From: an uncultured Alphaproteobacteria bacterium
GTDB taxonomy: Bacteria; Pseudomonadota; Alphaproteobacteria; Rhizobiales; Xanthobacteraceae
Assembly (NCBI GenBank): GCA_963808035.1
Contig: CAWEEF010000001.1
Coordinates: forward strand, 948,022-1,012,021
Direction: 5' to 3'
Length of the DNA stretch: 64,000 nucleotides
A program made the position numbers and the translations under genes. The notes below the pieces were generated by a model. That model searched no databases, was not told where the DNA came from, and saw nothing but the letters and a program-made list of their open reading frames with translations. This document shows, in pieces, positions 1 through 64,000 of the stretch; the first letter of the stretch is position 1, and each line of letters opens with the position of its first letter.

Positions 1-588
1 TCGAAGGATTTCACGCGGCCCAAATTCGATCCCGACGGCGCCAAGAAACTCTTGACCGAAGCCGGTTATCCCGACGGGTTCGAAGTCACGATGGATTGTC
101 CCAACGACCGCTATGTCAATGACGCGGCGATCTGCCAGGCGGTGGTCGGGATGCTGGCGCGGATCGGCATCAAGATCGACCTGCTGGCCCAGCCCAAGCA
201 ACAGTATTTCGCCAAGGTGCTGAAACCCGGCGGTTTCAAGACCTCGTTCTATCTGCTGGGCTGGACGCCGGCCACGATGGACTCCCAGAATGTGCTCAAC
301 GACATCATGGGCTGCCGCGATGATCCGAAGTCATCGCGCGGCGAAGCCAATCTCGGCGGTTATTGCGACAAGAAGCTGGACGCTCTCGCCGACCAGGTGC
401 TGCTCGAGACCGATACCGCCAAGCGCGACCAGCTGATCATGCAGGCCTTCGAGATCGGCATGAAGGATTGGGGGTATATCCCGCTGCATCAGCAGGCCCT
501 GGCGTGGGGCGTGTCGAACAAGGTAAAGCTGACACAGCGCGCCGACAACGAAGTCCTGCTCTATTGGGCGACCAAACAGGAAGAGTGA
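1..588 (+). CDS. ABC transporter substrate-binding protein (family 5, peptide/nickel type), 5'-truncated by window edge
   Basis: Frame open from base 1 (SKDFTRPKFDPDGAKKLLTEAGYPDGFEV...); typical SBP5 C-terminal half; directly followed by permeases and ATPases. Confidence 0.9.
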   Translation, partial: SKDFTRPKFDPDGAKKLLTEAGYPDGFEVTMDCPNDRYVNDAAICQAVVGMLARIGIKIDLLAQPKQQYFAKVLKPGGFKTSFYLLGWTPATMDSQNVLNDIMGCRDDPKSSRGEANLGGYCDKKLDALADQVLLETDTAKRDQLIMQAFEIGMKDWGYIPLHQQALAWGVSNKVKLTQRADNEVLLYWATKQEE

Positions 589-688
589 GCGGTCGCGGCA
601 TTTCTGGTCCCGGTGGTTGATGCCTCCGGGACTTTTCGTTCAGGGCACGCAACGGCGCGCGCCAGCTCTAGAGAAGTGAAAGGATCAC

Positions 689-1669
689 ATGCTCGCTTTC
701 ACTCTTCGCCGGGCAATCCAGGCCATGGGCGTGATGGTCGTCGTTGGAATTATCGCCTTTTCGATGTTCCGCTTCGCCGGCGATCCGGTGAACCAGATGG
801 TCGCAATCGACACTTCCGCGGCCGAACGCGCCGCGATCCGCCAGTCGCTCGGCCTCGACGATCCCGTGGTGGTGCAGTTCGGGCGCTATCTTGCCAATGC
901 CGCCCAGTTCAAATTCGGCGTCTCCTATCAATTCCGCCAGCCGGTGGCGAGCCTGCTCAAGGAACGGATGCCGGCGACGCTGGAGCTTGCGGTCTGCGCC
1001 ACGGTGTTTGCGATGGTGTTCGGCATCCTGATGGGGGTCTATTCGGCGTTGCGGCGCGATACCCTGCTCGCCAAGGCGTTCCAGGCGATATCGCTGATCG
1101 GAATTTCGCTGCCGACATTCCTGATCGGCATTCTCCTGATCTATCTGTTCGCGGTGGTACTGGGCTGGCTGCCGTCGTTCGGCCGCGGCGAGGTGGTTCG
1201 GATCGGCTGGTGGAGCACCGGGCTGCTGACGGTTTCCGGGCTGAAGGCCCTGATCATGCCATCGATCACGCTCGGCCTGTTCCAGATGACCCTGATCATG
1301 CGGCTGGTGCGGGCCGAGATGCTCGAGGTTCTGCGCACCGATTATATCCGCTTCGCGCGGGCGCGCGGTCTGACCACGCGCGCGATTCATTTCGGCCACG
1401 CCCTGAAAAACACCCTGGTTCCCGTCATTACCGTCGCCGGCCTGCAGTTTGGCTCGGTCATTGCCTTTGCCATTATTACCGAAACCGTATTCCAGTGGCC
1501 GGGCATGGGCCTGCTGTTCCTGCAGGCAATACAGAACGTCGATATTCCAATCATGTCCGCCTACCTGCTGATGGTGTCGCTGATCTTCGTCACCATCAAC
1601 CTCATCGTCGATATCCTCTACACCGTCGTCGATCCGCGCCTGCGCTCGACCATCAGCCGACTGGCCTGA
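689..1669 (+). CDS. ABC transporter permease (DppB/OppB-like)
   Basis: GDP N-terminal motif; EAA-like loop YIRFARARGL; ends VDPRLR. Confidence 0.93.
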   Translation: MLAFTLRRAIQAMGVMVVVGIIAFSMFRFAGDPVNQMVAIDTSAAERAAIRQSLGLDDPVVVQFGRYLANAAQFKFGVSYQFRQPVASLLKERMPATLELAVCATVFAMVFGILMGVYSALRRDTLLAKAFQAISLIGISLPTFLIGILLIYLFAVVLGWLPSFGRGEVVRIGWWSTGLLTVSGLKALIMPSITLGLFQMTLIMRLVRAEMLEVLRTDYIRFARARGLTTRAIHFGHALKNTLVPVITVAGLQFGSVIAFAIITETVFQWPGMGLLFLQAIQNVDIPIMSAYLLMVSLIFVTINLIVDILYTVVDPRLRSTISRLA

Positions 1670-1672
1670 CCG

Positions 1673-2644
1673 ATGAGCGACGCCGTGGTCCCACACAAAT
1701 CCGAGGCGACCGCGCCGGCGACGACGCCTTCCTCCGGATGGCTGCGGCGCGCCGTCGACAGCGACGTGTTCTACTCCTTCCGCCGCTCCCGGCTCACCAT
1801 GCTGGCCGCCGCGGTGACGGTGCTGTTTTTCCTGCTCGCGATCTTCGCCTCGGTTCTTTCGGTGCAGAACCCGTTCGATCCGGGGCAGCTTCAACTGATG
1901 AATTCGCGCATCCCGCCGCTATGGGTGGCCGACGGCCAGAGCCCGTTCCTGCTCGGCACCGACGAGCAGGGCCGCGACGTGTTTTCCGCCATCCTCTACG
2001 GCTTGCGCATTTCGCTCACCGTCGGCGTGCTCGGCGTCGTGTTCTCGGGCGCGCTCGGCATTGTGCTCGGGCTGATCGCGGGCTATTTCGGCGGCGCGGT
2101 CGACACCCTGATCATGCGCGTCGCCGACGTGCAGCTCACCTTCCCGGCGATCCTGATCGCGCTGTTGATCAATGGCGTAGTCAAATCCGTGTTCGGCGAT
2201 CGGCTGGACGCCATGAGCATGCTGACGGTGCTGGTGTTCGCGATCGGCTTGAGCTTCTGGGTGCAATATGCCCGCACCGTGCGCGGCTCGGTGCTGGTGG
2301 AAAAAAACAAGGACTATGTCGCCGCGGCACAACTGATCGGGCTGCCCGCTCCCGTCATCATGCTGCGTCACGTGCTGCCCAATACGATGGGGCCGATCCT
2401 GGTGATCGCCACCATCAACCTCGCGCTCGCGATCATCACCGAGGCGACGCTGTCGTTCCTGGGCGCCGGCATGCCCGACACCATGCCGTCGCTCGGCACC
2501 CTGATCCGGATCGGCAACAATTACCTGTTCTCCGGCGAGTGGTGGATCGTCGCCTTCCCGGGTCTTGCCCTCGCCGCGCTGATCCTGTCCATCAACCTGC
2601 TCGGCGACTGGCTGCGCGACGCTCTCAATCCGAAACTTCGATGA
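1673..2644 (+). CDS. ABC transporter permease (DppC/OppC-like)
   Basis: LGTDEQGRDVFS; DYVAAAQLIG..RHVLPN; GDWLRDALNPK. Confidence 0.93.
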   Translation: MSDAVVPHKSEATAPATTPSSGWLRRAVDSDVFYSFRRSRLTMLAAAVTVLFFLLAIFASVLSVQNPFDPGQLQLMNSRIPPLWVADGQSPFLLGTDEQGRDVFSAILYGLRISLTVGVLGVVFSGALGIVLGLIAGYFGGAVDTLIMRVADVQLTFPAILIALLINGVVKSVFGDRLDAMSMLTVLVFAIGLSFWVQYARTVRGSVLVEKNKDYVAAAQLIGLPAPVIMLRHVLPNTMGPILVIATINLALAIITEATLSFLGAGMPDTMPSLGTLIRIGNNYLFSGEWWIVAFPGLALAALILSINLLGDWLRDALNPKLR

Positions 2645-2675
2645 CAAGCGCGGCCACGCCCGGTGACCTGATCGC

Positions 2676-3662
2676 ATGACCGAACCCGTTCTCTCCGTGC
2701 GCAACCTTGAGGTGGAGTTCGTCACCCGCCGCAGCGTGCTGCGCGCCATTGACGGAGTTTCCTTCGACATCGCCAAGGGCGAGGTGCTGGGCGTGGTCGG
2801 CGAATCCGGCGCGGGAAAATCCGTCACCGGCCTTGCTGTCATTGGCCTGATCGATCCGCCGGGCCGCATCGCCGGCGGCGAGGTCCGCCTCGCCGGCATG
2901 CGGATCGACCATCTGCCTCCGGAACAAATGCGGCGGATCCGGGGAAAACGGATCGGCATGATCTTCCAGGATCCGCTGACCAGCCTCAATCCGCTGTACC
3001 AGATCGGCGATCAGCTCGTGGAAACCATGCGCACCCATCTCAATCTCTCCGAAACGGCCGCGCGCCGGCGCGCCATCGACCTGCTCGCCGAGGTCGGCAT
3101 TCCCGCGCCGGAGAAACGCATCGATGCCTATCCGCACGAATTCTCCGGCGGCATGCGCCAGCGCGTGGTGATCGCACTGGCAATCTGCGCCGAGCCGGAA
3201 CTGATCATCGCCGACGAGCCGACCACGGCACTCGACGTCTCGGTGCAGGCGCAGATCATCGCGCTGATCAAGCGCCTCGGACGCGATCACGGCACCGCGG
3301 TGATGCTGGTAACCCATGACATGGGCGTGATCGCCGAAACCTCCGACCGCGTCGCCGTGATGTATTCCGGCCGCATTGCCGAGATCGGGCCGGTACAGGA
3401 TGTCGTGCAAAACCCGCTGCACCCCTACGCCAAGGGCCTGATGGGCGCGATCCCGACCCTTGTCGGCGACGCCAGACGGCTGGTCCAGATCCCCGGCACG
3501 ATGCCGCGGCTTTCCGCGATCCCGCCGGGCTGCCCGTTCAATCCGCGCTGTGCGTTCGTATTCGATCGCTGCCGGACCGAACGGCCGGAGCCGATCCGGC
3601 ATGGCACGCAGGCCGTGGCCTGCCATCTCTACGACGCCGCCACCAAGGAAACCGCGGCATGA
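2676..3662 (+). CDS. ABC transporter ATP-binding protein (DppD-like)
   Basis: Walker A GESGAGKS, signature FSGGMRQR, Walker B IIADEPT, C-terminal GCPFNPRC. Confidence 0.95.
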
Positions 3663-4657
3663 CCGCCACGCCGTTTGTCGACGTCAAAGACCTGCGTCGG
3701 GTGTTCGATGTATCAAAACCCTGGCTCAACCGGATGCTGGAAGGCGGCCATCTCGAATTCCTGAAAGCGGTCGACGGCGTGACCTTCGACATCGCCAAGG
3801 GCGAGACCTTTGCGCTGGTCGGCGAATCCGGCTCCGGTAAAACCACCGTCGCCCGCATGGTGGTCGGGCTGCTGCCGCCGACTTCGGGCGAAGTGGTGAT
3901 CGACGGCGTTTCGATGAGCGATGCGCGCCAGATCCAGGCCCGCCGCCGGCTGCGCCGGCGCATCCAGATGATCTTCCAGGACCCCTATGCGAGCCTCAAC
4001 CCGCGTTTTCGGGTTGACGCCATTGTCGCCGAGCCGATCCGCGCCTTCGATCTGATCGAGGGCGAGCGCAATATTCAGGCGCGCGTCGGCGACCTGCTCA
4101 ACCTGGTCGGACTGCATCCCGACGACGGCTGGAAATTTCCGCACGAATTCTCCGGCGGCCAGCGGCAGCGGATCGCGATCGCGCGGGCGCTGGCATCGGA
4201 AGCCGAGTTCATCGTCTGCGACGAGCCGACCTCCGCGCTCGATGTCTCGGTGCAGGCGCAGATCCTCAATCTGATGCGCGACCTGCAGGACAAGTTCGGC
4301 CTCACCTACCTCTTCATCAGCCACAACCTCGCCGTGGTGCGGCACATGGCGAGCCGCATCGGCGTGATGTATCTCGGCCGCATTGTCGAGATCGCCGAGG
4401 GCCGCGAATTGTTCAGCCATCCGCGCATGCCCTACACCAGGATGCTGCTGGGCGCGGTTCCCGACCTCGCGATGTCGGGCCGCCAGCGCATCCCGGTCCA
4501 GGGCGAAATCGCCAATCCGATCGATCCGCCTCCCGGCTGTGCCTTCAACCCGCGTTGCCCACTGGTGTTCGATCTTTGCCGCCAACAGGCGCCGGCGCTG
4601 ATCGACGGCGTCGCCTGCCATGCCGTCAACAACCCGGCCCACGCCGCGCCGCCCTGA
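3659..4657 (+). CDS. ABC transporter ATP-binding protein (DppF-like)
   Basis: [30 protein letters not shown]; ATGA overlap with upstream gene. Confidence 0.95.
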   Translation: MTATPFVDVKDLRRVFDVSKPWLNRMLEGGHLEFLKAVDGVTFDIAKGETFALVGESGSGKTTVARMVVGLLPPTSGEVVIDGVSMSDARQIQARRRLRRRIQMIFQDPYASLNPRFRVDAIVAEPIRAFDLIEGERNIQARVGDLLNLVGLHPDDGWKFPHEFSGGQRQRIAIARALASEAEFIVCDEPTSALDVSVQAQILNLMRDLQDKFGLTYLFISHNLAVVRHMASRIGVMYLGRIVEIAEGRELFSHPRMPYTRMLLGAVPDLAMSGRQRIPVQGEIANPIDPPPGCAFNPRCPLVFDLCRQQAPALIDGVACHAVNNPAHAAPP

Positions 4658-4762
4658 TCGGCAGGATGTGCGCAACCGGTCCGGCCGGCCCCGGTTGGCA
4701 GCCAGCTCCGGCTGTGGTCAAGTGCGGCCGCCCCCGCCGCACCCGTGCGATAATGGATTCCC

Positions 4763-6565
4763 ATGAGCCATATCAATCCCGATCCGTTCACGACCCGGCC
4801 GGAAATCGAAGGCACCTTTGGCGTCGTGACCTCGACCCACTGGATCGCCACCGCGGTCGGGATGGGCATCCTGGAAAAGGGCGGCAACGCCTTCGACGCC
4901 GGCGTCGCCACCGCATTCACGCTGCAGGTGGTCGAACCGCATCTGAACGGCCCGGGCGGCGATGTGCCGATCATCGTGCACGATACGAGGCGCGGTCGCA
5001 CCGAAGTGATCTGCGGTCAGGGCCCCGCTCCGGCGGCCGCGACCATCGCCCATTACCGCAGCGAAGGCCTCGATATGGTGCCGGGCACCGGGCTGCTCGC
5101 CGCCTGTGTTCCCGGCACGTTCAAATCCTGGATGCTGCTGCTGCGCGATTATGGCACGCTGCGGCTGCGCGACGTACTGGCACCCGCCATCGCCTATGCA
5201 AAGGACGGTTATCCGCTGGTGGAGCGTGCCTCGGCGACGATCCAAACCGTCGAACAAATGTTCCGGAAGCACTGGACGACATCCGCCGCGGTCTACCTTC
5301 CGGACAATCAGGTTCCAAAGCCCGGCACGCTCTTCACCAACAGGAAACTCGCCGAGACCTATGCCCGCATCCTGACTGAAGCCGAAAGCGCCGGGGCCGA
5401 CCGCGTCGCCCAGATCGAGCGCGCCCGCAGGGCCTGGTCGCACGGCTTTGTCGCCGAAGCGATCGGCCAGTTCTGCCGCAGCCAGGAAGTGATGGATGTC
5501 AGCGGATCGCCGCATCGTGGCGTGCTGACCGCCGACGACATGGCGCGCTGGCAGCCCGGAATCGAGGCGCCGCTGACCTATGATTACGGCCGCTACACCG
5601 TCTGCAAGCCCGGGGTCTGGAGCCAGGGGCCGGTGATGCTGCAGCAGCTCGCGCTGCTCAAGGGATTTGCGCTCGACGGGCTCGATCCGGCAGGACCCGA
5701 GTTCATCCACCTGCAAACCGAATGCGCCAAACTCGCCTATGCCGACCGCGAGAAGTTCTATGGCGATCCGAAATTCACCGAGATCCCGATCGCGACGCTG
5801 CTGTCCGATGCCTACAACGACCAACGCCGCAAGCTGATCTCGGACACGGCGTCGCTGGATCTTGTCCCCGGCTCGGTCGAAGGTTTCGGGTCGGTGGTCA
5901 AACTGCGTCGGCAGGAAGGCAGTCGCGAGGCGGTCGGCGCCATGGGCGCTGGCGAGCCGACGGTCGGCCGGTTCGGCGAGGTGCGTGGCGACACCGTGCA
6001 TTTCGACATCGTTGATCAGGCCGGCAACATGATCTCGGCGACGCCGTCCGGCGGCTGGCTGCAGTCGTCGCCGGTGATTCCGGAACTCGGCTTCTGCCTC
6101 GGCAGCCGGGCGCAGATGTTCTGGCTCGAGGAGGATCACCCCGCGGCGCTGGCGCCGGGCAAGCGTCCGCGCACCACGCTCAGCCCGACCTTGGCGCTGC
6201 GCGATGGCGAGCCATATCTGGCGTGGGGCTCGCCCGGCGGCGATCAGCAGGATCAGTGGATCACGCAATTCTTTCTGCGGCACGTGCATGCCAAATTGAA
6301 TCTGCAGGAGGCGATCGACGCACCCGCCTGGCATTCGGAGCATTTCCCGATCTCGTTCTGGCCGCGCACCGCACGGCCCGGCGTGCTGGTGGTCGAAGAC
6401 CGCGTGCCGAAGGCGACGATCGAGACGCTGAAGCACCGCGGTCATATCGTGGAGACCGGCCCGAGCTGGTCGGAGGGTCGTCTCACCGCCGCCTCCAGGG
6501 TCGGCCGCCGCCGGCGCGCTGCCGCTAATCCACGCGGCATGCAAGGCTACGCGGCGGGACGATAG
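4763..6565 (+). CDS. ggt: Gamma-glutamyltransferase family protein (Ntn hydrolase)
   Basis: GGNAFDA, LNGPGGD, nucleophile Thr in GDTVHF, GSPGGDQQDQW. Confidence 0.9.
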   Translation: MSHINPDPFTTRPEIEGTFGVVTSTHWIATAVGMGILEKGGNAFDAGVATAFTLQVVEPHLNGPGGDVPIIVHDTRRGRTEVICGQGPAPAAATIAHYRSEGLDMVPGTGLLAACVPGTFKSWMLLLRDYGTLRLRDVLAPAIAYAKDGYPLVERASATIQTVEQMFRKHWTTSAAVYLPDNQVPKPGTLFTNRKLAETYARILTEAESAGADRVAQIERARRAWSHGFVAEAIGQFCRSQEVMDVSGSPHRGVLTADDMARWQPGIEAPLTYDYGRYTVCKPGVWSQGPVMLQQLALLKGFALDGLDPAGPEFIHLQTECAKLAYADREKFYGDPKFTEIPIATLLSDAYNDQRRKLISDTASLDLVPGSVEGFGSVVKLRRQEGSREAVGAMGAGEPTVGRFGEVRGDTVHFDIVDQAGNMISATPSGGWLQSSPVIPELGFCLGSRAQMFWLEEDHPAALAPGKRPRTTLSPTLALRDGEPYLAWGSPGGDQQDQWITQFFLRHVHAKLNLQEAIDAPAWHSEHFPISFWPRTARPGVLVVEDRVPKATIETLKHRGHIVETGPSWSEGRLTAASRVGRRRRAAANPRGMQGYAAGR

Positions 6566-6577
6566 CGGGCAACGACG

Positions 6578-7288
6578 ATGACATGGTCGATCATCGCCCG
6601 CGACAGACTGACCGGCCAGTTCGGGATCGCGGTCGCGACCAGGTTCTTCGCCGTCGGCGCGCGCGTGCCCTATGTCGCCGCCGGCATCGGCGCGATCGCG
6701 ACCCAGGCGCTGGTCAATCCCTATTACGGCATCGACGGCCTGAAGCTGCTGCGCCAGGGGCAGAGCCCGCGCGACATCGTCGCGAGCCTGATCGCCACCG
6801 ACAGCGGCCGCGCCAGCCGGCAGGTTCACATCATGGATTCCGCTGGCCGCATCGCTGCCCATACCGGACGCGAATGCGTCGACTGGTGCGGGCACATCGA
6901 GGACCGCGGCCTGTCGATCGCCGGCAACATGCTGACCGGCGCCCGGGTGCTCGACGCGACGGCCGAGAGCTATATCGCGAGCGAAGACCTGCCGTTCGCG
7001 CCACGCCTGATCGCCGCGATGCGAGCCGGCGAAGCTGCCGGCGGCGACAAGCGCGGCAGGCAATCGGCGGCGCTCGTGATCTACGGCGAGGATGAGTGGT
7101 CGGCGCTCGACCTGCGCGTGGACGATCACGCCGATCCGCTTGCCGAACTCGCGCGCCTCGAACAGGTGAGCCGCGAACATTGGGTGCCGTTCCGACAGTT
7201 CCTGCCCACCCGTGGCAACCCGGCCGGCGTCACCGATCGCGAGATCATCGATGCCGGCGTCGCTGCCGCCCTGGCCGGCCAGAGATGA
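6578..7288 (+). CDS. DUF1028 family protein (Ntn-hydrolase-like)
   Basis: MTWSIIARD...FAVGARVP...ATQA...GNML...GGDKRGRQSAAL...DLRVDDH pattern. Confidence 0.85.
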   Translation: MTWSIIARDRLTGQFGIAVATRFFAVGARVPYVAAGIGAIATQALVNPYYGIDGLKLLRQGQSPRDIVASLIATDSGRASRQVHIMDSAGRIAAHTGRECVDWCGHIEDRGLSIAGNMLTGARVLDATAESYIASEDLPFAPRLIAAMRAGEAAGGDKRGRQSAALVIYGEDEWSALDLRVDDHADPLAELARLEQVSREHWVPFRQFLPTRGNPAGVTDREIIDAGVAAALAGQR

Positions 7289-8274
7289 CCGCGGTTCCGC
7301 TGATCGAGATCGAAGGCCTGCGGGTCATCTTCCACGGCGACAACGGCCGCGTGACCCGTGCGGTCGATCGCGTTGACCTGAGCGTGGCCAACGGCGCCAC
7401 ACTCGGGCTGGTCGGCGAATCCGGCTGCGGCAAGAGCGTGACCTCACTTGCCATCATGGGGTTGCTGCCGAGACATTCGGCCGAAGTCACCGGCTCGATC
7501 CGCTTCGACGGCTTCGATCTGCTCGATGTGCCCGACCACACCCTGCGCGACCTGCGCGGCGACCGCATGGCGATGATCTTCCAGGAGCCGATGACCTCGC
7601 TCAACCCGAGCCTCACCATCGGCGAGCAGATCATCGAGACCCTGCTGCGCCATCGCGGCGGGACGCGGCGCGCCGCCCGTGAGCGCACGATCGAGCTGCT
7701 GCGCCGCGTCCACATTCCGTCGCCGGAACGGCGCATCGACGAATATCCGCACAGGCTTTCGGGCGGGATGCGCCAGCGCGTCATGATCGCGATGGCGCTG
7801 GCCTGCGATCCGATGCTGCTGATCGCGGACGAGCCGACCACCGCGCTCGACGTCACCCTGCAGGCGCAAATCCTCGACCTGATGCGCGAACTGAAGGCGG
7901 CAAGCGGTGCGGCGATCATCCTGATCACCCACGATCTCGGCGTGGTCGCGGAGGTCTGTGACGAGGTCGCGGTGATGTATGCCGGCGAAATCGTCGAGCG
8001 CGCCGCGGTCGACGAGCTGTTTGCAGCGCCGCAGCATCCCTACACCGTCGGCCTGCTCGGCTCGATTCCGCGGCTCGACCGCAGCGCCTCCCGTCTCGCC
8101 ACCATCGAGGGCATGGTACCAAACATGACGGCGCCGCCACCGGGCTGCCGCTTCGCCCCGCGCTGCCCGTTCGCTGGCGAAGCCTGCGTGAAGGCGCCGC
8201 CGCCGCTGGTGGCGGTCAGCCCCGGTCACCGCTCGCGCTGCATCAAGGCGCCGCTGCAGAGGCTGGTGTCATGA
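7285..8274 (+). CDS. ABC transporter ATP-binding protein (DppD-like), second system
   Basis: Start MTAVPLIEI at ATGA overlap with DUF1028 stop; [22 protein letters not shown]. Confidence 0.93.
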
Positions 8275-9380
8275 CCGCGCTGCTCGAAGTCGATGGGCTG
8301 GTGAAGCATTTTGTCGCCGAGCGTTCGCTGTTCGGGCGCCCGACCGCGTTGGTGAAAGCGATCGACGGCGTCAGCTTCAGCGTCGATGCCGGCAGGACGC
8401 TGGCGCTGGTCGGCGAATCCGGCTGCGGCAAATCGACGGTGAGCCGGCTGGCGCTGCGGCTGATCGAGCCGGATGCGGGCGAAATCCGCTTCCAGGGCCG
8501 CGACCTGCGCGCGCTGAATGCGAAGCAGTTGCGCGCCTTCCGCCGCGATGCCCAGATCATCTTCCAGGACCCCTATGCGTCGCTCAACCCGCGCATGACC
8601 GTCAGCCAGATCCTGACCGAACCACTGGCGCTGCACGATCTGCGGCCGCCCGCACGCCGCCGCGAGCGCGTCGACGAATTGCTGCGCCTGGTCGGGCTCG
8701 AGCCGCGCTTCGCCCGTCGCTATCCCCACGAATTTTCCGGCGGCCAGCGCCAGCGCATCGCCATTGCCCGGGCGCTCGCGGTCGAACCGAAGCTCATCAT
8801 CTGCGACGAGCCGGTATCGGCGCTCGACGTCTCGATCCGCTCGCAGATCCTGAACCTGCTGCGCGATCTGCAGGACCGGCTCGGCCTCGCCTACATCTTT
8901 GTTTCGCATGATCTCGCCGTCGTAAAACACATCGCCGACCATGTCGCCGTGATGAACCTCGGGGGTATCGTCGAGACCGCGCCAACGCCGGCGCTGTTTG
9001 CCGCGCCGCGCCACCCTTACAGCCGCGCGCTGCTGGCGGCGATTCCGGTTCCGAAGCCGCGGGCCAGGCGCAACCACGCCCTGCTGCAGGGCGAGATGCC
9101 GAGCGCGCTCGATCCGCCGCCGGGCTGCCGTTTTCATACCCGCTGCCCCTATGCGATCGAACGCTGCCGCGTCGAAGCCCCAGAACTGCTTGCCGACGCC
9201 GGCGGACACGCCACCGCCTGTCACCGCACCGCCGAGCTTCCGCCGCCGGACGCCATCGCTGCGGCGGGCGGCGAAGCCTTTTCACCGGCGCTGGAACGGC
9301 TGGTGGCGGCTTTCAGCGGGGTCCGGGAAGTCCCTGACGGTTTCGGGGTTGATAGACTAGTTCCCGAGCCACGGGCTTGA
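8271..9380 (+). CDS. ABC transporter ATP-binding protein (DppF-like), second system
   Basis: [30 protein letters not shown]. Confidence 0.93.
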
Positions 9381-9397
9381 ACAAGGAGAATGATGCC

Positions 9398-10909
9398 ATG
9401 AAATTGTTGCGTTTGGCGGCGGTCGCGGCGGCGGCATGGCTGTGGTTCGGAGCTGGCGTTCAGGCCCAGACCGCGCTGCGGATCGGGCTCGCCGAAGATC
9501 CGGACATTCTCGATCCGACGCTCGGCCGCACCTATGTCGGCCGCATCGTGTTCGCGGCTTTTTGCGACAAGCTGTTCGACATCGACGAAAAGCTCAACAT
9601 TGTGCCGCAGCTTGCGCTGTCGCACGAGACCTCAGCCGACGGCAAGGAAGTCACGATCAAGCTGCGGCCGGGCGTCAAGTTCCAGGACGGTGAGCCGTTC
9701 GATGCCGAGGCCGCAAAATTCTCGCTCGACCGACACCTGACCATGCCGGGATCGTTCCGCAAACCCGAACTGGCCGCGCTCGATCATGTCGACATCGTCG
9801 ACCCCCTGACCATCAAGCTCGTGCTGAAGGCGCCCTATTCGCCGCTGATCGCGCAGCTCACCGACCGCGCCGGCATGATGGTCTCGCCGAAGGCAGCGAA
9901 GGCCGAAGGCGACAAGTTCGGGCTGCATCCGGTTTGCGCCGGTCCCTACAAATTCGTCGAACGCGTGCAGCAGGATCGGATCGTGTTCGAGAAGTTCGCC
10001 GACTACTGGAACAAGGACAACATCCACATCGACCGCATCGTGTACCTGCCGCTGGTGGACGCCACGGTGCGCCTCGCCAATCTCAAATCCGGCGGCCTCG
10101 ACCTGATCGAGCGGCTGCTGGCCACCGACATCAAGCAGGTCCAGGCCGATCCAAAGCTGAAATTGTCGAGCGCGATCGAGCTTGGATACCAGGGCGTGAC
10201 GCTCAATATCGGCAAGGACAAGACCGGAGGACCGCTCAGCCAGTCCGCCAGGGTGCGGCAGGCGCTCGACCTGTCGATCGATCGCGAGGCCATCAACCAG
10301 GTGGTGTTCAACGGCGAGTTCAAGCCCGGCAACCAATGGGTCAATCCCGATCATCCCTATTATCAGCAGGCTTTCCCGGTGCGCGGGCGCGACGTCGCCA
10401 AGGCCAAGGCGCTGCTGAAGGAGGCCGGCGTAACGCCGCCGGTCAGCGTCGATTTCATGGTGCCGAAAGGCGATGAGACCGAGGCGGTGGCGCAGGTGAT
10501 GCAGTCGATGGCGGCGGAAGCCGGTTTCGACCTGAAGATCAGGGTGACCGAGTTCGCGACCTCGCTGAAACAAGCCGAAGCCGGAGAATACCAGACCTTC
10601 ATGCTGGCGTGGAGCGGCCGGATCGATCCGGACGGCAATTCCTACATCTTCCTGAAAACCGGCGCTCCGCAGAACTACAGCGCCTGGTCAAACGCCGAGG
10701 CTGACAAGATGCTGGACGCGGCCCGTCTCGTCAGCGATCAGGCACAGCGAAAGGCGCTCTATGAAAAGCTGGCCAGGATCGTGCAGGACGAAGAGCCGAT
10801 CCTCTATCTGTATCACCGCAGGCTTCTGATCGCCCACACCACGCGGCTGGAGGGCTACAAGCAAATGCCGGATGGACTGGTGCGCGTGACCGGACTGACG
10901 CTGAAATGA
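9398..10909 (+). CDS. ABC transporter substrate-binding protein (family 5)
   Basis: Signal peptide MKLLRLAAVAAAAWLWFGAGVQA after AAGGAG RBS; DPDILDP, AGPYKF. Confidence 0.92.
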   Translation: MKLLRLAAVAAAAWLWFGAGVQAQTALRIGLAEDPDILDPTLGRTYVGRIVFAAFCDKLFDIDEKLNIVPQLALSHETSADGKEVTIKLRPGVKFQDGEPFDAEAAKFSLDRHLTMPGSFRKPELAALDHVDIVDPLTIKLVLKAPYSPLIAQLTDRAGMMVSPKAAKAEGDKFGLHPVCAGPYKFVERVQQDRIVFEKFADYWNKDNIHIDRIVYLPLVDATVRLANLKSGGLDLIERLLATDIKQVQADPKLKLSSAIELGYQGVTLNIGKDKTGGPLSQSARVRQALDLSIDREAINQVVFNGEFKPGNQWVNPDHPYYQQAFPVRGRDVAKAKALLKEAGVTPPVSVDFMVPKGDETEAVAQVMQSMAAEAGFDLKIRVTEFATSLKQAEAGEYQTFMLAWSGRIDPDGNSYIFLKTGAPQNYSAWSNAEADKMLDAARLVSDQAQRKALYEKLARIVQDEEPILYLYHRRLLIAHTTRLEGYKQMPDGLVRVTGLTLK

Positions 10910-10994
10910 GAAGGATTGCCACGAGCCTCACTGCTCTCTTCCCCACGAGGCGGCAGGGGATGCGCGGTGCCGCGCGCTTCGAGCTGCGTGTGCC

Positions 10995-11936
10995 ATGCTG
11001 AACTTCCTCGCCAGGCGCCTCGCCCAGCTCGTTCCGACGCTGTTCTTCGTGTCGATCCTGATCTTTTCGCTGCAGCATTTGCTGCCCGGAGATCCGGCGC
11101 TGGTGATGGCGGGCGAGGAACGCGACCCCAATGTCATCGCGCAAATCCGCCAGCAATACCGGCTCGATCGGCCGATTCCGGTGCAATATGTCTACTGGGT
11201 GAAGGGCGTGCTGTCCGGCGATCTCGGCGAGTCGCTGCGTATCAAGGTGCCGGTGCGCGAACTGGTCGCGCAGAAGCTGCCGGTGACCCTGCAACTGGCA
11301 TCGATGGCGATCGTGATCGCGTTCCTGATCGGCATTCCCGCCGGCCTCGTCTCGGCGGTGAAGAAGGGCACGGCGTGGGATTACGGCGCCAACCTGTTCG
11401 CGCTGTGGGGCATCTCGACGCCGAACTTCTGGCTCGGGATCATGCTGATCTTTGTGTTCTCGATCGAACTCGGCTGGCTGCCGGCGTCGGGTTACGTGCC
11501 GCTGTCGGAAGACTGGCGCGCCAGCCTCGCCTCGACCATCATGCCGGCCTTCGTGCTGGGCAATGCGATTGCGGCGATCCTGATGCGGCATACCCGCGGC
11601 GCCATGCTGCAAGTGCTTGAAAGCGACTATGTGCGTACCGCCCGCGCCAAGGGTCTTTCGGAGCGCACGGTGATCTTCAAGCACGCCCTGCGCAACGCGC
11701 TGACGCCGGTCATTACCCTTGGTGCGCTCGAACTCGGCACGCTGCTGTCGGGCGCGGTGCTGACCGAGCAGATCTTCTCGATTCCCGGCTTCGGCAAGCT
11801 GATCGTCGATGCGGTGTTCAACCGCGACTATGCCGTCGTTCAAGGCGTGGTGCTGGTGACGGCGACGATCTACATCGCGCTGAACCTGATCGCCGATATC
11901 GCCTATATCCTGGTCAATCCGCGGCTGAGGGCATAG
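10995..11936 (+). CDS. ABC transporter permease (DppB-like)
   Basis: LPGDPA; DYVRTARAKGL; VNPRLR. Confidence 0.93.
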   Translation: MLNFLARRLAQLVPTLFFVSILIFSLQHLLPGDPALVMAGEERDPNVIAQIRQQYRLDRPIPVQYVYWVKGVLSGDLGESLRIKVPVRELVAQKLPVTLQLASMAIVIAFLIGIPAGLVSAVKKGTAWDYGANLFALWGISTPNFWLGIMLIFVFSIELGWLPASGYVPLSEDWRASLASTIMPAFVLGNAIAAILMRHTRGAMLQVLESDYVRTARAKGLSERTVIFKHALRNALTPVITLGALELGTLLSGAVLTEQIFSIPGFGKLIVDAVFNRDYAVVQGVVLVTATIYIALNLIADIAYILVNPRLRA

Positions 11937-11939
11937 CGC

Positions 11940-12827
11940 ATGACCGACACCGCGCTCGGCACGTTGTCCGTTGCCGTTCCCGACCGACTGGAGAGCCCGG
12001 CGCGCCGCGCGCTGCGCCGGCTGGTCCGGCGCAGGGGCGCGGTGGTCGGGATCGCCGTGATCGCAACCTTCATCCTGCTCGCGCTGTTCGCGCCGCTGAT
12101 CGCGCCCTTTGACCCGATCGCGACCAGTTGGACGCTGGTGCGCAAGCCGCCCTCGGCGCTGCACTGGTTCGGCACCGACGAGCTCGGCCGCGATGTGCTC
12201 AGCCGCGTGATCTACGGCACGCGCGCTTCGCTGCTGGCCGGCGCGATCTCGGTCGGAATCGCCCTTTGCGTCGGCGTGCCGTTCGGCCTGCTGTCGGGCT
12301 ATCGCGGCGGGTTCATCGACGCCCTGATCAGCCGGATCACCGACGCCATGCTGGCCTGTCCGTTCCTGATCCTCGCCATCGCGCTGGCGGCGTTCCTCGG
12401 TCCCAGCCTCGGCAACGCCATGATCGCGATCGGCATCACCACAACCCCGATCTTCATCCGGCTGACCCGCGGCCAGACCATGAACGTCAAGGTGGAGGAC
12501 TACGTCGAGGCCGCACGCGCCATGGGCAACCCGCGCTGGCGAATCGCGCTGTTCCATATCCTGCCGAACATCATGCCGGCCCTGCTGGTCCAGGCCACGC
12601 TGTCGATCGCGGCGGCGATCATCGCCGAAGCGGCGCTGTCGTTCCTCGGGCTCGGCCAGCAGCCGCCGACGCCGTCCTGGGGCAGCATGCTGAACTCAGC
12701 GCAGCGCTTCCTGACCACCGCGCCGTGGATGGCGCTGTGGCCGGGACTCGGCATCTTTCTGGTGGTGCTGTCGTTCAACCTGGTCGGCGACGGCCTGCGC
12801 GACGCGCTCGATCCGCGCGAACGGTAG
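11940..12827 (+). CDS. ABC transporter permease (DppC-like)
   Basis: FGTDELGRDVLSR; DYVEAARAMG; GDGLRDALDPR. Confidence 0.93.
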   Translation: MTDTALGTLSVAVPDRLESPARRALRRLVRRRGAVVGIAVIATFILLALFAPLIAPFDPIATSWTLVRKPPSALHWFGTDELGRDVLSRVIYGTRASLLAGAISVGIALCVGVPFGLLSGYRGGFIDALISRITDAMLACPFLILAIALAAFLGPSLGNAMIAIGITTTPIFIRLTRGQTMNVKVEDYVEAARAMGNPRWRIALFHILPNIMPALLVQATLSIAAAIIAEAALSFLGLGQQPPTPSWGSMLNSAQRFLTTAPWMALWPGLGIFLVVLSFNLVGDGLRDALDPRER

Positions 12828-12847
12828 GGAGTTTCGACGCTGAGACT

Positions 12848-12969
12848 GCGTAGGGTGGGCAAAGACCAACGGGTCGCGCGAATGCGCGCCCGATGACAGG
12901 CTCCGCGTGCCCACCAACCGATCGTGAGACGGTGGGCACGGCGCAAGCGCGCCTTTGCGCCCCCTACGC
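12848..12969. repeat. REP/REPIN-like palindromic element (CGTAGGGTGGGCAAAG...CCTACG family) with internal extra hairpin
   Basis: Terminal inverted arms gcgtagg...cctacgc, inner gtgcccacc/ggtgggcac pair. Confidence 0.75.
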
Positions 12970-12983
12970 ACTCGAAATGAACA

Positions 12984-13070
12984 CCGTCATTGCGAGCGCA
13001 AGCGAAGCAATCCATCGTGAGGGACGAAAAGCGTGGATTGCTTCGTCGCTTGCGCTCCTCGCAATGACGG
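12984..13070. repeat. REP-like palindromic element (GTCATTGCGAG...CTCGCAATGAC family)
   Basis: Inverted termini plus internal gaagcaatcca/tggattgcttc; near-identical copy at 54941-55023. Confidence 0.85.
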
Positions 13071-13087
13071 CTGAGAGTGGGTAATCG

Positions 13088-13831
13088 TCAGATCACCATT
13101 TCCCGCCTCACGCGGCGGCAGTCCATCTCGTATTCGAGGTCGATCACCGGCGGACGGGCGAAATGCCAGGTCAGGCCGGAACGCGCCGCGCCGCGGCGGA
13201 CGATTTCATCGGCCGCAACGGCGTGGAAGTCATGCACGGTGTAGGCCTGCACCGCCGTGGTGTCGTTCCATCCGAAGCCGAACTCGCCGAGGCGGGTTTG
13301 CATTTCGCCGACGGTGAAGCGAACCTTTTCCAGCAGTCCCTGCGGGCTGAGGTCGCGATAGCGCACGATCCGCTCGGGATAGCTGCCACCGCCGCCACGA
13401 GCTTCGGCGCCACCTGCGATAACGAATGACGGCGTGGCAATGTTGCCCGGCCGCGTGAAGGAGAACGCATGGAATGACGGCTCGGCCGGCGGATCGATCT
13501 CCGGGCAGACGTTGCTGCGCGCCACCGGATTGCTGGTGCCGTCGAACAGCCCCCATTGCGCCAGCGTCTTGACGTAGTGCTCGTTGAATATTCGAAAGCC
13601 GTCCTCGGTAAAGGCCGCCGGCGAGCGCAATTCGCAGGCGCAAAACGAAGTCAGCGGCCGCCCCGCCGCCTCGATATAGTTCGCGGCGCACGCAAAGCCT
13701 TCGGCCAGCGGCAGCAGCCGGTCGAAGCGCACCCGTTCGATCTCAAAACCCGGATCGGCCGCCGCCCCGCTCGAATATTGAAACACCGCCGGAATAAACC
13801 GGTAATTGCCGGCCGGAAAATCCCGCCTCAT
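13088..13831 (-). CDS. CnbZ-like 2-amino-5-chloromuconate deaminase family protein
   Basis: FQYSSG, FCACELRSP, NPVARSNVCP, SFHAFS and final EYEMDCRRV match the CnbZ family as I recall it; start reassigned to MRRDFP. Confidence 0.7.
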   Translation of the reverse strand: MRRDFPAGNYRFIPAVFQYSSGAAADPGFEIERVRFDRLLPLAEGFACAANYIEAAGRPLTSFCACELRSPAAFTEDGFRIFNEHYVKTLAQWGLFDGTSNPVARSNVCPEIDPPAEPSFHAFSFTRPGNIATPSFVIAGGAEARGGGGSYPERIVRYRDLSPQGLLEKVRFTVGEMQTRLGEFGFGWNDTTAVQAYTVHDFHAVAADEIVRRGAARSGLTWHFARPPVIDLEYEMDCRRVRREMVI

Positions 13832-13841
13832 GCCTGACCTC

Positions 13842-15092
13842 TTATTCCAGTTGCATGCGGACGCCCTTGGCGCCGTTGAGCAGCCGCTTGAGATGGAAAC
13901 CGGCCAGCGGATCGTCGGCATGCAGCCCGACCAGCGCGGCAAAGGCCGGCATCGCCGCGGTATCCCCGGCCTCCAGCTTGGCGAAGGCTTCGGCATATTG
14001 CGCCGCCGCCGGCGCCGCGAATGCCGCTGCCGGCAGCGGCTCGTAGGCGCGCAGCGGCTCGCTGCGCCCGCGCAGCATCAGATCGCCGACCGGCCGTCCC
14101 CGGAAGTTGCGGTCCGCCTCGGCCACCGCGGCGCTGACGCAGATGCGGGTACCGAGATGCTTGTTGGCTGCCTCCAGCCGTGCCGCGATATTGATGGTGT
14201 CGCCGTAGGCCGTGTAATCGAAGAAACGACTGCCGCCGAAATTGCCGACCAGCGCCGGGCCGGCGTGGACACCGATGCGGGTGGCTCCGAAATTCACACC
14301 CCTGGACTTCCAGCGCTGGCGAAAGCCTTCGGCCCAGGTGTCGAGATCGTGCGCGCAGGCGATGGCGCGTGCCGCATAATCGGGCTGGTCTCCCGGCGCG
14401 TTGAACAGGATCTGGATGGCATCGCCGATGATCTTTGCAACCGTGCCCTCCTGCGCGAACACCACGTCGGTCATGCCGCCCACATACTCGTTGAGCAGCG
14501 CCCCAAGAATTTCCGGCGGTGCGGTTTCGACCAGCGAGGTGAAGCCGGTGATGTCGGTGAAGATGGTCGCAACCTCGCGCCAATGCACGGTCATGCCGTC
14601 GGCTTCGCCGGCGCAAACCAGCCGGCTGGCGATCTGCGGCGAGAAATACCGCGACAGCGATGCGTGGGCGCGCTCGGCCTCGGCCTGGCGGCGGCGCGTC
14701 TCGCGCATCATCTCGACATGGCGGATGGTCTTTTCGATGGTCAGTTCGAGATCGCCGAAATCGATCGGCTTGGTCAGAAAATCGAAGGCGCCGCGGTTCA
14801 TCGCGGTGCGGATGTTGCTCATGTCGCCATAGGCGGAAACGATGATGGTCGATTTCTTGTCCTCGGCCTCCTGCAGCTTCTGCAGCAAGGACAAGCCGTC
14901 CATCCGCGGCATGTTGATATCGGAGACCACCATGTCGACATGCGGGTGCTGCTCGATCGACTGCAGCGCCTCGAGACCGTCATGGGCGAACATGAAGGTG
15001 ACCGCGCCGTCGCGGATCTGCCTGCGGAATTTCTGCAGCACCAGCGCCTCGAGATCGGGCTCGTCGTCGACGACGAGGATGGTGGCGGTCAT
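13842..15092 (-). CDS. Response-regulator receiver fused to class III adenylate/guanylate cyclase
   Basis: VVDDE...SDINMP...FLTKP receiver; FTDITGFT, VAKIIGDA (Lys suggests ATP), YGDTINIAARLE. Confidence 0.9.
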   Translation of the reverse strand: MTATILVVDDEPDLEALVLQKFRRQIRDGAVTFMFAHDGLEALQSIEQHPHVDMVVSDINMPRMDGLSLLQKLQEAEDKKSTIIVSAYGDMSNIRTAMNRGAFDFLTKPIDFGDLELTIEKTIRHVEMMRETRRRQAEAERAHASLSRYFSPQIASRLVCAGEADGMTVHWREVATIFTDITGFTSLVETAPPEILGALLNEYVGGMTDVVFAQEGTVAKIIGDAIQILFNAPGDQPDYAARAIACAHDLDTWAEGFRQRWKSRGVNFGATRIGVHAGPALVGNFGGSRFFDYTAYGDTINIAARLEAANKHLGTRICVSAAVAEADRNFRGRPVGDLMLRGRSEPLRAYEPLPAAAFAAPAAAQYAEAFAKLEAGDTAAMPAFAALVGLHADDPLAGFHLKRLLNGAKGVRMQLE

Positions 15093-15478
15093 GCGGCCTG
15101 CTCGAGCCGGCTGTCGATTTCATGGCGCAGCAGCGCAAAATCGATCGGCTTGGTCAAAAGTCCGATAGCGCCACGTTCGATCGCCTTGCGCCGTGTCTCG
15201 GCATCGCCATAGGCCGTGATCATGATGACGGGAACGTCGGGCCGCTCCGCGCGCACCCTGGGCAGCATTTCGAGCCCGCTCATGCCGGGCATGTTGACGT
15301 CCGACAGGATCAGGACCAGCGTGGGATCGGCGACATCAGCGGCACGGGCCAGGGCCGACGCCGCTGACGGCGCGAATTCCATCATGAAGCGCCCGGAGCG
15401 GAGATCGCGGCGGAATTGCTGACGGAACAAGGCCTCAACGTCGGGCTCGTCGTCGACAACGAGGATGTAAACGCTCAA
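15089..15478 (-). CDS. Single-domain response regulator
   Basis: [27 protein letters not shown]; TTG start overlapping kinase stop. Confidence 0.9.
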
Positions 15479-18400
15479 TTTTTGCCTCCGGCCCCTGACT
15501 GTGCCGCCGCCATTCGCGGCAGCGTGATAATGAATTCGGTAAATGCACCCGGTTCGGTGACGACGTCGATCTTGCCACCGTGTTGTTTCACCACGATGTC
15601 GTGGCTCATCGACAGCCCGAGCCCGGTGCCCTCGCCTGCCGGCTTGGTGGTGAAAAAGGGATTGAACATCTTCTCCTTGACGTCGAGCGGAATACCGGTG
15701 CCGTTGTCGCGGATGCGGATTTCGACGGCGTTGCCGAGGTTTTTGGTACTTGCGGCGAGCATCGGCTCGAATCCCGCCTCGCCGGCTTCCTTGCGCTTGG
15801 TGGCGGCATAGAAGCCGTTTGAAATCAGGTTGAGGAAAACCCGCGTGATCTCCTGGGGGTAGAGATCGATCATGCCGGCCTTCGGATCGAGGTCGTGCCG
15901 CAGCGTGATATTGAAGCCGGATTTCTCCGCGCGTGCACCATGATAAGCGAGGTTGACGCTCTCCTCGACGATCGCATTGATATCGGCGGGCCGGTGTTCG
16001 CCCGATCCCTCGCGCGAGTGCAGCAGCATGTTCTTGACGATCGAGTCGGCGCGCTTGCCGTGTTGCACCACCTTTTCCAGATTACCTTTCAGCATCAGGG
16101 TAAGTTCGTCGATCTCTTCCCGCGTCTTGTCGTCGAGCGCCGCCGGCCTCAGCACATCGTTGAGTTCCTCGATCAGCTCCGTCGACAGCGCCGCAAAATT
16201 GTTGACGAAATTGAGCGGATTCTTGATCTCATGGGCGATGCCGGCGGTGAGCTGGCCGAGCGAGGCGAGTTTCTCGGTCTGCACCAGGCGATCCTGCGCG
16301 GTGCGCAGATCGTCGAGCGACAGCGATAGTTCCCTGGTTCGCTCCTGAACCTCGTCGAACAACCGCACGTTCTCGATGGCGATGACGGCCTGGTCGGCGA
16401 AGGTTGTGACCAGCTCGATTTGCTTCTTGCTGAAGGGCCGCACGGTTCGGCGCGCCAGCACAAGGGCGCCGACCGGATTGCCTTCGCGCAGAAGCGGCAC
16501 CCCGAGAAATGTACGGGGGTTACCGCTCAGTTCCTGGCCTTTCGAAAATGCGTAGTCGGCATCGGCATGCACATCCGCGACGTGGATCAATTTGCCCTCA
16601 AGCAAGGTTCGTCCCGTGATGGTCGCGCGCTCCGGCCGGACCGGAATGTCCTTTACGTAATTCATGAACTGGGGGGTAAAGCCATATGAACCGGCGCGGT
16701 AATAGACCTCGCCTTTTTGGCGTGTAATGGCGGCCATATCCGCCTCGCACAGCCGCGCCGCCAACTCCACCAGCGTATCGAGCACGGCTTGCAGATCGAA
16801 CGCCGAGCGGCTGATTACCTTGAGAACGTCGGCCGTCGTGGTCTGCTGTTGCAGGGATTCGCTCAGGTCGTCCGTGCGCTCCCGCAATTCCTTCAGCAGC
16901 CGTGTATTTTCAATGGCGATGACCGATTGGTTAGCGAAATTGCTCACCAGCGCGATCTGCTTGTCCGTGAACGGCTTGACTTCCTGGCGATAGATCGAGA
17001 TGACGCCAATTGGTTCATTCTCCCTAAGCATTGGCACCATGACAATCGTCCGAGCCCCGGCGAGATCGGACAGTGCGACAACCATAGGGTCGCCCTGCAG
17101 GTATGGCTCCTGCGTCCGAAGATCGTCGACGTGCGTCACCTGCTTTGTCCTGGCAATCGTACTGAGGCCACTTTCCGGATGTGGACGCCACACCTGGGTC
17201 TTCTGCAGGGCGGCAAACGCGGGCGGAACGTTGTAGAGCGCGGCCCGTCGAACGAGATCTCCCTCGTAAAGAACCATGGTGCCGAATTTCGCCCCGCAAA
17301 CTCGGGTGGCGTTCTCCAGCATTTTCTGGAAGACCGGCTCCAGCTCGCCGGCCGAGGAGCTGATTATTTCAAGAACCTCTGAGGTCGCCGTCTGCTGCTC
17401 GAGCGATTCGATCAATTCGGCCGTTCGCGATGCGACCTTCTTTTCCAGATCGGCATAGGATTCCTGCAGCCGCGCGCCCATGTCGTTGAACTGGTTGGCG
17501 AGGCCTTCGAGTTCGTCGCCGGTCCCGATCGAAATGCGCTGGCTGAAATTGCCGCCGCCGATTCGCTCCGCGCCGACACGCAAGGCCTGGATCGGCCCGA
17601 CCATGCGCCGGGCGAGGAAGATCCCGGCGAGCACCGCGAAGGCCGACGCAGCGAGCAGCACGATCGCAAGGCGCTGCAGCGCCTGATACAGCGATGCGTA
17701 GGCTTCCTGAACCGGCAGCTCGACGAACATGGTCCAGTTCAGCGGCGGGATCGGCGCCGATGCCGTAAGGACTTCCTGACCCTGGATGTTCTTCGTCCCC
17801 TGCAGCTCCTCGGCCTCGGCGGCGGCGCCCCCGGCCTGCGCCGCCTGCACCTGCAAAAGCTTCGACATATCGGTGTTGCGCAGCACCAGGCTGATATCCG
17901 GATGGGCGATCAGACGGCCCTGGCTACCTACCACATAGGCATGACCGCCCTCGCCGACCTTGATTTGCGACACCACGTCCCAGATCAGCTTCAGATTGAC
18001 CTCGGCGATACTGACGCCGGCGTCCTTGCGGGTGCCGGCCAGCGACAGCGTCATGTAGGGTTCGGATTCGCGGCGGAAATAAACCGGCCCGTAATAGACC
18101 TTGTGGGCGACCGCTTCGGTGAATTTCGGATCCTTGGAAAGGTCGATGCCGCTGTCGATCACGTCCATGGCGAGCCGCGACACCCGAAGCCGCTCCTTGC
18201 CGGTGGAATCGACCTGGGCCAGTTCGGTGATCGCCGGCACCTGCCGCAGCAGCCTCAACGCGTCGAAGCGGCGGTCCTGGATCGAGCCGGCCGACCAGGG
18301 CAATTGGGTGGTCCAGCCAAGCTGGCTTTCGATTTCCTTGATGAACTGGGTGATCTTGGCGGCCGCCGCGACCGCCTGTTCGTGCTGGATGCGGATCAGG

Positions 18401-18618
18401 GCCGCCTTGTGTTCGCGATAATAGAAGAAAACCTCAAATATCCCGTTTGACAGCAGCGCAACGCCGACCACTGCAACAAACAATGCAACATATTTGGTGA
18501 ACAGCCGGGTGCGGATTCCGGTCGAGGCCGGTCCCGCCGCAGCAGCCGCGTCCGTCACCGGCTGCAGCGTTCTTCCCTGCGTTGTGTCGGAATGAAGGGA
18601 AATCGTCATCCGGCCCAA
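15475..18618 (-). CDS. Sensor histidine kinase: TM-Cache-TM-HAMP-GAF-GAF-HisKA-HATPase
   Basis: H-box [13 protein letters not shown]-box NLISNG, DNGTGI, FFTTKP..GTGLGL; two GAF repeats ending FA.Q.VIAIEN.RL; [18 protein letters not shown]. Start may be ATG at 18609. Confidence 0.9.
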
Positions 18619-18664
18619 TTTAGCAAGAACACGCGACGTTGTCTCTTGCCGCAGTGCGGGAGGA

Positions 18665-18808
18665 TTATTCGATTACCTCGTCCGCCAAGGCGAGCAGGGT
18701 CGGCGGCATGTCAAGGCCGATGCGTTTGGCGGTTTTCAGGTTGATCACGAACAGGTAGCGCGTCGGCCGCTCGAACGGCAGGTCGCCCGGTTTGGCGCCG
18801 TTTTCGAG
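18665..18808 (-). pseudogene. 3' remnant (~48 codons) of an ABC_sub_bind-type (PF04392-like) substrate-binding protein gene
   Basis: Reverse strand reads [47 protein letters not shown], the characteristic C-terminus of this family; no start or N-terminal ~270 aa present. Confidence 0.8.
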
Positions 18809-18858
18809 GTGATAAGCTTTGCCTTGCCGGCAAGGTGCGCGGCCGGATCCGACAAGGC

Positions 18859-21800
18859 TCAGGTCGGCTTCAGCGCCTTCGAACCCAGATCGAAATCCGC
18901 GATCTCTCTGGCGCGTTCGGATTCGGCGCCCGCCCTGTGATCGGTGGCGATCGCCACGTAGACCGCCGGCAGTACGAACAGCGTGAACAGCGTGCCGATC
19001 GACATGCCAGCGACGACGACCAGACCGATCGAGAACCGGCTCGCCGCGCCCGCCCCCGATGCCGTCAGCAACGGAATGAGACCGGTTACCATCGCGGCGG
19101 TCGTCATCAGGATCGGCCGAAGCCGGACCCGCGCCGCCATCTCGATCGCCGAGCGGCGGTCGAGCCCCTCATTGAGCTGCAGCTCATTGGCGAATTCGAC
19201 CATCAGGATGCCGTGCTTGCTGATCAGGCCGACCAGCGTCAGCAGACCGACCTGGGTGTAGATGTTCATCGTGGCCGCGCCGAAGAACAGCGGAAGCAGC
19301 GCGCCGACGATCGCCATCGGAACGCTGATCATGATGACGAGCGGATCGCGCAGGCTCTCGAATTGCGCTGCCAGCACCAGGAAGATGATGATGAGCGCAA
19401 AGCCGAAGGTCACCGCAAGCTGGTTGCCTTCCTGGACATATTGCCGGGAGTCCGCGAGATAGTCGTGATCGAATCCGGCCGGCAGCTTCTTGGCCTCACC
19501 CTCGAGGAAATCCACCGCCTGACCGACGGTCACGCCGGGCATCGGCACGGCCTGGAAGGTGGCTGAATTCAGTTGGTTGTAATGCGTAAGCGCATTGGGA
19601 TCGGTCGCGGTTTCGATCGATACCAGCGTCGATAGCGGCACCTGCTGGCCGGTTGCCGTCGGCACGTAATATCCGCCAAGCAACTCCGGCGACAGCCGCT
19701 TGTCGCGCGGCACCTGCGGGATGACCTGATAGGATCGTCCCTCGAGGTTGAACCGGTTCACGTAGTTTCCGCCGAGCAGCGTCGCCAGCGTATTGCCGAT
19801 GTTCTGCATGGTGATGCCGAGGTCGCTCGCCTTGCTGCGGTCGATCTTGACCCGCACCACCGGCTGATTGAAGTCGAGATCGCTGTCGGAGACGATGAAC
19901 AGCCCGCTCTTGCGCGCCGCCTCCTTCAGCTTCAGCATCTGCTCATAGACCGACTGGAAGCCATTGGTCGAGCTGATCACCATCTGCACCGGCAAGCCGC
20001 CGGGGCCGCCCGGCAATGGCGGCAGGTTGAAGGCGAACGCGTTGACGCCTTCGATCTTGCTGAGCTGGGCCTGGACCAGCGGCTTCAGCGCGATCGACGA
20101 ACGCTTGCGCTCGTCCCACGGCTTGAGCAGCATGCCGGCGATGCCGTTTTGCGGGCCGTTGATGCCGTTGATGACAAAGCGCAGATCGGTTTCCGGGAAG
20201 CTGGCAAAGGCCTTGTCGAGCTTCTCGCCGTAATAGTCCGAATAGTCGATGTTGGCGTATTTCGGCGCCTTGGTGACCGCAAACACGATGCCCTGGTCTT
20301 CCTCCGGCGCGAGTTCCTTCGACGTATGCAAATAAAGGAACCCGACCAGCCCGAGGATGGTCAGCGCGAACATCGCCGTGATCGGGCGATAGTCGAGCGA
20401 GCGGTCGAGCTGTCGGCCATACCAGCGCGTCACCGATCCGAATACCTTGTTGACGATCCTGGCAAACCGGCCTTCCTCGGCAGTTTTCAGGAATATCGAG
20501 CACATCATCGGCGACAGCGTCAGCGCGATCACGCCGGAGACGATCACCGCACCGGCCAGCGTGAAGGCGAACTCGCGAAACAGCGCGCCGGTGAGGCCGC
20601 CGAGAAAGCCGATCGGCGCGTACACCGCCGCCAGCGTGATGGTCATGGAGATGACCGGGCCGACGATCTCGCGCGCGCCCTGCATGGCGGCCTGGACCGG
20701 AGGTTTGCCTTCCTCCAGATGGCGGTGGATGTTTTCCACCACCACGATGGCGTCGTCGACGACGAGCCCGATCGCCAGCACCATCGCCAGCAAGGTCAAG
20801 AGGTTGATGCTGAATCCCATGGCCAGCATCAGGCTGCAGACGCCGATCAGCGACAGCGGAATGGTGACCACCGGAATGATCACCGAGCGGAACGAGGCGA
20901 GGAACAGGAAGATCACCACGACGACGATCAGGATCGCCTCGCCGAGCGTTTTCTCCACCTCGTTGATCGAGGACTGAATGAATTTGGTCGAATCGTAGGC
21001 GACCTTCATCTTCATCGAGGGTGGCAGATTGCGCTCCAGTTCCGGAAACAGCGCGCGCACGCCCCTGACCAGCGTCAGCGGGTTGCCCTGCGGGGTCGCC
21101 TGCACGCCGATGAAGATCGCGTGCTCGCCGTTGAAGGCGACGCTGGCATCGGTACTCTGCGCCGCAAGTTCGACGGTGGCGATGTCCTCCATCCGCACAA
21201 ACCCGCCGTCCTTGGCTTTGACGATCATGCGCTTGAACTGGTCGAGATTGGTCAGGTCGGTATTGGTCGACACGTTGGAGACGATGAAATAGCCCTTGGA
21301 CTGGCCCGCGGCGGCCTGAAAGTTGTTGGCGGCGATCGCGGCGGATACATCGGCCGGCGAGACATTGCGCCCCGCCATGCGGACCGGATCGAGCCAGAGT
21401 CGCATCGCAAAGGTCTGGCCGCCCAGAATGTCGGCGGAAGCGACGCCGTCGACGGTTGAAAGCACCGGCTGCACCACGCGCGTCAGATAGTCGGAAATCG
21501 CCGATCCCGACAGCACCTCGCTGGAGAAGCCGAGATACATCACGGCCGTGGTCTGGCCGGTGGTCTTGGTCACGACCGGGTCGTTCGATTCCTTCGGGAT
21601 CAGATACTTGACCGAATTCACCTTGGCGAGAACCTCGGTCAGCGCCTGGTTCGGATCGAAATTCAGCTTGATGTAGACCTGGATGGTGCTGGTTCCGAGC
21701 ACCGAGGACGAAGTCATATAGTCGACGCCTTCGGCCGACGCGACGGCCTGCTCGATCGGCGTCGTGATGAAGCCCTGGATCAGCTCGGCCGACGCACCGG

Positions 21801-21954
21801 GATAGACGGTGGTGACGTTGACGACCGTATTCGACAGTTTCGGGTACTGCCGGATCGGCAGGCTGGTCGCGGCCTTGAATCCGATCAGAAGGATCAGCAG
21901 GCTCACGACCACCGAGAGCACCGGTCGCTTGATGAAAATATCAGTCCAGATCAT
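18859..21954 (-). CDS. RND efflux transporter permease (MexI/MexW-like, HAE1)
   Basis: [48 protein letters not shown]; start set at MIWTD. Confidence 0.93.
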
Positions 21955-21972
21955 CGCGATACGCTCCAAACC

Positions 21973-23175
21973 TCAGTAACGCGGCGGATTTGCCGGAATC
22001 GGCGGCGGCGGGTCGGCGGAAACCGACACGGCGGCTCCGGATTGCAGCTTGAGCTGCCCCACCGCGACCACGCGATCACCGGGCTTGAGGCCACTGACGA
22101 TCTCCGCTCTTCCGTCGATCCGGTTGCCGGTCCGCACAAAAGTGCGAACGGCGGTCAGGCTGGTCTTGCCGTCAGCTTCCTTCTTCTCGGTGAGGAGGAA
22201 AACCGAATCCCCGTAGAGCGTGTAATCGACCGCCGTTTCCGGCACCGTGACCACCGCCGGCTTATCGGGCAGCACCACCGTCGTCGTGACGAACATGCCG
22301 GGCTTCAGGATATGGTCCGGATTGGCGAGCGTGGCCTGAATGTGGATGTTGCGGGTATCGGTGCTGATCTGCGGCTCGATCGCGGTGATCTTTCCGTCGA
22401 AGGTCCGGCCGGGATAGGCGTCAACCACGACGCGCACGGTCTGCCCGACCTTGAGCTGCCCGCTGTCCTTTTCCGTCACGGTGAAATTCGCGTAGAGCGT
22501 CGCCAGATCCGTCAGCGTGACGATCTGGGTGCCCGCAGTCAGGAACTGGCCGACCTCGACGTGACGAACGCCGAGCACGCCGTCGAACGGCGCCCGCACC
22601 AGCTTTTGCGAGATGATCGCCTCGGTCTTGGCGATGCCGGCATTGGCCTGATCAAACGTCGCCTGCGCCTGATCGGCTGTCGCCTGCGGACCGAACTGGC
22701 GCGCCGCAAGCTGCTTGGCGCGATCGAGCGACAATTGCGCGACCACCGCCTGGGCCTTGAAGCTCGCAAGGTCGCCCTGCTCCGGGGCGTCGAACAGTTG
22801 CACCAGCGGCGCTCCCGCCTTCACCGACGCGCCGGCGGTGAACATGATGTCGGTGATGCGGCCGCTGACGTCGGAGGTGACATTGACCTGATGCACGGCC
22901 GCGAGATCGCCGACTGCCGTCAGCAGGTTCGGAATCACCTCCGATTTGGCTTCGGCAATGCTCACCGGCGTCGGCGGCGGTTTGTTGTTGGCGAAGAATT
23001 GCGCGATCATGTGGCTGCGGAACGCGTTGAAGCCGACGAGACCGCCGACCAGCAGTGCGAGCAGCAGCCCGACAATGATGAACCAGCGCACCATCCGGGC
23101 CGGACGGGTGGGCGGCTTGCCGGTAATCGCCTTGCCCGAGATATGAGCTTCGGTCACAATGTTCATGTCATGCAC
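21973..23175 (-). CDS. RND efflux periplasmic adaptor (MFP, MexH/MexV-like)
   Basis: N-terminal TM, VTSDVSGRI lipoyl half, VRAPFDG, LKPGMF, SGLKPGDRVV. Confidence 0.92.
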   Translation of the reverse strand: MHDMNIVTEAHISGKAITGKPPTRPARMVRWFIIVGLLLALLVGGLVGFNAFRSHMIAQFFANNKPPPTPVSIAEAKSEVIPNLLTAVGDLAAVHQVNVTSDVSGRITDIMFTAGASVKAGAPLVQLFDAPEQGDLASFKAQAVVAQLSLDRAKQLAARQFGPQATADQAQATFDQANAGIAKTEAIISQKLVRAPFDGVLGVRHVEVGQFLTAGTQIVTLTDLATLYANFTVTEKDSGQLKVGQTVRVVVDAYPGRTFDGKITAIEPQISTDTRNIHIQATLANPDHILKPGMFVTTTVVLPDKPAVVTVPETAVDYTLYGDSVFLLTEKKEADGKTSLTAVRTFVRTGNRIDGRAEIVSGLKPGDRVVAVGQLKLQSGAAVSVSADPPPPIPANPPRY

Positions 23176-23870
23176 CTTCTGCGGCTATCGATTGACCCGA
23201 ATCCAGCGACGTCACGCGGTCCAGGTGGGAAACAATTGCGGCGTCGCCAAGTCCGATGCCGCGGAGGATGAATTCGCACAGTTGCCGCTCGAGATCGGCG
23301 GCATGGCCGTAAGTCAGGCAGGGGACGGCCGGCAGTCTCGCCAGCGCTGCCATCAGCACGGTGTGATGCGCAAACCAAAACAGATTGAGCGGCTCGCATC
23401 CGACACGCGATGCATCGCCGGCCGCCACCGCGCGATCGAGCGAGGCGGTGAATACCGGGCCGATCAGGTTGCCGACCTTGGCGTAGAGCAGCCGCGCGAA
23501 TTCGCCATCGTCGAGATGAACTCGTGGTCATGAGCCGCAGACGTTGCGCTTCCTGCTGGTCCGGGCCCTCCGAAATCTGCAGGAAGTGGCGGACCATGCC
23601 TTTGACGAGTTCGACAAGGGTCGCGGTCGATGGCGCTTGCCCGAGCAGATGCGCGAGGTCCGGGTCGGCTTCGCATTCTTCCGTCAGGATTTCGGCGTAA
23701 AGCGCTGCTTTCGAAGGAAAATGCTTGAACAGCAAGCCTTCCGAAATGGCCGCCGCCGCCGCGACACTCCGGGTCGTGGTCCCGGCAAAACCGTGGCGGG
23801 CAAAACAGCGCTTCGCAGCGCTCAGGATGAGCTGCCGCCTCAGGTCACTGGTCATGCGCAAGGTAGACAT
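23168..23870 (-). pseudogene. TetR/AcrR regulator with +1 frameshift at ~23519-23520
   Basis: HTH (RCFARHGFAGTTTRSVAAAAAISEGLLFKHFPSKAALY) in one frame; removing one base at ATG ACC ACG AGT T CAT CTC GAC restores ...SHLDDGEFARLLYAKVGNLIG... continuing into the 23168-23428 ORF. Confidence 0.8.
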
Positions 23871-23876
23871 GGGCGT

Positions 23877-23907
23877 GTGAGTAATCACTCACCTTATCAA
23901 ATGTCAA
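23877..23907 (-). promoter_or_regulatory. Sigma70-like promoter (-35 TTGACA) overlapped by inverted-repeat operator GTGAGT-N4-ACTCAC
   Basis: Minus strand TTGACA at 23907-23902; perfect 6-bp inverted repeat 23877-23892 over the -10 position, just upstream of tetR ATG. Confidence 0.7.
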
Positions 23908-24091
23908 GGTAATATTGCAGCGCACCACGGCCGAAAAAAGGGGCCGCTCGCTACTGGGGAAAATTGCAACACAGTAGGGAAAAATTGCCCAGTTGGGCAG
24001 CTAGAACCCTGGACGCCCAACAATTTACGATTGTGTTCTTAAGGATTCGTGAGATGCTGAGAGAGCCAAAAAGGCCGCAATTGGGGGAAAT

Positions 24092-24349
24092 TTGTGCGCT
24101 TATAAGCCGCCGCCAAAGACGTTGCCCGGCTTTCCGAAGGCTGCCGGGGTCAGGCCCAAAACTTCAGTTGATAGTATTGGCAACAAGAAGCGCAAGCGAT
24201 GGGCAGAACCCGATGGCACGATTTATGAATGGGACTATCTACACGGCACTGTAGAGAAATACGACAAGCAAGGAAGGCATCAGGGTGAATTCCACCCAGA
24301 TGGCAGAAAGGCACAAGGCCCTATTCGCAATCGAAGGATTCGTCCATGA
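24092..24349 (+). CDS. Stand-alone colicin E3/pyocin S6-like cytotoxic rRNase domain (85 aa)
   Basis: KRKRWAEPDGTIYEWDYLHGTVEKYDKQGRHQGEFHP resembles ColE3 KRKRW...IYEWDSQHGELEGY...GQHLGSFDP; catalytic D-x2-H-x3-E kept; TTG start with GGGGG SD; in-frame stop at 24050-24052. Confidence 0.8.
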   Translation: MCAYKPPPKTLPGFPKAAGVRPKTSVDSIGNKKRKRWAEPDGTIYEWDYLHGTVEKYDKQGRHQGEFHPDGRKAQGPIRNRRIRP

Positions 24350-24588
24350 AAGCGGCCCATCGGCTAGTTGGGTATGATCGCCAGACCGAATCGGAAAAGT
24401 TCGAGTTGCCTATTCCCGAACCCATGTTCGGAGAGGTTCGGACGGTAGTTCGTTTTGACGATGACGATCTTGGTGCTGTTGGCTGTTATGAACTAACAGA
24501 CCGTCAGGCGCATCAGATCGCCACCATCGTCCATCGAAGAGACTTGCCTGCTGGGCTTGATTTCTTTCTGGAGGCGTACGCGCCCTAG
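24346..24588 (+). CDS. Probable cognate immunity protein (80 aa)
   Basis: ATGA overlap with toxin stop; small protein with loose resemblance to Im3-type pattern (L..YD..TE...GCYEL...DFFLE). Confidence 0.6.
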   Translation: MKAAHRLVGYDRQTESEKFELPIPEPMFGEVRTVVRFDDDDLGAVGCYELTDRQAHQIATIVHRRDLPAGLDFFLEAYAP

Positions 24589-24646
24589 CGTTTGCCTCCT
24601 TCAATGCCACGGAAAGCCCTCCGCCGCTCCGGCGCGCGCAATCAGC

Positions 24647-25237
24647 CTACATCGGCCTGAAACCCAATGCTCCCCGGATCCGATTCACAATGAAGGTGCC
24701 GTCGCGATTGGACAGCGCCCGCTCGAGATTGGCAGCATCGATTTTGACGCTGGCAAAGCGCGGCCCGGCTGAAACATCCTGCAGCGACGGGCTGAAGGCC
24801 TCGATTTCGGCCATGGTGGTCATGGCGCGCGCCTCGGCAATCCCGCAGGCGCGGGCCACACCGACGAGGTCGGCCGCGGCTGCGGTGTGGCTCGCCTGAC
24901 CGCCGGTTTCGCCGTAGCACTCATTGTCGAGCACGATGATGCTCAGGTTGCCGGGTTTCTGCAGGCCGACAGTGGCGAGGCTTCCGATCCCCATCAGCAT
25001 CTCGCCGTCGCCGGTGATCACGACCACCGGCAGCTTCGGCTGCGCCAAGGCGAGGCCGAGCCCGATCATGACGGCGCCGCCCATCGCGCCCCACATATAG
25101 AGATTGCGGTCGTGGTCGCCGGCGGCGGCAATATCGTAGGTCGAGGCGCCCAATCCGCCGACCACGATGGCGTCCTTGCGTTCCGCCAGCAGGGTTGCGA
25201 CCACGCTGCGCCGCTCGAGAAGATTTGCTTTGCTCAT
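24647..25237 (-). CDS. ThDP-dependent decarboxylase beta subunit (sulfopyruvate/phosphonopyruvate decarboxylase-like)
   Basis: WGAMGGA, ThDP motif GDGEMLM...VLDNE, TGGQ; start MSKANLL overlapping alpha-subunit stop. Confidence 0.82.
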   Translation of the reverse strand: MSKANLLERRSVVATLLAERKDAIVVGGLGASTYDIAAAGDHDRNLYMWGAMGGAVMIGLGLALAQPKLPVVVITGDGEMLMGIGSLATVGLQKPGNLSIIVLDNECYGETGGQASHTAAAADLVGVARACGIAEARAMTTMAEIEAFSPSLQDVSAGPRFASVKIDAANLERALSNRDGTFIVNRIRGALGFRPM

Positions 25238-25779
25238 TTGGTGAAGACCTTGGCGCCGATCAGGCGTTGTGACAACAGAACGGCGGTCGGTGTGCAGGCA
25301 TTGTAGGCTTGGCCGGCCGCCGCCTCGACCACCTCGCGCACCTCTTCCGGGTGGGACGCCCGCAACACCTTGATTCCCGATAACTCGAACACCGCCGCCG
25401 TGCTCGAACCCATCGGCACCTGCCACGGGTTGAATTCGCCCCATTCGCCCCGCATCGTCACCAGCGTCAGGAATGGAAAGCGGAAAATCTGGGTCAGCGA
25501 CAGCATGTTCACGCAATTGCCGACCCCGCTCGACTGCATCAGCAACACGCCGCGCTGGCCGCCGGCCCAGGCGCCGGCCAGCAGCGCCACGCCCTCTTCT
25601 TCGGTCGTGAGCGCAATCCCGCGCATCGAGGACGCTCCCAGCACGCGTTCGATCAGTTGCGAATGCCCGGCATCCGGCACGTAGGGCACCTGTCGGACAT
25701 CGAACCGCTGCAGAATCGCAAAAATTTCCTCCGGCCAGGAGGCGGCACTTTCGGCAGTTACATCGGCACGGGCGTGCAT
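25234..25779 (-). CDS. ThDP-dependent decarboxylase alpha subunit (ComD-like)
   Basis: YVPD, TTEEEGVA, LMQSSGVGN, TMRGEWGEFNPWQ. Confidence 0.82.
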   Translation of the reverse strand: MHARADVTAESAASWPEEIFAILQRFDVRQVPYVPDAGHSQLIERVLGASSMRGIALTTEEEGVALLAGAWAGGQRGVLLMQSSGVGNCVNMLSLTQIFRFPFLTLVTMRGEWGEFNPWQVPMGSSTAAVFELSGIKVLRASHPEEVREVVEAAAGQAYNACTPTAVLLSQRLIGAKVFTK

Positions 25780-25891
25780 TTTCATTTCCAGGCGGTTGAC
25801 GGAATGCATTGCGGTGCGGGACTGTAGAGCCAGCCACGGTTTCCGAAAGAGCGAAAACGGCATATCCGCCTCACCCCATGAGTATGGCAGC

Positions 25892-27112
25892 ATGAATATA
25901 AATGCGCGAGAGCTGGCGGCCGGTTTCGATCTCGAGAAACTGACACCGGAATTCTATGCCGACCCCTATCCGACCTATCGTGCACTGCGGGAGCATGAAC
26001 CGGTCAAGCTGCTGCCGAACGGCTCGTACTTTCTGACGCGCTATGACGATCTGGTCGGCACCTACAAGAACACCAAGCTGTTCAGCTCCGACAAGAAGCG
26101 GGAGTTCGCGCCGAAATACGGCGATTCCCTGCTCTACGAACACCACACCACCAGCCTTGTCTTCAACGACCCGCCGGCGCACACAAGGGTGCGGCGGTTG
26201 ATCATGGGCGCCTTGTCGCCGCGCGCCATCGCCGAGATGGAGCCCGACCTGATCGCGCTGGTCGACCGGCTGCTCGACGCCCTCGGCGCGAAAGTCGAGG
26301 TCGAACTGATCGGCGATTTCGCCGCCGCGATCCCGGTTCAGGTGATCGGCAATCTGCTCGATGTGCCGATGCCGGAGCGCGAGCCGCTGCGCGACTGGTC
26401 GCTGGCGATCCTGGGCGCGCTCGAGCCGGTGATCGGCGCCGAGGCTTTCGCGCGCGGCAACCGTGCGGTGAAGGATTTCCTCGCCTACCTGGAAGTCCTG
26501 GTCGCACGCCGCCGCGCCAAACCGGGCAACCCCGATCGCGACGTCCTGACCCGTCTCATCCAGGGCGAAGACAATGGCGAGCGACTGACGGCGAAAGAGC
26601 TGCTGCACAATTGCATATTCCTGCTCAACGCCGGACATGAGACAACGACGAACCTGATCGGCAACGGACTGGTGGCGCTGTCGCAACATCCCGCCGAGAA
26701 ACGGCGGCTGATCGAAAATCCCGGCCTCATGAAAACTGCGGTCGAGGAAATCCTCCGGTTTGAAAGCTCGAACCAGCTCGGCAACCGCATGACCACCGAG
26801 CGCGTCGATCTCGGCGGCGTCACGCTGGCGGCGGGGACGCCGGTGACGCTGTGCATCGGTGCCGCCAATCGCGACCCCGCGCAATTTGCCGATCCCGAGC
26901 GGCTCGACATCGGCCGCGCGCCGAACCGCCATCTGGCCTTCGCCACCGGTGCGCATCAATGCGCCGGCATGGCGCTGGCGCGGCTCGAAGGCGCGATCGC
27001 GATTTCGCGATTCCTGGCGCGGTTTCCGGACTACACGCTGAACGGCACGCCGGTGCGCGGCGGCCGCGTGCGCTTCCGCGGCTATCTGAGCGTGCCCTGC
27101 GCCGTCCGCTAA
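25892..27112 (+). CDS. Cytochrome P450
   Basis: I-helix AGHETT, EEILR, AANRDP, heme motif FATGAHQCAG. Confidence 0.93.
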   Translation: MNINARELAAGFDLEKLTPEFYADPYPTYRALREHEPVKLLPNGSYFLTRYDDLVGTYKNTKLFSSDKKREFAPKYGDSLLYEHHTTSLVFNDPPAHTRVRRLIMGALSPRAIAEMEPDLIALVDRLLDALGAKVEVELIGDFAAAIPVQVIGNLLDVPMPEREPLRDWSLAILGALEPVIGAEAFARGNRAVKDFLAYLEVLVARRRAKPGNPDRDVLTRLIQGEDNGERLTAKELLHNCIFLLNAGHETTTNLIGNGLVALSQHPAEKRRLIENPGLMKTAVEEILRFESSNQLGNRMTTERVDLGGVTLAAGTPVTLCIGAANRDPAQFADPERLDIGRAPNRHLAFATGAHQCAGMALARLEGAIAISRFLARFPDYTLNGTPVRGGRVRFRGYLSVPCAVR

Positions 27113-27375
27113 GGAGAATGACTTTTGATTGAACGGCCGATCCGCAGATTCAGTAAACCTCTCCCGAGCGAGTACTGGCGCTGCCCACGACGCCGGCAAA
27201 GTCCCTCGCCTCGCTGACAGGGCTTGGAGCATTGCTCAGTTGGTTGGCGCTGTTCTCGTGGTCGCGACGGCGCTATCGACTGAGGCCCCTCCGGATCGTC
27301 GGCGCCGCTACGTAGTAATAGACGGCGGACGGAATTGACCCATTGTGGTCGTCCTAGAATCCTGTATGATAGTTC

Positions 27376-27403
27376 GGCAAGGGCGCCGTTGAGCGCCCTT
27401 GCC
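27376..27403. promoter_or_regulatory. 11-bp-stem hairpin/inverted repeat 24 nt upstream of the methyltransferase start
   Basis: GGCAAGGGCGC-cgttga-GCGCCCTTGCC; no U-tract. Confidence 0.45.
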
Positions 27404-27427
27404 TCGTAGTTGAGGCGGTCAATCCAC

Positions 27428-29821
27428 ATGGACGACCAAACGGCAAAAATTTGGGCTCGGCAACTCGGATTGACCGCAACGCCACTGTTTGGTCGCGAGC
27501 GGCCGAACACAGAACAGCGCCATTTGGCTCTGCTTGATGGCGCGCGAGCGAGTTTCTTAATTTCGCCTGACGAGGATGACGATCTTTCTGAAGCGCCAGA
27601 CTGGGCATGGTCTGCCAATGTTCGGCATCACGTTGCCTTAACGCAGAAACAGGTCATCGTCTCAAGGAGTACCGGTTCGAAGGAAATATTTCAACGGCTT
27701 TCCGTCCAATCAAAATTGGATGAATTTCTTAAATACTTGGAGTTGGATTCTGGCGCACAAAAAATCCTCAGTGCCATTGATCACCTCGTGACGATTTTTC
27801 GAAAACACCGAGCTACGCTCCGTGCAGAGGCGATAGCTGTCCCCGAACTCGAAAGTTTTTTATATCTGTTGGCTCTTGCGCAAGAGAATATTACTGAAGG
27901 GCCTCTACACCATCAGGGGCGTGCAATTGTCCGAAAATACGCCCTTGGAGACTTTGATCCAAGCGGACTACGCAACAATTACGTTCTTAGGTTTGTGCAA
28001 GAATTGCAAATGAGCACAACGTCGATGCGCAAACTTATCGCGCCGGTAACGATAAGGCATGCGGGTGGCGTCCTTTTTCAAGAAGCCCATGCCGAGATAC
28101 TTTCAGAACCTGTCCAAATGACACTGTTCGGATTGGCCGATGCCGGACAACAAAAATTAGATCTGTCGCTAGGCGTCTATTACACTCCGGCCGGCCTAGC
28201 GCGAACACTCACAGAATTAGCGATTGAATCGCATCTGTCTAAGGATGTTATCCGAATACACGATCCCGCATGCGGGTCCGGAATTTTTTTGTGTGAAGCC
28301 ATAAGAGCGCTGCAGCGCAAACAGTTCAAAGGAAAGGTTGAACTTGTAGGTCTAGATGTCTCTCCTTCAGCAGTCCAAATGGCGCGTTTCTCTATTGCTT
28401 GCGCGCTCCTTGACTGGCCAACCCACAAGGTCAAATGGAATTTAGAAACTGGAAGTTACTTTGAAACGAAAAAACCGCCACATCCATTTGACGTGGTGCT
28501 CATGAACCCACCCTTCCTTTCGTGGCAGGCGCTCTCTTCTGAATTGAAGAGTGTTGTGAAAGAGACACTCGGCGAAACGTTCGCCGGCCGACCCGACCTA
28601 AGCACCGCCTTCATACAAAAGGCTTTGGGGGAAATAATTCGTGGTGGCACGCTCGCAACTCTAATTCCAAGAGGAATTTTAGATAGCCAAAAGGGATCGC
28701 AATGGAGAGAATTTCTTCTCTCCGATAACGACGTCCGCTTGATCGGGACGTTCGGCGACCACGGGCTATTTCGACATGCGATGGTGAGTATCGGAGCCGC
28801 TGTTATCGAACGCAAGTCACCTCATAATATCTCGGTTGGAGAACGCGCTGCCGTGATGGTGTGGGCTGATGAAAGAGCAGATTCTGCCGGTGGCGCTTTG
28901 AGGGCGCTCCGCCGCCGACTTTGGGCTAGCAACTCCCTGGAGGAGCGCACAGAGAGTTGGTCGATTTACTCGGTAAGATCCAATGATCTTTTACAGCGTA
29001 AAAGTTGGTTACCATCGCCGAACGCCTTGGGTTCGCTCGTTGACATAATCGAAGAGAAGCAATTTCCGAGACTGAGCAATCTGTTTCGTGTGCGCCAAGG
29101 AATTAAGACGGGGTTGAACGACGCATTCCTTCTATCCAACGATGAATTGCTTTCGTTACCGAAATCAGAACAACGGTTTTTTCGCCCAGTCGCAAATGGT
29201 GAAGACATCTTTAGCGGTCGCATTCAGTCATCCACAAATATCTTCTATGTCCCGGGAAGATTCAAATCTCGGAGGCAGCTTCTGGAAAATGTTCCTGTGT
29301 TCGGAAAAAAACTCCTAACGTTTGAAAATTCGCTAAAGCGGCGACCAAAGTCGAACCCTCAACGTTGGTGGGAACCGGTTTGGCCTCGAAAGGATTTAGC
29401 GGAGCGATCGCCGCGAATTTTCACGAAGATGTTCGGTGGCCCTGACATGGCGGCCGTTGATGCGAGGGGCGAATTTTTGCCTCTTCAGACATTTGCGTGG
29501 ATGCCTCAGTGGGAAGAAATGGGTGTCGATAAAAGCCTCAGAGAGGCGGCGCTTTGGTGGTACTGCAGGCTCTTAAATTCTCGCGTTTTTTTTCTGCTTA
29601 GAAGAGAGCTTTCTTCTGCTAGCACCGCGGGCGGGCAATTGGACGTGTCGCCGAAATATATTGATCAAATCCCCCTGCCCATCCCGGAGGCGGAAGATCT
29701 CATTCGTATGGCTTCGACGGGCATGCCGAATCTCAGTGCGACCGAAGTGAATGATGGGCTGGTGGCGATGGCATATGGGACCACGATCAATTCGTGGCCG
29801 ATCTATGCAAAGTCCAATTGA
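27428..29821 (+). CDS. Gamma-class N6-adenine DNA methyltransferase (TaqI/Eco57I-like) with C-terminal TRD and unexplained ~250-aa N-terminal region
   Basis: GVYYTP (motif X), HDPACGSGIFL (I), GLDVS, VLMNPPF (IV), FRHAMV; TRD-like RQGIKTG.....LLNS....IDQIPLP; GAGG SD 9-12 nt before ATG 27428. Confidence 0.88.
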   Translation: MDDQTAKIWARQLGLTATPLFGRERPNTEQRHLALLDGARASFLISPDEDDDLSEAPDWAWSANVRHHVALTQKQVIVSRSTGSKEIFQRLSVQSKLDEFLKYLELDSGAQKILSAIDHLVTIFRKHRATLRAEAIAVPELESFLYLLALAQENITEGPLHHQGRAIVRKYALGDFDPSGLRNNYVLRFVQELQMSTTSMRKLIAPVTIRHAGGVLFQEAHAEILSEPVQMTLFGLADAGQQKLDLSLGVYYTPAGLARTLTELAIESHLSKDVIRIHDPACGSGIFLCEAIRALQRKQFKGKVELVGLDVSPSAVQMARFSIACALLDWPTHKVKWNLETGSYFETKKPPHPFDVVLMNPPFLSWQALSSELKSVVKETLGETFAGRPDLSTAFIQKALGEIIRGGTLATLIPRGILDSQKGSQWREFLLSDNDVRLIGTFGDHGLFRHAMVSIGAAVIERKSPHNISVGERAAVMVWADERADSAGGALRALRRRLWASNSLEERTESWSIYSVRSNDLLQRKSWLPSPNALGSLVDIIEEKQFPRLSNLFRVRQGIKTGLNDAFLLSNDELLSLPKSEQRFFRPVANGEDIFSGRIQSSTNIFYVPGRFKSRRQLLENVPVFGKKLLTFENSLKRRPKSNPQRWWEPVWPRKDLAERSPRIFTKMFGGPDMAAVDARGEFLPLQTFAWMPQWEEMGVDKSLREAALWWYCRLLNSRVFFLLRRELSSASTAGGQLDVSPKYIDQIPLPIPEAEDLIRMASTGMPNLSATEVNDGLVAMAYGTTINSWPIYAKSN

Positions 29822-30542
29822 AAAGAGTGAATTTGCCAGCCACTTACAGCGACTCCGGCGAATTTTTGACCGCCGGGTTGAAGCCAAGCATGGTGACAAT
29901 TTTCAAATGTCGATCCTGCCAAATCGAAGAGGAATGACCAACGTTACTCTGCAAAAAAACTCATCAACCGTAGACGCAATTAGCGACCTCGACCGGGAAG
30001 AGGTATGCGTCGTTCTGAAAAGTTCATCCAAAACGAGCATATTGTGCGCTTATTTTGAAAGCTGGCAATCCGCTGGCAAAGAGCGTCTCATGTTTCAAAA
30101 TGCTTCAATGACCTTCTTTCTAAATTTTGAGGATGGGGGGTCATCCACCACAAAACAAATATTTCGGCTCGAGTGGGAGAATTGGTACAATCAAAATCCG
30201 CCGAACAGTGCAGCATACCCTCATTGGCAATTCGACCGGTGGCTGACAGCGTCGGACACCAATCTTTTGGAAGATTTACGCGAAAGCTTGGAGGGCGCTC
30301 CGTCGGAGGAGTCTGTTTTTGAGACTGCAGAACGGCAAGTTAAGCGGAAGCGGCCGGACCTAGGGTGGTTCACCAAAATACATTTTCCTTCGAACGCCCC
30401 GTGGGCCACGAATCCTGTTCCCGTGCTTGACGTAGGTGTTCAATCCCACCGGTCCCTGCCAAGCTCGCCAAAGGCAATCGAGGATTGGCTCGATTCCGCT
30501 CTGTGCTATCTTAAAGGCGAATTGCTGGCACACGCCAGCTAG
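29805..30542 (+). CDS. Hypothetical protein (245 aa), partner of the methyltransferase
   Basis: Long ORF in low-GC DNA overlapping MTase end by 17 nt; motifs YFESW, QIFRLEWE, AYPHWQFD, KIHFP. Confidence 0.75.
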   Translation: MQSPIEKSEFASHLQRLRRIFDRRVEAKHGDNFQMSILPNRRGMTNVTLQKNSSTVDAISDLDREEVCVVLKSSSKTSILCAYFESWQSAGKERLMFQNASMTFFLNFEDGGSSTTKQIFRLEWENWYNQNPPNSAAYPHWQFDRWLTASDTNLLEDLRESLEGAPSEESVFETAERQVKRKRPDLGWFTKIHFPSNAPWATNPVPVLDVGVQSHRSLPSSPKAIEDWLDSALCYLKGELLAHAS

Positions 30543-30702
30543 TCGGGGGCTTCCAAAGTTCGAAATCACATCGCTGCTCTCGAAAGAACTCGAATTTCGT
30601 GGCTAACGTGCGCGTTGCATATGAGCGGTTTCATGGAATTGATCGTCTAGTTGAAAGGCTAAGCGGCCTGTTCCGAAAACGAGTGGCCTAATTCGGCCGG
30701 TA

Positions 30703-30797
30703 CCCCGAGGAGAGAGATCGATTTGCGCAGCAATTGGGTGAGGGGTGATGCTCCGACTACAGACCTTACCGCCCCAACCCTCTTCCAAGGGATGGGT
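30703..30797. repeat. Degenerate CCCTCTCCC/GGGTGAGGG-family palindromic repeat at right flank of the low-GC island
   Basis: ccccgaggagagag...gggtgagggg...ccccaaccctcttccaagggatggg resembles the intact copy at 50177-50299. Confidence 0.5.
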
Positions 30798-30883
30798 CCG
30801 TTGCCGTTGCAGATCGATCGAATGGCATCATGCTTCAGCCGCGGTGCGCGATAGCCAGCGGCGATCGCCCGAATAATGCCGGG

Positions 30884-32077
30884 TCAGCTTTCGATGCCGC
30901 GCAACGCCAGCACGGCCCGCATGCGCCGCGTCGCCAGTTCCGGATTGGCGAGCAGGCCGGCCTGATCCGCCAACCGAAACAGTTCGGCCAGATGCAGTGT
31001 CGAGCGCGTGCTCTCCTGGCCGCCGACCATGGTGAAATGGTCCTGGTGGCCGTTGAGATAGGCCATGAAGACGACGCCGGTCTTGTAGAACCGCGTCGGC
31101 GCCCTGAAGATGTGACGCGACAGCGGCACCGTCGGTTCCAGCACTTCCCGGAAACCCTTGTCGTCGCCCGCGGCCAACCGCGACAAGGCATAGGATGCCG
31201 CCGGCGCGATGGCGTCGAAAATGCCGAGCAATGCGTGGGAAAATCCCCGGCTATCGCCGGCGATCAGCTCGGCATAGTTGAAATCGTCGCCGGTATACAT
31301 CTTCACATTCCTGTCGAGACGGCGGCGCATGTCGATTTCGCGCTGCATGTCGAGCAGCGAGACTTTCACGCCGTCGACCTTGGCGGCGTTGGCGTTTATG
31401 ATCCCGACCGCAACGTCCATCGCCTGGTCGAGCTTCGCGGTGCCCCAATAATTCGCCAATGCCGGATCGAACATGTCACCGAGCCAGTGAATGATGACGG
31501 GCTCGCGCACCTGCGACAGCACGCGGTCATACACCCTGGCGTAATCGTCGGGGTTACGGCCTACCCTTGCCAGCGCGCGCGAGGCCATTAGGATGATCCG
31601 GCCGCCGGCTTTTTCGACCGCCTCGATCTGCTCCTCATAGGCGCGGATCACGTCGTCGAGATTTTTCGCATCCTCGGGCGCGAGCTGATCGGTGCCGGCG
31701 CCGGAAAACACCAGCGCCTGGCCTTTGGCCTTGGCGGCGGCAACCGAACGCCGGATCAGTTCCAGCGATGTCGGCCAGTCCAGCCCCATGCCGCGCTGGG
31801 CGGTATCCATGGCTTCGGCGACACCGAGGCCGAGATCCCAGACATGCTCGCGAAAGGCGATGGTGCGGTCCCAGTCGATCGCCGCGGAAAGCCAGGGGTC
31901 GACATCGGCAAGCGGATCGGCAACGACGTGGGCCGCGGAAAACGCCACCCGATTGAGGGTGCCCTGCAGTTTCGACGGATACGTCCGGGACCCCGCCAGC
32001 CGGTAGGTCTCGATGCCGCGATCGGCGTTCGGCAATTTCAGCGACAGCGACGAGACCGGCAACACCGGCTTGTTCAT
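30884..32077 (-). CDS. DUF993 / dihydrodipicolinate-synthase-like family protein
   Basis: AFSAAHVVADP, GVAEAMDTAQRGMG, HWLGDMFDP, KVSLLD, YTGDDFNY, HALLGIFD. Confidence 0.85.
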   Translation of the reverse strand: MNKPVLPVSSLSLKLPNADRGIETYRLAGSRTYPSKLQGTLNRVAFSAAHVVADPLADVDPWLSAAIDWDRTIAFREHVWDLGLGVAEAMDTAQRGMGLDWPTSLELIRRSVAAAKAKGQALVFSGAGTDQLAPEDAKNLDDVIRAYEEQIEAVEKAGGRIILMASRALARVGRNPDDYARVYDRVLSQVREPVIIHWLGDMFDPALANYWGTAKLDQAMDVAVGIINANAAKVDGVKVSLLDMQREIDMRRRLDRNVKMYTGDDFNYAELIAGDSRGFSHALLGIFDAIAPAASYALSRLAAGDDKGFREVLEPTVPLSRHIFRAPTRFYKTGVVFMAYLNGHQDHFTMVGGQESTRSTLHLAELFRLADQAGLLANPELATRRMRAVLALRGIES

Positions 32078-32219
32078 GGAAGTGATCCCTTAAACCTTGA
32101 TCGAGTGACACCGATCCGGCGCCACCAGCTCTAGCATGGGCGGCGCGATTTGAGAACGAACCATGTCCTGAGCGGCTGACTCGAAATGCAGCCAACAATC
32201 GTGGATTTATTGCGAAGAT

Positions 32220-32293
32220 CGTCATGCCCGGGCTTGTCCCGGGCATCCACGTCTTGTCGCAGCAGCGGTGAGAAAGGCGTGGATAGCCGGGAC
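32220..32293. repeat. REP-like element (GTCATGCCCGGGCTTGTCCCGGGCATCCAC family), right arm decayed
   Basis: gtcatgcccgggcttgtcccgggcatccacgtc...gcgtggatagccgggac. Confidence 0.75.
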
Positions 32294-32318
32294 GGCCCTG
32301 ATTCAATTTCATCATGCC

Positions 32319-33173
32319 TCAGCGATCCTGGTCGGGCCGCGCCGTCCGCTCCACCAGCAGCGTGGGGATGCCGCAGGTACCATTGCGTACCGTGAGCACC
32401 CGCGTGCCCGGCTTGCGGCCGGCTCGCACCTCGGACGCATCGACGCCGGCCGACACCAGCCGCGCCCGGGTCGCATCGATGTCGGCCACGCGCCAGCTCA
32501 TGCCCCATAATCTGTCATGGGCCTTGTCGGCATTCGGGTCCGGCCGGTGCACGATCTCGACAATGAGATCGCCGCAGCGGAAGAACATCAGCCGGCCCCA
32601 ATCCGGATGCGAGCGGTCGAGCGCCATGTCGAGCCCGAGCCGCGCGCCATAGAGCGCGACCGCGGGCTCCGGATCCGCCGTCGAGATCACCACATGGTCC
32701 ATGGCGGTGATCGATGCCGGAACGGTCCGCACTGACAGCGGACGTTCCCTCGCCAGCTCCACGAAGAAAAACCGGACGCCGCGCGTCGCGTCGGTGGCCG
32801 CGCGGGTCCGTTTCCAGGACAAGGTTGCGCCCGATATCGCGTCGCGGCTTTCGGCCTCGGCGACCGGTTCCGGTTTCAGCGTCAACCGATCCAGCCTGCG
32901 ATGCATTTTCGCGATGTCATTGCTGCGAAAACACAGGCTCGCAAGTCCCTCGCCCTGTGCCGCAATGACCGCGCGGATCCGCTCGGCGGGGGCGCCCTCG
33001 CCCGCCGGCGCCATCAGTTCCAGCGTCATGTTGTCGAGGGTGAACAGCACCCGATCGGCGCCCTCGCCGGAATGCTGCCACGCCGGCGTGCGCGCAAACA
33101 ACGTCTGATAGGCCGCTCTCCCAGCGTCGATGTCGTTGACGAGAACGACGACGTGATCGAGCCCGGTAATCAT
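32319..33173 (-). CDS. VOC/glyoxalase family protein (two domains)
   Basis: LDHVVVLV...LELMAP; MDHVVIS...VEIV repeat. Confidence 0.85.
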   Translation of the reverse strand: MITGLDHVVVLVNDIDAGRAAYQTLFARTPAWQHSGEGADRVLFTLDNMTLELMAPAGEGAPAERIRAVIAAQGEGLASLCFRSNDIAKMHRRLDRLTLKPEPVAEAESRDAISGATLSWKRTRAATDATRGVRFFFVELARERPLSVRTVPASITAMDHVVISTADPEPAVALYGARLGLDMALDRSHPDWGRLMFFRCGDLIVEIVHRPDPNADKAHDRLWGMSWRVADIDATRARLVSAGVDASEVRAGRKPGTRVLTVRNGTCGIPTLLVERTARPDQDR

Positions 33174-34429
33174 GGAAACAATCCCCGCGTGGTCTTGGCG
33201 CCGCGGACTTTCTCCACGCCGATCGCCATCGCGGCAGTGCGGTGGGAGACGTTGTCGGCCTTGGCACGCATCACCATCTGGTCGAAGGCGCGGTCGAGGA
33301 TGTGATATTCACGTCGCGTCACTTCCTCTTCTTCCCAGAACAATTGCTGCAGATCCTGCACCCATTCGAAATAGCTGACGACGACGCCGCCGGAATTGCA
33401 GAGAATATCCGGAATCAGAAATATCTCGTCGCGCCGCCTCTCCAGCACGAGATCGGCATCGGGCGTGGTCGGACCGTTGGCGCCCTCGGCCAGCACCCGG
33501 CATTTCAGATTGTCCGCGACGCCGGCGTCGATCACGCGCTCCATCGCCGCCGGCACCAGCACATCGCAGGGCAGCGTGAGAATGTGGGCGGGATCGAACT
33601 GCAACTGGCTGGAGAACCCGGCGATGCTGCCATGCGCGCTGGCGTGCCGCATCAGGGCCGGAATATCGAGCCCGGCCGCGTCGTGCAGCGCGCCGGTATG
33701 ATCGCTGACCGCGATCACCTTGAGGCCGAATTGATGCAATCCGAACGCGGCATAGGAGCCTACATTGCCAAAGCCCTGGACCACGGCGGTGGCATTGTTC
33801 AGGTCGATCGCGAGTTCTTTCATCACCCGTCTGGCGAGATGCGCGACGCCGCGTCCGGTGGCTTCACGCCGACCCAGCGTGCCGCCGGAGGCGACCGGCT
33901 TGCCGGTGACGATCTCGGTCACGGTGCGTCCCTGATACATGGAATAGGTGTCCATGAACCAGGCCATTACCTGTTCGTTGGTGCCCATGTCCGGCGCCAT
34001 CACGTCGGTATGCGGCCCGACGAACGGGATCATCTCCTGCATATAGCGCCGCGACAGCGCCTCGAGTTCGCGCCGGGAGATGGTGGCGGGATCGACCCGA
34101 ATGCCGCCCTTGGCGCCGCCATAGGGCAGGCCGACCAGGGCACACTTCCAGCTCATCCAGATCGCCAGCGCGGCCACTTCGCCGATGTCGACGCTGGGAG
34201 CAAACCGAGTACCGCCCTTGGTGGGACCGAGCGTCAGGTGGTGCTGCACCCGATAGCCCTCGAACACCGCGATCGAACCATCGTCGCGATGGATCGGACA
34301 GGAGACGGTGATGGCCCGCTTCGGCAGCAGCAGGCGCTCGCGCTCGTCCATCGGGATCGACAGATGATTGGCGATCACCCCGAACTGGTTCACCGCCATG
34401 TCGAATACAGGACCGGAATAGACGGTCAT
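33170..34429 (-). CDS. Glu/Leu/Phe/Val dehydrogenase (glutamate dehydrogenase-like)
   Basis: GPTKGGTRF, GGAKGG, APDMGT, VQGFGNVG, EGANGP, VVVSYFEWVQ. Confidence 0.92.
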   Translation of the reverse strand: MTVYSGPVFDMAVNQFGVIANHLSIPMDERERLLLPKRAITVSCPIHRDDGSIAVFEGYRVQHHLTLGPTKGGTRFAPSVDIGEVAALAIWMSWKCALVGLPYGGAKGGIRVDPATISRRELEALSRRYMQEMIPFVGPHTDVMAPDMGTNEQVMAWFMDTYSMYQGRTVTEIVTGKPVASGGTLGRREATGRGVAHLARRVMKELAIDLNNATAVVQGFGNVGSYAAFGLHQFGLKVIAVSDHTGALHDAAGLDIPALMRHASAHGSIAGFSSQLQFDPAHILTLPCDVLVPAAMERVIDAGVADNLKCRVLAEGANGPTTPDADLVLERRRDEIFLIPDILCNSGGVVVSYFEWVQDLQQLFWEEEEVTRREYHILDRAFDQMVMRAKADNVSHRTAAMAIGVEKVRGAKTTRGLFP

Positions 34430-34650
34430 CGCTTCCTCCCTCTGGTCTCGTTGTCAGGAACCTGGAACAGGCAAAGGCCGTTGGGTCGACGGCGCGCCGA
34501 CGCTGCTTAAAATGGTCGTAGTCCGGCAGCACGCTGATCTCAAGCGATAGCAGCGGCGGCATGCGAATAATTCAGCCAATTCCCGCGCGATCAGGTGCTA
34601 TTATGCGGGGCCGGGCCGGGACCACCCATCAGCCCAAGACGGATCACTTC

Positions 34651-35544
34651 ATGCAGGCGCTCTTCATCGGACAAACCTATATCGATGTTACCTTCATCAC
34701 CGACCACATGCCTACCGGCGACGAGAAACACGTTGCATCCGCCTATGCGGTATCGTTCGGCGGCAATGCCGTCACGGCGGCATTCTGCTGCGCCAAGCTC
34801 GGAATCGTGCCGGACCTGCTGGCGACCGTAGCCAATGACTGGCTCGGCCGGATGTTTCAGGACATGACCGCGAAATACGGCATCTCGGTACATCCGAGAA
34901 AGGTCCAGACTTCCTCGTTGTCGTTCATCATGCCAAAGGACGGCAAGCGTGCGATCGTGCGCTGCCGCGACGACGATCACATCCATCCCTTCCCGCTGTT
35001 GAACCTCGGCGGTTGCGGCGCGCTGCATGTCGACGGTCACCAGCCGGATGCCGCGATCCATTATGCGAAACTGTGCCGCGAGGCCGACATCCTGACTTCG
35101 CTCGACGGCGGCGGCCTGCGAACCAATACCCACGAACTGCTGGAATTCATCGACGTCGCCATCGTCGCCGAGCGGTTGTGCGAACAGATGGATCTGACGC
35201 CCGAGAAGATGCTGGACTATCTCAAGAGCAGGGGTTGCCGGGTTGGCGGCGTCACGATGGGAGAACGCGGCCTCAACTGGTATGACGAGAGCGGTACCGT
35301 TCGCGCGCTGCCGGCGCTGCCGATCCCGCGCCAGCGCGTGCTCGATACCAATGGTGCCGGCGACGTCTTCCACGGCGCCTATATCTATTCCTATCTCGAT
35401 AATCCCGGCAAAAGCTGGCACGATCATTTCGAATTTGCGCGCGCGGCGTCGACCTACAAGATTCAGCGTCTCGGCAACGAGGCCGGACTGCCGGCGCTCC
35501 GCGACATCGAAGCCGTCCGGCAGGAATTTCAGGTCGGCGCGTAA
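34651..35544 (+). CDS. PfkB-family sugar kinase
   Basis: GGNAVTAA, DTNGAGDVFHGA; start set at MQALFIG. Confidence 0.88.
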   Translation: MQALFIGQTYIDVTFITDHMPTGDEKHVASAYAVSFGGNAVTAAFCCAKLGIVPDLLATVANDWLGRMFQDMTAKYGISVHPRKVQTSSLSFIMPKDGKRAIVRCRDDDHIHPFPLLNLGGCGALHVDGHQPDAAIHYAKLCREADILTSLDGGGLRTNTHELLEFIDVAIVAERLCEQMDLTPEKMLDYLKSRGCRVGGVTMGERGLNWYDESGTVRALPALPIPRQRVLDTNGAGDVFHGAYIYSYLDNPGKSWHDHFEFARAASTYKIQRLGNEAGLPALRDIEAVRQEFQVGA

Positions 35545-35566
35545 CCAGCTTGCGTGAGGCACGTGC

Positions 35567-36512
35567 ATGGGCCGGGTTTTCGTGGCCGGAAGCGTCAACA
35601 TGGATGTGGTGGCGACGGCCGACCGGCATCCCCGTATCGGCGAGACGGTAGCCGGAGACGCGGTGCGTTATTTTCCCGGCGGCAAGGGCGCGAACCAGGC
35701 GGTGGCTGCCGCCAGGCTCGGCGCGGCGACGGCGCTGATCGGGCGGCTCGGCAAGGATGCGTTCGGCCATGAACTGCGGATGTTTCTCGCCGCGCAGGGT
35801 GTCGACCTCACTTTGGTGCGGGAAACTTCCGGCGTTCACAGCGGGACTGCCATCATCACGCTTGCCAATGCCGACAACACCATCGTCGTCATTCCCGGCG
35901 CCAATGCGCTGGTGAGTGCGGCCGACGTGGAGGGTGCAGCGTTCGTCGCGGGCGATATCGCGGTCAGCCAGTTCGAGATTCCCCTGCCCGCGATCACCGC
36001 CTTCTTCAAACAGGCCCGCGCGGCCGGCGCGACGTACCATCCTCAATCCGGCGCCGGCCGTCGAATTCGGGCGCCCATTGCTCGATCTCACCGATATCCT
36101 GATCCTCAATGAAACCGAACTCGGTCTGCTGGCGCAACGCGAGCTTCGCGACACCGACGATCCCGGCCGCTTCCTGGACGCCGCGAGATCGCTGCGCAGC
36201 GGCGCGGGCCGGATCATCTGCGTCACGCTGGGCAAACGCGGCATCGTTGCGCTGCTGGACGGCGAGCCGTTGATCCTGCCGGGCCATGACGTCCGGACGG
36301 TCGATACCACCGGCGCCGGCGATTGCTTTGTCGGCGCCGTTGCCGCGCAACTCGCCGGCGGCAAATCCATTCGCGACGCGCTGGGCTACGCCAACGCCGC
36401 CGCGTCGATCTGTGTGCAGCGGATGGGCGCGGCGCCGTCGATGCCGACGGCCGAGGAAGTGAGCGACGCGATCTCCCGAACTCGTCCTGGCGAATTCAGC
36501 CAAACCCGCTAA
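35567..36512 (+). pseudogene. rbsK: Ribokinase with +1 frameshift at ~36035
   Basis: GSVNMD, PGGKGANQAVAAARLG in first frame; ILNPAPA, NETE, DTTGAGDCF in second; GCG ACG T ACC ATC CTC AAT CCG shows one extra base. Confidence 0.8.
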
Positions 36513-37729
36513 CCCAGCGCGGCCTTCAGATCGAAGCTGGGATCGGCTGCCTGCTTCGGTTCGATCGATCCGTTGGCTGCGAGGATGCGGCGTCCGAAGA
36601 CATGATCGCCGGCACGATTGATCAACTCGATGCCGATCAGCCGCCCGGCTCTGTAGCAAAAGGCCGAGAACAACGCCTGATCGGGATTGCCCCGTACCAC
36701 CACGCGGTCATATCCGGTCGTCAGGCCTGCGATCTGAAGCTTGTCGGGGCCCTGATCGCTCCAGAACCAGGGCAGGCCATCATAGCTCTGCGCGTCGCCG
36801 GTCAGCCGCGCCGCGACGCAGCGCGCGTGATCGGTCGCGTTCTGCACCAATTCCAGCCGCAGCGCCGCGCCGAAACGCCGGCTCGCATACAGCGCACAGT
36901 CGCCGATCGCCGAGATGTTCGGATCCGCGGTCAAAAGCTGCTCGTCGACCACGATCCCGGCGGCGACCGGCAGGCCGGCGTCACGGGCCAGTTCGACATT
37001 GGGCAGCACGCCGACGCCGACCACGATAAGGTCCGCGGGCAGATGCCGCCCGTCGCTGAGACTGACGCCGGTCACCGCGGTGCCATCGCTTTCGATGGCC
37101 GTCACCTGCACGCCGAGATGGATGCGAATGCCGGCCGCGCTATGCCTCGCCTGGAAAAACTCCGAGACCTCGGCGGTCACCGCCCGTGCCATAACGCGGG
37201 TGCCGAGCTCGACCACATCGACCTCGAGTCCCCTGGCTCGTGCGGTGGCGGCAAATTCCAGTCCGATAAACCCCGCACCGACCACCGCGACGCGCTGACC
37301 CGGTGTGATACGCGCCCGCAGCGCCTCGCTCTCGTCCAGCGTCCGCAGATAGCGCACGTCTTCCAGGCTGGCGTTGGGAAGGTCAAGCAGACGATTGCGC
37401 GCGCCGGTGGCGAGCACAAGGTGCGTATAATCCAGCGCGGAGCCGGATGCGAGCTTGAGCCGGCGCGACGCGCGATCGATGGCGATCGCGCGGTCGGCCA
37501 TCAACTCGATGTTCTGGTCGCGATAAAACTTGTCGGGCCGGAACATCAGGCTGTCCGGAGCTCCGGTGCCTTTCAGATAGGCCTTGGACAGAGGCGGCCG
37601 CTGATACGGCAGATGGGCCTCATCGTTGAACAGGCAGATGCGCTCGCCATAGCCATGCTGCCGCAACGACGCCGCGACCTGAAAACCCGCATGGCCGGCG
37701 CCGACGATCAGGGCTGTTCCCTGCGCCAT
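36509..37729 (-). CDS. FAD-dependent ferredoxin reductase (putidaredoxin-reductase type)
   Basis: GAGHAG, YQRPPLSK, LATGA, GAGFIGLE, AIGDCA, PWFWSDQ. Confidence 0.9.
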   Translation of the reverse strand: MAQGTALIVGAGHAGFQVAASLRQHGYGERICLFNDEAHLPYQRPPLSKAYLKGTGAPDSLMFRPDKFYRDQNIELMADRAIAIDRASRRLKLASGSALDYTHLVLATGARNRLLDLPNASLEDVRYLRTLDESEALRARITPGQRVAVVGAGFIGLEFAATARARGLEVDVVELGTRVMARAVTAEVSEFFQARHSAAGIRIHLGVQVTAIESDGTAVTGVSLSDGRHLPADLIVVGVGVLPNVELARDAGLPVAAGIVVDEQLLTADPNISAIGDCALYASRRFGAALRLELVQNATDHARCVAARLTGDAQSYDGLPWFWSDQGPDKLQIAGLTTGYDRVVVRGNPDQALFSAFCYRAGRLIGIELINRAGDHVFGRRILAANGSIEPKQAADPSFDLKAALG

Positions 37730-37733
37730 TGGG

Positions 37734-38951
37734 TCAGGCCGGCACGATGCGCAGCGGCAAGGTATCGAGCCCGCGCAAGGTGTTGTTCAGCCGCCGCTCG
37801 GGTTTGCCGGTCAGCTCGAATGACGCGACGCGCCGGGTGAGTGCGCCGAAGATCGCCTCGCTTTCGAGCCGTGCCACCGCCTGGCCGACGCAACCGTGAA
37901 TCCCGGTGCCAAAGGTCATGTGGCCGGCGGCGCGGCGCCGGACGTCGAACGTATCGGCGTTGTCCCAGCGGCGCGGGTCGCGATTGGCCGCGGCCAGAAA
38001 CAGCAGCACTTTTTCCCCTTCGCCGATCGCCACGCCGCCGACGTCAACCGCCCTCGTTGTGGTACGGAAAAAAGTCTGCACCGGAGCCTCAAAGCGCAGC
38101 ACTTCCTCAAACGACCCGCGGATCAAATTGGGGTTTTCGCGAAGAATTTTCCACTGCTCCGGAAAGCTCGCAAAACAATAGAGCGCATTGCCGAGCCCAT
38201 AGACCGTCGTATCGATACCAGCCGAAAGAAACGAGCGCACCAGCATACCCGCCTCGGCTTCCGTCAGCTCGCCGGCATCGACGGCCTGGAAAATCTGGAT
38301 GCCCAGTCGATCCGGCGCCAGCGCAGCGCGGCTGCATTTCGACATGATCCAGTCCCGTACCGGTCCGGCATTGGCCATCGCCTTGTCGAACAGATCGTTG
38401 CGCGGACCGAACGAGTTGAACACCATGGTGCCATAGGGCATCAGGTTCTCGCGGCCGTCTTCCGAAAGTCCGACCGCATCCGGAAACACCTTGAGCGGGT
38501 AGGTCTCGGCCAGATCGGCGACGCCGTCGAATTCGCGGCGTTCGACCAGCCGATCGACTAGCGCATCCGCCTCGCGCGCAAAGCTGTCGCGCAGGACATT
38601 GATCGCGGCCGGTGACAGGATGCGCGTCAGTACTGCACGGGTCCGGGTATGCAGCGGTGGGTCGGCTTCCAGAATGATGCTCGGCGGACGCCACGGCGGC
38701 TCCTTGCGGAAATCGCTCAAGCCGACCCCGGCCGAGGAACAATAGGTCTGCCAGTCGCTCAGCGCGTCGCGGACCTCCTGATGCCGGGCCATCGCCCAAA
38801 TTCCGTACTGCTGGAGCCATACCACCGGCCCCGCCTCGCGCAGGGCCTGATGGTGCGGATAGGGGTCGTGCAGGAACTGATGCGAGAACGGATCGATGCT
38901 GGAAACCGGACGATCGATGGTCGCTGTCGAATTCGTCATTGTCGAATTCAT
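37734..38951 (-). CDS. Cytochrome P450, CYP199A-like (para-substituted benzoate oxidase)
   Basis: CSSAGVGLSDF...WRPPSIILEADPP, SAGIDTT, EVLR, FGTGIHGCVG; start could be ATG 38951 or 38939. Confidence 0.85.
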   Translation of the reverse strand: MNSTMTNSTATIDRPVSSIDPFSHQFLHDPYPHHQALREAGPVVWLQQYGIWAMARHQEVRDALSDWQTYCSSAGVGLSDFRKEPPWRPPSIILEADPPLHTRTRAVLTRILSPAAINVLRDSFAREADALVDRLVERREFDGVADLAETYPLKVFPDAVGLSEDGRENLMPYGTMVFNSFGPRNDLFDKAMANAGPVRDWIMSKCSRAALAPDRLGIQIFQAVDAGELTEAEAGMLVRSFLSAGIDTTVYGLGNALYCFASFPEQWKILRENPNLIRGSFEEVLRFEAPVQTFFRTTTRAVDVGGVAIGEGEKVLLFLAAANRDPRRWDNADTFDVRRRAAGHMTFGTGIHGCVGQAVARLESEAIFGALTRRVASFELTGKPERRLNNTLRGLDTLPLRIVPA

Positions 38952-39093
38952 CGCTTGCTCCCGTTCCGGCATGGCCATGCAGGTGCCCTGCCTTGCCGTT
39001 GATCGGCATCTTGCAGACATCGCCGGGGATTGTCACCTCCCGCCTTCTGCTATTTAAATGCCGGGCAACCGACTGATCCCCGAGGCTCGTTCC

Positions 39094-39891
39094 ATGCCGA
39101 CATCATCCGATCCCGTTGCCGACGAACCGGCGCTGCTCCGGGTCGAAGGCCCGATCGCCACCATCACGCTCAATCGGCCGGCCGCCTTCAACTCGATCGA
39201 CCTTGCGATCGCCAGAAAGCTGGAGCAACTCGGCGCCGCGGTCGAGGCCTCCGACGAAATCCGGGTGCTGGTGATCGAAGGCGAAGGCCGCGCCTTCTGC
39301 GGCGGCGGCGATCTGCAGACCATCGGCGCCGCGGCCGCCGCCAATACCATCGCGCCCGTGGTCGGCGAACTGCTGCACCACTACCACGCCTTCATCACCA
39401 CGCTGCGGCGGATGCCGAAGATCGTGCTGGCGAGCGTGCACGGATCGGCGGCCGGCGCCGGAATGTCGCTCGCCTTCGTGGCCGACCTCTGCATTGCGGC
39501 GGAAGAGGCCCGCTTCACCCCGGCCTACGCGAAGCTCGGTGTTTCACCCGATGGCGGCGGTACCGCCGGCGTGGCTGCCGCCGTCGGCGCCCGGCGCGCC
39601 CTGCAGATCTATCTCGCCGAGGACGGCTTTTCGGCCGCACAGGCCTGCGATTGGGGCCTGGTCGTCAAGGTCGTTCCGGCCGTCGAACTGAAGGCCGCCA
39701 CGCGCGAACTGGCGCAACGCCTGGCGCAGAATGCGCCGGCCGCACTCGCGGCAACCAAGGCCTTGGTCTACCGGGCGCCGACCTCGCCGATCGAAGCCCA
39801 GCTCGATGCCGAGCGCGACGCCATCATCGACTGCATGCACACCGACGAATTCCGAGCGGCGGTGAAGAAGTTCACCAGCAAGGGCAAATAA
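39094..39891 (+). CDS. Enoyl-CoA hydratase/isomerase family protein
   Basis: LNRP..FN, FCGGGDL, AAGAGMSL, GVSPDGGG. Confidence 0.88.
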   Translation: MPTSSDPVADEPALLRVEGPIATITLNRPAAFNSIDLAIARKLEQLGAAVEASDEIRVLVIEGEGRAFCGGGDLQTIGAAAAANTIAPVVGELLHHYHAFITTLRRMPKIVLASVHGSAAGAGMSLAFVADLCIAAEEARFTPAYAKLGVSPDGGGTAGVAAAVGARRALQIYLAEDGFSAAQACDWGLVVKVVPAVELKAATRELAQRLAQNAPAALAATKALVYRAPTSPIEAQLDAERDAIIDCMHTDEFRAAVKKFTSKGK

Positions 39892-39926
39892 TGTCGGCGG
39901 CCTTCGTAGCCAAGCCCGTCACAGCT

Positions 39927-40090
39927 CGTCATTCCGGGGCGTGCGGAGCACGAGCCCGGAATCCATACGCCCGATGGTGGTTATGGATTCCGGGCCTGCG
40001 CCATCCAAGTCGGCTGTTGCCGACTTGGACAATCGTATATTTGCTGAACTCGGGTAAACCCGAGTTCAGTCAGCGCATCCCGGAATGACG
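39927..40090. repeat. REP-like element (GTCATTCCGG...CCGGAATGAC family) carrying an inserted double hairpin
   Basis: Same termini and core as 42049, 44398, 52767; extra ccaagtcggc..gccgacttgg and gaactcggg..cccgagttc hairpins inside. Confidence 0.85.
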
Positions 40091-40107
40091 TGGATGGGTA
40101 TTGAGCG

Positions 40108-41451
40108 TCATCCCTGCGGGCAGATATATCCGGTTCCGGCCGGCGACTTGAAGCAGCCGACCGATTCCGGAATCACGTGCTTGGGCAGCCACAGCACCAC
40201 CGTCGGGAAAAAGATCGTGAAGCAAATGGTCAGCAGGAATACCACATAGATCGGCAGCGCCGCACGCAGCGCCTTGCCGAAACTGACGCCGACGAATTTC
40301 GACGCCATCAGCAGCACCAGGCCGTAAGGCGGCGTGATCAGCCCGAATGCCAGCGTCGCGATCAGCACCACGCCCATATGCACGCCATTGATGTCGCCGG
40401 CCTGGGTCAGCGCGTTCACCAGCGGCATGAAGATGATGATGGTCGGAACCGGTTCGATGAAATCGCCGATCACCGTGAACAGCGCCACCATCAGCAGCAT
40501 GATCAGATGCGGATCGTTGCCTGCGATCGAGGTGATCCAGTCGGCGATCACGATGGCGCCGCGCAGGTAAGCCAGCATCCAGCCAAAGGCGTTGGCGGCG
40601 CCGATGGTGATCAGCGGCAGCGAGAAGATCAGTCCGGCGAGACAGAAATCATAGGGGATCTTGCGCAGATGCCCGCGATTGAGCGCGGGGATGACGACCG
40701 CGATGATCCACACCACCGCAACCACGCCGGCTTCGGTCGGCGTGAACCAGCCGGTCAGAATGCCGCCCAGCAGGATCACCGGGATCATCAGCGGCAGCGC
40801 CGCGTCGCCGGCAGCGAATGCGACCTGGCGAAACGGAGCCCGCGGCTTGCGCAAGCCGGACGGACCGAAGAAATAGCAATAGATCATCAGGCCGAAGCCG
40901 ATCATCAGTCCGGGTACCACGCCGGCCATGAACAGCCCGGCGATCGAAACGTTGCCGACCGCGCCGTAGACCACGGCGGTGATGCTCGGCGGCACCAGCG
41001 CCGCTATGGTGGAAGCCGAGGCAATGATCGCCGCGATGAAGGCGGGGCTGTAGCCTTCCCGTTTCATCGGGCCGCCCAGGGCGCGGGTCATGACGGCGAC
41101 GTCGGCGGTGGTCGAGCCCGACATCTCCGAGAAGAACATGCTGAAGACGACGACGACCTGCGACAGCCCGCCGCGGATATGCCCGACCAGCGACAGCGAC
41201 AGATTGGCGATCCGCACCACCACGTTCGCCGAACTCATCAGCTCGCCGACCAGCAGGAAAAACGGAATCGCCAGCAGCGCCTCGGAATCCACGCCGTCGA
41301 AAATCTTCTGCACGATCGCCGGGAGCGAAACGTCGGTCAGCGCCGCGCCGACGAAAACCCCCGCGATCAGCGAAAACGGCACCGGCACGCCGAGATAGCC
41401 GAAAAACAGGAAACAGAACGACATCAGCCCAAGGACGACGGGGGAGCTCAC
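40108..41451 (-). CDS. dctM: TRAP transporter large permease
   Basis: LLAIPFFLL, SGSTTAD, ALVPPSI, FTPTEA, GLITPPYG. Confidence 0.9.
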   Translation of the reverse strand: MSSPVVLGLMSFCFLFFGYLGVPVPFSLIAGVFVGAALTDVSLPAIVQKIFDGVDSEALLAIPFFLLVGELMSSANVVVRIANLSLSLVGHIRGGLSQVVVVFSMFFSEMSGSTTADVAVMTRALGGPMKREGYSPAFIAAIIASASTIAALVPPSITAVVYGAVGNVSIAGLFMAGVVPGLMIGFGLMIYCYFFGPSGLRKPRAPFRQVAFAAGDAALPLMIPVILLGGILTGWFTPTEAGVVAVVWIIAVVIPALNRGHLRKIPYDFCLAGLIFSLPLITIGAANAFGWMLAYLRGAIVIADWITSIAGNDPHLIMLLMVALFTVIGDFIEPVPTIIIFMPLVNALTQAGDINGVHMGVVLIATLAFGLITPPYGLVLLMASKFVGVSFGKALRAALPIYVVFLLTICFTIFFPTVVLWLPKHVIPESVGCFKSPAGTGYICPQG

Positions 41452-42032
41452 GGCCGCATGTCCCTGTAGGCGCCGGTGTCGACAGGCGGAATCGGCAGGT
41501 CCTGTTCCGGCGGCTCGGGATGATCGAACCCGTTGCGGATGCCGTTCACGAGCTGCTCGATCGTGAACAGCGCGATCAGGACGCCGGACAGCGGGATCAC
41601 CGCGTAGAGCGAGGCGATCGGCGTTCCCGACGGCAGGCGGAAGCTGCCGAAGCCGCGCAGATAGTTGATGTAGCCGAACCAGATCAGGCAGAATGCGACG
41701 CCGAGCACCACAATGCGGATGATGATCTCGACGATCAGCCGCGGCGTGCCGTGCAGCGCCTCGGAAATCGCGGTCAGATAGAGATGGTCATTGCGCCGGG
41801 TGGCGACCGCCGCACCGATGAAGATCGCATAGATGAACAGCGTCGAGGTGACTTCCTGCAGCCAGAGCCAGGGATGGCCGATGGTGCGGGTCAGGATATC
41901 GAACGCGACCGAGAGCGAAAAGCCGAAGCACAAAAGGCCGCAGATCATCATCAGGACCAGCTCGAGCCGGTCGAGCCACCGCCATTTCAGATGGTGCTGT
42001 CGCTGCAACACCAGTTTGTCGGCGATCGTCAT
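41448..42032 (-). CDS. dctQ: TRAP transporter small permease
   Basis: Four hydrophobic segments, WLQEV, FIGAAVA...HL; overlaps dctM start. Confidence 0.85.
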   Translation of the reverse strand: MTIADKLVLQRQHHLKWRWLDRLELVLMMICGLLCFGFSLSVAFDILTRTIGHPWLWLQEVTSTLFIYAIFIGAAVATRRNDHLYLTAISEALHGTPRLIVEIIIRIVVLGVAFCLIWFGYINYLRGFGSFRLPSGTPIASLYAVIPLSGVLIALFTIEQLVNGIRNGFDHPEPPEQDLPIPPVDTGAYRDMRP

Positions 42033-42048
42033 CGGCAATCCATCTCTT

Positions 42049-42147
42049 CGTCATTCCGGGGCGCGCGACGCGCGAGCCCGGAATCCATAACCACCATCGG
42101 GAGTATGGATTCCGGGCCTGCGCCAAGAGGCGCATCCCGGAATGACG
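42049..42147. repeat. REP-like element (GTCATTCCGG family)
   Basis: cgtcattccggg...ggaatccata/tatggattcc...cccggaatgacg. Confidence 0.88.
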
Positions 42148-42156
42148 GCCTTTTTC

Positions 42157-43158
42157 TCAGTTGATCGCCCGGATCAGGGTCTTGATCTTGTCGGCGTGGG
42201 GGCCAAGCTCCTTGGCCAGCTTGTCGAGATAGGGATCGGCGATTTTCTGGAAGCCGGCCTTGTCAACGTCGCTGACGATCTTGACGCCCATCTTCTGCAG
42301 CTTGGTCGCCGCCGACCGCTCCAGGTCGAACGCGCGCTTCGGTTCCTGCAGGCTGACGTCGCGGGCTGCGGTCATGACCCACTGTTTCTGGTCGGCGCTG
42401 AGGCTTTGCCAGAGCTTGTCACTGATCCACAGGATGGCGTTGTTGGCTTCATGCTCGGTCATCGATAGCACGGGAGCCACTTCATAGTGCTTGTTGATGA
42501 AATAGACATTGACGGCGTTTTCGCCGAAATCCACCACGCCGGTCTGCAGCGAGGTGTACACGCTGCCGAACGGCATGTGCACGGTCTGGGCGCCATAGGC
42601 GGCAAACATGGTGTCTTCGGTTGCGGTCGCCTGAACGCGAACCTTGTAACCCTTGAGATCGTCAACCTTGTGGACTTCCTTCTTGCCGTACATGTGCCGG
42701 AAGCCCTGGGTGCCGAGCCCGATCGCATGGATGCCCTGCACCGTGTCGTCGATCATGTCATGGATCGCTGCAAACACCTTGGGATCGGCCAGCGCCTTGA
42801 CGTTGTGATCCTCCGAGCGGAACAGATAGTGCAGCGACATCACGCCGGCCTGCGGCGAGATCGTCGAGGTGTTGGCGGAGGAAACGATGGCGAAATCGAT
42901 ATCGCCGGATCGCACCAATTGCAGGATCTGCGGCTCCTGCCCGAGCTGCGCACCCGGATACTGGTCGACCAGCATGGTGCCCTTGCTCAATTCCTTGAGC
43001 TTGGCGGAGAATATGTCGTACGCGATGCTGTAGCCGGAATTGAGCTGCTGGTCATGGGCAAAGCGGTAGTGCTTCGTCTCCTGGGCGCTGGCGCTGGCGG
43101 CAAACAGCATCGCCGCGGCTGCGGCCAACCCGCTGATGATTTTGGCCGGATGATTCAT
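42157..43158 (-). CDS. dctP: TRAP substrate-binding protein, paralog 1
   Basis: Signal peptide; QYPGAQLGQE, KVRVQ, YTSLQTGVVD, YEVAPV. Confidence 0.9.
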   Translation of the reverse strand: MNHPAKIISGLAAAAAMLFAASASAQETKHYRFAHDQQLNSGYSIAYDIFSAKLKELSKGTMLVDQYPGAQLGQEPQILQLVRSGDIDFAIVSSANTSTISPQAGVMSLHYLFRSEDHNVKALADPKVFAAIHDMIDDTVQGIHAIGLGTQGFRHMYGKKEVHKVDDLKGYKVRVQATATEDTMFAAYGAQTVHMPFGSVYTSLQTGVVDFGENAVNVYFINKHYEVAPVLSMTEHEANNAILWISDKLWQSLSADQKQWVMTAARDVSLQEPKRAFDLERSAATKLQKMGVKIVSDVDKAGFQKIADPYLDKLAKELGPHADKIKTLIRAIN

Positions 43159-43300
43159 GGTTTCCCCCTGTTATGATTTTGCGCAATCATCCCATCGGGG
43201 TTGCCGGATTGTCAATTGAACATCGGACGAGACACCGCGTTCAGCGCCCTCGCCCACGCATGCTGGCGTTGGCCGGGATGGCACCGGGCCGGCGCCCCGC

Positions 43301-44302
43301 CTAGTTGATCGCCCGGATCAGGTTCTTGATCTTTTCCGCGTGCGGTCCGAGTTCTTTCGAAAGCTTGTCGAGGTAAGGATCCGCCACCGCGGTAAAGCCG
43401 GCCTTGTCGACGTCGGCGACGACCTTGACGCCGATCGATTTCAGCTTCTCCAACGATTGATGCTCGAGCTCGATCGCCCTGGCGGGCTCGTTCCGGTTGA
43501 CCTCGTCGGCGGCGGCCTGGACCCAGCCCTGCTGTTCCGGCGTCAGGCTGTTCCAGAGCTTGTCGCTGACCCAGACCAGGCTGTTATTGGCCTCGTGTTC
43601 GGTCATCGACAGCACCGGCGCCACCTCATAATGCTTGTTGGCGAGATAGACGTTGACGCCGTTTTCGGCGACGTCGACCACGCCGGTCTGCAGCGAGGTG
43701 TAGACGCTGCCGAACGGCATATGCACGATCTGGGCGCCGTATGCCGGAAACATGGTATCCTCGGTGGGCGTCGCCTGCACCCGCACCTTCAGCCCCTTGA
43801 TATCGCCGATATTCCTGATCTCGCGCTTGGAATACATGTTGCGAAGACCGAGCGTCGCAAGCGCGATTACATGGGTACCCTGCACGGTTTCCGCGATCAT
43901 CGCCTTGACCGCCCTCGACACTTCCGGATCGGCGATCGCCTTGATGAGATGCGCCTCGGAGCGGAACAGGAAATGCATCGACATCACCCCCGCCTGCGGT
44001 GACAGGGTCGCAGCATTGGCCGAAGATGAAATGCAGAACTCGATATCGCCGGCTTTGACCAGTTGCAGCACCTGCGGCTCCTGGCCGAGCTGGGCGCCGG
44101 GATACTGGTCGATCAGCATCGTGCCCTTGCTCAGGGCCTTGAGCTTTTCGCTGAAAATGTCGCCGAGGATGCCGTAGCCGGTTGTTTTCGGCTGGTCATA
44201 GGCGAAGCGATAGTGCTTCACCTCCTGTGCGCCGGCGCCTGCAGCCACGACCATTGCGGCTGCGGCGACGACCGCACGGAGAACCTTGCTCACGCTGCCC
44301 AT
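43301..44302 (-). CDS. dctP: TRAP substrate-binding protein, paralog 2
   Basis: Same motifs and length as paralog 1; ends LIRAIN in both. Confidence 0.9.
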   Translation of the reverse strand: MGSVSKVLRAVVAAAAMVVAAGAGAQEVKHYRFAYDQPKTTGYGILGDIFSEKLKALSKGTMLIDQYPGAQLGQEPQVLQLVKAGDIEFCISSSANAATLSPQAGVMSMHFLFRSEAHLIKAIADPEVSRAVKAMIAETVQGTHVIALATLGLRNMYSKREIRNIGDIKGLKVRVQATPTEDTMFPAYGAQIVHMPFGSVYTSLQTGVVDVAENGVNVYLANKHYEVAPVLSMTEHEANNSLVWVSDKLWNSLTPEQQGWVQAAADEVNRNEPARAIELEHQSLEKLKSIGVKVVADVDKAGFTAVADPYLDKLSKELGPHAEKIKNLIRAIN

Positions 44303-44397
44303 CGTTTCCCCCCTGGCTTTGTTTCATCATCCCATCCGGGTTGTTTGAATGTCAATCAAACAACCGGGGTGACCCGTCTAACGACTGCCAAATACTC

Positions 44398-44503
44398 CGT
44401 CATTCCGGGATGCGCCGCTTGGCGCAGGCCCGGAATCCATAACCACCATCGGGAGTATGGATTCCGGGCTCGCGCCAAGACAGAGGCGCGCCCCGGAATG
44501 ACG
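44398..44503. repeat. REP-like element (GTCATTCCGG family)
   Basis: Inverted termini and ggaatccata...tatggattcc core. Confidence 0.88.
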
Positions 44504-44547
44504 AAGGAGCGGGATGGATTCGCTGCCCGCGATGACGAAGAAAGTGT

Positions 44548-46254
44548 CTAGCCCTTGCCACTGGCGCGCATGAAGTCGAAATCGCAGCCTTCATCGGCCT
44601 GCAAGATGGTTTCGTTGAACAGATGTGCGTAGCCGCGTTTGGCCCATTCCGGCGCTGCTGCGGGCTTCAGCGCGGCGCGGCGCCTGTCGAGCTCGGCCGT
44701 ATCGACCAACAGATCGACGCGGCGAGCGGCGACGTCGAGCCGGATCATGTCGCCGTTCTTCACCAGCGCCAGGGGCCCGCCGACGGCGGATTCCGGCGTG
44801 ATATGCAGAACGATGGTGCCGAAGGCCGTGCCGCTCATCCGCGCGTCCGACATCCGCACCATGTCCTTGACGCCGCCGCGCGCGAGCTTCTTCGGGATCG
44901 GCAGATAACCGGCTTCCGGCATGCCCGGCGCGCCCTTCGGGCCGGCGTTGCGCAGCACCAGCACATCGTCGGCGGTCACGTCGAGATCGGCGCTGTCGAC
45001 TCGCTGCGTCATGTCTTCCACGGATTCGAACACCACGGCCCGCCCGGTATGCTGCAGCAGCTTCGGCGTTGCCGCCGAATGCTTGATCACGGCGCCGCGC
45101 GGCGCGAGATTGCCATGCAGCACCGCCATCGCGCCCTCCGGTTTGATCGGATCGGAACGCGGGCGGATGGCGTCCTGCCCCGGCACCTCCTCGGCACCGG
45201 CAACGACGTCGCGCAGCGTGGCGCCGGTGATGGTACGGGCATCGAGGTCGATCAAATCGCCCAGTTGCGCCAGCAATTTCGGCACGCCGCCGGCATGATG
45301 GAAATGTTCCATGTAGTGCGCGCCGGACGGTTTCAGGTCGATCAGGACCGGCACCTCGCGGCCAAGCCGGTCGAAGGCTTCGAGATCGATGCGATGCGCG
45401 GTGCGGTTGGCGATCGCGGTCAAATGGATCAGCCCGTTGGTCGATCCGCCGATCGCCTGCAGCACGATCTGGGCGTTGCGGAACGCGGCCGGAGTGAGCA
45501 GCTCGCTCGGGCGCGGTCCCTTGGCCAGCGCCATGGCCGCCGCGACCCTGCCGCTCGCTTCGGCGAGGCGAAAGCGCTCCGCATGCGGCGCCGGTATGGT
45601 CGCACTCAGCGGCAGCGACAGGCCGAGCGCTTCGGTGATGCAGGCCATGGTGCTGGCAGTTCCCATCACCATGCAGGTGCCGACCGACGGCGCGAGACGG
45701 CCGTTGACGGCTTCGATCTCGACCTCGTCGATTTCGCCGGCGCGAAACTTGGCCCATAGCCGGCGGCAGTCGGTGCAGGCGCCCAGCACTTCGCCCTTGT
45801 GATGCCCGACCACCATCGGGCCCACCGGAATGACCACGGTCGGCAGGTCGGCGCTGACCGCCGCCATGATCTGCGCCGGCAGCGTCTTGTCGCAGCCGCC
45901 GATCACGACCACGGCGTCCATCGGCTGGGCGCGGATCATCTCCTCGGTATCCATCGCCATCAGATTGCGCAGATACATCGAGGTCGGAAACGCAAAGCTT
46001 TCGGCGATCGAGATGGTGGGAAACACCATTGGCATCGCGCCGCTCAGCATGACGCCGCGCTTCACTGCCTCGATGATCTGCGGCACGTTGCCGTGACAGG
46101 GGTTGTAATCGCTGTAGGTGTTGGTGATGCCGACGATCGGACGATTCAGCGCTTCGTCGGAATATCCCATCGCCTTGATGAAGGCCTTGCGCAGGAACAG
46201 CGAAAACCCGGCATCGCCGTAACTCGTCAAGCCCTTGCGCAGTCCGTCAGCCAT
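44548..46254 (-). CDS. IlvD/Edd-family dehydratase (sugar-acid dehydratase-like)
   Basis: YNPCH, GGCDKT, GTCMVMGTASTM, IGGSTN, GPKGAPGMPE, SDARMSGT. Confidence 0.9.
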   Translation of the reverse strand: MADGLRKGLTSYGDAGFSLFLRKAFIKAMGYSDEALNRPIVGITNTYSDYNPCHGNVPQIIEAVKRGVMLSGAMPMVFPTISIAESFAFPTSMYLRNLMAMDTEEMIRAQPMDAVVVIGGCDKTLPAQIMAAVSADLPTVVIPVGPMVVGHHKGEVLGACTDCRRLWAKFRAGEIDEVEIEAVNGRLAPSVGTCMVMGTASTMACITEALGLSLPLSATIPAPHAERFRLAEASGRVAAAMALAKGPRPSELLTPAAFRNAQIVLQAIGGSTNGLIHLTAIANRTAHRIDLEAFDRLGREVPVLIDLKPSGAHYMEHFHHAGGVPKLLAQLGDLIDLDARTITGATLRDVVAGAEEVPGQDAIRPRSDPIKPEGAMAVLHGNLAPRGAVIKHSAATPKLLQHTGRAVVFESVEDMTQRVDSADLDVTADDVLVLRNAGPKGAPGMPEAGYLPIPKKLARGGVKDMVRMSDARMSGTAFGTIVLHITPESAVGGPLALVKNGDMIRLDVAARRVDLLVDTAELDRRRAALKPAAAPEWAKRGYAHLFNETILQADEGCDFDFMRASGKG

Positions 46255-46278
46255 CTCAACTTCCTTTTATGGCGAAGC

Positions 46279-46374
46279 CGTCATTCCGGGGCAGCCCGAC
46301 AGGGCTGAACCCGGTATCCGGAGGTTGTCAGCGCGAGATTCCGGGTTCGCGCTGACGCGCGCCCCGGAATGACG
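46279..46374. repeat. REP-like element (GTCATTCCGG family, variant core)
   Basis: cgtcattccgggg...ccccggaatgacg. Confidence 0.8.
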
Positions 46375-46377
46375 ATC

Positions 46378-47202
46378 CTAGCGGGCATTCCAGTCCACGA
46401 TCCGGCTCATATCACCGTCGAACTCCATGCCGCAGAACGCGCCGCCCTGGTAGAAATCGCCGACGCGGTCCGGTCCGACCTTGGCCTGCTCGGCCATCGC
46501 ATGCTCGCGAAAATCTTCGGCGCGGCCGGTCGGGCGATAGCCCAGGTCATAGGCGCGGTGATTATCCCACCACGAGCGTTCGTTGTACGAGGCGCCGTAG
46601 AAAATCTCGAAATGAATATCGGGATGCTCGAGCCCGATCCGGCACAATTGCGCCAGATCGTCCGGCTTGAGCCAGATCGACAGCCGGCGATGATCGAGCG
46701 GCTTATCGCCGAAATTGCCGATCCGCAGGCAGGTGACGGCAAGCCCGTGCTTGTCGGCATAGAGCGCGCCGACCGCCTCGCCGAACACCTTGCTGGCGCC
46801 GTAGCGGCTGTCCGGCCGTGCCGTCACATCGGTCCCGATCCGGTGGTGGCGCGGGTAGAACCCCACCGCATGGTTCGAGGACGCAAACACCACGCGCTTG
46901 ACGCCCTGTTTGCGCGCCGCCTCGAACAGATTGTAGCAGCCGACGATGTTGGACTGCAGGATCGCGTCCCACGGGCCTTCGACCGAATAGCCGCCGAAAT
47001 GCAGGATGCCGTCGATGCCCTCGCAGATCGCCTCGACCTCGGCGGGATCGGACAATTCGGCCGCCCTGAACTTTTCGTCGCTGCCGAGATCGGCTGGCGG
47101 CTGCCGGTCGCTCAGCAGCAGATCGGGATAGACCGGCGGCAGCAGCCGGCGCAGGCTCGTGCCGATTCCGCCGCAAGCGCCGGTCATCAATATGCGTGGC
47201 AT
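46378..47202 (-). CDS. udh: Uronate dehydrogenase-like NAD-dependent SDR
   Basis: TGACGGIG, HFGGYSVE, FASSNHAVGFY, YGASK, WWDN, QGGAF; start set at MPRILM. Confidence 0.75.
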   Translation of the reverse strand: MPRILMTGACGGIGTSLRRLLPPVYPDLLLSDRQPPADLGSDEKFRAAELSDPAEVEAICEGIDGILHFGGYSVEGPWDAILQSNIVGCYNLFEAARKQGVKRVVFASSNHAVGFYPRHHRIGTDVTARPDSRYGASKVFGEAVGALYADKHGLAVTCLRIGNFGDKPLDHRRLSIWLKPDDLAQLCRIGLEHPDIHFEIFYGASYNERSWWDNHRAYDLGYRPTGRAEDFREHAMAEQAKVGPDRVGDFYQGGAFCGMEFDGDMSRIVDWNAR

Positions 47203-47394
47203 TTCATCCCTCTTGGGCGTGACTTGAAGCAAGTATGGCGCGCCGGCGACGGCGCGGCAAGCGATCACGCCCTGCCCACGCCGCCGTCATACCCGCCACC
47301 GGGTCGCGCCAACAAAGCTGGCTTGCCTACCGTTATAGAATGGCAATGATAGCCGAAGACTTCGAGGAACTCTCAACAGCAACGAGACCAACGC

Positions 47395-48363
47395 ATGTCC
47401 GAGGCAAACTCTCATTCCGCCGACTGGCGGCCTGCCACCTTTTATCCCGATCCCGCCATCCATGCGCTGGACCCACGCTTCGAGCAATACTGGCTGAAGC
47501 TCTCGGCGATCGAACGGCTGACGACGGGGCTGCGCTGGGCCGAAGGTCCGGTCTGGTTCGGCGATGGGCGCTACCTGTTGTGCAGCGATATTCCCAACAA
47601 CCGCATCATCAAATGGGAAGAGGAAACCGGCGCCATCAGTATCTTCCGCAAGCCGTCGAATTTCGCCAACGGCCATACCCGCGACCGCCAGGGACGCCTG
47701 GTCACCTGCGAGCACGGCGGTCGCCGCGTCACCCGCACCGAATATGACGGTTCAATCACGGTGCTGATCGACTCCGTCGACGGCAAGCGGTTGAACTCGC
47801 CCAACGACGTCGTGGTGAAGTCCGACGGCTCGATCTGGTTCACCGACCCGGTGTTCGGATTGCTCGGCAATTACGAGGGCTACAAGGCGGAGTCCGAGAT
47901 CCACGCCAATGTCTACCGGATCGATGGCAAGACCGGCAAGGCCGGCGTCGTCGCCGAAGGCGTGCTCGGGCCGAACGGGTTGTGCTTCTCGCCGGACGAG
48001 GAGATCCTCTATATCGTGGAATCGCGCGGCGTGCCCAACCGCAAGATTCTCGCCTATGACGTCGCGGCCAATGGCGAGACGATTGCCAACAAGCGGGTGT
48101 TCATCGATGCCGGCCCGGGCACACCCGACGGCATGCGCTGCGATATCGACGGCAATCTGTGGTGCGGCTGGGGCATGGGCGATCCCGAACTCGACGGCGT
48201 GGTGGTGTTCGCGCCCGACGGCGTCATGATCGGACGTATCGCCCTGCCGGAGCGCTGCGCCAATCTGTGCTTCGGCGGATTGAAACGCAACCGGCTGTTC
48301 ATGGCCGCAAGCCAGTCGATCTACGCGCTCTACGTCAACACCCAAGGCGCGCTCGGGGGATAG
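47395..48363 (+). CDS. SMP-30/gluconolactonase family lactonase
   Basis: WAEGPVW, SDIP, NSPND, PNGLCFSPD, PDGMRCD. Confidence 0.9.
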   Translation: MSEANSHSADWRPATFYPDPAIHALDPRFEQYWLKLSAIERLTTGLRWAEGPVWFGDGRYLLCSDIPNNRIIKWEEETGAISIFRKPSNFANGHTRDRQGRLVTCEHGGRRVTRTEYDGSITVLIDSVDGKRLNSPNDVVVKSDGSIWFTDPVFGLLGNYEGYKAESEIHANVYRIDGKTGKAGVVAEGVLGPNGLCFSPDEEILYIVESRGVPNRKILAYDVAANGETIANKRVFIDAGPGTPDGMRCDIDGNLWCGWGMGDPELDGVVVFAPDGVMIGRIALPERCANLCFGGLKRNRLFMAASQSIYALYVNTQGALGG

Positions 48364-48383
48364 GAACCCACATTGTCCGCCCA

Positions 48384-48516
48384 CGTCGTCCCGGCCAAGC
48401 GAAGCGCGAGCCGGGACCCATAACCACCAAAGTCTGTGTTGCGCCATGGCTGGAGCCGCTGTCATGCCGACAACAGGCATTGGTGGTTATGGGTCCTCGC
48501 CTTCGCGAGGACGACG
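48384..48516. repeat. REP-like element (GTCGTCCC...GGACGAC family)
   Basis: cgtcgtcccgg...ggacccataaccacca / tggtggttatgggtcc...ggacgacg. Confidence 0.8.
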
Positions 48517-48535
48517 GGAAGTTTGTCCCGAACGC

Positions 48536-48564
48536 AAAAACGCCGGCGCGGAATGTTCCGCGCC
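48536..48564 (-). terminator. Intrinsic terminator of the aldehyde dehydrogenase gene
   Basis: Stem GGCGCGGAA/TTCCGCGCC with a T-run on the minus strand (AAAAA at 48536-48540). Confidence 0.55.
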
Positions 48565-48594
48565 GCCGCTGCATTGGAGTCCCGAGGAAAAAAC

Positions 48595-50025
48595 TTACGC
48601 GGCGTTGAAGCCGGCGACCGCCTTGACTTCGAGATATTCTTCCATGCCGAATTTGCCCCACTCGCGGCCGTTGCCGGACTGCTTGTAGCCGCCGAACGGC
48701 GCGGTGCGGTCGTTGGGCACGCCCTGCAGGTTGACGTTGCCGGCGCGGATCTGGCGGCCGACCTTGCGCGCCCGCTCGAGGTTGCCGGCCGAGACATAGC
48801 CGGCAAGGCCGTAGGGCGTGTCGTTGGCGATCTTGACCGCCTCGGCTTCGTCCTTGGCGCCGAGGATGGTGAGCACCGGCCCGAAGATCTCCTCGCGCGC
48901 GATAGTCATGTCGTTGGTGACGTCGGCGAAGATGGTCGGACGCACGTAGAAGCCCTTGTTGACCCCTTCCGGCAGCCCCGGGCCACCGGCCACCAGCGTC
49001 GCACCTTCCTCGATGCCCTTCTGGATCAGCGCCTGGATCTTGTCCCACTGGCCACGGTTGACGACCGGACCGATGGTGGTGCCTTCGGCGCGCGGATCGC
49101 CGGCCCTGGTCTTGTCGGCGACGCCCTTGGCGATGGCAGCGACTTCCTTCATCTTCGACAGCGGCACGATCATCCGCGACGGCGCGTTGCAGGATTGTCC
49201 GGAATTGTTGAACATGTGCATCACGCCGCCGGTGACGGCCTTGGTCAGGTCGGCATCGTCAAGGATGACGTTCGGCGACTTGCCGCCGAGCTCCTGGCTG
49301 ACACGCTTCACGGTCGGCGCGGCGCGCTTGGCCACATCGATGCCGGCGCGGGTCGACCCGGTGAACGAGATCATATCGATATTGGGATGCTCGCTCATGG
49401 CGGCGCCGACCTCCGGGCCGAGCCCGTTGATCAGGTTGAACACGCCCTTCGGCACCCCGGCTTCATGCAGGATCTCGGCGAAGATCAGCGCCGAGCTCGG
49501 GGTGAATTCCGACGGCTTCAGGATCATGGTGCAGCCGGCGGCGAGCGCGGGCGCGACCTTGCAGGCGATCTGGTTCAGCGGCCAGTTCCATGGCGTAATC
49601 ATGCCGATAACGCCAACGGGTTCGCGCACCACGACCGCCGAGCCGGCCGGCTCCTCGAAATGATAGTTCTTCAGGACCTCGAGCGTGGAGGCGATGTGAC
49701 CGAGGCCGGCACCGGCCTGCAGCTTTTCCGCCATCGGCAGCGGGGCGCCCATCTCGTCGGACACGGCGGCGCCGATCTCTTTCATGCGGCCCTTGTAGAC
49801 TTCGATGATTTTGGAAAGCAGCGCGACGCGCTCCTCGCGGCTGGTCTGTGAATAGGTCTCGAAGGCGCGCCTGGCGGCGGCCACGGCCTTGTCGACGTCG
49901 GCCTTGGAGCCGAGCGCAATCTCATACATCGCCTCCTCGGTCGCCGGATTGACGACCGGCCTGGACTTCTTGACGGCGGGATCGACCCAGGCGCCGTCGA
50001 TGTAGAATTGCATGCGGTTGACCAT
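48595..50025 (-). CDS. Aldehyde dehydrogenase
   Basis: ITPWNWP, LKPSE, FTGST, ELGGKS, NSGQSC, EEIFGP, FGGYKQSG; start MVNRMQF. Confidence 0.93.
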   Translation of the reverse strand: MVNRMQFYIDGAWVDPAVKKSRPVVNPATEEAMYEIALGSKADVDKAVAAARRAFETYSQTSREERVALLSKIIEVYKGRMKEIGAAVSDEMGAPLPMAEKLQAGAGLGHIASTLEVLKNYHFEEPAGSAVVVREPVGVIGMITPWNWPLNQIACKVAPALAAGCTMILKPSEFTPSSALIFAEILHEAGVPKGVFNLINGLGPEVGAAMSEHPNIDMISFTGSTRAGIDVAKRAAPTVKRVSQELGGKSPNVILDDADLTKAVTGGVMHMFNNSGQSCNAPSRMIVPLSKMKEVAAIAKGVADKTRAGDPRAEGTTIGPVVNRGQWDKIQALIQKGIEEGATLVAGGPGLPEGVNKGFYVRPTIFADVTNDMTIAREEIFGPVLTILGAKDEAEAVKIANDTPYGLAGYVSAGNLERARKVGRQIRAGNVNLQGVPNDRTAPFGGYKQSGNGREWGKFGMEEYLEVKAVAGFNAA

Positions 50026-50176
50026 CGTGAACCTCGTGATTTCAGGGCGAATGGAGGGAAAACGGAAGCGTTCGGCAGGCATCCTTGCACGAAAGCCGGG
50101 CATTTTGAACCGCCATATGCGGGACGCCGCCTTGCAGCGGGTGCGGCATATAAAATCAGCGCCGGCGGAGAAACAA

Positions 50177-50299
50177 GCCCTCACCCCACCCTCTCCCGCA
50201 CGCGGGAGAGGGAGCAGACTGCCTCTGCGGCAAACCCGGCGCGCCACCTGACGCGATGCGCTCCCTCTCCCGCTTGCGGCAGAGGGTTGGGGTGAGGGC
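50177..50299. repeat. REP-like element (CCCTCACCCC..CCCTCTCCCGC..GCGGGAGAGGG family), paired arms
   Basis: gccctcaccccaccctctcccgc...gcgggagaggg and inverted ccctctcccgc...gagggttggggtgagggc. Confidence 0.82.
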
Positions 50300-50315
50300 G
50301 GCGATCGGGACGCCG

Positions 50316-52682
50316 TCACACCGCCATTTTGCGATGCCGCACCGGAGCGCCGGCGGTGAGGCTTTCGGCCGCATCGATGATCGCGTTGGCGTCGAGGCCA
50401 TAGTGCCGATAGAGGTCGTCGATGGTGCCGGTCTGGCCGAAATGCTCGACCCCGAGCGCCTCGACGCGATGTCCCCGCACGCTGCCGATCCAGCCCAGCG
50501 CCGCCGGATGGCCATCGATCACGGTGACGATGCCGCAATCGCGCGGCAGCGGCGCCAGCAGTTTTTCGACCGGGCTGAGCTGGGGCACGCCGCGATCGCG
50601 GCGCTGCCGGCGCGCGGCGGTCCATCCCGAATGCAGCCGGTCCGCCGAGGTGACCGCCAGCAAACCGACATCGCGGCGGCTTTCGCCGATCAGGCCGGTG
50701 GCCTCGATCGCCTCGGGCGCCACCGCGCCGGTGTAGGCGATCACCAGGTCGCAATTCGGACCGGGTTTGCGCAGCCAATAGGCGCCATCGGTGATGCCGG
50801 CCTGCAGCTCCGGCGTCATGATCCGCTGCGGCTGCTCGACAGTGCGGGTCGACAGCCGCAGATAGACCGATCCGCCCTCGCCCGCGCCGTCGCGCTGCAT
50901 GTGGCCAAATCCCCAGCCCATGATGACGGCAAGCTCATCGACAAAGGCCGGTTCGAACGCGGCCAGGCCATCTTGCGCGATCCCGATCAGCGGCGTTGCG
51001 ATCGACTGATGCGCGCCACCCTCCGGCGCCAGCGTGATGCCGGACGGCGTTGCCGCGACCATGAAGCGCGCATCCTGATAGCAGGCATAGTTCAGCGCAT
51101 CGAGGCCGCGCTGGATGAACGGATCGTACAGGGTTGCGATCGGCAGCAGCCGCACGCCGTTGATCGCATGCGACAATCCAAGCGCCGCCATCAGGATGAA
51201 CAGGTTCATCTCGGCGATGCCGAGCTCGATATGCTGCCCCTTCGGCGAAAAATCCCAGTTGAAGGTCGACGGGATTTTTTCCTGCCGGAACAGATCGGCA
51301 TTTTCAGCCTTGGCAAACAGGCCGCGCCGGTTGACCCAGGCGCCGAGATTGGTCGAGACCGTGACGTCGGGCGACGCCGTGACGATGCGCGAGGCGAGTT
51401 CGGTGTCGCCGCGCGCAAGCTCGTTGAGCACGAGGCCAAAGCCCTGCTGCGTCGACATCTGCGACGACGGCTTGAACGAAAGCTGCTGCGGCACTTCGAT
51501 CGCGGGCGCGGTCAGGCGACGGCGGCCCTCGCGATTGAACGGCGCGGCGGCGAGAAAATCCTCGAGGACCGCCGGCGGTTCGGCCAGTCCCTCGAACTTG
51601 TCCCACTCATGACCCGGCCGGATGTCCTGGGTGCTGCGCCATTTCTCCATCTGGGCCACCGTCATCAATCCGGCATGGTTGTCCTTGTGGCCCTGGAACG
51701 GCAGACCCACGCCCTTGATGGTGTAGGCGATGAAGCAGACCGGACGATCATGCTCGATCGATTCGAACGCCTCGATCATGCTCGCCATGTCGTGGCCGCC
51801 GAGGTTCGACATCAGCGCCAGCAATTCCTCGTCGCTGCGCTTCTCGATCAATTGCGACACCTCGCCCTGATCGCCGATCTCGTCGCGCAAATGCCGGCGG
51901 AAGGCGGCGCCGCCCTGAAAGCACAGCGCCGCATACATCTGGTTCGGGCAGGCGTCGATCCAGCCTTTCAGCGCCTCGCCGCCCGGCTCGGCAAATGCGG
52001 AGCGCATCAGCCGGCCATATTTCACGATCACCACGTCCCAGCCGAAATTGCGGAACATGGACTCGAATTTCTCCCACAACCCCTCGCGCACCACGGCGTC
52101 GAGGCTCTGCCGGTTGTAGTCGACCACCCACCAGGTGTTGCGCAGCGCGTGCTTCCAGCCCTCCAGCAGCGCCTCGAAGATGTTGCCTTCGTCCATCTCG
52201 GCGTCGCCGACCAGCGCGATCATGCGCCCCTCGGGCCGATCCTTCATCCAGCCATGCGCTTCGACGTAGTCCTGAACCAGCGAGGAGAACAGTGTCTGCG
52301 CCACGCCGAGGCCGACCGATCCGGTGGAGAAATCGACGTCGTCGACATCCTTGGTGCGCGACGGATAGGACTGCGCGCCCTTGAAGCCGCGGAAATTCTC
52401 CAGCTTGTCGCGGCTCTGGTGCCCGAACAGATACTGGATGGCGTGGAACACCGGGCTGGCATGCGGCTTCACCGCGACCCGGTCCTGCGGCCGCAGCACC
52501 GAGAAATAGAGCGCCGACATGATGTTGGCGAGCGACGCCGAGGAAGCCTGATGGCCGCCGACCTTCAGGCCGTCGACATTGGGCCTGACGTGATTGGCGT
52601 GGTGGATGGTCCATGACGACAGCCACAGCACCTTGCGGGCCAGCGCGGACAAAATTTCAAGGCGTGCGGGTTCGACAGGCAT
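50316..52682 (-). CDS. Pyruvate dehydrogenase E1 (AceE)-like / transketolase-family ThDP enzyme
   Basis: GGHQASS, KPHASP, STGSVGLG, GDAEMDE, DYNRQSLD, GIAEMN, EGGAHQS; start set at MPVEPA. Confidence 0.85.
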   Translation of the reverse strand: MPVEPARLEILSALARKVLWLSSWTIHHANHVRPNVDGLKVGGHQASSASLANIMSALYFSVLRPQDRVAVKPHASPVFHAIQYLFGHQSRDKLENFRGFKGAQSYPSRTKDVDDVDFSTGSVGLGVAQTLFSSLVQDYVEAHGWMKDRPEGRMIALVGDAEMDEGNIFEALLEGWKHALRNTWWVVDYNRQSLDAVVREGLWEKFESMFRNFGWDVVIVKYGRLMRSAFAEPGGEALKGWIDACPNQMYAALCFQGGAAFRRHLRDEIGDQGEVSQLIEKRSDEELLALMSNLGGHDMASMIEAFESIEHDRPVCFIAYTIKGVGLPFQGHKDNHAGLMTVAQMEKWRSTQDIRPGHEWDKFEGLAEPPAVLEDFLAAAPFNREGRRRLTAPAIEVPQQLSFKPSSQMSTQQGFGLVLNELARGDTELASRIVTASPDVTVSTNLGAWVNRRGLFAKAENADLFRQEKIPSTFNWDFSPKGQHIELGIAEMNLFILMAALGLSHAINGVRLLPIATLYDPFIQRGLDALNYACYQDARFMVAATPSGITLAPEGGAHQSIATPLIGIAQDGLAAFEPAFVDELAVIMGWGFGHMQRDGAGEGGSVYLRLSTRTVEQPQRIMTPELQAGITDGAYWLRKPGPNCDLVIAYTGAVAPEAIEATGLIGESRRDVGLLAVTSADRLHSGWTAARRQRRDRGVPQLSPVEKLLAPLPRDCGIVTVIDGHPAALGWIGSVRGHRVEALGVEHFGQTGTIDDLYRHYGLDANAIIDAAESLTAGAPVRHRKMAV

Positions 52683-52766
52683 GACGGAGTTCCAGCCACT
52701 GCCGTCAGACTTTAATGGGACCGGCGCGACCAGGTCAAATATTCGATCGCGCGGCCGGCCCCCGCT

Positions 52767-52866
52767 GTCATTCCGGGGCGCGCCTCTTGGCGCGAGCCCG
52801 GAATCCATACTCCCGATGGTGGTTATGGATTCCGGGCCTGCGCCAAGCGGCGCATCCCGGAATGAC
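52767..52866. repeat. REP-like element (GTCATTCCGG family)
   Basis: Same termini and core as other copies. Confidence 0.88.
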
Positions 52867-52895
52867 AGGGTTATATTGCCTTCGCTCAATGCCGC

Positions 52896-53831
52896 TCAGG
52901 CATTCGGCGACGGTTCGGCCTGGATCAGAAGCTTCGAGTGCCGGATGCGCTCGCGGTGCGCGGTGTAGAGACCGCTGGCGACGATGAAGGCCGCCCCGAC
53001 CACGGTCCACAGGTCAGGCACTTCACCGAACACGATGAAGCCGAGGAGGCTCACCCACAGCAGTTGGGTATAGGAAAACGGCGCCAGCACCGAAGCGTCG
53101 GCGTAACGGAATGCCAGCACGACGATCCACTGCCCCGCGGTCGACGCGATGCCGATGAGAATTCCAAAGCCAATGTCGTGCCAGCTCGGCGCGACCCACA
53201 CGAAGGGAACCAGCGCCGACAGGATGCAAACGCCCGCGATCGACGAATAGGTCATGGTGGTGATGGCGCGCTCGGTTCCGCTCATGATCCGGGTCATGAT
53301 CAGGGTTGCGGCCCACGCCAGCGCCGACACCAGCGGGAAAATCGCGGCGGGATGGAAGGCGCTCGAGCCCGGCCGCAGAATGATGAGGACGCCGGCCAGG
53401 CCGACGGCGGTCGCGAGCCAGCGCCGCAGGCCGACGCGCTCGCCGAGAAAGAAGATCGACAACGCGGTGACGAACAGCGGCGAAACGAAACCGGTGGCGG
53501 AGGCTTCCGCAATCGGGAGAAAGCGCAGGCCGGAGATGAAGAACAGCGACGACGCCAGCAACGCGACGCCGCGCATCACCTGCAGACCGGGGCGGCGAGA
53601 CTGCAGCGCGTAAAGCGGCGAGCCAGGCAGCATCGCGGGGCCCATGATCAGCGCGAACACCAGGAAACGAAGCCAGGCGATCTCGACCGACGGCAGCGTC
53701 GCCGACAGGTATTTCGCGGTAACATCCGAAGTCCCCAGAAACACCGTCGAGGCGAGGATCAGTGCGATGCCGCGGAACGGCCGGTCAGCGCGTGCAGCAG
53801 CGGTCGACGCGGCTGGCTTGTTGTCGGGCAC
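52896..53831 (-). CDS. DMT/EamA family transporter
   Basis: About 10 hydrophobic segments, LGERVG, APFSYTQL; start uncertain (GTG at 53831 chosen). Confidence 0.85.
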   Translation of the reverse strand: MPDNKPAASTAAARADRPFRGIALILASTVFLGTSDVTAKYLSATLPSVEIAWLRFLVFALIMGPAMLPGSPLYALQSRRPGLQVMRGVALLASSLFFISGLRFLPIAEASATGFVSPLFVTALSIFFLGERVGLRRWLATAVGLAGVLIILRPGSSAFHPAAIFPLVSALAWAATLIMTRIMSGTERAITTMTYSSIAGVCILSALVPFVWVAPSWHDIGFGILIGIASTAGQWIVVLAFRYADASVLAPFSYTQLLWVSLLGFIVFGEVPDLWTVVGAAFIVASGLYTAHRERIRHSKLLIQAEPSPNA

Positions 53832-54023
53832 AAGCGATGCGGCTGTGTCCAGCCTGGCGGTTGCAGCAGAAGGCGGGTTCAAGGGTGAACTCAGGCGCGG
53901 AGGTGATCGAATCGGGCGAAGCCGCAAAAGACGATATTTGCGTGTCCCGGGCAAGGTCCGAAAACAGGACGCCGATATGCACGCCGCGGGCAGCCCGCGG
54001 CTGAACCTTGGTGCCGCCGTCCG

Positions 54024-54866
54024 CTACAGCATCGGCAGGCCCCGCGGTTTCGGCCCGCGCGGAAATGCCGCCTCCAATAGCGCGATCTCGCTTTCGGTCA
54101 GCGTCAGTTTTCCCGCAGCCGCGTTGTCTGCGGCGTGTTCCGGCGTCGAGGCTTTTGGAATTGCAAACAGCGACGACGCCCGCGTCAGGAAGCTCAAGGC
54201 GACCTGGCGCGGCGAGACGCCGTGGCTGTCGGCGACCGCTTGCAACGTCTGCCCCGCTTTGCTGCGCGGCGACGGGAAATCGCTGTGGCCGAATGGCGAA
54301 TAGGCCACCACCGCGACGCCGTGACGCTGGCACCACGGCAGCACCGCATGTTCGATGGCGCGCTCCTGCAGATGATAAAGCACCTGGTTGCAGGCGATCT
54401 TGCCCTTGCCGGCAACCGCCAGCATCTCGTCAAGGTCGTCGGTATCGAAATTGCTCACGCCCCAACTGCGGATTTTGCCGCTCTCGCGCAATTGCTCGAA
54501 CGCGGCGACGGTCTCCTGCAGCGGATAGGAGCCGCGCCAGTGCAAGAGATAGCAATCGAGCCGGTCGGTCTTCAGCCGCGCCAGCGAACGCTCGCATGCG
54601 GTGATGGTGCCACGCCGCGAGGCGTTGCTCGGCAGCACCTTCGAAACCAGAAAAACATTGTCGCGCCGACCGCCGATCGCCTCGGCAACCACCGGTTCGG
54701 CGTCGCCATACATCTCCGCGGTGTCGATGTGGGTCATGCCGAGATCGATGCCACGGCGCAAGGCAGCGACCGCGGTCGTGCGGTCGCCGCGATCGATATA
54801 CCAGGTGCCCTGCCCGATCACCGGCACTTCGGGATTGCTCTCACCAAATTTCTGCTGCTTCAACAT
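54024..54866 (-). CDS. Aldo/keto reductase
   Basis: IGQGTW, IDTAEMYG, VSKV, YLLHW, GVSNF, NQVLY, AYSP, IPKA. Confidence 0.92.
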   Translation of the reverse strand: MLKQQKFGESNPEVPVIGQGTWYIDRGDRTTAVAALRRGIDLGMTHIDTAEMYGDAEPVVAEAIGGRRDNVFLVSKVLPSNASRRGTITACERSLARLKTDRLDCYLLHWRGSYPLQETVAAFEQLRESGKIRSWGVSNFDTDDLDEMLAVAGKGKIACNQVLYHLQERAIEHAVLPWCQRHGVAVVAYSPFGHSDFPSPRSKAGQTLQAVADSHGVSPRQVALSFLTRASSLFAIPKASTPEHAADNAAAGKLTLTESEIALLEAAFPRGPKPRGLPML

Positions 54867-54885
54867 TGATCACCATGTGCGCAAC

Positions 54886-55023
54886 TGGATTGCTTCGCCG
54901 CCACGCTCCTCGCAATGACGGTAGCGGATTGACAACATACCCGTCATTGCGAGCGAAGCGAAGCAATCCATGGTGCCGCGGGAGAGATGGATTGCTTCGT
55001 CGCTGCGCTCCTCGCAATGACGG
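54886..55023. repeat. One half (54886-54921) and one full (54941-55023) GTCATTGCGAG-family element
   Basis: tggattgcttcg...cctcgcaatgacgg twice; ccgtcattgcgag once. Confidence 0.85.
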
Positions 55024-55043
55024 GGAAACTGGAGGCGCAGAGG

Positions 55044-57751
55044 TCAATTCGTCGCGCGCGCCAAGTGATTTTGGTCGGGCTCGACATCGACCTGCGCGAT
55101 CAGCCGCTTCAACTCCGGCAGACATGAGCCGCAATTGGTTCCAGCCTTCAGCCGCGCCCCGATCGCGACGGCGGAGGTCGCGCCTGCGGTGATGGCATCG
55201 CAGATCGTGCTATGGCCGACGCCGAAGCAGGCACAGACGATCGGTCCTGATCTCGCCAGCCCATCGGCCGACTTGCCTGACAGCAGCATCCGGCGCTGAT
55301 CTGCCGTCAGCGCGTCGGCCGCGAACAGCTTCTTGAGCACGTCCCAATCGCCGGCATCCCGCGCAGGGCCGACGAACAGACAGGTCTCGATGCGGTGTTG
55401 GGCAAAGCACGCCGCGCGGTAGATACCGCCGCCGAAATCCCGGTATTCGGCGAGATCGCCGCCGGCGACTGCCTGCATCCAGGATGGCCAGTCGGCGAGA
55501 TCGGCATTGTCGGCGAACAAATAGCCGTAGCCGCCGCTGACGGCGACGCGGGTCCACCAGACCTGCGGCGGCAATACCGGCTGCACCCGCGACAGCACGA
55601 AGCCGCGAAACACAAATTCATGCGGCGCAATCGACGCCGGGGTCGCCTTGTTCTCGGGCTGGCCCGACAGCGGATCGGTGAACGGCGCGACCAGCGCGCC
55701 GATCCGCGCGGCGGATGCTGTCTCTGCACTCCAGTGAATCGGCGCGAACAGCATGCCGCGCTGCTGCCGCTCGCTGACGACGACTTTCAGGCCACATTGC
55801 CCGTAATCGGTGCCGATCCGCGCAAAGCCGCCGTCAACGACGCCGAACCGGCCGCATCCTCCGGGTGAACTTCGACAAACGGTTCCGCCAGATGCTGGCC
55901 AAGCCGCGGGCTGACACCGCTGCGAGTCATGGTATGCCATTGATCCCTGATGCGGCCGGTGTTCAGTCGCAGCGGTCGCTCGGTGCTGGTCTCGGTTCGC
56001 AAGGCGGGGATTTCCGGCGCCACAAAGCGCGCCTTGCGGTCGCTGGCGAAGAATCCACCGTCGGCGAAAAACCGCTGCTGCGGCCCTGCCTCGCCTGTTC
56101 GGGTCGGCCACTGCACCGGCGGCATGGCATCGAACGCCTCGTTGGACACCATTTGCAACGCACCGATATCGAAATCCCGACTGCCGCCATTCTCGAAAGC
56201 CGAGAGCGCGGCGTGTTCGCGGAACACGTCCGCTTCCGACGCGAAATCGAATGCGGCAGCGAAGCCGAGCCGCCGCGCGACCTCGCTCACGATCCACCAG
56301 TCCGGCCTGGTTTCGCCCGGCGGCGCCAGGAATGCGCGCTGCCGCGAGATGCGCCGTTCCGAATTGGTCACCGTCCCCGACTTCTCGCCCCAGGCCTGCG
56401 CCGGCAGCAGCACCTGCGCGCCGGCATTCACGGTGTCATTGGAGCACACATTCTCCGAGACGACGAACAGTTCGAGCTTGGCGAGCGCGGCCCGTGCGGC
56501 ATCGGCATCGGGCAGCGACACCGCCGGGTTGGTGCCCATCACCCACAACGCCTTGATCTCGCCGCGCGTGATCGCCTCGAACATCTGCACCGCCTTCAGC
56601 CCCTCATGGGTGGCGATACGCGGCGCCTTCCAGAACCGGCGCACCCGGTCGATATCCGCAGGCGTAAAGTCCATATGCGCGGCAAGCTGGTTGGCGAGAC
56701 CGCCGACTTCCCGCCCTCCCATCGCATTGGGTTGGCCGGTCAGGGAGAACGGCGACGCACCCGGCCTGCCGATCCGCGCCGTCGCCAGATGGCAATTGAG
56801 GATGGCATTGACCTTGTCGGTCCCTTGCGCCGACTGGTTGACGCCTTGCGAATACAGCGTGACCACGCGCGGCGTCTCGGCAAACATCCGGAAGAAGGCC
56901 GCGACATCCGGCTCGGACAGACCGGTCGCCCGCGCGGTCGCGGCGACGTTGCCGGCGATGCGGCGCGCCTGCGCCAGCGCGTCTTCGAAGCCCGAGGTGT
57001 GACGTTCGATATAATTCCGGTCGAGCGCGCCGGTACCGGCGAGATGCACCAGCAACCCGCAAAACAGCGCGGTGTCGGTGCCCGGCTTCAGCCCGAGAAA
57101 CAGATCGGCATCTTCGGCGGTGTCGGTCCGGCGCGGGTCGATGACGACCAAGCGCGCGCCGCGGCGCTGCCTGTTTGCGATCATGCGCTGGAACAGAACC
57201 GGATGGCACCACGCCGCGTTGGAGCCGGTCAGCACCAGGAGGTCGGCCTCGTCGAGATCCTCGTAGCAGCCGGGCACCGTGTCGGCGCCGAAGGCGCGGC
57301 GGTGACCCGCGACCGACGACGACATGCACAGCCGGGAATTGGTATCGACATTGGCGCTGCCGATGAATCCCTTCATCAGCTTGTTGGCGACATAATAGTC
57401 TTCGGTCAGCAACTGACCGGAGAGATAGAACGCGACCGCGTTGGGGCCGTCGCGCGCGATAATGTGGCGAAGGCGTTGCGCGACGTGGTCGAGCGCATCG
57501 CTCCAGGCCACCCGTTCCATCTGGCCCTTGCTGCAGCGGATCATGGGATAGAGCAATCGGCCCTTAAGACCGAGGGTTTCGCCGAGGGCTGTGCCTTTCG
57601 AGCAGAGCCGGCCGAAATTGGCGGGATGTTCCGGGTCGCCCGAAATCTCGGCGCCGCCGTGATCGTCCGATGTCGCGAGCACGCCGCAGCCGACGCCGCA
57701 ATAGGGACAGGTGGTGCGGATGGCGCGAAGCGCTGGATCGACCGCCGTCAT
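55044..57751 (-). pseudogene. nasC: Assimilatory nitrate reductase catalytic subunit with -1 frameshift at ~55850
   Basis: TTCPYCGVGC...LCSKG, GSNAAWCHP, GQPNAMGGRE, LNTGR; C-terminal VCACF...GTNCGSC in another frame; GCG GCC GGT TCG lacks one C of expected GCG GCC CGG TTC GGC (AARFG). Confidence 0.82.
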
Positions 57752-57772
57752 GACGCTGACCGGTTCATCTGG

Positions 57773-58990
57773 TCAGGCCGCCTCGGAACCGATGGCGAGC
57801 GAGCGGCCGAACATCATGTCGCGGCGGATGCCTGCGATCGGCGTTCGGGCGCGGATCAGCTCGAGATACCAGAGCGCATCGCCGGTATCGCCGACCAGAA
57901 TCGCTCCGGCGAGCCGTCCCTCGGCGATCAGCAGCTTCTTGTAGACGCCCTGCCTGACATCGTTCAACACGATAATTTCGCTGCCGGCCGCGCCGAGAAA
58001 ATCGCCCGCGGAAAATACGCTGACCCCGGAGACTTTCAGATTGGTTGCGACCACGCTGCCGCCATAGCTGACGGTGCCGCCGGCGAGGTGCCGCGCCAGC
58101 ACCCGCGCCTGCTCGTAGGCCGGCTCGACCAGGCCGTAGCAGATACCGCGGTGCTCGGCGCATTCGCCCAGCGCAAAAATATCCGGCGCAGCGGTCTGCA
58201 GCCGGTCGTCGACGACAATGCCGCGATTGACGGCAATGCCGGCGTCTCGGGCGAGCGCGACGTTGGGCCGGATGCCGGCGGCGAAGATCACCGCGTCGGC
58301 CTCGAGTTGCTGTCCGTTCGCCAGTTCGACGCCTTCGACACGCGTCTCACCATGCAGACGCGCGGTGCTGGCGTTGAGGCGAACCTTTACCCCCTTGCGC
58401 TCGACGAGAGATTTCAGCAATTCCGCGGCCGCCGCATCGAGCTGGCGCTCCATCAGCCGGTCCATCAGATGAACGAGCGTCACCGCTGCGCCGGCCTTGG
58501 CGAGACCGTGCGCCGCCTCCAGCCCGAGCAATCCGCCGCCGATCACGACGACCCGCTTCTTGCGGGCAGCCAGCGCCAGCAGCAGATCGACATCGCGGCT
58601 GTCGCGAAAGGTGTGGACGCCCGCAAGGTCGGCGCCGGGCAGGTTCAGCCGCAGCGCGGTCGAACCGGTGGCAAGCACCAGCCTGGAGAACACGATGCTT
58701 TCTTCATTGGCGATCTTGAGTTCGCGGCGGCCAACGTCGATCTCGGTGGCCACACAGCCATATTTCAGGGTGACACCGCGCTCGCGCCACCAATCGGCGG
58801 GCTTGAGCTCGATGTCCTGCGACTGTGTCTCGCCCGCCAGCACCGAGGACAGCAGCACCCGATTATAGGCGAGCCGCGGCTCGTCGCCGATGACCGCAAC
58901 GGCGTAACGGCCGAGCGCGACTTTTGCCAGTTCATCGACCAGACGGGCGGCGGCCATGCCATTGCCGACCACGACCAGGGGTTCGCTCAT
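57773..58990 (-). CDS. FAD-dependent NAD(P)H oxidoreductase (NirB N-terminal-like; Flp/NasB-type electron donor)
   Basis: VGNGMAA, YNRVLLS, LATGS, IGGGLLGLEAA, FALGECAEH, TNLKV; no C-terminal siroheme domain. Confidence 0.85.
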   Translation of the reverse strand: MSEPLVVVGNGMAAARLVDELAKVALGRYAVAVIGDEPRLAYNRVLLSSVLAGETQSQDIELKPADWWRERGVTLKYGCVATEIDVGRRELKIANEESIVFSRLVLATGSTALRLNLPGADLAGVHTFRDSRDVDLLLALAARKKRVVVIGGGLLGLEAAHGLAKAGAAVTLVHLMDRLMERQLDAAAAELLKSLVERKGVKVRLNASTARLHGETRVEGVELANGQQLEADAVIFAAGIRPNVALARDAGIAVNRGIVVDDRLQTAAPDIFALGECAEHRGICYGLVEPAYEQARVLARHLAGGTVSYGGSVVATNLKVSGVSVFSAGDFLGAAGSEIIVLNDVRQGVYKKLLIAEGRLAGAILVGDTGDALWYLELIRARTPIAGIRRDMMFGRSLAIGSEAA

Positions 58991-58992
58991 TG

Positions 58993-60375
58993 TCAAACCC
59001 GCGCTTCGGCGAGGTTCGGCGCGGCCGCCGCCGCCACGCTGCGGCGCAGGTAGAACCACCAGGTCAGCGCCAGGCAGGCCGCGTAGAACGCCAGATAGAT
59101 TTCCAGCGCCAGTTGCGGACCGCCGGTCGCGGCGATCGATTTGCCGAAGCCGCTCGGAATGAGGTAGCCGCCGCAGGCGCCGATCGCGCCGATGAAGCCG
59201 AGTGCAGCGCCGCTCTCGATGCCGGCGGTCTTCAGCGCGAGAGCCCGTCCGGCATCGCCGTTGCCCCTCGCCTTGCGAAGATTCTCCTCGCGGAAGATCG
59301 ACGGAATCATCCGGTAGGTCGATCCGTTGCCGATTCCGGTGGTGACAAAAAGGATGAGGAACATCGCCAGAAAGCCGGTGAAGTCCTTGATCCCCACGAA
59401 ATACAGCACACCGATGGTCGCGGCGCCCATCGCGATGAAATTCCAGAACGTCACGATCGCGCCGCCGACCTTGTCGGCGAGCAGGCCGCCGAACGGGCGC
59501 GACAGCGAGCCCACCAGCGGGCCAAGGAACGCAATGGCGACCGTCACGGCCGGGAATTGGGTCTTGATTAGCAGCGGAAACGCCGCCGAGTAGCCAATGA
59601 AGGAGCCGAACGTCCCGACATAGATGAATGCCATGATCCAGGTATGCTTGCGCCCGATGATGGCGACCTGGTCCCTGAACGAGGACTTGGCCGAGGTGAG
59701 GTTGTTCATGAAGAAGACCGCGCCGAACACCGCGATGGCCAGTGGCAGGATCCACATCAGTCCGGCGTTCTGGAGGTAGACGCCCGAAACCGGCGTCGCC
59801 TGATAGAGATTGATCAGGCCGATTCCCATCAGGATGGGTGTCAGCAACTGGACACTGCTGACGCCGATATTGCCGCCGGCCGCATTGAGACCGAGCGCCC
59901 AGCCCTTCATGCGGTCGGGATAGAAGAACGAGATGTTGGCCATGCTCGAGGCAAAGTTGCCGCCGCCGAGACCTGCCGTGGAGGCCACCAGCAGCATCAG
60001 CCAGAACGGGGTACCCGGCTCGCCGACGAAATAGGCGAGCCCGAGCGTCGGGATGAACAGCACCGAGGCGCTGAAGATGGTCCAGTTGCGGCCCCCGAAC
60101 CTGGTCACGGCGAAGGTGTAGGGGAACCGCATCAGCGAGCCGACCAGCCCGGGGATCGCCACCAGTTGAAATAGCTGGTCGGTCGTGTAGTGGAAGCCGG
60201 CCTGCGGCAATTTGGTCGCGACGATGCTCCAGATCAGCCAGACCGAAAACCCGACATGCTCGGCAACGATCGACCAGATCAGATTGCGTCGAGCGACAAA
60301 TTTGCCGGTCGAATTCCAAAACGTGTCATCTTCTGGCTTCCATTCCGAAATCCAGCTCGGGTTCTGCTCGCTCAC
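58993..60375 (-). CDS. narK: NarK-family nitrate/nitrite MFS transporter
   Basis: GGGNFASSM, NAAGGNIG, FGSFIGYS, GIGNGS, GGYLIP nitrate-signature motifs; GTG start. Confidence 0.9.
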   Translation of the reverse strand: MSEQNPSWISEWKPEDDTFWNSTGKFVARRNLIWSIVAEHVGFSVWLIWSIVATKLPQAGFHYTTDQLFQLVAIPGLVGSLMRFPYTFAVTRFGGRNWTIFSASVLFIPTLGLAYFVGEPGTPFWLMLLVASTAGLGGGNFASSMANISFFYPDRMKGWALGLNAAGGNIGVSSVQLLTPILMGIGLINLYQATPVSGVYLQNAGLMWILPLAIAVFGAVFFMNNLTSAKSSFRDQVAIIGRKHTWIMAFIYVGTFGSFIGYSAAFPLLIKTQFPAVTVAIAFLGPLVGSLSRPFGGLLADKVGGAIVTFWNFIAMGAATIGVLYFVGIKDFTGFLAMFLILFVTTGIGNGSTYRMIPSIFREENLRKARGNGDAGRALALKTAGIESGAALGFIGAIGACGGYLIPSGFGKSIAATGGPQLALEIYLAFYAACLALTWWFYLRRSVAAAAAPNLAEARV

Positions 60376-60532
60376 CGGAGATTCCTTTCTGCGTCTCTGA
60401 TCGTCCGTCGGGGGTCATCGAGACCGCATGCGAAAGGCATGGGAAGCGCGCCATCGCAAGAGCCGATTGGCGAATCCGCAAATTCGGATGATTGGTTTCG
60501 ATGGACGGCTGCAATGGCGTCAGCACCGACTA

Positions 60533-60549
60533 TTCAAGCTTCGTGCCAA
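60533..60549 (-). promoter_or_regulatory. Putative sigma54 (-24/-12) promoter of narK operon
   Basis: Minus strand TTGGCACGAAGCTTGAA vs consensus TGGCACG-N4-TTGCW (C to A mismatch at -12); AT-rich spacer 60565-60600 upstream. Confidence 0.5.
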
Positions 60550-60644
60550 GCCGCGAAAACGCAAAAAAGATATGAATTACATTATGTTATAAAATCTACC
60601 GAAAGCCATTCGGGAGCCGCGGACCGCATCGAAAATTTGCGATT

Positions 60645-60680
60645 CGCTCAATTCTTGTGCGTCGCACAACAAATAAGCAA
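60645..60680. promoter_or_regulatory. Possible NtrC-type enhancer sites
   Basis: GCTC-N7-GTGC and GCAC-N7-AAGC resemble GCAC-N7-GTGC, about 100-130 bp upstream of the putative sigma54 site. Confidence 0.35.
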
Positions 60681-60699
60681 GTGCTGTCGATTGTACGCG

Positions 60700-61611
60700 T
60701 CAGGCGTTTTCGGCCACCGCCATCATTGGCTTCGGCGCGCTGCCGGCACCAGGCTTGATGCGGAAATCATAGGTCATCAAATGCCAGGGTTCACTGGCCG
60801 GTTTGCCATCCGGCATCACGGCGTCGGTGCGCCTCTCGATAGCGGCGATTAGATCGTCCTTGACGCCGAACACGACGTCGGAATCGAGATATTTGTCACC
60901 GCCGATAAAGACGTGGGTGATCAGCGGCTCGAAGCCGGCTGCATTGACCAGGAAATGCACATGGGCCGGCCGCATCGGATGCCGCCTGGTCTGCAGGATC
61001 ATCTCGCCGACCGGACCGTCGGTCGGGATAGGATAGCTGCACGGCAGGATGGTGCGGAAGAAGAACCGGCCGTCGGCGTCGGTGATGAAACGCGCCCGCG
61101 ACGACGGACCTTCGGCCTCATAAGACGGCTTCTGCGAATCGTAGAAGCCGTCGTCGTCGGCGTGCCAGACGTCCACCGGCACGCCCGCCAGCGGCTTGCC
61201 CTTGAGGTCGGTGACGCGGCCCTGCACGAACATGCGTTCGCCCGGCAGCTTGGATGAAATATCGGTGCCGTGCGGCATCGGCTTGTGCTCGCCGACATAG
61301 AACGGGCCGAGCACGGTGGTCTCGGTGGCACCATCGCGCTGGCGATGGTTGACCGCATCGACCAGCATCGAAACCCCGAGCACGTCCGACAGCAGGATGA
61401 ATTCCTGCCGGGTCGGGGTGCATTTCTGCCCGACGCGGGTCAGAAAATCGATCGCATACCCCCATTCGTCGAAGCTGAGATCGGTTTTGCGGACAAAATC
61501 GTGCAGCGACTTCACCAGCTCTTCCATCAGGAATTTGACCCGCGGGGTGGGAGTCTCCTCAAAACTGCGGACCACGGCGGCGGTGAGTTCGGTGTCGTTG
61601 AATTGGGGCAT
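60700..61611 (-). CDS. Intradiol ring-cleavage dioxygenase (hydroxyquinol/catechol 1,2-dioxygenase-like)
   Basis: RQEFILLSD, LGPFY, VWHAD..GFY, SYPIP, RPAHVHF iron ligands. Confidence 0.9.
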   Translation of the reverse strand: MPQFNDTELTAAVVRSFEETPTPRVKFLMEELVKSLHDFVRKTDLSFDEWGYAIDFLTRVGQKCTPTRQEFILLSDVLGVSMLVDAVNHRQRDGATETTVLGPFYVGEHKPMPHGTDISSKLPGERMFVQGRVTDLKGKPLAGVPVDVWHADDDGFYDSQKPSYEAEGPSSRARFITDADGRFFFRTILPCSYPIPTDGPVGEMILQTRRHPMRPAHVHFLVNAAGFEPLITHVFIGGDKYLDSDVVFGVKDDLIAAIERRTDAVMPDGKPASEPWHLMTYDFRIKPGAGSAPKPMMAVAENA

Positions 61612-61745
61612 TGCTCTATCCTGCGGGTACGCGAAGCCTGCGCAACCCTACACCAGCCGGCCGGCCGGGGTAAGCACGCCGGAATTGGAACACGAGGTGC
61701 TTTTCGGCTAACAAGACCATCTGCAGCGCCAGGAGATCAGTTCCC

Positions 61746-63020
61746 ATGCTAGCCCCGACCCCCGCCTCGCCCGAATCCGCGGGCATGTCCCAAGCGGCTT
61801 TCGACCGCATCCAAGCCCATTTGAGGCACCGCTACATCGAAGCCGGCCGCTTTCCGGGAACGCAACTGCTGGTCTATCGGCGCGGCAAGGTCGTCCACAG
61901 CGCGGTGCAGGGCTTTGCCGACGTCGAGCGCAAGGCGCCGATGAAAGACGACACGATTTTTCGCATCTATTCGATGACCAAGCCGATCACCAGCGTGGCC
62001 TTCATGATGCTGTTCGAGGAAGGCCGGGTCGCGCTCGACGACCCGGTCCACAAATACATCCCGGAGTGGATCAATCTAGGGGTGTTCCAGGCCGGGACGG
62101 CGCCGGCATTCCTGACCCGGCCGCCGTCGCGGCCGATGCTGATCGTGGACTTGTTGCGGCACACTTCCGGCCTGACCTACGGCTTCCAGCAGCGATCCAA
62201 TGTGGATGCCGCCTATCGCGAGAAGAAAATCGGCGAAGTCGAGAAGGCCGGCACGCTGCAGTCGATGATCGAGGATCTCGCGAAAATTCCGCTGGAATTC
62301 TCGCCCGGCGAAGCCTGGAACTATTCCGTCGCAACCGACGTGATCGGCTATCTCGTCGGCAAGATCAGCGGCATTCCGTTCGAGCAATTCCTCAAGCAGC
62401 GCATCTTCCATCCGCTCGGCATGAACGACACCGACTTTTTCGTGCCGGCCGACAAGGCGCACCGGTTCGCTGCCTGCTACTCGGCCGACCCGCAAGGCGG
62501 CATGACCTTTCACGCGACCGACCGCAAAGGCGGCATGACGCTGCAGGACGACCCGACCACGAGTTCGTTCCTCGTACCGCCAACGCTCGTGTCGGGCGGC
62601 GGCGGTCTGTGCTCCACCGCCGCTGACTATCTCACCTTCTGCCGTGCGCTGCTCAACGGCGGCGAACTCGGCGGCGTCAGGCTGATCGGTCCGAAGACGC
62701 TGGCGCTGATGACATCGAATCATCTTCCGGGCGGCCGCGACCTGCCGGAAATGTCGAGGTCGCTGTTCAGCGAAGCGACCTATTACGGCATCGGCTTCGG
62801 CCTCGGCTTTTCGGTCACCATGGATCCGGCGCGGACGCTGCTTCCCGGCAGCGCCGGCGAATACGCCTGGGGCGGTGCGGCAACGACATCGTTCTGGATC
62901 GATCCCGCGGAGGAGCTGATCGCCATCTTCATGACCCAGGTGCTGCCGTCGAGCGCCTATCCATTGCGCCGAGAACTGCGCACCATGGTCTACGCCGCAA
63001 TCACCGACAGCAATCTCTAA
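61746..63020 (+). CDS. Serine hydrolase (class C beta-lactamase/esterase family)
   Basis: SxxK YSMTK, LLRHTSG, WNYS, SGGGGL, WGGAA. Confidence 0.9.
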   Translation: MLAPTPASPESAGMSQAAFDRIQAHLRHRYIEAGRFPGTQLLVYRRGKVVHSAVQGFADVERKAPMKDDTIFRIYSMTKPITSVAFMMLFEEGRVALDDPVHKYIPEWINLGVFQAGTAPAFLTRPPSRPMLIVDLLRHTSGLTYGFQQRSNVDAAYREKKIGEVEKAGTLQSMIEDLAKIPLEFSPGEAWNYSVATDVIGYLVGKISGIPFEQFLKQRIFHPLGMNDTDFFVPADKAHRFAACYSADPQGGMTFHATDRKGGMTLQDDPTTSSFLVPPTLVSGGGGLCSTAADYLTFCRALLNGGELGGVRLIGPKTLALMTSNHLPGGRDLPEMSRSLFSEATYYGIGFGLGFSVTMDPARTLLPGSAGEYAWGGAATTSFWIDPAEELIAIFMTQVLPSSAYPLRRELRTMVYAAITDSNL

Positions 63021-63062
63021 AGCGGTTTCCGGTTCGCTCGAATCGTTGTTGCGTCTCCGAGG

Positions 63063-63163
63063 CCTCATGGTTCGAGACGCGCGAAGGCGCGCTCCTCACC
63101 ATGAGGGTCTCGGACCTCATCCAGAGGAGCATCGCGAAGCGATGCGTCTCGAAGGATGAAGCC
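63063..63163. repeat. REP-like element (CTCATCCTGAGGAG..GTCTCGAAGGATG family), paired arms
   Basis: cctcatggttcgagacgc...ctcctcaccatgagg and cctcatccagaggagc...gcgtctcgaaggatga. Confidence 0.78.
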
Positions 63164-63329
63164 ATCAAGGTGGAAATGGCGCTAGCGCTATGTTGACAGG
63201 GTCGGCGCTTTGGGCTGAATAAGCGGCGGACAATATGCAGCTTTCAGCGTTTTCCAGAACGGAAGCGCGAAGGACGGGCGCGAAGGCATCAAAAGAATTG
63301 CCGCGCGTCCCCGGGGGTGGGGGGAACAT

Positions 63330-64000
63330 ATGCTGGACTTTGTTCAGCAACTGGTGAGTGGCATTGCGCTCGGCTGCGTCTACGGCCTGATCGCGCTCGG
63401 ATTCGTCCTGGTCTACAAGGCTACCGAAGTCGTCAATTTCGCCCAGGGCGATCTGATGATGCTGGGCGGATTCTTCGCCTTCACTTTCATCGGCATTCTC
63501 GGACTGAATTACTGGGTCGGATTTGCCGCCGCGGTGCTCTCGATGGCGCTGTTCGGCGTGCTGGCCGAGCGGCTGGTGGTACGTCCGATCCTGGGCTATC
63601 CGCAATTCTCCATCATCATGGCAACGATCGGACTTGGATATTTCCTGCGCTCGATCGCCGGCATGATCTGGGGCACCGACGACTTCAAGATTGAAACACC
63701 GTTCAGCGACGGGGTGCTGCGAATCGGCGCGCTAGTGCTCGCCTATGACAAGCTCTCGGTGATCGCGGCAACCATCATCCTGTGCGCCCTGCTCTATCTC
63801 TTCTTCAACAAGACCAAGCTTGGCACCGCCATGCGGGCCAGTTCCGAGAACATGCTGGCTGCCTACTACATGGGCATTCCCGTCAAGCGCGTGGTGTCCA
63901 CCGTCTGGGCGATCAGCGCGGCGGTCGCGACCTGCGCCGGCGTCCTGCTCGCCCCGATCACTTTCATTCATTCCAATGTGGGGCTGGTGCTGGGGCTGAA
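63330..64000 (+). CDS. livH: Branched-chain amino acid ABC permease, 3'-truncated by window edge
   Basis: MLDFVQQLVSGIALGCVYGLIALGFVLVYKATEVVNFAQG; TKLGTAMRA..EN. Confidence 0.88.
   Translation, partial: MLDFVQQLVSGIALGCVYGLIALGFVLVYKATEVVNFAQGDLMMLGGFFAFTFIGILGLNYWVGFAAAVLSMALFGVLAERLVVRPILGYPQFSIIMATIGLGYFLRSIAGMIWGTDDFKIETPFSDGVLRIGALVLAYDKLSVIAATIILCALLYLFFNKTKLGTAMRASSENMLAAYYMGIPVKRVVSTVWAISAAVATCAGVLLAPITFIHSNVGLVLGL

What the first reader, a model, noticed from the sequence alone, without database searches (positions are those of the whole stretch)
24092..24588. Stand-alone colicin E3-like ribosome nuclease plus immunity gene with no delivery domain: candidate unrecognised TA or abortive-infection module
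Seen: an 85-aa ORF starting at the boundary of the cytotoxic domain (YKPPPK), with KRKRW...IYEWDYLHGTVEKY...GRHQGEF, coupled by ATGA to an 80-aa ORF. An in-frame stop at 24050-24052 excludes any N-terminal extension. There is no signal peptide, Rhs/CDI junction motif or secretion gene nearby. The cassette is lower in GC by eye and is wedged between two housekeeping loci. Established: colicin E3 cleaves 16S rRNA at the A-site using the D-x2-H-x3-E triad (D510/H513/E517), normally as the tip of a large exported toxin followed by its immunity gene. Inference: an intact catalytic domain with its own SD and no export route would act on its own cell, i.e. as a toxin-antitoxin, persistence or anti-phage suicide module, rather than as a bacteriocin or a silent orphan tip.
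Basis: partly seen in the sequence, partly recalled or inferred. Interest (0 to 1): 0.8.

Follow-up and report, generated by a model that had tools for sequence, protein, structure and literature searches.

The report
Stand-alone colicin-E3 toxin–immunity cassette
A 0.7-kb mobile two-gene cassette inserted between two Bradyrhizobium housekeeping genes encodes only the ribosome-cutting tip of colicin E3 and its inhibitor, with no delivery domain, so it most likely acts inside its own cell like a toxin–antitoxin pair, a use not described for this toxin fold in the papers searched.

Summary
ORF 24092-24349 (TTG, 85 aa) is a complete colicin E3 rRNase domain: PF09000 E 7.5e-22, and a model at TM 0.85 to the solved domain. 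D48/H51/E55/H63 are invariant in 32 relatives. ORF 24346-24588 overlaps it by ATGA and is a DUF7683 protein with a colicin-E3-immunity-like fold.

The pair lies in a ~710-bp low-GC insert (23935-24645). About 75 of 80 related genomes lack this insert at the same TetR/TPP-enzyme junction. A ~95% identical copy sits upstream of recA in other soil contigs. All 32 close homologues are short. Both genes are under purifying selection (dN/dS 0.08-0.28). The TTG start and a promoter-like leader are conserved, and metatranscriptome contigs cover the gene junction. Of 80 species-representative loci carrying this toxin subtype, 38 are stand-alone, and 37 of those are solitary among housekeeping genes.

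So this is not a decaying orphan tip, and it is not a classical bacteriocin: it has no import domains, lysis gene or LexA box. The best reading is a mobile, self-acting toxin-immunity (TA-like) module (confidence about 0.55). Intracellular action, addiction and phage defence are inferred, not shown. Defence-island association is weak, and export by an unlinked system is not excluded.

The parts
23935..24645 (.). About 710-bp low-GC mobile cassette (leader, toxin, immunity gene, short tail) inserted in the TetR/TPP-enzyme intergenic spacer
   Evidence: It is ~95% identical to L017/L018/L020, with abrupt loss of similarity at both ends. It is absent from the same junction in ~75 of 80 related genomes, including the closest ones, L028 and L029. 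GC is 0.533 against 0.633 for the window.
23929..23934 (+). Left arm (GGCCGA) of the intergenic hairpin that the insertion split
   Evidence: The empty sites read CACGGCCGAT-ATGAGGCTAG-ATCGGCCTG. In the window the two arms are ~710 bp apart.
24651..24657 (+). Right arm (ATCGGCC) of the split hairpin, just after the TPP-enzyme stop codon (24647-24649, minus strand)
23975..23990 (+). Conserved upstream block TAGGGAAAAATTGCCC, of unknown role (possibly a regulator site or a leader RNA element)
   Evidence: It is conserved in 10 of 12 leader lineages even though synonymous sites are saturated. The proposed pairing with the SD region is inconclusive.
24021..24033 (+). Palindrome CAATTTACGATTG overlapping the -35 element; candidate operator
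   Evidence: It is conserved as CAATYTNCRATTG across lineages. The operator role is inferred.
24031..24036 (+). Candidate -35 hexamer TTGTGT
   Evidence: The TTGNNT hexamer is kept with a 16-nt spacer in 12 lineages. This is an inference. The consensus scanner's stricter rule did not call it.
24050..24058 (+). Candidate extended -10, TGaGATGCT.
   Evidence: It is nearly invariant and always lies exactly 42 nt from the TGA to the TTG start.
24083..24088 (+). Shine-Dalgarno-like GGGGGA, 4 nt before the TTG start
   Evidence: The GGGG run is conserved in all Bradyrhizobium-type copies.
24092..24349 (+). Toxin gene: 85-aa stand-alone colicin E3-type rRNase domain (pI 10.1). Catalytic codons are D48 at 24233-35, H51 at 24242-44, E55 at 24254-56 and H63 at 24278-80.
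   Evidence: Family, structure and conservation. TTG start invariant in 19 copies. dN/dS 0.08-0.28.
24334..24338 (+). Shine-Dalgarno AAGGA of the immunity gene, 7 nt before its ATG
   Evidence: Read directly from the sequence.
24346..24588 (+). Immunity/antitoxin gene: 80-aa acidic DUF7683 protein (pI 4.8) with an Im3-like fold
   Evidence: PF24731 scores 35.2 bits against a cut-off of 27. NF040643, the pyocin S6 alternative immunity family, scores 27.2 against 30. AlphaFold pLDDT is 84.6. The top PDB fold match is 3eip_A, the colicin E3 immunity protein (prob 0.97, TM 0.50). dN/dS is 0.09-0.20.
24589..24645 (.). 3' tail of the cassette, shared with the L017 copy as far as ~24636
   Evidence: In L017 this stretch continues into a degenerate fragment of an IS-like ORF.

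Best explanation
This is a self-contained, horizontally mobile two-gene toxin-immunity module that works like a type II toxin-antitoxin pair.

A promoter inside the cassette drives a bicistronic mRNA. The first cistron starts at a weak TTG with a tightly spaced SD. It yields an 85-aa basic protein that is nothing but the colicin E3 rRNase domain. By homology this domain cuts 16S rRNA in the decoding centre (A1493/G1494) and stops translation. The second cistron has an ATG start and a good SD, and is coupled to the first through ATGA. It yields an acidic Im3-like protein that binds and blocks the RNase.

The toxin has no signal peptide, no receptor or translocation domain, no inner-membrane-translocation domain and no linked secretion gene. 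Its target is therefore the ribosome of its own cell. It would be released when the immunity protein is lost or out-titrated, for example after loss of the cassette, a shut-off of host gene expression, or phage infection.

Shown here: domain identity and completeness, stand-alone architecture, insertion polymorphism, purifying selection, conserved start and leader, and transcription. Inferred: rRNA cleavage, neutralisation by binding, action in cis, and the biological role (addiction/stabilisation or abortive infection).
For: - Toxin: a complete ColE3 RNase domain with invariant D48/H51/E55/H63.
- Partner: an Im3-like fold, with an HMM link between DUF7683 and Cloacin_immun.
- Close homologues: all 32 are 68-124 aa. 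Every locus examined has the same overlapping pair in a different housekeeping context.
- Mobility: a precise ~710-bp presence/absence polymorphism with the empty site in the nearest relatives. A ~95% identical copy lies at another chromosomal site.
- Selection: dN/dS is 0.08-0.28 for both genes while dS is saturated.
- Start and leader: the TTG start is invariant in 19 copies. The TTGNNT-N16-TGnGATGCT leader element lies at a fixed 42-nt distance.
- Transcription: metatranscriptome contigs cover the toxin/immunity junction.
- Wider survey: 38 of 80 species-representative loci are stand-alone, 37 of 38 are solitary, and at least 24 have a DUF7683-like partner. Their neighbours are heterogeneous housekeeping genes with no secretion-system enrichment.
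- Copy number and replicons: three copies in one MAG, copies on a Bosea plasmid and in 2 IMG/VR contigs.
- Phage precedent: a PF09000 protein sits next to the immunity repressor of temperate Gordonia phages, in a pair annotated as toxin/antitoxin.
- Missing import module: the IMT (Pyocin_S) domain needed for inner-membrane import of nuclease bacteriocins is absent.
Against: - There is no experimental evidence for self-intoxication.
- The partner has no DNA-binding domain, and its lability is unknown. Im3-E3 complexes are, from general knowledge, extremely tight, so a release mechanism is not obvious.
- Toxin-first gene order and an Im3-type partner are the bacteriocin layout.
- The same toxin subtype (50-62% identity) forms the C-terminus of pyocin-, Rhs-, WXG100-, PAAR- and eCIS-linked proteins. 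Non-covalent loading onto an unlinked secretion system therefore remains possible.
- PADLOC and PHROGs give no real hit.
- Defence-gene neighbours are the exception.
- The metatranscriptome contigs could include contaminating DNA.
Confidence: 0.55

Rival explanations
1. Exported cargo effector. The 85-aa toxin, bound to its immunity protein, is loaded non-covalently onto an unlinked secretion machine (T6SS spike or Hcp, an eCIS/tailocin, T4SS or vesicles). It is injected into competitors, and the downstream gene protects siblings.
For: - Long relatives of the same subtype carry PAAR, Rhs, WXG100, eCIS-core and Pyocin_S modules.
- Toxin-then-immunity gene order and the Im3-like partner are typical of interbacterial toxins.
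- The review of characterised PF09000 proteins lists only bacteriocins and CDI effectors.
Against: - No secretion, adaptor or chaperone gene lies in the window or is enriched next to 38 stand-alone loci.
- The protein begins exactly at the domain boundary, leaving no room for a targeting motif.
- It has no IMT domain.
- Stand-alone copies occur in very different phyla (cyanobacteria, actinobacteria, myxobacteria, alphaproteobacteria), which do not share one delivery machine.
- There are several copies per genome and on plasmid and phage contigs.
Confidence: 0.2
2. Silent reservoir or acquired-immunity cassette. The pair is kept mainly for its immunity gene, which protects against E3-type toxins of neighbours, or as a spare tip that can recombine into a full-length polymorphic toxin. 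The toxin ORF is little or not expressed.
For: - Stand-alone toxin cassettes as recombination donors are an established idea for polymorphic toxins (Zhang et al. 2012, PMC3482391).
- One stand-alone locus (L286) and the Pseudomonas pyocin locus (L011) do show tandem arrays of tips.
Against: - 37 of 38 stand-alone loci are solitary, with no full-length toxin within 3 kb.
- No long toxin appears among the close homologues.
- The upstream leader is non-coding (it has a 7-nt indel) and carries no pre-toxin junction homology.
- The toxin ORF, its catalytic residues, its TTG start and its SD are under strong constraint. A silent spare part or an immunity-only function would not need that.
- RNA contigs include the toxin's 3' half.
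Confidence: 0.15
3. Decaying orphan fragment of a former large toxin locus, with no function.
For: It has low GC and foreign origin. A neighbouring IS-like ORF is fragmentary in some copies.
Against: - dN/dS is 0.08-0.28 for both genes, with the catalytic residues invariant.
- The insert has precise boundaries only ~157 bp upstream of the start.
- The architecture is conserved in dozens of lineages.
Confidence: 0.03

Closest known systems
Colicin E3 / cloacin DF13 / pyocin S6 with their immunity proteins (nuclease bacteriocins)
   Same: - The cytotoxic rRNase domain is the same: PF09000, ~40% identity, TM 0.85, and the same D-x2-H-x3-E plus His residues.
- The immunity gene follows immediately downstream, and its product has an Im3-like fold.
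   Different: - The protein is 85 aa, not 350-950 aa. It has no receptor-binding, translocation or IMT (Pyocin_S) domain.
- There is no lysis gene and no LexA box.
- It is chromosomal, solitary and in Alphaproteobacteria.
- The immunity protein falls in DUF7683, not Cloacin_immun.
- The main HMM survey of nuclease bacteriocins filtered for 350-950 residues, so it did not consider such ORFs (PMC5536347).
Orphan or stand-alone toxin-immunity cassettes of polymorphic toxin systems (CDI, Rhs; Zhang et al. 2012)
   Same: It has a toxin tip plus an immunity gene without the delivery part. The toxin domain is shared with full-length polymorphic toxins.
   Different: - It is not downstream of a full-length toxin and is solitary in 37 of 38 loci.
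- No remnant of a pre-toxin region (VENN, PT-HINT or Rhs core) is present.
- It has its own conserved start codon, SD and promoter-like leader.
- It moves as a 0.7-kb unit between unrelated intergenic sites.
Type II toxin-antitoxin modules with ribosome- or rRNA-cleaving toxins (e.g. RelS-RelI, RelE1 and MazF11 at the 16S anti-SD; PMC13284704)
   Same: - Two small overlapping co-transcribed genes encode a basic RNase toxin and an acidic protein inhibitor.
- Distribution is patchy and mobile, with several copies per genome and copies on plasmids and phages.
- The predicted target is 16S rRNA of the assembled ribosome.
   Different: - The toxin fold is ColE3, not RelE/MazF/VapC.
- The predicted cut is in the A-site decoding centre, not the anti-SD.
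- The toxin gene comes first.
- The antitoxin has no recognisable DNA-binding domain, and its lability is unknown.
Gordonia phage Phabuloso gp52/gp51 (annotated 'HicA-like toxin' / 'HicB-like antitoxin')
   Same: A PF09000 domain (E 4.8e-13, 36% identity to the window toxin) sits in a small protein followed by an overlapping partner gene. The pair lies beside the prophage immunity repressor, a position typical of lysogen-expressed TA or defence genes.
   Different: - The protein is 168 aa, with an unrelated ~110-aa N-terminal part, and only profile positions 26-79 are matched.
- The partner is 284 aa and is not DUF7683.
- The host is an actinobacterium.
- No functional data were found.

Membership tests
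Colicin E3 cytotoxic rRNase domain (Pfam PF09000) | Profile match above the curated threshold over the whole domain | tested here: met
   77.9 bits against a cut-off of 22, profile positions 2-79 of 80. PDB ColE3 chains match at E 6.8e-8.
Colicin E3 cytotoxic rRNase domain (Pfam PF09000) | ColE3 RNase fold | tested here: met
   AlphaFold model pLDDT 91.1, TM 0.85, rmsd 1.5 A to 1e44_B. The top five PDB hits are all ColE3.
Colicin E3 cytotoxic rRNase domain (Pfam PF09000) | Catalytic D-x2-H-x3-E, plus the second His proposed by Zhang et al. 2012 | tested here: met
   D48, H51, E55 and H63 are invariant in 32 relatives and align to ColE3 D/H/E. Residue roles are taken from PMC3482391.
Colicin E3 cytotoxic rRNase domain (Pfam PF09000) | Cleaves 16S rRNA between A1493 and G1494 | not testable with these tools
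   This needs primer extension or a Northern blot after expression.
Nuclease bacteriocin (colicin / S-type pyocin) | Multi-domain protein (350-950 aa) with receptor-binding, translocation and IMT (Pyocin_S) domains | tested here: not met
   The protein is 85 aa, PF09000 is its only domain, and an in-frame stop lies 14 codons upstream. Criteria are from PMC5536347 and PMC9040868.
Nuclease bacteriocin (colicin / S-type pyocin) | Immunity gene immediately downstream | tested here: met
   4-nt overlap and an Im3-like fold.
Nuclease bacteriocin (colicin / S-type pyocin) | SOS (LexA) control and a lysis/release gene | tested here: not met
   There is no GTTC-N7-GTTC or GAAC-N7-GAAC box (allowing one mismatch) in the leader, while recA in related loci has a perfect one. 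The cassette has no third gene.
Orphan cassette of a CDI/Rhs polymorphic toxin locus | Lies downstream of a full-length toxin gene, or in an array of tips | tested here: not met
   There is no second PF09000 match in the window. 37 of 38 stand-alone loci are solitary within 3 kb.
Orphan cassette of a CDI/Rhs polymorphic toxin locus | Keeps a piece of the conserved pre-toxin region for recombination and lacks its own initiation signals | tested here: not met
   The leader is non-coding and unrelated to pre-toxin motifs. The TTG start and SD are conserved.
Type II toxin-antitoxin system | Two small adjacent co-transcribed genes for a toxin and a protein inhibitor | tested here: met
   ATGA overlap. 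An RNA contig spans 24229-24472 across the junction. The pair is conserved in all loci examined.
Type II toxin-antitoxin system | Toxin acts on the producing cell (no export) | tested here: inconclusive
   No signal, delivery domain or linked secretion gene was found. Absence of export cannot be proven from sequence.
Type II toxin-antitoxin system | Antitoxin is labile and, classically, autoregulates through a DNA-binding domain | tested here: not met
   No DNA-binding domain is found by Pfam or by fold; the model has a compact Im3-like fold. Lability cannot be tested here.
Type II toxin-antitoxin system | Patchy, mobile distribution; several copies; on plasmids and phages | tested here: met
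   Insertion polymorphism, three copies in one MAG, a plasmid copy and viral contigs.
Colicin E3 / cloacin immunity protein family (PF03513 / Im3) | Sequence-profile membership | tested here: inconclusive
   The window protein hits DUF7683 (35.2 bits) but not PF03513. A Pseudomonas PF03513 protein gives a weak DUF7683 hit (E 9e-4). NF040643 scores 27.2 bits, below its cut-off of 30.
Colicin E3 / cloacin immunity protein family (PF03513 / Im3) | Im3 fold | tested here: met
   The top and only confident PDB match is 3eip_A (prob 0.97, TM 0.50, 80 columns). The TM-score is only moderate.
Known anti-phage defence system / abortive infection | Match to a defence-system model, or consistent defence-island context | tested here: not met
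   PADLOC gives only a 14.5-bit NsnC hit. Neighbours are mostly housekeeping genes, and defence genes lie nearby only in L002 and 3 kb away in the window.

The most novel reading that the evidence does not exclude
The colicin E3 fold, so far described only in exported bacteriocins and contact-dependent toxins, also forms the toxin of a widespread, unrecognised family of minimal mobile toxin-antitoxin-like modules (ColE3 domain plus DUF7683/Im3-like partner). These modules would cut the decoding centre of the host's own ribosomes and serve as addiction or abortive-infection devices. They would also be a natural intracellular source of the exact lesion that the PrfH-RtcB2 ribosome rescue system repairs.
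Probability: 0.45. Interest if true: 0.75.

Novelty: new variant of a known kind. Interest (0 to 1): 0.62.

Why it matters
If the module acts in cis, it adds a new toxin fold and a new cleavage target, the 16S A-site, to the toxin-antitoxin and abortive-infection repertoire. It would also show that a textbook bacteriocin warhead has a second life as an intracellular module.

It gives a very small experimental system: 0.7 kb with two ~9-kDa proteins whose homologues have solved structures. That system can test how an ultra-tight immunity complex might be opened inside a cell.

It also bears on why bacteria keep a repair pathway (PrfH/RtcB2, PMC9304027) specific for the colicin-E3 cut.

On the practical side, gene callers often miss the TTG-started toxin. 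Bacteriocin surveys filter these ORFs out by length. NCBI names them 'colicin E3/pyocin S6 family cytotoxin', which implies a bacteriocin they cannot be.

Tried and rejected
- An exact 16-mer scan of genome contigs with the leader motif returned 114 stretches in unrelated taxa, none visibly from Bradyrhizobium or a relative. They look like chance matches and were not checked for the toxin gene.
- A metagenome scan with TGAGATGST-N33-TTGTGCGC returned 91 stretches, of which only 5 carry the cassette. It added one lineage.
- N-terminal extension by read-through or frameshift is rejected. The leader has a 7-nt indel between lineages, and the TGA is part of a conserved -10-like element.
- The upstream ORF starting at ATG 24054 (SD AAGGA; 67 codons in the window) is rejected as a conserved feature. 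It is only 3 codons in L001/L025, and the AAGGA is not kept in L402, L403, L003 or L338.
- Long-range leader/SD pairing and a leader hairpin came out of RNAalifold. The pair count is inconclusive: 86.6% paired against 84.8% in shuffles, and 2 pairs with double changes.
- An antisense RNA ending at the minus-strand terminator-like hairpin 23999..23986 is not testable with the unstranded contigs available.
- Rfam gives only a sub-threshold mmgR hit (19 bits against 41).
- No LexA/SOS box was found.
- PADLOC NsnC (E 0.0046) was treated as chance. PHROGs gave nothing.
- The IS-like ORF next to several copies has no Pfam or NCBIfam hit. Its resemblance to IS1-type transposase C-termini rests on memory only.
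- No paper in the library mentions DUF7683, or a stand-alone ColE3 toxin-antitoxin or defence module.
Full report
**1. The observation**

The window has two overlapping plus-strand ORFs. The first runs 24092-24349 (TTG start, 85 aa). The second runs 24346-24588 (ATG start, 80 aa) and is joined to the first through ATGA. An in-frame TGA lies at 24050-24052.

The first ORF is a full-length colicin E3 cytotoxic domain. It matches PF09000 at 77.9 bits, E 7.5e-22, over profile positions 2-79 of 80. It matches ColE3 RNase chains in the PDB at E 6.8e-8. Its AlphaFold model has pLDDT 91 and superposes on 1e44_B at TM 0.85 and 1.5 A. D48, H51, E55 and H63 are invariant in 32 relatives.

The second ORF is a DUF7683 protein (35.2 bits against a cut-off of 27). 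It scores just below threshold for NCBI's 'pyocin S6 alternative immunity' family. Its model (pLDDT 84.6) has one confident PDB neighbour, the colicin E3 immunity protein 3eip_A (prob 0.97, TM 0.50). A Pseudomonas pyocin-linked Cloacin_immun protein gives a weak DUF7683 hit. The toxin is basic (pI 10.1) and the partner is acidic (pI 4.8).

**2. It is a discrete insertion**

The region is 0.533 GC against 0.633 for the window.

Alignment with soil-metagenome contigs L017, L018 and L020 shows ~95% identity from about 23935 to about 24636, with abrupt loss of similarity on both sides. In those contigs the same unit lies upstream of recA.

I then fetched 80 genomes of Bradyrhizobium and relatives through the neighbouring TPP-enzyme gene. 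In about 75 of them the TetR gene starts within roughly 70-300 bp of the TPP-gene stop, and in most within about 70-100 bp. None of the 80 carries the toxin or the immunity gene, including the two closest genomes at 97% and 95% protein identity.

The empty site reads CACGGCCGAT-ATGAGGCTAG-ATCGGCCTG. In the window the two hairpin arms are separated by the ~710-bp insert. I found no target-site duplication and no terminal inverted repeats.

In several lineages a 113-211-aa ORF lies convergent to the immunity gene. L226 and L404 share 54% identity in this ORF (E 5e-33). A fragment of the same family lies at window 27129-27335. The ORF has no Pfam or NCBIfam match. From memory it resembles IS1-type transposase C-termini.

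**3. It is genuinely stand-alone and maintained**

All 32 proteins found with the toxin as query are 68-124 aa.

Every locus inspected has the same overlapping pair, but between different housekeeping genes:
- between an MCP gene and degP in two Bradyrhizobium strains;
- after a DUF1275 gene;
- after an OmpA-like gene in the 9.8-Mb contig of strain AZCC 2230;
- upstream of recA in at least three diverged lineages;
- next to GmrSD and UvrD/PDDEXK genes in one strain.

Pairwise dN/dS is 0.08-0.28 for both genes, while synonymous sites are near saturation between subfamilies. The TTG start is kept in all 19 Bradyrhizobium-type copies. Gene callers often miss the toxin, although the ORF is intact.

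Two metatranscriptome runs hold contigs of the cassette. One is 100% identical over 24229-24472, across the toxin/immunity junction. This is modest evidence for bicistronic transcription, because contaminating DNA cannot be excluded.

**4. The leader**

The ~157 bp upstream of the start belong to the mobile unit and are conserved far beyond neutral expectation. They are not coding, because a 7-nt indel separates lineages.

The best-conserved part reads as a sigma-70-type promoter: TTGTGT (24031-36), a 16-nt spacer, then the extended -10 TGaGATGCT (24050-58). It always lies exactly 42 nt before the TTG start.

A CAAT-N5-ATTG palindrome overlaps the -35 element. A second block, TAGGGAAAAATTGCCC (23975-90), lies further upstream. 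Their roles are unknown.

An RNA-structure alternative, in which the leader block pairs with the SD, is inconclusive. No Rfam family matches.

The cassette has no alphaproteobacterial LexA box, whereas recA next to the sister copies has a perfect one. Unlike colicin operons, it is therefore not visibly SOS-controlled.

The toxin has a TTG start and an SD only 4 nt away. The immunity gene has an ATG start and an AAGGA 7 nt upstream. I infer from this that immunity is made in excess.

**5. The wider family**

A profile search of 1.84 billion representative proteins gave 1468 hits. Among the best 150, 29 are 130 aa or shorter and 89 are 200 aa or longer. The long ones carry Pyocin_S (13), PT-HINT, RHS, WXG100, eCIS-core, PAAR and VENN modules. 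They are only 50-62% identical to the window toxin.

Among 80 species-representative genome loci with the IYEWDY[QLR]H motif, 38 are ORFs of 140 aa or less, each bounded by an upstream in-frame stop. They occur in Alphaproteobacteria, cyanobacteria, actinobacteria, myxobacteria and Verrucomicrobia.
- 37 of the 38 have no second toxin copy within 3 kb.
- At least 24 have a DUF7683-like partner, mostly with the same 4-nt overlap.
- Their neighbours are heterogeneous housekeeping genes, with a few transposases and no secretion-system enrichment.

Stand-alone pairs also occur on a Bosea megaplasmid and on two IMG/VR contigs.

In three temperate Gordonia phages, a 168-aa protein with a C-terminal PF09000 domain sits directly after the immunity repressor and is followed by an overlapping partner gene. 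The pair is annotated, apparently wrongly, as HicA/HicB-like.

**6. Interpretation**

- A decaying orphan tip is excluded by the selection and conservation data.
- A classical bacteriocin is excluded. The protein lacks the multi-domain architecture. It also lacks the IMT (Pyocin_S) domain, which is required for inner-membrane import of nuclease bacteriocins (PMC9040868). There is no lysis gene and no SOS box.
- A recombination reservoir (Zhang et al. 2012) fits poorly with solitary loci, private initiation signals and constraint on the toxin ORF.
- The best explanation is a mobile, self-acting toxin-immunity module that works like a type II TA pair. Its likely role is addiction/stabilisation or abortive infection.

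Action in cis, neutralisation by binding, rRNA cleavage and any phage link are all inferred. Four points argue against this reading. The Im3-like partner has no DNA-binding domain. There is no obvious way to open what is, in colicins, an extremely tight complex. Defence-island association is weak. The subtype has exported relatives, so delivery by an unlinked machine remains possible. My estimates are about 0.55 for the TA-like reading, 0.2 for an exported cargo effector, 0.15 for a reservoir or immunity-centred role, and 0.03 for a remnant.

**7. Novelty**

All characterised PF09000 proteins listed in a 2023 review are bacteriocins or CDI effectors (PMC9990079). The main HMM survey of nuclease bacteriocins kept only proteins of 350-950 aa (PMC5536347). 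No paper in the library mentions DUF7683, or a stand-alone ColE3 TA or defence module. Known rRNA-cleaving TA toxins use other folds and cut elsewhere (PMC13284704).

I rate this a new variant of a known kind: known domains in an undescribed stand-alone, mobile, apparently self-targeting arrangement. It also connects to the PrfH-RtcB2 system, which repairs exactly the ColE3 lesion (PMC9304027).

Noticed in passing
window 27410-30600: A second low-GC island (0.50 GC) holds an 803-aa N6-adenine DNA methyltransferase-like ORF at 27410-29821. Its best PADLOC hit is MTase_II (E 7e-23), with weaker hits to type IIG, BREX PglX and MADS models. A 263-aa ORF at 29751-30542 has no family match and may be its restriction or effector partner.
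   Followed up: partly
window 27129-27338 (+); L226:10240-10851 (-); L227:1426-2061 (-); L404:4492-4833 (-); L017:2486-2920 (-): An ORF family with no Pfam or NCBIfam hit (motif RFTRLTN(G/A)FSKK..NH...YN..R.H) lies convergent to the immunity gene in several diverged cassette lineages. L226 and L404 share 54% identity (E 5e-33). A fragment sits at the left edge of the second low-GC island in the window. From memory it resembles IS1-type transposase C-termini, so it may be the vehicle that moves these islands.
   Followed up: partly
window 23163-23888 (-), near 23518-23520: The TetR-family regulator next to the RND efflux operon is frameshifted relative to its 233-aa orthologue in L028. Residues 1-117 match in one frame and 118-233 in another. 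This is either a pseudogene, which might derepress the pump, or a sequencing error.
   Followed up: partly
L222 (Gordonia phage Phabuloso ON526981.1) 2186-3539; also phages Kamaru and LitninMcQueen: The gene annotated 'HicA-like toxin' (168 aa) actually carries a C-terminal colicin E3 cytotoxic domain (PF09000, E 4.8e-13). It sits right after the prophage immunity repressor. Its 284-aa 'HicB-like' partner has no family hit.
   Followed up: partly
L008, L009, L010 (MAG MFD03726.bin.1.14, uncultured alphaproteobacterium): One genome bin carries three near-identical copies of a 116-aa stand-alone toxin plus an 89-aa DUF7683 partner on three contigs. In L010 the copy lies next to a 464-aa DDE-type transposase-like ORF and a small RHH-like ORF.
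   Followed up: no
window 23956-23967, 23977-23988, 24084-24095; and 24041-24050 with 24334-24343: The sequence around the toxin RBS (GGGGAAATTTGT) occurs twice more in the leader as GGGRAAAATTGC, 21 bp apart. The 10-mer AAGGATTCGT in the leader is repeated exactly at the immunity gene's RBS. The significance is unknown, and only some of these repeats are conserved in other lineages.
   Followed up: partly
L017-L022, L225, L226 (region upstream of recA): In several Bradyrhizobium-like lineages the space upstream of recA is a variable stretch packed with small ORFs (DUF6894, PilZ, unknowns). It repeatedly hosts the toxin-immunity cassette, so it is a possible integration hotspot.
   Followed up: no
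window 23926-24005 (-): There is a sub-threshold Rfam match to the alphaproteobacterial sRNA family mmgR/suhB (19.3 bits against a gathering score of 41, E 0.28). It overlaps a minus-strand terminator-like hairpin at 23999-23986. It is probably chance, but it lies in the conserved leader.
   Followed up: no
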